Counted from the stretch's first letter, positions 1-25,323 are shown. The stretch: DNA of 25,323 bases from a virus (IMGVR_UViG_3300027887_000046:1-25323), one strand, 5' to 3'. Program-made: numbers and translations. Notes: generated by a model not told the origin, from the sequence alone.

Positions 1-172
1 TTGTATCGTGGGTCTGGACGCGTGGGGTGGATATGCGGTAGTAGGTCACACATGGCAGCGTCGCCTCTTGTGGAATGCGCTTGTTATAGGTTCTTGTGCT
101 AACCAGAGCCACCAGGCCGGCGTAGGTCGTCAGGTAATATCCGATTCCTTCTTCTATCGTCAAAGTTGCCAT
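1..172 (-). CDS. Tail completion/terminator-like protein (partial, runs off the window edge)
   Basis: Translated by hand: MATLTIEEGIGYYLTTYAGLVALVSTRTYNKRIPQEATLPCVTYYRISTPR. The ATG overlaps the upstream stop (TAATG). The PxxxxLPxVTY pattern and position after a gp10-like gene fit DUF3168/gp17-like proteins. Confidence 0.65.
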   Translation of the reverse strand, partial: MATLTIEEGIGYYLTTYAGLVALVSTRTYNKRIPQEATLPCVTYYRISTPRVQTHDT

Positions 173-639
173 TAGTCGCCTGCCACTCTTTCGATAGCCT
201 GTTTTAGCTGATAGCCGATAGCTTCAAGCACTTCCTCTTTATGATCGTCCAGAGCCGGGCGCAAGTAGGGCCTGGGTGGGATATGCACTACGTTAGCGAA
301 AACATCTTCGCCAGCGTCGTTTATCCAGTGTAGCATTTGAGCGAACACCGGTTTTATGATCCCGCCCAACTCTTGGATCCTGCCGTAGATCACCGTAGGG
401 CCTACATCGGCCTCCGCTTCTGTGCTGGTAGTTTTACTCAGCACCGTTTGAATCGAGCCGCCCAACCCTGCGCCGCCGGTGGCTTTGCTGGAGAAGGTGT
501 GTTCGACGTTGATCTTGGCGTAAGCCTCGACCACCTGCCCGCCAGCCATGACCGCTTTTTTCAGGGCATCTTGACTAGCAGTTTTTACTGCCGCAAAGTT
601 ATTAGAGAGCGTAATCACAGTGACCCTGGCTCCGCTCAT
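172..639 (-). CDS. HK97 gp10-like neck/tail-completion protein
   Basis: Contains G.L..SI, YGRIQELGG and IPPRPYLRPAL motifs typical of HK97-gp10/virion morphogenesis proteins; synteny agrees. Confidence 0.8.
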   Translation of the reverse strand: MSGARVTVITLSNNFAAVKTASQDALKKAVMAGGQVVEAYAKINVEHTFSSKATGGAGLGGSIQTVLSKTTSTEAEADVGPTVIYGRIQELGGIIKPVFAQMLHWINDAGEDVFANVVHIPPRPYLRPALDDHKEEVLEAIGYQLKQAIERVAGD

Positions 640-1016
640 GTTGCTACCTTTTTTAAAAGCAGGCGGATCCCAGAGGGGCCGCGCTGGATCGGGCCGACGA
701 TCTCAAAGACCAGAGCCGTTGCCAGCGTTTCTCCGAAGCGTTTTGTTATCTTGATCCTGTCTCTGGGGTTGGGGGTGGTCCCAATGGGCAGCCGTACAAT
801 TGCATCGTATTCCAGGATGGTATTGTCTGAACTGTGCCGCTCTGTGCCAGGCCGCATATCCAGGCCGCAGATCGCCGCAGCTCCATCGGTGTAGGTGATA
901 ATAGACTCTCGGAATGAGCCGAAGGTTTCAGAGTAAACTTGCGGCACATAAGTATCCATCATGTGACCATCTTGCGCCGTTCTCATTCCCGTTAGCTCGT
1001 CAGCGGTAAAATCCAT
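636..1016 (-). CDS. Head closure/head-tail joining protein (SPP1 gp16-like)
   Basis: 126 aa, beta-rich, with a RDRIKIT...FEIVG pattern; lies between the adaptor and the gp10-like gene; ATGA overlap. Confidence 0.6.
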   Translation of the reverse strand: MDFTADELTGMRTAQDGHMMDTYVPQVYSETFGSFRESIITYTDGAAAICGLDMRPGTERHSSDNTILEYDAIVRLPIGTTPNPRDRIKITKRFGETLATALVFEIVGPIQRGPSGIRLLLKKVAT

Positions 1017-1297
1017 TATTTTCCTGCCGCTTTCCTTATATTGCTGTTAGCCTCTTCGTTGGAGGCCGGCTCAAAAAGGATGGGTTTAACTTTATGATCC
1101 GCTAGCCATTTCTTAGCTTGCGCTGCGGTAAACTTTTTCCGATCAAAACGGTAAGCCTGGAGCGTCATCGATGACGAGCCCTTAAGTTTGCCCATAATAG
1201 CCGAAATACCGGTTGCTAAGGTCACGCGCCGAAACGAGTCCGCCTGAAATGATCCAGGTTGTTTTATCCTCGCCGCGTGTTCGGTAGGGTATGGCAT
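1016..1297 (-). CDS. Small basic hypothetical protein (PYPxEHxAR...SFRR...QAYRF...AKKWL domain)
   Basis: 93-aa ORF tightly packed in the head-tail gene cluster; Lys/Arg-rich. Confidence 0.6.
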   Translation of the reverse strand: MPYPTEHAARIKQPGSFQADSFRRVTLATGISAIMGKLKGSSSMTLQAYRFDRKKFTAAQAKKWLADHKVKPILFEPASNEEANSNIRKAAGK

Positions 1298-1300
1298 GGT

Positions 1301-1738
1301 TTACTCATATGGGTTATTGACGTTCCCAATATAGTTTTCTGGCGTTACCGGCTCCTCAGGCGTTTGTATCATCCTGATTGTTTTCATTGACCGGCGAGAA
1401 CGGTAATACCTGGCTTGCTCCTGATACATCTTATACATTTGGGACCGGCTATAATTTCCGCCATCCGCTGAAAAGTCGTATAGAGCTGCAACAGCCGCCG
1501 CCTTTTCGCTCCAGATGTCAGCCGCGGCAGCGTTTAGATCATAGGTCGCAATCCAATCGGCGTTAACCGTGGCGACAGGTGGGACTCCGATCCAATCATA
1601 AGGCTCCTCGCCAAGCTCATCGAGCAAAGGATATTTCTCGATGAACGTTTGTATAAGAGCGTCGGAATAAGAACCCATCAAATCGGGTTCGTTCACCATT
1701 CTACGAATCTGTAAAATCTGCGCTGCCGTGGCTGTCAT
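1301..1738 (-). CDS. Head-tail adaptor (SPP1 gp15-like)
   Basis: Helical protein with YDLNAAAADIW.EKAA and DFSADG.NYSRSQ motifs; first joining gene after the capsid cluster. Confidence 0.7.
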   Translation of the reverse strand: MTATAAQILQIRRMVNEPDLMGSYSDALIQTFIEKYPLLDELGEEPYDWIGVPPVATVNADWIATYDLNAAAADIWSEKAAAVAALYDFSADGGNYSRSQMYKMYQEQARYYRSRRSMKTIRMIQTPEEPVTPENYIGNVNNPYE

Positions 1739-1747
1739 GGTTTCACC

Positions 1748-2170
1748 TTACGCCAGGCGGATGTAATGCACGTACAAATCAGCCACGAACAGAGTCGAGG
1801 CTACTGCCGCCGGATTGAAGGCGTTGAGATAAGCTCCTGCCGCCCAGAGTAAACCGCGTGGGGTAGCCGCTGCGCCTTCGCTTGCCAAGTCGGTTCCAAC
1901 GATCTTGATTACCGTTCCGAGTCCGGCGTTCATAGCTACCGCGCTTGCCAGATCGGTGGAGTCGGCTCCGAGGACACCAACACCCAAATCAAGAGTCGCC
2001 GCGCCAGCTGCCTGGGCAACGATATACAGAAAAGCATCGTAGATATGCAGCAAAACACCTTCCGGGTTCAAGATAGATCCCAGGGTATTCGCCACCGCGG
2101 TTGTATTGCCGGTAATACGAATCTTTAACCAACCGGCTTGTGCGTTATCAGTTGAGATTACAGCGGTCAT
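1748..2170 (-). CDS. Putative capsid decoration protein, paralog B
   Basis: 140 aa, Ala/Gly/beta-rich; clearly similar to 2183..2599; GGAGG RBS upstream. Confidence 0.55.
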   Translation of the reverse strand: MTAVISTDNAQAGWLKIRITGNTTAVANTLGSILNPEGVLLHIYDAFLYIVAQAAGAATLDLGVGVLGADSTDLASAVAMNAGLGTVIKIVGTDLASEGAAATPRGLLWAAGAYLNAFNPAAVASTLFVADLYVHYIRLA

Positions 2171-2182
2171 GTTTTGACCTCC

Positions 2183-2599
2183 TTAAGCCAAACGAATATA
2201 TTGCAGGTACAAATCAGCGATCAAACCGGTGCTGACCTGCGCGCTGTTGGTAATGGTGAGGTAAGACGTTGCCGGCCAGAGTACACCCCAGGGTGTAGAT
2301 GCTGCCGCTTCTGAGGCTCGATCCATGCCGACCACGTTCCAAACGGTTCCGGCTGCCTGGTTAAAGGCCAGTGTAGCCAGGATGGTATTAGAACTCACCC
2401 CAGTTGCACCGATCCCAACAAGCAGCACCGAGGCCAGCCCCGCAGGGGTGGCGATGTAAACAAAGCCCCTGTTGATATGCAGCAGCACACCCTCAGGGTT
2501 ATACACCTCACCCAACAGACCAGCCGCAGCCGCTTCGCCCACGATGTGGACTTTTAACCATCCGGTTTTTGCATCATCGGTAGATAGGGTTACAGGCAT
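2183..2599 (-). CDS. Putative capsid decoration protein, paralog A
   Basis: 138 aa; shares STD..GWLK, NPEGVLLHI, ASE.AA.TP.G.LW and ADLY..YIRLA with the downstream gene. Confidence 0.55.
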   Translation of the reverse strand: MPVTLSTDDAKTGWLKVHIVGEAAAAGLLGEVYNPEGVLLHINRGFVYIATPAGLASVLLVGIGATGVSSNTILATLAFNQAAGTVWNVVGMDRASEAAASTPWGVLWPATSYLTITNSAQVSTGLIADLYLQYIRLA

Positions 2600-2600
2600 T

Positions 2601-2795
2601 TTATTTCTCCTTTAGCGGTTTCTTAACCGCCGGATCTTTGGCCGGCTTTTCTGCGGGTTTGGGATTCAGGTTGACGATAAAGCCAACAGACTCCCACATA
2701 AAAATCTGATCCGCCTCAAATTGGCCTGGCTGGATGATATCTCCAGCTTTGAAATTCACGGTACTGAAAGAAAAATCCTTGATAACTTTATACAT
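2601..2795 (-). CDS. Small capsid-region protein
   Basis: 64 aa with an MYKVIKDF...FKAGDII...GFI core and Lys/Pro tail, the type of small protein often encoded downstream of major capsid genes; GGAG RBS. Confidence 0.6.
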   Translation of the reverse strand: MYKVIKDFSFSTVNFKAGDIIQPGQFEADQIFMWESVGFIVNLNPKPAEKPAKDPAVKKPLKEK

Positions 2796-2805
2796 GGATT
2801 TCTCC

Positions 2806-3750
2806 TTAGCTGGTAATCATCATCAAGTTACCAGTTGCGACACCGGTGGTATTGGCCGCGATGGTGACGTTGGTAACCAGGCCGTTATTGGTTAGGTTCC
2901 ATTCGGGCGTACCGTACATCCAGCAATCAACCGCATAGATCCGGCTTGCAGCTGGAAGAGCCGCAGCGATTACCATGCACTCAGCTTGTGCGCCGTTGCC
3001 CTCGTTAATAAACAGGCAGCGACGGAACAAGTTAAGCCGCCCAACACCCGCAGCAGCCGCCACGGTTACGTGGGCATAGGTTGTGCCGTTGGTGGATGTG
3101 ATAAACAGGCAATCGTCAAAGGTGGTGTGCATCGCGCCGCTCACGAACTCAACGCCAGCCATACCGTTCACCGACATAATGGTATCAAGGCCAATAATGC
3201 AATTTTTGAAGGTGTTGCCGGATCCATCACCAGCTGCGCCGACCTGGAGAGAACGCGCCCCAGTGACCGCATTTGCACCTACACCGCCGGCAAACTGGCA
3301 GCCATCGAAGGTATTACGGGAGCCAGAAACCAGAACGTTGACCAGGCCGGCTGCATCCGATGTTTCATGCCAGAAACCAACATTCTTGACAACGCATCCA
3401 TCGGCTGACCAGGTGACAAAGGGCGTAGTAGCCAGAGCCGCCGGGCATTTGATTCGGCTGCGTGGTTCTGGACCGCCTGAGTTTAGGCCGATTAAGTGCG
3501 TAAAGTCATTAGCCCAGGTTAGGGCCGCGGTGGTAGTGTACGACAAGCCATTTCCAACAAGCAAAATGATGTCGTTTTTACGGTTGGTTGTCAGCGCGTA
3601 GGCAGCGTCAATACCGGCTTTGGGCTGATCCCACTTATAGCCGGAGTTGGCATTATTGCCGTTTACTCCATCAACCACAATGATCTTGCTGCCCCTGGAA
3701 CGCGGTACTCCAACGAGGGCGTATTCAACAGAAGGTGGAAAAAGTGACAT
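2806..3750 (-). CDS. Right-handed beta-helix (pectin-lyase-like fold) protein, probable head fibre/appendage
   Basis: N-terminal VVDGVNGNNANSG..WDQPKA.IDAA motif, followed by repeated NTF.NC/DGC/DDC-type beta-helix rungs; immediately after the MCP gene. Confidence 0.7.
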   Translation of the reverse strand: MSLFPPSVEYALVGVPRSRGSKIIVVDGVNGNNANSGYKWDQPKAGIDAAYALTTNRKNDIILLVGNGLSYTTTAALTWANDFTHLIGLNSGGPEPRSRIKCPAALATTPFVTWSADGCVVKNVGFWHETSDAAGLVNVLVSGSRNTFDGCQFAGGVGANAVTGARSLQVGAAGDGSGNTFKNCIIGLDTIMSVNGMAGVEFVSGAMHTTFDDCLFITSTNGTTYAHVTVAAAAGVGRLNLFRRCLFINEGNGAQAECMVIAAALPAASRIYAVDCWMYGTPEWNLTNNGLVTNVTIAANTTGVATGNLMMITS

Positions 3751-3786
3751 TTTTGAGTCTCCTATTATTGGTTAACTCAGAACGGA

Positions 3787-4767
3787 TTACGGAGTCAATA
3801 CCGCAAACGGGAATCGGGCGGCAGCTGCGCCGGCCACGTTCATTCGGGTTGGCGGGTTTGGAAGAGCAAAGCCCAGGCGGATAACGGCGCGCATGGCAAC
3901 CATGTCTTGCTGTGCCAGGTTGTAAACAATGGCTCCGGTTGCATCCTGGATTACAGCTTGATCGAGGATCTTGTACGTGATATCCTGGCGCATCGAATAA
4001 ACCAGCTGATCCCACTGACCCATAATAGCGGTACAAGTGGCTGCCGGCATCGTTCCATCCGACGCAAAGTAGATCGGCGTTCCGTCCAGATCATACCGGC
4101 TGGGGTCTTGCATATTGGCCTTGAAGATAGGCATACCATTGATATCGCGCACATTGCGTAAAGCACCCTTTACCCCAGGGTGGGCAATTGTACCGGTTAC
4201 AGCAAAACCCTGCGCTTCAACCGCCATGAAAGTACCCAGGACACCTGCACCGGTCATGCCGAGTAATGCTTCGTACAAATCGGCATAAGCCAGCAAACTC
4301 AAAGTTTGAGCTGCCGCAGTTGCACCAGCCACTAGGCCAGCTGCACCGTTAAGGTCAACCGTCCAGGTTGCGGGGATGTTCGTGCCTGAAATTACGGCAT
4401 TGGTAATGGCGATACTTAAGGCGCGCTCCATTTCAGGGCGGATTTCACCCCAGATGTCATAGCTGGCATCGTCCAAAACGGCTTCTGGAATTGGCACAAT
4501 TACCGCCAACTCTTCCGCATCCACAAAACGGTTAGCCCAGTTGACCTCGGAGGTCTGCTTGAGTCCGGTATCACCGGTCACAAAATAAGCCGTGGCCAGC
4601 GCGCTCATGATCGGGAGCCGGCGCTGATTGGTGCTCATGTTCGGGAGCCGGCGCGCCAGGCGCATGATCGGATTCATTTCTGGCAGGTTAGCCAGAATTT
4701 CGTTGCTGATCTCAACCGGAACTAGACTGGCTGCGTCAGCACGTGAAATAATATTATTGTAAGGCAT
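3787..4767 (-). CDS. Major capsid protein (HK97 fold)
   Basis: 326 aa with LVPVEIS.EI, AYFV.G, ELAVIVPIPEAVLDDA and NLAQQDMVAMRAVIRLGF motifs; AAGGAG RBS; follows the scaffold gene. Confidence 0.93.
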   Translation of the reverse strand: MPYNNIISRADAASLVPVEISNEILANLPEMNPIMRLARRLPNMSTNQRRLPIMSALATAYFVTGDTGLKQTSEVNWANRFVDAEELAVIVPIPEAVLDDASYDIWGEIRPEMERALSIAITNAVISGTNIPATWTVDLNGAAGLVAGATAAAQTLSLLAYADLYEALLGMTGAGVLGTFMAVEAQGFAVTGTIAHPGVKGALRNVRDINGMPIFKANMQDPSRYDLDGTPIYFASDGTMPAATCTAIMGQWDQLVYSMRQDITYKILDQAVIQDATGAIVYNLAQQDMVAMRAVIRLGFALPNPPTRMNVAGAAAARFPFAVLTP

Positions 4768-4785
4768 GGTAAAACTCCTTTTATG

Positions 4786-5328
4786 TTATTGACGACCTGC
4801 CGCTCTGCGGATCAAGTCATTCATGCTTTCGTTTTTTGGTGGGCTTCCCGTACCGTTGCCAGCGTTTGACCTGGGGGCTGCTACGCCAAACAATTCCGGC
4901 GCAGCTGCCTTGATTGCGGGCCAATTCGGGATGCCGCGTTTATCGAACAAATCATCTGAAACCGCAACCGCAAAAGCCGCTTTAGGATTTCGACAGCCAA
5001 TCTCAGGCCGGGTAGAGTCCTCATAAAAACTAGCGCGCTTTTCTGCGATCTCGTATTTTGCCGCCATTTCGGTTAAGGCTTTCTCAGCATCCGAACCTTT
5101 GGCGAGCTTTCCGGCTGCCTCTCGCAGCTCCTTTGCAAACTGATCCCGCTCCTCGCGGGTGGCTTTAACCGTGTTTTTTAAACCGGTTACGTGTTCCTCG
5201 TAAGCAGCTTTAACTTTCTCGTCTTGCTGCCCTAACCAGACATCAAACTGGATCGGCTGTTCTTGTTCTTGCTCTTGCTCCGGCTGGCTTTCCGGTGGGG
5301 TTGGTGCTGCAGGTGGTTGATTAGTCAT
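4786..5328 (-). CDS. Capsid scaffolding protein
   Basis: Acidic, Pro-rich N-terminus, coiled coil, PELFG motif, Gly-rich linker and C-terminal MNDLIRRAAGR; directly upstream of MCP. Confidence 0.85.
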   Translation of the reverse strand: MTNQPPAAPTPPESQPEQEQEQEQPIQFDVWLGQQDEKVKAAYEEHVTGLKNTVKATREERDQFAKELREAAGKLAKGSDAEKALTEMAAKYEIAEKRASFYEDSTRPEIGCRNPKAAFAVAVSDDLFDKRGIPNWPAIKAAAPELFGVAAPRSNAGNGTGSPPKNESMNDLIRRAAGRQ

Positions 5329-5362
5329 CTCGACTTTTCCTTTTCTCCGGCTTCTCGCCAGG
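5323..5362 (-). promoter_or_regulatory. Tandem GAGA(A/U)-pentaloop hairpins at the scaffold start codon
   Basis: The mRNA reads CUGGC-GAGAA-GCCGG, then AGUC-GAGAU-GACU; the second hairpin contains the AUG. Confidence 0.45.
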
Positions 5363-5421
5363 ATGAATTAGCTATCTTGTTATCGATATATCGGCTATAC
5401 TCTTCGTTGGAGGGTACAATC

Positions 5422-5673
5422 ATGGAGCCCATAAAAGTAAGCAAAATATCGTCTATAACCGTGCGTCTTTTCCCCAATCGGGTTGAAATCGAAAAACCGC
5501 ATATGTTCGGTAAACAAACTGAAGTCATCTTGCTAAAGTCCATCACCGACGTTAAGGCCGGGTATGCGAAACAGTTAGAAGTTACCACGGCAGATGGGAA
5601 AAAGCATAACTTATCAATCAGTGGCAAAGCAGCTGAGGAAATGAAGCAAGCAATTTTAGAGAACATCTCTTAG
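5422..5673 (+). CDS. Small bacterial PH-like domain protein (moron, opposite strand)
   Basis: GGAGG RBS precedes ATG 5422. The 83-aa sequence (beta strands, I.LKSITDV, LEVTTADG, C-terminal helix AEEMKQAILE) fits a bPH fold. Confidence 0.65.
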   Translation: MEPIKVSKISSITVRLFPNRVEIEKPHMFGKQTEVILLKSITDVKAGYAKQLEVTTADGKKHNLSISGKAAEEMKQAILENIS

Positions 5674-6692
5674 CCTCCCATCCCCAACTCAGCGAATGTG
5701 GCCACACGAGGCGAATCACCCCAAACTTTGGAGTGAGTCATCTGCGCCAAGTTATCTAATTTAAATTGTCCATCTTTCCAGGCCGCGTATTTCTCATCTC
5801 CCATGAGATCGCGCTGCTGGTCCGCACTTAGTTTATTAAAATATTGCTTGCCTGTCTCCCATACGGGAGGTTTAACTCCCTGGACCACCGGCACCGCAGT
5901 ACACTTGCCGCGGGGATGATCGGTCAATTCGTCGGCCGATTCAAACCGCTGCCCGTCCAGCATCAAGCAGGCCAGGCATGCCGTTTCTTTTTTGACTAAC
6001 CGCATAAACCCATCTACAACCCCGCTTTCACGATATTGCTCTGTGGATCCGGTTCGATATGCGCGGGCCGCCTCTGTCCTGGCAATTAATAAAGCCCGTT
6101 CTAGCCCCATCGCGGATCCTTCAACCATATCCGCCGCGATCTGCGCGGAGCCTTTGCCCCTGGCTAGACCGTTAATCAAAGCGTTCATCAAGCCATCTAC
6201 CGCATCTGGATAACTTTTCATCAGTAGCTTGTTTAACGGCGTGCCATCGCCAGCAAAGCCGATCATGCTTTGCACCGCGTTGACATTGATCCTGTTGAAG
6301 TAGGTTCCCATCGGGCCGTAGCTGGCATTGATCGCCGCTTGCGCTGCGTCGATCCCTAGCAAAGCATACTGCTCCTGGGCGATTGCCGTAGCCTGGGCCG
6401 CGTAGCCAGTTGCAAACTTACTAATCTCTTCTTCCATGCGGTTCTTGATAATCTTGTAACGTTCCTCACGCCATACCATCTGCTCTGTGATCACCTTGCC
6501 GCTTGCTGCTCGATCCGCCATCTCGCGCGCCAGCAAAGCGATATCAGCATCCATCCGCTTCTCGATCAAGAGCCACTGATCCGCCATTTCCACCATCAAG
6601 CCCGCCTCTTTCGCGTCAAGAGCCGCCCGATATTCTTTTAGAACTCGGATTACTTCTGGATCTGGCCGGGCGCGCGGGATGGGTGGCAGCAT
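5670..6692 (-). CDS. Minor head morphogenesis protein (SPP1 gp7/Mu gpF family)
   Basis: RA.LIARTE..RAY, CLAC..LDG and HPRGKC (variant of HPNCRC) motifs; lies after the portal. Confidence 0.88.
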   Translation of the reverse strand: MLPPIPRARPDPEVIRVLKEYRAALDAKEAGLMVEMADQWLLIEKRMDADIALLAREMADRAASGKVITEQMVWREERYKIIKNRMEEEISKFATGYAAQATAIAQEQYALLGIDAAQAAINASYGPMGTYFNRINVNAVQSMIGFAGDGTPLNKLLMKSYPDAVDGLMNALINGLARGKGSAQIAADMVEGSAMGLERALLIARTEAARAYRTGSTEQYRESGVVDGFMRLVKKETACLACLMLDGQRFESADELTDHPRGKCTAVPVVQGVKPPVWETGKQYFNKLSADQQRDLMGDEKYAAWKDGQFKLDNLAQMTHSKVWGDSPRVATFAELGMGG

Positions 6693-6696
6693 AATT

Positions 6697-7062
6697 CTAG
6701 ATCGGCTCCAATATCAGCGTGAAGATTCTGGCTGCCGTGGCCTGGGCAACAGCCACGCCTGCCGCTGTTTCCATCTGGAACTTTATAAAACGCACCCCGT
6801 AAAGATCGGGGATATTGGACAGCGTAATGTAATCGTTGATCAAGAACGGGATGGATAGTTTGATCCCATTCGGCTTGACGATGTTGTAAGTGCCGGCCAG
6901 GGTGGGCGAGGCCGTAAAAGAAACGTTGGTCGTGGTAGCCTCGATAGCCGCCGGACAAACAAAGCCTACTAGGTGGTAAGCGTCCAGATCAACCGCAACA
7001 GACAAACTGGTAGCGATCAACACTGTCAAAGATGGGAAATATAACTGCCTCGGATAACTCAT
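6697..7062 (-). CDS. Hypothetical beta-rich virion-associated protein
   Basis: 121 aa, ATGA-coupled to the portal gene; predicted all-beta. Confidence 0.55.
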   Translation of the reverse strand: MSYPRQLYFPSLTVLIATSLSVAVDLDAYHLVGFVCPAAIEATTTNVSFTASPTLAGTYNIVKPNGIKLSIPFLINDYITLSNIPDLYGVRFIKFQMETAAGVAVAQATAARIFTLILEPI

Positions 7063-8441
7063 GATTCAACTCCTTGTACTGGTTGCTCTGTCTCTTCCGG
7101 CTCTACCGGTGGTTGGTTAGATTGCTCTTGCTTTTTTCTTAGATCTTCCAGCAAAGCCGCTGCCAGGCTGGTCGTCTTGGCCTTTGCCTCTTGCTCATCT
7201 TTCTGCATGGCTTTGATATCGCTCTCCGTCCAGCCCTGCCGCTTGAGTTGGGTTATCAGTGGTATGCCTGCGTTTACGTTGGTCTGAGTCGTCTGCGCCT
7301 CAGTGAAGGGCTGGATAGACTGGGGAGGTTCCCAGATGGGTGTAATCTGCGATTGCGGCACTTCTCCAAAGCCGGATAGCTGGAGCAAGAAGGACCCAAT
7401 CTCTGCCCAGGTAACGCCAAAGTTTTCCTCGCGCTGTTCCACTTTCTTTGTTAGCGGCGACTCCATAGCGATTAAAGCCTCGCCGCTGATCCCTGCGCCA
7501 GAGTTATAAAAATAGTGTTTAGGTGTGCGTGAAATAATTGCGATGCTGTTAGCCAGCTTGTCAATAGAGTTGAGATAGTTGTTAAGATCCGTCGCCTCAA
7601 ACTGACCTACACTTGACCCTTGACCCGCCCCATCGCCAGCCGGTATATTCCAAATCTCGTTGGGCGCATTTTTCAGCGTGCTTGTGTCTGCGTTTGAGAT
7701 TACATATCGCTGCCGAAATGCTCCAAACTCTGCCGCCACCATCATATCGGCCAGCAGCTTGTTGACCGCGTCTTGAAGCGTTAAAATATTAGTCAGCTCG
7801 CTGCCGCTGTTGCGCCGGTTAGTCTGTAAGTGAAATACTGGAATGACTCCATAAGGGTTGTCAGCGGTGGGCGTTTCGGCAGCGTGAAACGCGTTTACAG
7901 ATGTTGGCGTGTTCTTGGCTTTGGCCTCGTAATATTCCAGCCGATCCTCGTAATACAACGTAATAAAGTAGCTGCCCGCGCCTTCATCGTGCCACCATTT
8001 ACACGCAAACTCTTTCTTTTTTGGGTTATCCGCCTGGTAGAACATATGGCACAAACGAGGATCGTTGTAGTAAATCTCGATATCGCCTGTCTCGTCTTTC
8101 CAAGCGATAACAAAAGACTCATGCGTGACCAGGGCCGCGTAATGCGCGTCATACGACTCAAGCGCGATCTGCTCATCATTCCACAGCTGCTCCAAAGCGT
8201 CTAGCTGGCTGCTGTTCTGTACATCCCAACCCTTCAACACGATCCGATCAAGCGCGCTGTTGATTACCACGCTGCACCAGTTTTGCTCGAAGTGGGCATT
8301 GATATTATTGAACGCCTCACTCAGCCGCGCCGTAGAATAGATCAATGGCTGATCACCTTCCGCATAGGAAAACAGTCTGTTGTAATCAGCTAGCTTGCCG
8401 GTTAGTGCGTCGAAAGCGCGCTTCAAATCGCTGTCAGGCAT
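7059..8441 (-). CDS. Portal protein (SPP1 gp6-like)
   Basis: 460 aa with NWC.VVI, NPYGVIPVFH, LQDAVNK...D, SRTPKHYF and SGEAL motifs. Confidence 0.92.
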   Translation of the reverse strand: MPDSDLKRAFDALTGKLADYNRLFSYAEGDQPLIYSTARLSEAFNNINAHFEQNWCSVVINSALDRIVLKGWDVQNSSQLDALEQLWNDEQIALESYDAHYAALVTHESFVIAWKDETGDIEIYYNDPRLCHMFYQADNPKKKEFACKWWHDEGAGSYFITLYYEDRLEYYEAKAKNTPTSVNAFHAAETPTADNPYGVIPVFHLQTNRRNSGSELTNILTLQDAVNKLLADMMVAAEFGAFRQRYVISNADTSTLKNAPNEIWNIPAGDGAGQGSSVGQFEATDLNNYLNSIDKLANSIAIISRTPKHYFYNSGAGISGEALIAMESPLTKKVEQREENFGVTWAEIGSFLLQLSGFGEVPQSQITPIWEPPQSIQPFTEAQTTQTNVNAGIPLITQLKRQGWTESDIKAMQKDEQEAKAKTTSLAAALLEDLRKKQEQSNQPPVEPEETEQPVQGVES

Positions 8442-8447
8442 AGGTTA

Positions 8448-8753
8448 TTAAGAGGTCGATTTCTTGAGCTTGCGCGTGATTACATAGGTAGATTGGTTGG
8501 TTACCAAAGCAGCGACCACCGCAGCCGCCATGCCCCAGAAACCAGGCATATCGCAGGTGAAAACAGGCCACGGAAAAGCCGGCCAACAACTCAGGCCAAA
8601 AGCTGCCACGCCAACAACTACCACGGCAATCGCCATCACCAGGCTTTTCGCTGCCGAATCCAATCCGTCATACCAGGTTTTTAGTCCAGGGAAATAACTA
8701 AACACCAACGATAAAACAATACCCGCCAAAGATGCTAATTGCGTTGCACTCAT
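8448..8753 (-). CDS. Small multi-TM membrane protein (holin-like)
   Basis: 101 aa, three hydrophobic segments, basic C-terminus RKLKKSTS; GGAG RBS. Confidence 0.6.
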   Translation of the reverse strand: MSATQLASLAGIVLSLVFSYFPGLKTWYDGLDSAAKSLVMAIAVVVVGVAAFGLSCWPAFPWPVFTCDMPGFWGMAAAVVAALVTNQSTYVITRKLKKSTS

Positions 8754-8767
8754 ATCAACTCTCCATT

Positions 8768-8807
8768 AAACAAAAAACCCGCACCTGGTTTTCAACACGG
8801 CGCGGGC
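8768..8807 (-). terminator. Intrinsic terminator/attenuator in the portal-operon leader
   Basis: GCCCGCGCC...GGUGCGGGU stem followed by UUUUUGUUU. Confidence 0.7.
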
Positions 8808-8846
8808 TGGTAAACTCCGCTATTCCCAATTTGTCTATACATGCTT

Positions 8847-8874
8847 ATTATAGCATGATTATCTTAATCCGCAA
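8847..8874 (-). promoter_or_regulatory. Sigma70-type late promoter upstream of the holin-like/portal genes
   Basis: TTGCGG-16 bp-TATAAT with extended TGn; the -10 is embedded in the inverted repeat CATGCT-N6-AGCATG (8840-8857). Confidence 0.65.
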
Positions 8875-8877
8875 CAA

Positions 8878-10263
8878 TTATCCTTGATAACTCTTTGCTT
8901 TTATTCTTCCTGCCTGGTGGGTCAAGCTCCCAAAAGCTCCGCTGGCCGCATCCATCTCGTCATCATGTGGCAGGTCCGGCTGCCCGTGCATATGGTTTAG
9001 CCAGCGCTCGTTCCAGGGACCAGCTAAAAGATATACGTTGCCCACCTCTGCCTGAGCTGCCAATGGTTTGGCTCTCACCAGTTTGTCTCCTGCGCTGGGT
9101 ATGCCGCGAGCATCGATCCCGGCCATCTGCTTGGTTATGCGGTAGCTCTCGCGCTTACCCGCACTACCTGGCTCCTGTTCCCAGCGGCTGAGATATTGCC
9201 GTCCCTCTTCTTTAAATCTCGTCTGGTCCTGACGAGTAATATTCTCATACGTCCGGTCCAGCTCTGCCGGAGAGATCCGTTCTGCCGTGGTATCCAAAAT
9301 ATAATAGCTGCCATTAACTATCAACATCAGGTCACTCGCTGTGTAGTCTGGATCGTCTTTGTTTAACTCTTTTTCTGTGGCCGCAAAGTCCCAATATCTG
9401 GCAACTATGCCGCCGGCAGGTATGGCCTCGACTACTTTAAACCAACTCCGGTTAAACACTTTGCCAGCAGATGGTTTTATTTTCCAATTGCCACCACGTT
9501 TGGGATCGCCTAAGAGTCTTTCACGATCTACCAATGGCAATGCTTGCAACTTTGCTAAATATCCTGGATCCTTTTCTAACAAAATCTTGTTGTCATGCAC
9601 TGTTGACGGCACAAACGTGACTGAGATCGGCTGCAAATCTGGATACAATGCCATCAGCTCTGCCTGAGTATTTGCCCACTGCAGCTCCTCGTTGACGCGC
9701 ACAAACCACCTGATCTTGCCCGATCTCTCTAAATCCGCATAACCATCCTCAGCGATCCACCAGCTTAGAAAATCAGCTAGCCAACCAGGCTCCGGGTTGC
9801 AGGTAGCGCGTGTATAGGGTCTAATCCCGCACATCGATCGGTTGCGGGAAAGCAAGTAAAAAAACATTTTCTCTGAAAAGTGCTCGAGCTGGTCAAAACA
9901 AATTAGCGGGATCTGTGAGCCCTGGTAGCTCTCCAGGTCTTTCTCATATTGCAAATGGGCAAAGGTCACTCTGGCACCACTGTTGAAACGCCAATACAAA
10001 TCGCCCTTCAATGCCCTGGCTCCCATCAACGGGTAAATCTTTTCACTTTCATCCCACATGCCGCCCTCGTTGACAATCTCGGGATAAGTACGCCGGAAGA
10101 TGACCGCGCCAAACTCAGGGTTTTTGTAATGTCTCAGGGGCTCGATCAGCATGGACCAGGTCTTTCCCCCTCCCGCGCTGCCGCCAAATATTGCCACATC
10201 TGCCGGGGAGCTCAGGAATATTTCCTGTGGCCCCAGCTGCGGCTTAATCTCGACTGTTTCCAT
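8878..10263 (-). CDS. terL: Terminase large subunit
   Basis: GPQ Q-motif, Walker A GGSAGGGKT, atypical Walker B LICFDQLE, motif III RATCNP, nuclease YWDFAA and HDDEMDA. Confidence 0.95.
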   Translation of the reverse strand: METVEIKPQLGPQEIFLSSPADVAIFGGSAGGGKTWSMLIEPLRHYKNPEFGAVIFRRTYPEIVNEGGMWDESEKIYPLMGARALKGDLYWRFNSGARVTFAHLQYEKDLESYQGSQIPLICFDQLEHFSEKMFFYLLSRNRSMCGIRPYTRATCNPEPGWLADFLSWWIAEDGYADLERSGKIRWFVRVNEELQWANTQAELMALYPDLQPISVTFVPSTVHDNKILLEKDPGYLAKLQALPLVDRERLLGDPKRGGNWKIKPSAGKVFNRSWFKVVEAIPAGGIVARYWDFAATEKELNKDDPDYTASDLMLIVNGSYYILDTTAERISPAELDRTYENITRQDQTRFKEEGRQYLSRWEQEPGSAGKRESYRITKQMAGIDARGIPSAGDKLVRAKPLAAQAEVGNVYLLAGPWNERWLNHMHGQPDLPHDDEMDAASGAFGSLTHQAGRIKAKSYQG

Positions 10264-10612
10264 CTCGCTGATTTTCAGGCAAATACAGGATCACACTGAT
10301 CGGGGCTTCCGGCACGCCGGCCAGCTCCTGCCGTTCAACATAGCCTCGGTTGCGACCAACGGTTTTTAACGCAAACATGATAGCTGGCAGGCTGCCGTTA
10401 CGCACATGCTTTGCCAGTCCTGCCTCAGCCATGTCCAGAAACTTTTCTCGCTCTTCTTCGGTGGCCGCCTTGATCGTTGGATAACGCTCGACATATTTGA
10501 AAACTGTCTGCCGGGTAACTCCAAGCTTGCGCGCAGCTGCAGCTAGAATGCCGTGGCTGGCCCTGATCGCTTCGATTACTTCATCTGCCGTGTGTCCGTT
10601 AACTCGTGACAT
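10244..10612 (-). CDS. terS: Terminase small subunit (N-terminal HTH)
   Basis: AAARKLGVTRQTVFKY HTH, D.AE..L, AI.FALKT.GR.RGYVER; overlaps the terL start. Confidence 0.85.
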   Translation of the reverse strand: MSRVNGHTADEVIEAIRASHGILAAAARKLGVTRQTVFKYVERYPTIKAATEEEREKFLDMAEAGLAKHVRNGSLPAIMFALKTVGRNRGYVERQELAGVPEAPISVILYLPENQRDGNSRD

Positions 10613-10635
10613 AGTTACTTCTTAAAGCGTAAGTT

Positions 10636-10670
10636 AAACACAAACCGCCTGGCATTTCTGCCCAGGCGGT
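10636..10670 (-). terminator. Terminator/attenuator hairpin in the terS leader
   Basis: ACCGCCUGG...CCAGGCGGU 9-bp stem followed by UUGUGUUU. Confidence 0.65.
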
Positions 10671-10692
10671 AAAGCTGGCAATTCCCATATCT

Positions 10693-10733
10693 ATTATATC
10701 ACCCATTGTCTAAACATCTTTGATGTTTAGACA
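10693..10733 (-). promoter_or_regulatory. Late promoter (extended -10) with a perfect 12-bp inverted repeat over the -35 region
   Basis: TGATATAAT at 10693-10701; TGTCTAAACATC-ttt-GATGTTTAGACA at 10707-10733; no canonical -35. Confidence 0.6.
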
Positions 10734-10958
10734 TCTTCGTAACAAGTTTGCCAGCATCACATCATTCGTAGCAAAATGAAATTCCTGTCCGCATATACAG
10801 GAGCCATGCAAAGACCGCGTAATCAAACTGCCGGTCTTAAATAACGGCAGGTTATCGATCTTGACCATCTCACCTAATAAAACGTGACAGCTGGAACAGT
10901 AGATTATATTTGGGTCTGCCGGGACCACAAAAATAGTCGTTAGTATTTCAGGCATCAA
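10710..10958 (-). CDS. Zinc-ribbon protein (Com-like), candidate late regulator
   Basis: YCSSC..LLG and C.CG motifs; directly upstream of the terS promoter. Confidence 0.6.
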   Translation of the reverse strand: MMPEILTTIFVVPADPNIIYCSSCHVLLGEMVKIDNLPLFKTGSLITRSLHGSCICGQEFHFATNDVMLANLLRRCLNIKDV

Positions 10959-11184
10959 TCAGCTCCTTTTCTGCCGTTACCGGCTCAATCATAAGCCTGG
11001 AGCTACCGTTATCTGCCGTTATCAGACCAAAGCGTTTCTCAGGATGATACATGACTAATAATAGACCGCCATCGTTTCGAAGCGAATAAAATACTTTCCA
11101 CCCCGCATGACCGGCCTCTGCCGTTACCGCCATGATCAGGCCGGCAAGTTCATCATCATTGATTGGTGTCATCTTACGAGGCAT
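10948..11184 (-). CDS. Hypothetical protein
   Basis: ORF 10948..11247; the likely start is MPRKMTP (about 11184), after a GGAG RBS, overlapping the upstream gene end. Confidence 0.55.
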   Translation of the reverse strand: MPRKMTPINDDELAGLIMAVTAEAGHAGWKVFYSLRNDGGLLLVMYHPEKRFGLITADNGSSRLMIEPVTAEKELIDA

Positions 11185-11461
11185 CTTTACGCTCCATTTC
11201 TTCGAGGGCGGAACAAAGGTCATTAAATTCCTTTTCCCATTTATCACCCTTATATGGCATACCGTGATTGTACGCCAAACTCCACACAGCGTAGTATTCC
11301 TGTGACTGTGTAATAACTTTCATCTTTTCAATCAATTTCTTCGCCGTCTCCAAAACTGCCGTTATTGCATCAAACTTAGATTGTTCGATACAAACCATCT
11401 TCGTTGTTCTTTTAGGTGGCATCATTACAGCCATATCATCATCATTCGTTTCAGTTTGCAT
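11174..11461 (-). CDS. Hypothetical protein
   Basis: 95-aa ORF in the operon, overlapping both neighbours. Confidence 0.55.
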   Translation of the reverse strand: MQTETNDDDMAVMMPPKRTTKMVCIEQSKFDAITAVLETAKKLIEKMKVITQSQEYYAVWSLAYNHGMPYKGDKWEKEFNDLCSALEEMERKDAS

Positions 11462-11630
11462 ACTCTTCCGCCTTATCTCTGGTTATATTTTTGATGGTCC
11501 CTAAATAGCGCGTTTTTCTTTTCCTGCCGTTATCTCTGGAGCCGCGCTCGCGCAACTGCCAGACCGTTCCATTATGCGCCGGCTCAACCCGCCAACCTGT
11601 CGTTAAAGTACTCCAGGTGATGGGCTGCAT
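11451..11630 (-). CDS. Small basic protein, candidate three-stranded beta-sheet (arm-type) DNA-binding domain
   Basis: Not in the ORF track. Translated by hand: MQPITWSTLTTGWRVEPAHNGTVWQLRERGSRDNGRKKKTRYLGTIKNITRDKAEEYAN (59 aa). Fills the gap between genes. Confidence 0.6.
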   Translation of the reverse strand: MQPITWSTLTTGWRVEPAHNGTVWQLRERGSRDNGRKRKTRYLGTIKNITRDKAEEYAN

Positions 11631-11647
11631 ATTATTTAACTCTGCCG

Positions 11648-12454
11648 TTACCTCGCCGCTTTGCGAGGACGAGTAGGGTTTGCCGGTGGAGGCGTGATGA
11701 TAACGGCAGGATCCACATCTTTGGCTTCACCATCAATCACCTGGTAAGCCAATGTATTATGTTCCTGGCGATACTTTTTAATCTCGTGATTAAATGCTCT
11801 TTGCATGGCCAGATCCGCATCCATCCCGAAGGTCTTGGCAATCTCTTCGGCCATCAATTTTGCCTTCCGCTCCGCCACGATCGGCAGGGCAGCCGCAAGC
11901 ATCGTGCGGGTGAGCTCAATCCCCGTATCCGTGGCCTCTTCCTGGATTGCCAATTCGGCTGATGCTCGAGCAGCTCGCAACTTCTCGTCGGCAGCGCGCC
12001 GCCTGGAGTTTTCGAAGATCCTGGATAGCGTTTCGTTGTAATCTTCCGATGCCGCAAAATACGCAATCCCCAACAGCAGGTGGATGATAACGGCAGCCTC
12101 AATAACTATTATGGTTACGGTTGAGACCCACGGAGGTGTGATGATAAAACTCTGCATTCGCAGGATCTCAAAAGTTGCCATGCTGAGCTCACCGACCAGG
12201 CTGATCCCTAGCCCGGCCCACGCTAGCCCGATCTGCGCGCCGGACCGGTTAGAGTCTTCCCGCGCGCTAAATGCAGTAATCAAATACACCCACGTTGCTA
12301 TACTAAAAAACACCATCCCCAAAATCACAAACAGGATGTCTTGACGAAATACATCCATAAGCATTAGCAAATTTAGTCCTGCCACAGATAGCGCAGTTGC
12401 TACAAAGAAGAATTTCTTTACCCATTCACCTAAAAATCGAAATACACCGCTCAT
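11648..12454 (-). CDS. Membrane protein: four TM helices plus cytoplasmic coiled coil and Pro-rich/basic tail
   Basis: Four hydrophobic segments in aa 15-135, then a charged heptad-like region; AAGGAG RBS. Confidence 0.75.
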   Translation of the reverse strand: MSGVFRFLGEWVKKFFFVATALSVAGLNLLMLMDVFRQDILFVILGMVFFSIATWVYLITAFSAREDSNRSGAQIGLAWAGLGISLVGELSMATFEILRMQSFIITPPWVSTVTIIVIEAAVIIHLLLGIAYFAASEDYNETLSRIFENSRRRAADEKLRAARASAELAIQEEATDTGIELTRTMLAAALPIVAERKAKLMAEEIAKTFGMDADLAMQRAFNHEIKKYRQEHNTLAYQVIDGEAKDVDPAVIITPPPANPTRPRKAAR

Positions 12455-12470
12455 ATTGATAATCTCCTTT

Positions 12471-12659
12471 TTATTTGATATCTTTATTTGAAATGACGCT
12501 CATCAAAAAAATTATGAGCATGAGCACAAAAACCATAACAGCAGCTCCAGCTGTGAATATCACCATCTCGCTATCACTTCTTTTCAGCGCATCGATAAAA
12601 ATAATAGCGATCACGAACTGAAGAGCAAACACGATAAAAAATCTTAGACTTCGGCCCAT
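12471..12659 (-). CDS. Small two-TM membrane protein
   Basis: 62 aa with two hydrophobic helices. Confidence 0.6.
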   Translation of the reverse strand: MGRSLRFFIVFALQFVIAIIFIDALKRSDSEMVIFTAGAAVMVFVLMLIIFLMSVISNKDIK

Positions 12660-12662
12660 AAA

Positions 12663-13556
12663 TCAAACCATCCTTTCCAACATCCTAATTGCTTCGTTAT
12701 TTGACAGCCCATAAAGCCTGGCATACAAATCAATCACATCCATTGCCTTGCTCGTGCATCCCGAAAAGCAGCCACAGATCTGTTTCTGAGTATCGATCCA
12801 GAACGATGGGTTTTTATCATCGTGAAATGGGCAGTGAGTTACTAAATAACTGCCGCCTGATTTGCGCGTCTTGGTAAAAAATTGCTGGATCTCCAGAGTC
12901 TTTTTGATCTTGGCAACCACACCCTTGCCTGCTGCTGGCTGGGCTTGCCAGGCAGCTACCCACGGATCATCGGTAATATTTTGTTGTACTGGCTGCTGAA
13001 TATTCGGTGTGGGTGTATCCTGGACCAACAGCTCAGCAGGCAGTACCTCAGATAATGTTAAGATCTTTGGCAAGATAATCGCTTGTTTTAAAGCTAAATA
13101 TTCAACACCTGTTGGGTGGATCGAGCCAGGTCCCAACACATAACCGCGAAACTTAATATCAATCTTGCCAATCTTCCGGTTTTGTCCTGCTGTCTCACAC
13201 CTGAGATAAACATGTACTCCCCGGCTAGTCTGGACTTGAAACGCTGTCTCAGCGATCTCTTTAGATTTTTGCTGCTTATAAGCCCAAATGCGCCACCGGC
13301 TGTATTCGTTGGCGTCATCGAAATCCAGCATCATCAGGTTGAGCCAGCCAGCGACAACACCATAATTGTGTGGAGTTGCAAACCAATGCGTAAGATCCTG
13401 CTCAGTAGGTAGCTGCTTTTTATATGGCTCCCAGGTTGGGTGGCCGTCCGCGTCTTTTGGCAATAGCTGGGCGTCCGGCCTTTTATCTTTGTATTTTATG
13501 GGGATCACAGCGATGCCAGTATTTAAGAACTGAGTAGCGGAAGTGATGTTGCTCAT
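12663..13556 (-). CDS. Bifunctional primase-polymerase (Prim-Pol) with C-terminal CHC2-type zinc finger
   Basis: GIAVIPI...KRP, NYGVVAG, LDFD, TSRGVHVY and GYVLGPGSIHPTG motifs; C-terminal CPFHDDKNPSF...CFSGC. Confidence 0.88.
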   Translation of the reverse strand: MSNITSATQFLNTGIAVIPIKYKDKRPDAQLLPKDADGHPTWEPYKKQLPTEQDLTHWFATPHNYGVVAGWLNLMMLDFDDANEYSRWRIWAYKQQKSKEIAETAFQVQTSRGVHVYLRCETAGQNRKIGKIDIKFRGYVLGPGSIHPTGVEYLALKQAIILPKILTLSEVLPAELLVQDTPTPNIQQPVQQNITDDPWVAAWQAQPAAGKGVVAKIKKTLEIQQFFTKTRKSGGSYLVTHCPFHDDKNPSFWIDTQKQICGCFSGCTSKAMDVIDLYARLYGLSNNEAIRMLERMV

Positions 13557-14110
13557 GGGGTTTCTCCGTGCTCAAAGCGAGCTGAGCGAGCAGCTTCTAT
13601 TGCTTTATTAATATGATCGTTTAAAGGATTATTACCCACAAGGGATCCATCTGCCGTGGTGAATGCTCCTATATTGCATTTTTCATGATATGCATACTCT
13701 ATATATTGAATTGAAACCCTTTTACATTTCGGGCAAATGCAAAAAATCATATAATTATCCCATCCTGGGGAAATTTGATATCCTGATGGTGTATAAGATT
13801 CATCTTCTCCGGGAGGTAAACCTGCAAAAGCAACCAAATCCAATCCAAATGCTTCCATTCGCTCAGTATGTTTTTCTATCTCTTCAACGGTTGCCTTTAT
13901 CTCTATCCAACTCCCCCCTTTATCAAAATTTCTCAAACCAACATCAGGCAACCAAAAATCAGGAAGGTAATAAGAGCCATCATCAAGCTCATATCCTTCC
14001 TTCTCGTACTCCCACTTGATACCCAGTGCATCAAAGAAAACAGCCCATCTCGCCTCCAGCCTAGAGCGAAATCGGTAGCCTTTATACTTAGTTTCGATAG
14101 CCTTAATCAT
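13553..14110 (-). CDS. PD-(D/E)XK nuclease-fold protein
   Basis: FRSRLEARWAVFFD..W.YE.EG, YLPDFWLP and WIEIKA motifs. Confidence 0.8.
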   Translation of the reverse strand: MIKAIETKYKGYRFRSRLEARWAVFFDALGIKWEYEKEGYELDDGSYYLPDFWLPDVGLRNFDKGGSWIEIKATVEEIEKHTERMEAFGLDLVAFAGLPPGEDESYTPSGYQISPGWDNYMIFCICPKCKRVSIQYIEYAYHEKCNIGAFTTADGSLVGNNPLNDHINKAIEAARSARFEHGETP

Positions 14111-14124
14111 TTTTCTCCTTCTTT

Positions 14125-14300
14125 TGTTACGACTGTTACGACCTGTTACGGCTTTTTGCTAGGAGGTTTAAAGTAGTATCACTTTAAGTGTTTGTTGTAT
14201 TTAAGGTTGTAACAGTCGTAACAGTCGTAACACAGAAGAGAGTATCTTCTATATAAAAGTGACTCATTCTGTGTTACGACCTGACGCGACCGTGACGACC
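14125..14300. repeat. Putative replication origin: direct and inverted TGTTACGAC iterons
   Basis: Three tandem copies at 14125-14152, three inverted copies at 14206-14232, one copy at 14272-14280 plus two degenerate copies; AT-rich spacers; lies between the helicase and nuclease/primase genes. Confidence 0.8.
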
Positions 14301-15755
14301 TCATATGATTTGCAGTCCTACAAAACCACGTTGTTGCTGTCCTCTAATACGCTCAGTGCGTTTTTCTAGATCAATTACTGTCATTGCTCTGCCAATAGCC
14401 ATACTCGCGGCTATTTGACTGCCGAATTTCACGCCTTTACTTTCCAAATGCTCAACAATATCCATAGTTGATACCCACCACATTTTTTCATTCTTATCTA
14501 TCCTAAAATATTTTTTGATTGCTGCCACTGTTAAATCTTCAATTTGATAACCATCATTAATTTCGTTAGCTTGCGTGAGCTCATCATCTGTTAGATTCCA
14601 AGGTTCGTCGGTCAGATATAAATCATAGGCTTGCGCCCAGATTTGTTCCACATCTAATTTGGAATAAGCCCAATCTACATCCAACATCTTACAGACCATA
14701 AATCTCCGGTTGCCAGTCGGATCAGATAAAAACCCACCCTCATTGTTAATGGTCCCTAAAAAACTAGCGATCGCCGGTCCCTGTATATCAAAATGCCCAT
14801 AAGGTTTTCGATCCTTCACAGTTTCTAGAGTTAAGAAAGATTTTAGACTTTCTCGGTCTCGTGTGCGAGTTGTTGAACCTAACTCGCTCACGGTCCAAAT
14901 CCAGGTGCTCATCAGCCTGATCCGACAATCTTTGTCATCTGGGTCAATTGCTCCCTCATGGTAATACTCAGGCATCGGGCTACAGAGCCAACGGGAAAAA
15001 TAATCTTTTCCAAAGCCCTGTCTCGCGTCTAAAACCAGCATGCGGTTTTGTGCTCTCTGCATGATTCGGGCAACAGATCCAACTAACCAACGTTTTAAGA
15101 ATAGTGGGAAAATATTATTGGCATCTTGAAAATAACTAGCTAACTCCGTGATCACATCTTGCCCTTGATAGGTCAAGCTTGCAAAATAATCTCTCAGCGG
15201 GTGATATCGGTTCTGCCAAGCATGTGCAATATAGGCATCCTCAGCTGCATTGATATGCTCTGCGCCGGCATCTCGCAGCTTGCCCCGGATCTCCGCAGCT
15301 AGCGAGTCGGTGATTGGCTTGCCATTAACCTCGATATTGTTTGTACACAGATTATATTTAAAGCTGTAGCCCAGGTTTTTAAGAATATTTAAATAATCGC
15401 CGGTCTTTTTTCTTTTTCCGGGAGGCGCCTGGGTCTGTGTGTATTGGTGGATTTGTCCAGCCCGTGTGCTTACCGCGCCCGATATTGCTACCTGCAGGTC
15501 ACTGGATAAATTACTTAACGCTTGCAAAAATGCCTGGTTGGGATCTCCACCCTGGATCATCGTCGCGTGGATGCTCTTCCACGGCTCGCCGTTGGGCGTG
15601 ATCAGGCTCACCGGCTGGTTGGAAGCCACCGCCCTAGCGATACACTCCAGACCGTCTAAGAAGTCAGTCTCGGGCTCAGCCGCGTAGTGACGTTCCAACG
15701 TCTGCGCGTCATTGCTGTCGATGCCTGCGTTTAAGAGGACGCGGATAAAGGTCAT
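14301..15755 (-). CDS. VapE/VirE-family P-loop ATPase (replicative helicase)
   Basis: YHPLRDY, RWLVG.VAR, QGFGK, WIW...EL, R.PYG and GTIN...FLSDPTGNRRF motifs; winged-helix-like C-terminus. Confidence 0.88.
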   Translation of the reverse strand: MTFIRVLLNAGIDSNDAQTLERHYAAEPETDFLDGLECIARAVASNQPVSLITPNGEPWKSIHATMIQGGDPNQAFLQALSNLSSDLQVAISGAVSTRAGQIHQYTQTQAPPGKRKKTGDYLNILKNLGYSFKYNLCTNNIEVNGKPITDSLAAEIRGKLRDAGAEHINAAEDAYIAHAWQNRYHPLRDYFASLTYQGQDVITELASYFQDANNIFPLFLKRWLVGSVARIMQRAQNRMLVLDARQGFGKDYFSRWLCSPMPEYYHEGAIDPDDKDCRIRLMSTWIWTVSELGSTTRTRDRESLKSFLTLETVKDRKPYGHFDIQGPAIASFLGTINNEGGFLSDPTGNRRFMVCKMLDVDWAYSKLDVEQIWAQAYDLYLTDEPWNLTDDELTQANEINDGYQIEDLTVAAIKKYFRIDKNEKMWWVSTMDIVEHLESKGVKFGSQIAASMAIGRAMTVIDLEKRTERIRGQQQRGFVGLQII

Positions 15756-15758
15756 AGA

Positions 15759-16322
15759 TTAGGCGTGAAGTAACAATTTCTCTATGCTCTTTGCCAACTC
15801 TTTTGCTCGGTCCGCCGTGATCGCCTGGCCGCCACTAGCCTGCGCCAGGCGGGTAAGAAACTCCCTCCCAGCTGGGTAGTCCTCCGGACCCGTATAAATC
15901 ACATCGATCTTATTTTTATAAGTCTTTGCCACTCTTAGCGCAGATTCACCATCATCTGGCTGCCCATCACTGATCAAAATAAACCGCATGCCTGGCACAT
16001 CAGCGACTTTAGCAAACTTGAGAGCCTTTTCCAAATCTGTCCCGCCACCTAAATACTGCGGTTGCCCAGACGGGTTAAAGACCACGTCGCTGGAAAAGGC
16101 TAGAACAGCGATCTTGCCGGGAAGGCTGTTTTGCAGGTTCTTTAGCTCCTCACAGGCCACCTCATAACGACTCTGCCCACCGCGGCTGTCCTTATCCGAC
16201 ATACTTCCGGATGTGTCCACGATGCAGATGCAGTCGGCATTGATAAACGTTTCAGCAATGCTTTTGTTGGCTGTCTTTGCCATTGCTGAGATACTTCCGG
16301 TGATAATAGCGTTATTATTCAT
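15759..16322 (-). CDS. von Willebrand factor A (vWA) domain protein
   Basis: MIDAS motif DTSGSM, GGTD, ISDGQPD; GGAGG RBS places the start at 16322 (MNNNAII). Confidence 0.88.
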   Translation of the reverse strand: MNNNAIITGSISAMAKTANKSIAETFINADCICIVDTSGSMSDKDSRGGQSRYEVACEELKNLQNSLPGKIAVLAFSSDVVFNPSGQPQYLGGGTDLEKALKFAKVADVPGMRFILISDGQPDDGESALRVAKTYKNKIDVIYTGPEDYPAGREFLTRLAQASGGQAITADRAKELAKSIEKLLLHA

Positions 16323-16467
16323 GCTTTCCTCCATGACAATTACCACATTTTTTGCATTGATAATGGATATGGTTACCCAGGCATACCCGGTTATGCGTGG
16401 TTTCCTTTTTGCATTGATGACAGATCATTTTCTGTGGCTTGAGCTGTACTAAGATATTTTTATTCAT
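16315..16467 (-). CDS. Small zinc-ribbon protein
   Basis: Not in the ORF track. MNKNILVQLKPQKMICHQCKKETTHNRVCLGNHIHYQCKKCGNCHGGKHE (50 aa); two CxxC motifs; GGAGG RBS. Confidence 0.65.
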   Translation of the reverse strand: MNKNILVQLKPQKMICHQCKKETTHNRVCLGNHIHYQCKKCGNCHGGKHE

Positions 16468-16690
16468 GCTTATTTCCTCCCGCCAGGTATAACCCTAACT
16501 TGAAAACCAGCTCCAGTGCTGCGTTCTGTCCAAAATTACTAAGTTTATCCATGAAAATGCTCATGATTGCGCTCAGTTGGGCTTTTTCTTCCAGCGGAAG
16601 CTGCATATAAATCTCGTATGGTTTTTGCAGCTTCTCCGGCACATTCGTGAAAATTATGCAGCCGTCAGGTTGTTTCCAGTATCGAGCCAT
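16460..16690 (-). CDS. Hypothetical protein
   Basis: ORF 16460..16759; the likely start is MARYWKQ at 16690, just after the upstream stop. Confidence 0.55.
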   Translation of the reverse strand: MARYWKQPDGCIIFTNVPEKLQKPYEIYMQLPLEEKAQLSAIMSIFMDKLSNFGQNAALELVFKLGLYLAGGNKHE

Positions 16691-16691
16691 A

Positions 16692-16904
16692 CTAATAATC
16701 CTTGTGCCATAAAGGACATACACCACGCTTGATGGCTTTAAGATGCCAGCAACCCTCACCGGTGGTTGGGGAATTTAATGCATCGCCTTCGCTCTGGAAG
16801 TTATATCGGTTGTAATGACAGTCAAGGCAAACAGTATTACGATATTGAACTTGCTTCATCATGCTTATTCTATGTTTCTTTTTAGTGATCTTTGTTTCTT
16901 CCAT
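16692..16904 (-). CDS. Small Cys-rich hypothetical protein
   Basis: 70 aa with CLDC...GCWH...CP. Confidence 0.55.
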   Translation of the reverse strand: MEETKITKKKHRISMMKQVQYRNTVCLDCHYNRYNFQSEGDALNSPTTGEGCWHLKAIKRGVCPLWHKDY

Positions 16905-16905
16905 C

Positions 16906-17745
16906 TCACACCCACCTCTTGTCTGGCTCTCTCGCTCCCATCGGCCAGCTAGTTACTAATGTTCTGCCTTGCGGATCTGTAATATCTTCCCAATTCAGGA
17001 TCTTCGTCACGTTAAACCTGCCTACTTTTTCGATACCCTCAGCAAGGATATAGCCGCAGCGCAGCATAGGCTTATACCCATCCATTGCAGGGGCAAAGTC
17101 ATAATTTCTCCCCAGGCTTTCTTCTAATGCCAAGCCAGCTTCGTAGCGAGCTCTCTTGTTTTCGTTGCCCAATATCTCAAAAGCTTCTTTCAGCCTGATA
17201 AACTTCTCGCCTGCGTCTGGCTCTGTGCATACGTCAGGGTGCCACTGTTTGGCTAGTCTCCTGTAGGATTGCTTGATCTCTTCTGGTGTTGCCGATCGGG
17301 AAAGACCCAACACGCCATATAAAGTTAGCGCACTGGCTTGATCGGTCATGCCCGTAAACCATTGCAATAACACGTTTTCTGGGAACACTGCCGACCAGTC
17401 GCCCTGGTCGTCTAAGCCTAAAGCAGTGCGCACGTCATAACCTGGTCGATCTTTAGTCCGGCCAACATAGTGGATCGTTAGGATTTTTATCTCGGGTTGG
17501 TTGTCAACTTTGATCTGCGGCACCATGATGTTTTGATTTAGATAACACAAGACCATCTTGGCAACCAGATCGCCGTGATGCGGAGCGATCACCCAGGCTT
17601 TTCTCAGACCGTCAAACTTTCTCTCATTTGCCGGGATCTGGCTTTTTAACGCAGAGACTAGTCCAGGATCATATGAACTGTATAAAATTAGCGATCCATT
17701 TTCTTCTGTGAGCTGTGCAGGGGAGGGTGTGCGATAGTGTCTCAT
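16906..17745 (-). CDS. J-domain (DnaJ-type) protein with N-terminal HARP-like domain
   Basis: LYGVLGL...EIKQSYRRLAKQWHPD...FIRLKEAFEIL...KRARY is a complete J-domain with HPD; the N-terminus reads YDPGLVSALK.IP...RKFD...KAWVI. Confidence 0.85.
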   Translation of the reverse strand: MRHYRTPSPAQLTEENGSLILYSSYDPGLVSALKSQIPANERKFDGLRKAWVIAPHHGDLVAKMVLCYLNQNIMVPQIKVDNQPEIKILTIHYVGRTKDRPGYDVRTALGLDDQGDWSAVFPENVLLQWFTGMTDQASALTLYGVLGLSRSATPEEIKQSYRRLAKQWHPDVCTEPDAGEKFIRLKEAFEILGNENKRARYEAGLALEESLGRNYDFAPAMDGYKPMLRCGYILAEGIEKVGRFNVTKILNWEDITDPQGRTLVTSWPMGAREPDKRWV

Positions 17746-17748
17746 TTT

Positions 17749-17844
17749 TTATCTCACCAGAATGTAAATACTGAGTGCTATAACGACCATATAAAGAATG
17801 ACAATTAAAGAGAAAAAATAGTCCTTTGGGTATTTGTGGTACAT
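17749..17844 (-). CDS. 31-aa single-TM peptide
   Basis: MYHKYPKDYFFSLIVILYMVVIALSIYILVR; AAAGGA RBS; ends 3 nt before the J-domain gene. Confidence 0.55.
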   Translation of the reverse strand: MYHKYPKDYFFSLIVILYMVVIALSIYILVR

Positions 17845-17863
17845 CTCGTTATCCTTTCAACTT

Positions 17864-18020
17864 GCCTGCCCCGCCGAACAGCCAATCCTTTCGGCTTGTC
17901 GCTCGTCATACGCTCCGTAATCTGTATAGCGAGGCAGGCTTGTGCAAAACGGCTGGCGGGACTGGATACTCTTGGATATCTGCAACCGGTAACCAATCTG
18001 TACGGCTACAGACCAGCCGC
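17864..18020 (-). ncRNA. Candidate structured RNA (two multi-stem domains)
   Basis: GCGGCUGG/CCAGCCGU closes a UCUGUA/UACAGA hairpin; the 11-bp GCCUGCCUCGC/GCGGGGCAGGC stem closes two internal hairpins. Confidence 0.5.
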
Positions 18021-18040
18021 AATTGCTAAACTAAACATAC

Positions 18041-18934
18041 TTACCCATCCACCAACGCCTCGTGATGCAATAACTTCCCAATCACCTGGATGCTCTCATC
18101 TGTCTCCGGGATCACACCACCACTTAGGTTCAAGACCGCGTCAACGCCGAATTCCGTCACGAGCTCATCAAGGTTATATTGCTTTTTAGCTGCCGTTTCG
18201 AAAAGTTGGGATACCATCGGTGATACTGGCGGCTTGGCTGCTTCCCCACTTTGCAACCATTCCAGGACGGGGGTCATAAAACTAGGTCCAGGCTTTTCGA
18301 CCTGTAAATCAGCAACTACTGAACAACGACTCTTGCTGACTTTCATGATATGCGCCCAATCCATGTCACAGACCAAATCAAATTCATACTCCATTTGGGG
18401 ACGCTGGATAGGAGCCATGCCAACTTTGCGTATCGTGACCTTATTGGTCTGCGGATCAATTTCCTGCACGTATTCCATCCGTGACCGCATGCAGGTGATC
18501 ACGTGGCATGGGCTTTGCAAGATCGCGTCAATCATCCGGTTATGTATCGGTGTCACCGCCCGCCAGGCCGTCCACTGGTTGCCACCTTGCCTATCTTTAA
18601 TTTCCAAAGCTCCACCTACACCCTCCCAGGCATGGGAGAGAGAGTCAATCACTAACACCGCATACCCAGCCTTACCTGCCTGGTTAATCAGGTCCGTGTA
18701 CTTTTCCGGCGAGAAGCTCGTGAGCTCAACAACGTCAAACTGCCACGGCACACCATCTGGACTTTCACCCACATACTTGCTCGCACTGCCCCGCTCCGTG
18801 TCGATATAAGCGATCCTGCCGCCGTTAGCCAGCGCATGTGCGAACCGTAGGGCCGTATAAGTTTTTCCGCTCCCTGCGGGACCGTCGATTGTCATCCGTA
18901 ACCTGCTTTGATTCCGTACTGCTGGACGAAACAT
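18041..18934 (-). CDS. AAA_24/Sak4-like ATPase (recombinase/annealase)
   Basis: GPAGSGKT, YIDTERGS, LVIDSLSHAW and EYEFD motifs. Confidence 0.85.
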   Translation of the reverse strand: MFRPAVRNQSRLRMTIDGPAGSGKTYTALRFAHALANGGRIAYIDTERGSASKYVGESPDGVPWQFDVVELTSFSPEKYTDLINQAGKAGYAVLVIDSLSHAWEGVGGALEIKDRQGGNQWTAWRAVTPIHNRMIDAILQSPCHVITCMRSRMEYVQEIDPQTNKVTIRKVGMAPIQRPQMEYEFDLVCDMDWAHIMKVSKSRCSVVADLQVEKPGPSFMTPVLEWLQSGEAAKPPVSPMVSQLFETAAKKQYNLDELVTEFGVDAVLNLSGGVIPETDESIQVIGKLLHHEALVDG

Positions 18935-19698
18935 TACTTTACCTCCTCCTGAAATACATCCAAAATAATCTGATCCTGGCTGTTCGTTGACAGCTCCAGG
19001 TCCTGCCCTTCCTGTAATCCCAACATATTCCTGATTTTCTTTCGTGCCGCCATTCCCAGTGGGCAGCCGGTAATCTCTAAATCAGTTATTCCCGATAATG
19101 CGTGTGCCGGGATGTTGGCCGACCAGGTCATGAGTTGCAGCGCGTGTTCTGGACCCACGCCTGGCAAACTCGCCAAAAACGCTGCGCCCGCGCCTAAGAT
19201 ATGTGGTGGCCGGGGAGGAATGATCTTGATATCTTTACGGTCACGCTTACTCAGCCGGATCACACAAGACTCAAAGTCAGAGTCATCCCCTGCATATACC
19301 ACCATTACCCCCATTTCCTGAATCGTCAAAAGTGCACCTTGTACTGAGTTCCAATCCCAACCTGTGATTCCTCTTTCTCCGGTTACTATCTTACCGTTGG
19401 GACCACGATATAATGCGCCGGTGATCACCAGATAAGGCCAGGTATTGAGTAAGCCGTTGGCCTGCTCATCCAGCCGGATCTGTGCCATGCGCGCCATTTG
19501 GGGCAAGAGTCTGTCATCCCGCAAAGAGTTTAATAAATCTTCCGGGGTCTTGCGTTCGATCAATAACGTGCAACCATCGTCGGTCAGAGCCTGAATATCA
19601 CCGGTCTCTAAAGCAATCACGGCTGTTGGCACACCCTCAAACTTGAGCTCCTGGATCCAGGCTGGCTCTCTTGAGTCGATCATCACCGCGGTGATCAT
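18934..19698 (-). CDS. ERCC4/XPF-family nuclease with helix-hairpin-helix
   Basis: IDSREP, GDI, IERKTPED (ERKxxxD) and LPGVGP HhH motifs; start at 19698 via ATGA overlap. Confidence 0.88.
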   Translation of the reverse strand: MITAVMIDSREPAWIQELKFEGVPTAVIALETGDIQALTDDGCTLLIERKTPEDLLNSLRDDRLLPQMARMAQIRLDEQANGLLNTWPYLVITGALYRGPNGKIVTGERGITGWDWNSVQGALLTIQEMGVMVVYAGDDSDFESCVIRLSKRDRKDIKIIPPRPPHILGAGAAFLASLPGVGPEHALQLMTWSANIPAHALSGITDLEITGCPLGMAARKKIRNMLGLQEGQDLELSTNSQDQIILDVFQEEVK

Positions 19699-19934
19699 GA
19701 CAAATACCTCTTGACCCACTCCATCTCCTGATGATTCAAGGCGCCGCCTGGCGCATTAATGCGCTTGCGCAGCTCGATCACAATTTCTGGAAATGCTCCT
19801 TCCAGCTGCTCCAGGTTATCAGTATCCGCAAACCTGATGGCAGCCATAAGAAGAGAGTAAAACTCATTACCCGGACCGAATGTATTGACTTTCGCTGCAA
19901 TTTTTTGGCTTGTTACATAATCTTGAATGCTCAT
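19695..19934 (-). CDS. Phage hypothetical protein
   Basis: 79 aa; FYSLLMAAIRFADTDNL..L..AFPE...EL..R.NAPGG. Confidence 0.65.
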   Translation of the reverse strand: MSIQDYVTSQKIAAKVNTFGPGNEFYSLLMAAIRFADTDNLEQLEGAFPEIVIELRKRINAPGGALNHQEMEWVKRYLS

Positions 19935-19958
19935 TATTTCCTACCTTTCTTTACCTAT

Positions 19959-20033
19959 CTATCGCCAAAGGACTCGAACCTTTATCAATGCAGCCTTCTG
20001 TAGGGCCGCGCTCTGCCATTGAGCTAGGAGATA
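19959..20033 (-). tRNA. tRNA-like gene with 8-nt anticodon loop (CU-ACAG-AA), no encoded CCA
   Basis: TATCTCC-TA-GCTC-AATGGCA-GAGC-G-CGGCC-CTACAGAA-GGCTG-CATTGAT-AAAGG-TTCGAGT-CCTTT-GGCGATA-G folds into a cloverleaf with one acceptor-stem mismatch. Confidence 0.75.
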
Positions 20034-20071
20034 AGACTATTCAGTTGTTTTTCTCCATTTGCTCACGATTT

Positions 20072-20218
20072 CGGGGAACATCCCCGCTTAGGTTGCAATA
20101 ACCTAAGATTGTTGATAATAGGCCAGGGTGATTGGCTTCACCTCTCAGGATGGCTGATCCTCCCAAACGTACAATTACGCTTTTCGCCACTATCACATAT
20201 CCTCGTTTGGCTGGCCTA
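20072..20218 (-). ncRNA. Candidate structured RNA (four-way junction plus two hairpins)
   Basis: UAGGCCAG/CUGGCCUA encloses CCAAACG/CGUUUGG, AGGAU/AUCCU and GGUGA/UCACC; then CUUAGGUU/AACCUAAG and CGGGGA/UCCCCG hairpins. Confidence 0.55.
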
Positions 20219-20222
20219 GTAA

Positions 20223-20381
20223 TCACTTCTTCCCGGTGACCTTGTAATACTCGTCCATCATTTCAAGCCCGCTCTTGTAGGCTTTATCCGCGATCTCCCG
20301 CGAATTACCACCCCGGCAGATCCTCGCCAAGGCTAGCAACAACATCACCACGATGCTCAATAAAATTCCTTCGCCGCTCAT
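20223..20381 (-). CDS. 52-aa single-TM protein
   Basis: Hand translation: MSGEGILLSIVVMLLLALARICRGGNSREIADKAYKSGLEMMDEYYKVTGKK. Confidence 0.55.
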   Translation of the reverse strand: MSGEGILLSIVVMLLLALARICRGGNSREIADKAYKSGLEMMDEYYKVTGKK

Positions 20382-20384
20382 TGA

Positions 20385-20471
20385 TCACCAACTTTCGCCG
20401 GTGGATTTGGTGTGGGAAAGTGCCCACGCGGTCAAGCCTAAAATTACGATAATGCCAATCACTGTAAACAT
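20385..20471 (-). CDS. 28-aa single-TM peptide
   Basis: MFTVIGIIVILGLTAWALSHTKSTGESW; strong AAGGAGG RBS. Confidence 0.6.
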   Translation of the reverse strand: MFTVIGIIVILGLTAWALSHTKSTGESW

Positions 20472-20480
20472 ATTGCCTCC

Positions 20481-20621
20481 TTAAAGATCATGGTCTTTTA
20501 TTTTTCTGATTGCTTCATCCATCATCAAATCTCTTTCTTGTGCTGAATAACATAAGGCCATAACGAGAACACCGAGATTTGCACCTATAAAAAGTCCTAA
20601 GATTAACCCGACCCAAAACAT
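20481..20621 (-). CDS. 46-aa single-TM protein (DUF3789-like)
   Basis: MFWVGLILGLFIGANLGVLVMALCYSAQERD...; Gly-zipper TM; alternative start at 20648. Confidence 0.6.
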   Translation of the reverse strand: MFWVGLILGLFIGANLGVLVMALCYSAQERDLMMDEAIRKIKDHDL

Positions 20622-20652
20622 AGCCTTATCTTCTTTGTGCTGATCCATTGCC

Positions 20653-20806
20653 GCAGGTCGGTTTCACCTGCCCATTAGGGATGGGGAGCTCCAAAGATCA
20701 GCACACCGGGGAGCTCCCCATCCAGGAGACATTGAGCTTTAGATTGACAGAAATAAGAGTGTGCTCAATGGCTCCTGGATTTGGGCAGGTTACAAGCCTG
20801 CCCAAA
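20653..20806 (-). ncRNA. Array of four hairpins downstream of the SSB-like gene
   Basis: Stems at 20653-20671, 20679-20723 (14 bp perfect), 20720-20780 and 20780-20806. Confidence 0.55.
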
Positions 20807-20809
20807 AGT

Positions 20810-21526
20810 CTAAAAGGGTATCTGGTCGGTAATTAGCTCCAAAACTTCGGTGCTGTACTCCGTAAAGTATTTAGCTAATAATGGCTGCTGTGCGATCATG
20901 GGAGCTAAAATTTCACGGGTTTTATCCACGTCGCCGTTGGCCTTCTTCCAAGCGTTTTGCACGTATGGCTTTAAGAACTTTAGAGCTGTCTCGTGTTCTT
21001 TATTGCCATTGCCTGCGGCTGGCTGAGGAGGTGTTACAGAAGGTCCAGACCCATTTCCACCCTTCGCCGCTCGGCAAGCTGCCTCGTTAGCATAGATCGC
21101 CGTGAACTTGAACGTGGTGGCATGCTTTGTCTCGTTGTTCTGGTTGACGTACGTCCGCCCGGTATCGACCATTTCACACTTTACCCAGGCGTTGTTGAGC
21201 TCCTGTAGGGTGTTGATGCCCAGTGCCTTCATCGAAGGCAGGATTACGTCCGGCCACTCGCCAAATTCGGCAATGCAGGTGCGCGTGATCGGGTCAATGG
21301 GCTGGTCCGTGATCGCCGCCAGGCTAAGGTCGATGGCTGTGTATCTGCGAGTAGGATTTCCTGTGTTGGGGTCGAGCTGGTTAGGGTCATAAGGACTCTT
21401 GCCAATACCCTTAACGAGCGAGCAAAACCAGGGGTTGACGGTGATCTGCCCAAACCATTCAGAGCTTTGCTCTGGCGGGTTCCAGGCGGTTGCCCAGGGG
21501 TCTAAAACTTGCGTTTGATTACTCAT
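20810..21526 (-). CDS. Single-stranded DNA-binding-like protein
   Basis: Beta-rich N-terminal domain, Gly/Pro linker and C-terminal DQIPF resembling the SSB DDIPF tail; in a recombination module. Confidence 0.6.
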   Translation of the reverse strand: MSNQTQVLDPWATAWNPPEQSSEWFGQITVNPWFCSLVKGIGKSPYDPNQLDPNTGNPTRRYTAIDLSLAAITDQPIDPITRTCIAEFGEWPDVILPSMKALGINTLQELNNAWVKCEMVDTGRTYVNQNNETKHATTFKFTAIYANEAACRAAKGGNGSGPSVTPPQPAAGNGNKEHETALKFLKPYVQNAWKKANGDVDKTREILAPMIAQQPLLAKYFTEYSTEVLELITDQIPF

Positions 21527-21740
21527 GATTTATTTCTCCTTTTTTGATTTTCTCTTCCGGCCTGACTGGACCGGCTAATATAAATGTGTTGTTGCCAAGA
21601 TGCACTTCGTAGATATGCTCAGGGTCACGGTTATAAAGAGCTCTAAACCTGGCCCGAATTTCATCCTCGAGATCGCTAACCGTAAACTGCCGCCACAGGT
21701 CCCGGGGGATTGAGTCACCGTTGATCACTTCGATAGCCAT
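21519..21740 (-). CDS. Hypothetical protein
   Basis: 73-aa ORF overlapping the downstream start. Confidence 0.6.
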   Translation of the reverse strand: MAIEVINGDSIPRDLWRQFTVSDLEDEIRARFRALYNRDPEHIYEVHLGNNTFILAGPVRPEEKIKKGEINHE

Positions 21741-21742
21741 AT

Positions 21743-22096
21743 TCAGCCTATCTTTGACGCCATAATAGGATTGTCGATGCTTGCAAACTCCGCATCACGC
21801 TTTTTACGTGCGTTTGTGTTTGCATCGTTCATCAAACACGGTCGGCAAATACCTTTTTTGGTAATCAAGTTCACCATCTTATGGCAGCGCGGGCATTCAA
21901 ACATTTCAGCGTTTGTGTCCTTGGTGATGCTGTTCAACAGTTGGTAGATTATCTTATTGCTGGTCTCGATCTCCAGCACTTCCCGCTGCGTGATCTGGTT
22001 AGGGAAAACGCCTTCGAGCATGGTAAGCAGGTCTTTTACCTTTGTCAGCTCTTTGGCGTTCCCGTTTTTATTTATCGATACTTTCATTGTTTTCAC
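21743..22096 (-). CDS. Hypothetical protein with CxxC...CxxC zinc finger
   Basis: FECPRCHK...GICRPC. Confidence 0.6.
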   Translation of the reverse strand: MKTMKVSINKNGNAKELTKVKDLLTMLEGVFPNQITQREVLEIETSNKIIYQLLNSITKDTNAEMFECPRCHKMVNLITKKGICRPCLMNDANTNARKKRDAEFASIDNPIMASKIG

Positions 22097-22295
22097 TCCT
22101 TGATCCTACTGAATTAAGTTTGATTTCGATTTCCCTGAGAGCTTCCATCACTCTTGCCATCCGTCTAAGTAATTCCGGGTTATCCACATCGTCTAGAGTC
22201 TCTGTCAGTAATCTACGACTCTGCCGCGCCAGGCTGATACAGTCCAGCCTCGCCCAATCAGCATTATTCGGCCAGCGTTTGGCTTTCGTTGCCAC
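22068..22295 (-). CDS. Hypothetical helical protein
   Basis: 75-aa ORF in the early operon. Confidence 0.5.
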   Translation of the reverse strand: MATKAKRWPNNADWARLDCISLARQSRRLLTETLDDVDNPELLRRMARVMEALREIEIKLNSVGSRSENNESIDK

Positions 22296-22611
22296 GTTTA
22301 GCCTCGGCTCGTAATCGCTGAATTTCGTGTTCCCGTTCCCTTACATGCCGCCAGATCGACCCTAAAATCATGGGTAAACCTGAGCAGATAAATGCACCAG
22401 TGGTGATCAGTGCGAACTGCCAGCTAATCACCACCGTTGCACCCAATGTCACTGCTACCCCGAATGCCACGAAGAGACTCATGTAGCCTTTTGTATATCC
22501 ACGGCGTTCCGACCAGGCAATTAGAGAGTTATATCCAAAGCCAAACAGGATCAACGCCATATACAGCGATGCTAAAATGCCCAGATCAATCCCGGATACT
22601 TGCCCGATCAT
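22264..22611 (-). CDS. Three-TM membrane protein
   Basis: Three hydrophobic helices and a charged C-terminus; GGGAG RBS. Confidence 0.65.
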   Translation of the reverse strand: MIGQVSGIDLGILASLYMALILFGFGYNSLIAWSERRGYTKGYMSLFVAFGVAVTLGATVVISWQFALITTGAFICSGLPMILGSIWRHVREREHEIQRLRAEAKRGNESQTLAE

Positions 22612-22685
22612 GTTTTATGGCTCCCGATGATCTAAGATATTCTTATGTTCAAGTTTTTGGGTTATAATCATTTAGTTACCTTTCC

Positions 22686-22725
22686 TTTCTCCTCAGGTAT
22701 GGTTCGCGGCCCACCTGGGGAGAAA
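22686..22725 (-). promoter_or_regulatory. Hairpin downstream of the cro-like gene
   Basis: 13-bp stem TTTCTCC(T/C)CAGGT...ACCTG(G/A)GGAGAAA. Confidence 0.4.
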
Positions 22726-22729
22726 TTGT

Positions 22730-22867
22730 TTAATCCAGGTCTGCTTCTAAAACCTGGTTGACATTCTGATATGAGGCAATGGCCTCTAACTCATGTTCTT
22801 CGCTCTCCTGCTCCAGCCATCGCTCCACGGCCTGGAGCAGGTTGATTAATGCATCTATGTTAGGCAT
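22730..22867 (-). CDS. 45-aa acidic hypothetical protein
   Basis: MPNIDALINLLQAVERWLEQESEEHELEAIASYQNVNQVLEADLD; AGGAG RBS; overlaps the cro-like stop. Confidence 0.55.
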   Translation of the reverse strand: MPNIDALINLLQAVERWLEQESEEHELEAIASYQNVNQVLEADLD

Positions 22868-23123
22868 CTAGAGTCTCCTGTGCATATAACTCTGGCTTTA
22901 AAACCGCCAAGCATTCCAGCGCCATATCTCTCCGCCAGTCATCGTATAAGAGGGTGATAACCAGAAGAAAATAATAGCCTGGATTCTGCGTGCCATTTTC
23001 CCAATAAGAGACGGATTGCTTGGTCAGGTCTCCGCCGGGTATGTGGACAAGCGCATCGGCAAAAGCTTGTTGGCTGAGTCCTTGCTGCTCTCTGTATTTC
23101 TTAATAATTTCCGGGATTGTCAT
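22860..23123 (-). CDS. Cro-like XRE HTH regulator
   Basis: IKKYREQQGLSQQAFA...TKQSVSYWENG..NP XRE signature; first gene of the early operon. Confidence 0.85.
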   Translation of the reverse strand: MTIPEIIKKYREQQGLSQQAFADALVHIPGGDLTKQSVSYWENGTQNPGYYFLLVITLLYDDWRRDMALECLAVLKPELYAQETLDA

Positions 23124-23170
23124 AAGCTCTTTTCGTCTCGCCGTGAATAATAAATCTTGTAGTGACGCTG

Positions 23171-23199
23171 ATTAAAGCACTACATGCTTATTTTGTCAA
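23171..23199 (-). promoter_or_regulatory. Early (PR-like) promoter
   Basis: TTGACA-17 bp-TTTAAT with extended TGn on the minus strand. Confidence 0.75.
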
Positions 23200-23204
23200 G
23201 GGAA

Positions 23205-23233
23205 TTGACATAACAGTTTTGATATGTGATAAT
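23205..23233 (+). promoter_or_regulatory. Repressor (PRM-like) promoter
   Basis: TTGACA-17 bp-GATAAT; its -35 is back-to-back with the other promoter (TGTCAA-gggaa-TTGACA). Confidence 0.75.
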
Positions 23234-23257
23234 TGGATAAAAGAGAGGAAGGATCGG

Positions 23258-23617
23258 ATGGAAGAACGCGAAAATATGACTCCATTTCAAATGTTTCTGG
23301 TAGATAAATTTCTCGAATACCAGAACCAAAAAAGAAAACCCGTATCTGATAATGAGTTTGCAAGATGGTTAGGGGTGAGTGCCGGTTCTTTCAATGCCTG
23401 GATTAACGCCAACAGAACACCGGATTTCAGTAATGCAGTAAAACTATCAGCACGGCTGGGGCCTGAGGTATTTGACTTGCTTGGTTTTCCCCGTATCGTT
23501 GCATCTCGTTCTCCCCAGCTGCGCTATATCGTGGAATTTTGGGAAGAGCTGGATACTGAAATGAAAGAGCTAATCTATAATCATGTAAAGGAGGAAGTGA
23601 CAAAAAGAGGAAAGTAA
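23258..23617 (+). CDS. CI-like XRE HTH repressor (no S24 peptidase domain)
   Basis: EFARWLGVSAGSFNAWINANRTP HTH; divergent from the cro-like gene; start at 23258 or 23276. Confidence 0.8.
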   Translation: MEERENMTPFQMFLVDKFLEYQNQKRKPVSDNEFARWLGVSAGSFNAWINANRTPDFSNAVKLSARLGPEVFDLLGFPRIVASRSPQLRYIVEFWEELDTEMKELIYNHVKEEVTKRGK

Positions 23618-23641
23618 TCTTTGAGAAAGGAGGTGGTAAAT

Positions 23642-23773
23642 ATGAATTTATCCAGCCAAGATAAATTGATTTATGTCGCTCAAAATTGGCTGAAGATTTC
23701 GCCATTAATGCGTTATCGCATTGTATTTATCACGTGGCGTCATCTTGTCCGGCTGCGCCGGAGTTTTTTTTAG
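23642..23773 (+). CDS. 43-aa basic peptide co-transcribed with the repressor
   Basis: AAAGGAGGT RBS; MNLSSQDKLIYVAQNWLKISPLMRYRIVFITWRHLVRLRRSFF. Confidence 0.6.
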   Translation: MNLSSQDKLIYVAQNWLKISPLMRYRIVFITWRHLVRLRRSFF

Positions 23774-23777
23774 GGTA

Positions 23778-23927
23778 GGCGAGATTTTTTAAGCACGGTT
23801 TGGTAAGTTATTATATGGGGCAAAAATATAGAATCACGGCGAGATTTTTTGTGCAACCTGATAGCTTTTGATAAGTATCATTCAGGTGTTCGTCACGCGA
23901 GAAGAAAAAAGCACGGTGAGATTTTTT
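23778..23927 (+). repeat. Three direct copies of GGYGAGATTTTTT
   Basis: GAGATTTTTT at 23781, 23841 and 23918, each preceded by GGC/GGT; copies 2 and 3 extend to CACGGYGAGATTTTTT. Confidence 0.7.
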
Positions 23928-23945
23928 ATCTTGTCGTGCTTTTTT
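23905..23945 (+). terminator. Intrinsic terminator of the repressor operon
   Basis: A6-GCACGGUGAGAU...AUCUUGUCGUGC-U6; three G-U pairs work only on the plus strand. Confidence 0.7.
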
Positions 23946-24004
23946 AATCTTTCTATGGTAAAATATTTATGTGCATGTAGGGCAAAACAGAAAAGGAAAA
24001 AATA

Positions 24005-24325
24005 ATGTTAAATGATTATGTTAGAAAAATTGGAAGCGGCCATCCTATAAAAGTACATTATCCAGGGGATAATAATAAATGGCAACCGATTTACGATCAA
24101 TTAGATAAAATGCCTGTTGTAAAATCTCCAAGAGAAAATTTAAATGATGGATGGATGTCGTTCGGTATAGTAGACAAAAAGCTTGCCGCTGGCGCAGCAA
24201 GCTCTGTGTCGTCCTATTGTGACAGGGTATTAAAATGCAAAGAAGCTAAGTGGCGTATCCAAACTACTATTGAAACAACGCCAGACGGAACTGTCCTGTG
24301 GCTCCGTAAAATCCAAATCAAATAA
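24005..24325 (+). CDS. Hypothetical protein (AT-rich island)
   Basis: 106 aa; AAAGGA RBS; TGGTAAAAT extended -10 near 23956. Confidence 0.65.
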   Translation: MLNDYVRKIGSGHPIKVHYPGDNNKWQPIYDQLDKMPVVKSPRENLNDGWMSFGIVDKKLAAGAASSVSSYCDRVLKCKEAKWRIQTTIETTPDGTVLWLRKIQIK

Positions 24326-24344
24326 TATCATATTTTTGCCTTAC

Positions 24345-24758
24345 ATGCACATATTTATGAAAAACAAACTGCCACCACCCGCAATAAAATACCGAATAAC
24401 ACTGGCTGAATTAGATCAATTACCAGATGTTTCTGGAGTCTATATTCTTGCATACATGGGGAAAGTTCTTTATGTGGGGAAAGCCAAGCATATACCAGAT
24501 CGAATTCGATGTCATTTTACTAACGCTCATAAAGAAGTATTGGGAAGTTGGATTCGCACTTACGATAATGACTGGCATAATATTCGATTAGATGTTCTTG
24601 AGGCGCCATTCGTCGGTGACGAAATGTGGATGACCTCAGCAGAAAATGCACTAGTCAAAATATTCAATCCGTTATTTAATACACATTTGCTACCAGAGAA
24701 AACGACTCTGATAGCTCCTGAAAAATTCAATCAATTAAACTTTCTCGAATATAACTAA
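24345..24758 (+). CDS. GIY-YIG nuclease (UvrC/Cho N-terminal-like)
   Basis: LPDVSGVYI...VLYVGKA..I.DRI..H...AE..L...FNPLFN; start at 24345 or 24357. Confidence 0.85.
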   Translation: MHIFMKNKLPPPAIKYRITLAELDQLPDVSGVYILAYMGKVLYVGKAKHIPDRIRCHFTNAHKEVLGSWIRTYDNDWHNIRLDVLEAPFVGDEMWMTSAENALVKIFNPLFNTHLLPEKTTLIAPEKFNQLNFLEYN

Positions 24759-24785
24759 ACCCACCGTTCACACGATGGGTTTAGT
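24754..24785 (-). terminator. Hairpin between convergent operons
   Basis: Minus-strand 14-bp stem ACUAAACCCAUCGU/ACGGUGGGUUUAGU with a GUGA (GNRA) tetraloop. Confidence 0.65.
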
Positions 24786-24813
24786 CAGGAGGGGGGAAGG
24801 GGGAAAGGGATAA

Positions 24814-25188
24814 TTACTTGACCATAATCTTTTCGATAATACCGACAAAGGCCAATATCAGGCTGACAATACTGATAAGCAGGGTTATATTTACGCTGCT
24901 CTGGCTCGCCTTGCCTTCCATCGTTGACTGGTATTTTTGGAGTGCCTTAATATCCTCCTCAACTTTATGATGATATATCTCGTATTCAGAACGCGGCAAC
25001 AGGTTTTTCGCCTGATCTAACATAGCCTGTCTAAAATTGTTTAGGCTCTCATGCTGTGCCGTGTTCACTTCTCGCGCCAGATCGTTGGCTTTCTCCATTG
25101 CAGCAAATTGCACCTCGATATAATCTCTCAGCGTCACGCCATCTGCGGCAGTGAAATTCTCCGGTGTTCGCTGCGATGTTTTTGCCAT
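24814..25188 (-). CDS. Coiled-coil protein with C-terminal TM (XhlA/holin-associated type)
   Basis: 124 aa; helical heptads, then a hydrophobic C-terminus; AAGGAGG RBS; last gene of the late operon. Confidence 0.6.
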   Translation of the reverse strand: MAKTSQRTPENFTAADGVTLRDYIEVQFAAMEKANDLAREVNTAQHESLNNFRQAMLDQAKNLLPRSEYEIYHHKVEEDIKALQKYQSTMEGKASQSSVNITLLISIVSLILAFVGIIEKIMVK

Positions 25189-25196
25189 ATCTCAAC

Positions 25197-25323
25197 TTAC
25201 GCCTCCTTTATCGGTGGGTTGATCTCTTGCACTTCAACCACAAAGTTTACCAGGTCAAGACTCAAAATCCGATATGTTCGTGAAAGCGGCTCCGGTTCTG
25301 GCTCCGGCTCCGGCTCTGGCTCG
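25197..25323 (-). CDS. C-terminal end of a protein with a Pro-Glu repeat linker (partial; possibly endolysin)
   Basis: ...EPEPEPEPEPLSRTYRILSLDLVNFVVEVQEINPPIKEA-stop; runs off the window. Confidence 0.5.
   Translation of the reverse strand, partial: EPEPEPEPEPEPLSRTYRILSLDLVNFVVEVQEINPPIKEA

What the first reader, a model, noticed from the sequence alone, without database searches (positions are those of the whole stretch)
10392..12659. Ten exact CTGCCGTTA boxes hidden across coding sequence beside a membrane coiled-coil protein and an unannotated candidate DNA-binding protein: possible DNA-tethering/spread or pac system
Seen: 10 exact copies of CTGCCGTTA, always followed by C or T, within 1.7 kb (7 plus, 3 minus) plus three 1-mismatch copies. 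I saw no exact copy elsewhere by eye, and about 0.01 copies of a given 9-mer are expected by chance in 1.7 kb. The boxes are read in different frames and strands (VTAE, ITAD, ITAV, DNGR, RNGS, LPL, AVII), so the signal is at the DNA level. The cluster overlaps a 4-TM coiled-coil gene (11648-12454) and a 59-aa basic ORF (11451-11630, W.LR.R...GRKKKTRYLG) and lies next to a 2-TM gene. Known: integrase arm-type three-stranded beta domains bind short direct repeats; Streptomyces plasmids use short clt repeats and membrane Spd proteins to spread in filaments; SPP1 TerS binds repeated boxes around pac near its own gene. Inference: either a centromere-like array bound by the 59-aa protein and anchored to the membrane by the TM proteins (partition, cell-to-cell spread or anchoring for replication), or an unusually extended TerS-binding pac region.
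Basis: partly seen in the sequence, partly recalled or inferred. Interest (0 to 1): 0.85.

Follow-up and report, generated by a model that had tools for sequence, protein, structure and literature searches.

The report
Phage self-marking DNA-box membrane module
A bacterial virus carries ten copies of one 9-letter DNA word written into a small set of optional genes; related viruses with these genes carry the same kind of cluster and a distant one carries a changed word, so a tiny protein made there likely binds the word and would, with its membrane-protein neighbour, hold the viral DNA at the cell membrane.

Summary
In detail: 10 exact CTGCCGTTA boxes at 10392-12096, none elsewhere in 25.3 kb, held by synonymous codon choice (9 of 11 box-permitting peptide sites realised inside, 0 of 12 outside). 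The boxes travel with an accessory module: 2-TM gene, multi-TM coiled-coil gene, 59-aa basic beta-sheet gene, 78-aa gene. Two relatives (L121, L123) have 10 exact boxes each and different downstream genes. A complete distant phage (G012) has a 32%-identical 59-aa homologue in the same gene order and its own clustered word, TGCTGGCAA (5 of 5 copies within 620 bp). Five complete relatives without the module lack the cluster. Boxes upstream mostly point one way and boxes downstream the other. The replication origin appears to be a separate iteron cluster (14124-14300). G012's terminase shows no significant similarity to the window's, so pac is unlikely. Most likely (inferred): the 59-aa protein coats its own array, and the coiled-coil membrane protein tethers that complex to the membrane. 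Binding, tethering, fold and host are unproven; an autoregulatory roadblock array is the main rival. No family membership test was met.

The parts
10392..12096 (.). Array of 10 exact boxes (RTAACGGCAG on the coding strand). The two inside the membrane gene (12088, 11701) face one way; 7 of the 8 downstream face the other (10842 is the exception). The switch lies between 11701 and 11650.
12471..12659 (-). 62-aa 2-TM protein, first gene of the module; carries a 1-mismatch box at 12536 that is exact in L121
   Evidence: (74% identity in L121)
11648..12454 (-). 268-aa multi-TM (3-4) protein with a long helical, coiled-coil-like tail; candidate membrane anchor; no family match above cut-off; its stop codon lies inside a box
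   Evidence: (15 homologues, 57-91%)
11451..11630 (-). 59-aa basic protein (net charge +6), predicted three strands plus helix; candidate box-binding protein; 1 exact box in its own gene here, 3 in L121, 4 in L123
11174..11461 (-). 95-aa ORF inserted between the 59-aa and 78-aa genes; absent at this place in L121 and L123, yet carries a box (11356)
10948..11184 (-). 78-aa ORF (start chosen from homologues), conserved module gene, richest in boxes (3 exact and 1 one-mismatch); function unknown
10710..10958 (-). 82-aa Cys-rich (Zn-ribbon-like) ORF, probably a core phage gene flanking the module; carries the one inverted downstream box (10842)
   Evidence: (homologue in L158, E 8e-10)
10244..10612 (-). 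Small terminase candidate (HTH); carries the outermost box (10392); a neighbour, not part of the module
   Evidence: (phrog_4044, E 4.8e-5)
14124..14300 (.). Separate iteron-like cluster (GTCGTAAC, 5 of 5 window copies) next to the VapE-like helicase; likely replication origin; distinct from the box array

Best explanation
The boxes form a clustered, polar DNA array that travels and changes with a small accessory gene module, and they are likely the binding sites of the module's 59-aa beta-sheet protein, which is predicted to coat about 1-2 kb of its own locus and would be held at the membrane by the neighbouring coiled-coil membrane protein, so tethering the phage DNA without a motor ATPase. 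Shown: the array, its maintenance by codon choice, its co-occurrence with the module, and the change of word in G012. Inferred: that the 59-aa protein is the binder (about 75%); that the membrane proteins contact it or the coated DNA (about 55% given that); and that the purpose is positioning of excised or replicating phage DNA, as for CGP3 AlpA/alpS or phi29 p16.7, rather than plasmid-type partition, since G012 has an integrase.
For: (1) DNA-level selection: 9 of 11 box-permitting peptide sites realised inside 10244-12659 (0.24 expected from codon usage) against 0 of 12 outside, Fisher p 6.7e-5; 9 of 11 in L121 and 9 of 10 in L123, the misses there being the TGACGGCAG variant. (2) L121 and L123 each hold 10 exact boxes, many at non-homologous places, and boxes extend into unrelated neighbours: terS, the Zn-ribbon ORF and the 95-aa insert here, a phrog_503 nuclease-like gene in L123. 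(3) G012 (34,815 bp, complete) has the same gene order: TM + charged-tail gene, 59-aa homologue (tblastn 32%, E 6e-5; hhalign probability 94.9%), small overlapping gene, Zn ribbon. Its word is TGCTGGCAA, 5 of 5 copies in 4461-5076; TRCTGGCAA 6 of 7; 0 of 150 simulations reached 4 copies in 620 bp. One G012 box sits in the same codon register as the window-family box in the small gene (RAGK against HNGR), and the polarity is similar. (4) Five of five complete relatives without the 59-aa gene have no multi-TM charged-tail ORF and at most 2 TRMYGGCAR in 700 bp, against 6, 12, 14 and 9 in the four module loci. (5) The 59-aa model is three strands plus a helix. Leads: Arm-DNA-bind_3 E 0.015 in 1 of 5 members and the Tn916 integrase DNA-binding domain, score 0.79. 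That this fold binds roughly 10-bp asymmetric repeats is recalled, not from a call. (6) Precedents: SpdA2 binds sites within its own gene and affects plasmid stability (PMC4170104); an integrated prophage uses AlpA/alpS to bring its DNA to the membrane (PMC4446434).
Against: No experiment shows binding. The fold is not established: pLDDT 64.8, Foldseek gave no hit at E<=0.001 in PDB or BFVD, the Pfam hit is far below cut-off and in 1 of 5 members only, and hhalign against a phage AP2 domain gave probability 0.15%. Co-variation rests on one distant genome (two words in all), which may also have another host, so a host factor is not excluded. The G012 membrane protein and small downstream protein are not detectably homologous to the window's (hhalign 2.0% and 0.35%); they match by position and hydropathy only. 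The degenerate word TRMYGGCAR was drawn after seeing both words. The polarity may in part reflect coding constraints (AAVI suits TM helices), and there are exceptions (10842 here, 706 in L123, 4766 in G012). The 78-aa protein could be the binder or the adaptor instead. L121 is present in the same sequencing run as the window's phage, so it is not an independent habitat. The module is absent from 10 of 11 related phage records, so it is dispensable.
Confidence: 0.45

Rival explanations
1. Autoregulatory roadblock array: the 59-aa protein binds the boxes to damp transcription of its own operon (keeping a possibly toxic membrane protein low) and read-through into late genes, as mycobacteriophage stoperators do; the membrane proteins are a separate effector (exclusion or defence).
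For: Boxes are asymmetric and mostly share one orientation relative to transcription: 7 of 10 here, 12 of 15 TRMYGGCAR in L121, 13 of 14 in L123, 6 of 9 in G012. The module sits at the end of the replication operon, before late genes. Stoperators are asymmetric and oriented with transcription (PMC9283540, passages).
Against: No box lies in the intergenic stretch before the module or before terS. Stoperators are described as lying in short intergenic spaces across the genome, not packed in 1-2 kb of coding DNA. The upstream boxes face the other way, and 10-14 sites is more than autoregulation needs (inference).
Confidence: 0.25
2. Entry or exclusion device: the membrane complex grips box-bearing DNA as it crosses the membrane, either helping the phage's own genome in or trapping superinfecting kin that carry the same word.
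For: Multi-TM proteins, a phage-specific word that differs between relatives, and a location just upstream of terS, which in a pac-type phage would be near a virion end (inference; termini not mapped).
Against: No termini data (contigs only). Boxes shared with kin would be lost quickly if they were only a liability, yet they are gained. No similarity to known exclusion proteins.
Confidence: 0.1
3. Binding array for a host protein (nucleoid, segregation or translocase factor) that the phage recruits; the module genes only happen to carry the sites.
For: The host genome could not be examined, and G012 may have another host. Polar words that flip at a centre recall KOPS (recalled).
Against: Five of five complete relatives without the module have no cluster. 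The array is confined to the module and its immediate neighbours in all four loci.
Confidence: 0.1
4. Extended pac region bound by the small terminase.
For: One box lies in terS (10392) and the array ends there. SPP1 pac has three sets of direct repeats spanning the promoters and start of the small terminase gene (PMC4737164, passages).
Against: G012's TerS (Terminase_2) and TerL are not significantly similar to the window's (best BLASTP E 0.29), and its boxes end about 940 bp before terS with two genes between. L121 and L123 have other genes downstream, though these contigs are too short to exclude a terS further on. Relatives without the array still encode terminases. The SF6 TerS DNA-binding domain showed little specificity for the box repeats (PMC4737164).
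Confidence: 0.06
5. Replication origin or helicase-loading iterons for the Prim-Pol/VapE replicon (P4- or SaPI-like; recalled).
For: Short repeats in two orientations downstream of Prim-Pol; a shared GTAAC core with the 14124-14300 repeats.
Against: A compact inverted iteron cluster with AT-rich spacers lies beside VapE in the window, and such a cluster lies between the helicase and Prim-Pol genes in 5 of 11 relatives (L156, L157, L158, L162, L165), four of which lack the module. G012 has both, with different words.
Confidence: 0.04

Closest known systems
Streptomyces plasmid SpdA/SpdA2 with sps (pIJ101; PMC4170104, abstract and Discussion read)
   Same: A small DNA-binding protein whose short target repeat lies inside its own coding region; an accessory stability function without a dedicated ATPase.
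   Different: sps is a 12-bp palindrome in 1-3 copies and is conserved between plasmids. Here the word is an asymmetric 9-10-mer in 9-15 copies over several genes that changes between phages; the protein is 59 aa with a predicted beta sheet, shows no SpdA match, and the element is a tailed temperate phage.
Streptomyces SpdB2/Spd79/SpdB3 with TraB and clt (pSVH1; PMC4447253, abstract and passages read)
   Same: Small and larger membrane proteins with a coiled coil encoded together; short direct repeats in cis. The nearest named ESM Atlas cluster for the 268-aa protein is SpdB_N (score 0.76, often chance).
   Different: clt repeats are bound by the FtsK-like TraB; none was seen in the window or among the G012 ORFs scanned. 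The SpdB2 coiled coil is N-terminal; here the helical tail follows the TM block. No mycelial host is shown.
Corynebacterium prophage CGP3 AlpA/alpS/AlpC (PMC4446434, abstract and passages read); phi29 p16.7 as cited there
   Same: An integrating prophage with an adaptor that binds repeats at its own operon; the proposed outcome is phage DNA at the membrane for efficient replication.
   Different: AlpC is an actin-like NTPase and alpS lies in the promoter. Here there is no NTPase in the module, the boxes are inside genes, and the partner is an integral membrane protein.
Integrase arm-type / AP2 three-stranded beta-sheet DNA-binding domains (PF13356, PF02920, PF00847)
   Same: Predicted three strands plus helix, basic, with conserved W and R residues; weak profile and language-model leads.
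   Different: Stand-alone 59-aa protein (no longer fused form found, weak evidence). No match reaches a curated cut-off, and the array is far from the integrase gene in G012.
Cluster A mycobacteriophage stoperators (PMC9283540, passages read)
   Same: Many asymmetric sites, mostly oriented with transcription.
   Different: Stoperators are 13-mers in short intergenic spaces across the genome, bound by a 183-aa HTH repressor. Here the sites are local, inside coding DNA, and flip orientation.
SPP1/SF6 pac box repeats (PMC4737164, passages read)
   Same: Short repeats near the small terminase gene.
   Different: The array is far longer, tracks the module and not the terminase type, and in G012 does not reach terS.

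Membership tests
Classical partition system (type I/II/III) | Centromere-like repeat array at the locus of its binding protein | tested here: met
   Array present in 4 of 4 module loci and 0 of 5 complete module-less genomes
Classical partition system (type I/II/III) | Adjacent ParA, ParM or TubZ NTPase | tested here: not met
   No NTPase among module genes. The only weak ParA-like score in the window belongs to the AAA_24 protein 5.6 kb away. The window is a fragment and only some G012 ORFs were scanned.
Classical partition system (type I/II/III) | Centromere-binding protein of HTH (ParB) or RHH fold | tested here: not met
   The 59-aa model is three strands plus helix; no HTH or RHH match
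Classical partition system (type I/II/III) | Protein binds the array and stabilises a replicon | not testable with these tools
   Needs EMSA and a plasmid-stability assay
Streptomyces Tra/Spd spreading system | FtsK-like TraB that binds clt repeats | tested here: not met
   None in 30 window ORFs or 9 G012 ORFs scanned. An FtsK gene occurs in G002, which lacks the module.
Streptomyces Tra/Spd spreading system | Homology of the membrane protein to SpdB | tested here: inconclusive
   ESM Atlas SpdB_N cluster at 0.76 only; no Pfam match above cut-off in 16 members; that Pfam copy may predate PF27080
Streptomyces Tra/Spd spreading system | Mycelial or filamentous host | tested here: inconclusive
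   A Chloroflexota lead from a look-alike cluster; G012 proteins are filed under a Parcubacteria bin; the window has no host genome
Integrase arm-type / AP2 DNA-binding domain | Three antiparallel strands plus helix | tested here: inconclusive
Integrase arm-type / AP2 DNA-binding domain | Profile match above the curated cut-off | tested here: not met
   PF13356 E 0.015 in 1 of 5 members; none for the G012 homologue; hhalign to a phage AP2 domain 0.15%
pac site (SPP1/P22 type) | Repeats stay linked to terS and vary with TerS | tested here: not met
   G012 has a TerS with no significant similarity and its boxes end about 940 bp before it
pac site (SPP1/P22 type) | Virion DNA end maps in the array | not testable with these tools
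   Only assembled contigs were available; no start or end pile-ups
Stoperator system | Genome-wide intergenic sites oriented with transcription | tested here: not met
   All exact boxes fall in 1.7 kb of coding DNA; G012 5 of 5 in 620 bp; orientation flips
Replication origin iterons | Compact non-coding iterons with AT-rich spacer beside the initiator, present in all relatives | tested here: not met
   That description fits 14124-14300, not the box array; the array is absent from module-less relatives

The most novel reading that the evidence does not exclude
A motor-free, phage-encoded membrane tether for DNA: a stand-alone integrase-arm-like protein coats a polar array that selection has written into the codons of its own and neighbouring genes, and an integral membrane coiled-coil protein anchors that complex. 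The word and the protein change together between phages, which gives each phage a private anchor.
Probability: 0.3. Interest if true: 0.85.

Novelty: new variant of a known kind. Interest (0 to 1): 0.7.

Why it matters
If the tether reading holds, it is a minimal, sequence-specific way to attach a replicon to the membrane without an ATPase, an old idea with few defined parts. It comes with two natural protein-word pairs (window: RTAACGGCAG; G012: TGCTGGCAA), which make the specificity directly testable by cross-binding. Even under the regulatory rival, it shows a binding site invading unrelated neighbouring genes through synonymous and amino-acid changes, including the codons of the predicted binder itself, and it defines four unannotated protein families.

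Full report
Setting. The window is a 25,323-base virus record with no further genome. It reads as part of a temperate tailed phage: capsid, Mu-F, portal, large terminase (8878-10263), a small terminase candidate (10244-10612), Prim-Pol (12663-13556), VapE-like helicase (14301-15755), vWA, DnaJ, AAA_24, ERCC4 and a divergent HTH pair. A contig of 38,810 bases encodes the identical 59-aa protein, so the record is probably a fragment. The host is unresolved: a look-alike cluster of the membrane protein is commonest in Chloroflexota, while proteins of the relative G012 are filed under a Parcubacteria bin, which may be a binning effect.

Observation. Ten exact CTGCCGTTA lie between 10392 and 12096 (7 plus, 3 minus) and none elsewhere; 18 matches with one mismatch against 4.78 +/- 2.10 expected. 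The next base is always C or T. No simulated genome reached such a cluster: 0 of 200 unfiltered, and at most 4 copies in 100 filtered simulations. Nine boxes are in ORFs and one spans the stop codon of the membrane gene. Of the peptide sites that could encode a box by synonymous choice, 9 of 11 do so inside 10244-12659 (0.24 expected) and 0 of 12 outside (Fisher p 6.7e-5). Such sites are also about eight times denser inside (4.7 against 0.6 per kb), so amino-acid sequence too has bent towards the word. The signal is at DNA level.

Close relatives. The 268-aa membrane protein has 15 homologues at 57-91% identity, and a full profile search added only two clear, more distant ones. The metagenome scan gave three loci: the window itself and two others. 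L121 (87%) and L123 (65%) each hold 10 exact boxes plus three or four TGACGGCAG variants, in the gene order 2-TM (L121 only; L123 is cut), multi-TM, 59-aa, 78-aa. The 59-aa gene varies at synonymous positions, so it is a real gene. Many boxes are at non-homologous places. Downstream of the module the window has a Zn-ribbon ORF and terS, L123 a phrog_503 nuclease-like gene, and L121 an unidentified ORF; boxes have entered terS, the Zn-ribbon ORF, a 95-aa insert and the L123 nuclease gene. In all three, boxes in the TM genes mostly face one way and those after the 3' end of the membrane gene the other, with exceptions at 10842 and L123:706. L121-type sequence is present in the same run as the window's phage.

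Distant relatives. A scan with the vWA gene gave 11 related phage records. One, L158 (G012; 34,815 bp, terminal repeats, complete), has after Prim-Pol a 215-aa protein with four hydrophobic windows and a charged tail, a 59-aa homologue (32%, E 6e-5; hhalign 94.9%), a small overlapping ORF and the Zn ribbon. It has no TAACGGCAG, but TGCTGGCAA occurs five times, all in 4461-5076, and TRCTGGCAA 6 of 7 times there; 0 of 150 simulations reached four copies in 620 bp. One box lies in the same codon register of the small gene as in the window family (RAGK against HNGR). The G012 membrane protein and small downstream protein are not detectably homologous to the window's; they match by position only. 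The other 10 records gave no match to the 59-aa profile. The five complete ones have no multi-TM charged-tail ORF and at most 2 TRMYGGCAR per 700 bp, against 6-14 in the four module loci (this degenerate word was drawn after the fact). Array and module thus occur together in 4 of 4 loci and are both missing in 5 of 5 complete genomes.

What it is not. The origin is probably elsewhere: GTCGTAAC occurs five times, all in 14124-14300 beside VapE, and a compact iteron cluster lies between helicase and Prim-Pol in 5 of 11 relatives; G012 has both that cluster and the array. Pac is unlikely: G012's terminase subunits show no significant similarity to the window's (best E 0.29), its boxes end about 940 bp before terS, and an SPP1-like TerS domain bound the box repeats with little specificity (PMC4737164, passages). 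Classical partition and Streptomyces spread fail on the missing NTPase or TraB (not all G012 ORFs were scanned), and G012 has a tyrosine integrase.

Mechanism. Most likely the 59-aa protein binds the boxes and builds a nucleoprotein patch over its own locus (inferred, about 75%). The co-inherited membrane coiled-coil protein, perhaps through the 78-aa protein, would then hold this patch at the membrane to position excised or replicating phage DNA (inferred; about 45% overall). It works like SpdA2/sps, a protein that binds sites in its own gene (PMC4170104, abstract and Discussion), and like AlpA/alpS of prophage CGP3 (PMC4446434, abstract and passages), and it resembles the Spd membrane proteins in anatomy (PMC4447253, abstract and passages), but it is a member of none. 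Rivals: autoregulatory roadblock array (25%; compare stoperators, PMC9283540, passages), entry or exclusion device (10%), host-factor sites (10%), pac (6%), origin (4%).

Novelty and verdict. Seven literature searches showed no description of this module; the library lacks most subscription papers and no supplements were read. The feature is real, conserved, tied to an unannotated accessory module, and changes its word in a distant phage. The function is inferred, and co-variation rests on two words only. I rate it a new variant of the protein-plus-own-repeat-array kind, interest 0.70; the motor-free membrane tether reading has probability about 0.3 and would deserve 0.85.

Noticed in passing
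window 14124-14300: Inverted clusters of GTCGTAAC/GTAACA repeats with AT-rich spacers beside the VapE-like helicase; a similar cluster with a genome-specific word lies between helicase and Prim-Pol in L156, L157, L158, L162 and L165. Likely origin.
   Followed up: partly
window 19958-20034 (-): tRNA-like gene; ARAGORN could not assign it (four-base anticodon field), Rfam tRNA 39 bits.
   Followed up: no
window 10707-10733 and 10645-10672: A perfect 12-bp inverted repeat with a 3-base spacer at the end of the Zn-ribbon ORF, and a G+C-rich hairpin seen by eye just upstream of terS; possible operator and terminator for the late genes.
   Followed up: no
G006, G007, G008, G009, G012 (L168-L177, L181): A dispersed near-palindromic word: TACTNAGTA 23 times in G006, 12 in G009, 10 in G012; TTACT[CG]AG 51, 40 and 34 times in G009, G007 and G008; 0 and 2 in the window. 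Candidate genome-wide operator or host motif.
   Followed up: no
G002, L179:1197-3119: FtsK/SpoIIIE-family gene in a complete relative that lacks the box module.
   Followed up: no
window 11174-11461: 95-aa ORF absent at this place in L121 and L123 (and skipped by a contig in runs X1 and X5), yet it already carries an exact box.
   Followed up: partly
window 15759-17745: vWA-domain and DnaJ-domain genes beside the helicase, conserved across related phages.
   Followed up: partly
window 22860-24758: Divergent HTH pair (cro/cI-like) followed by low-GC plus-strand genes, including a weak GIY-YIG match.
   Followed up: no
window 25288-25323: Low-complexity Glu-Pro-type repeat at the record's end that attracts many unrelated contigs; probably the cause of the assembly break.
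   Followed up: partly
window 10710-10958; L156, L159, L162-L164 after Prim-Pol: Small Cys-rich ORFs follow Prim-Pol in several module-less relatives (seen by eye; tblastn significant only for L158), which suggests that the module is an insertion between two core genes.
   Followed up: partly
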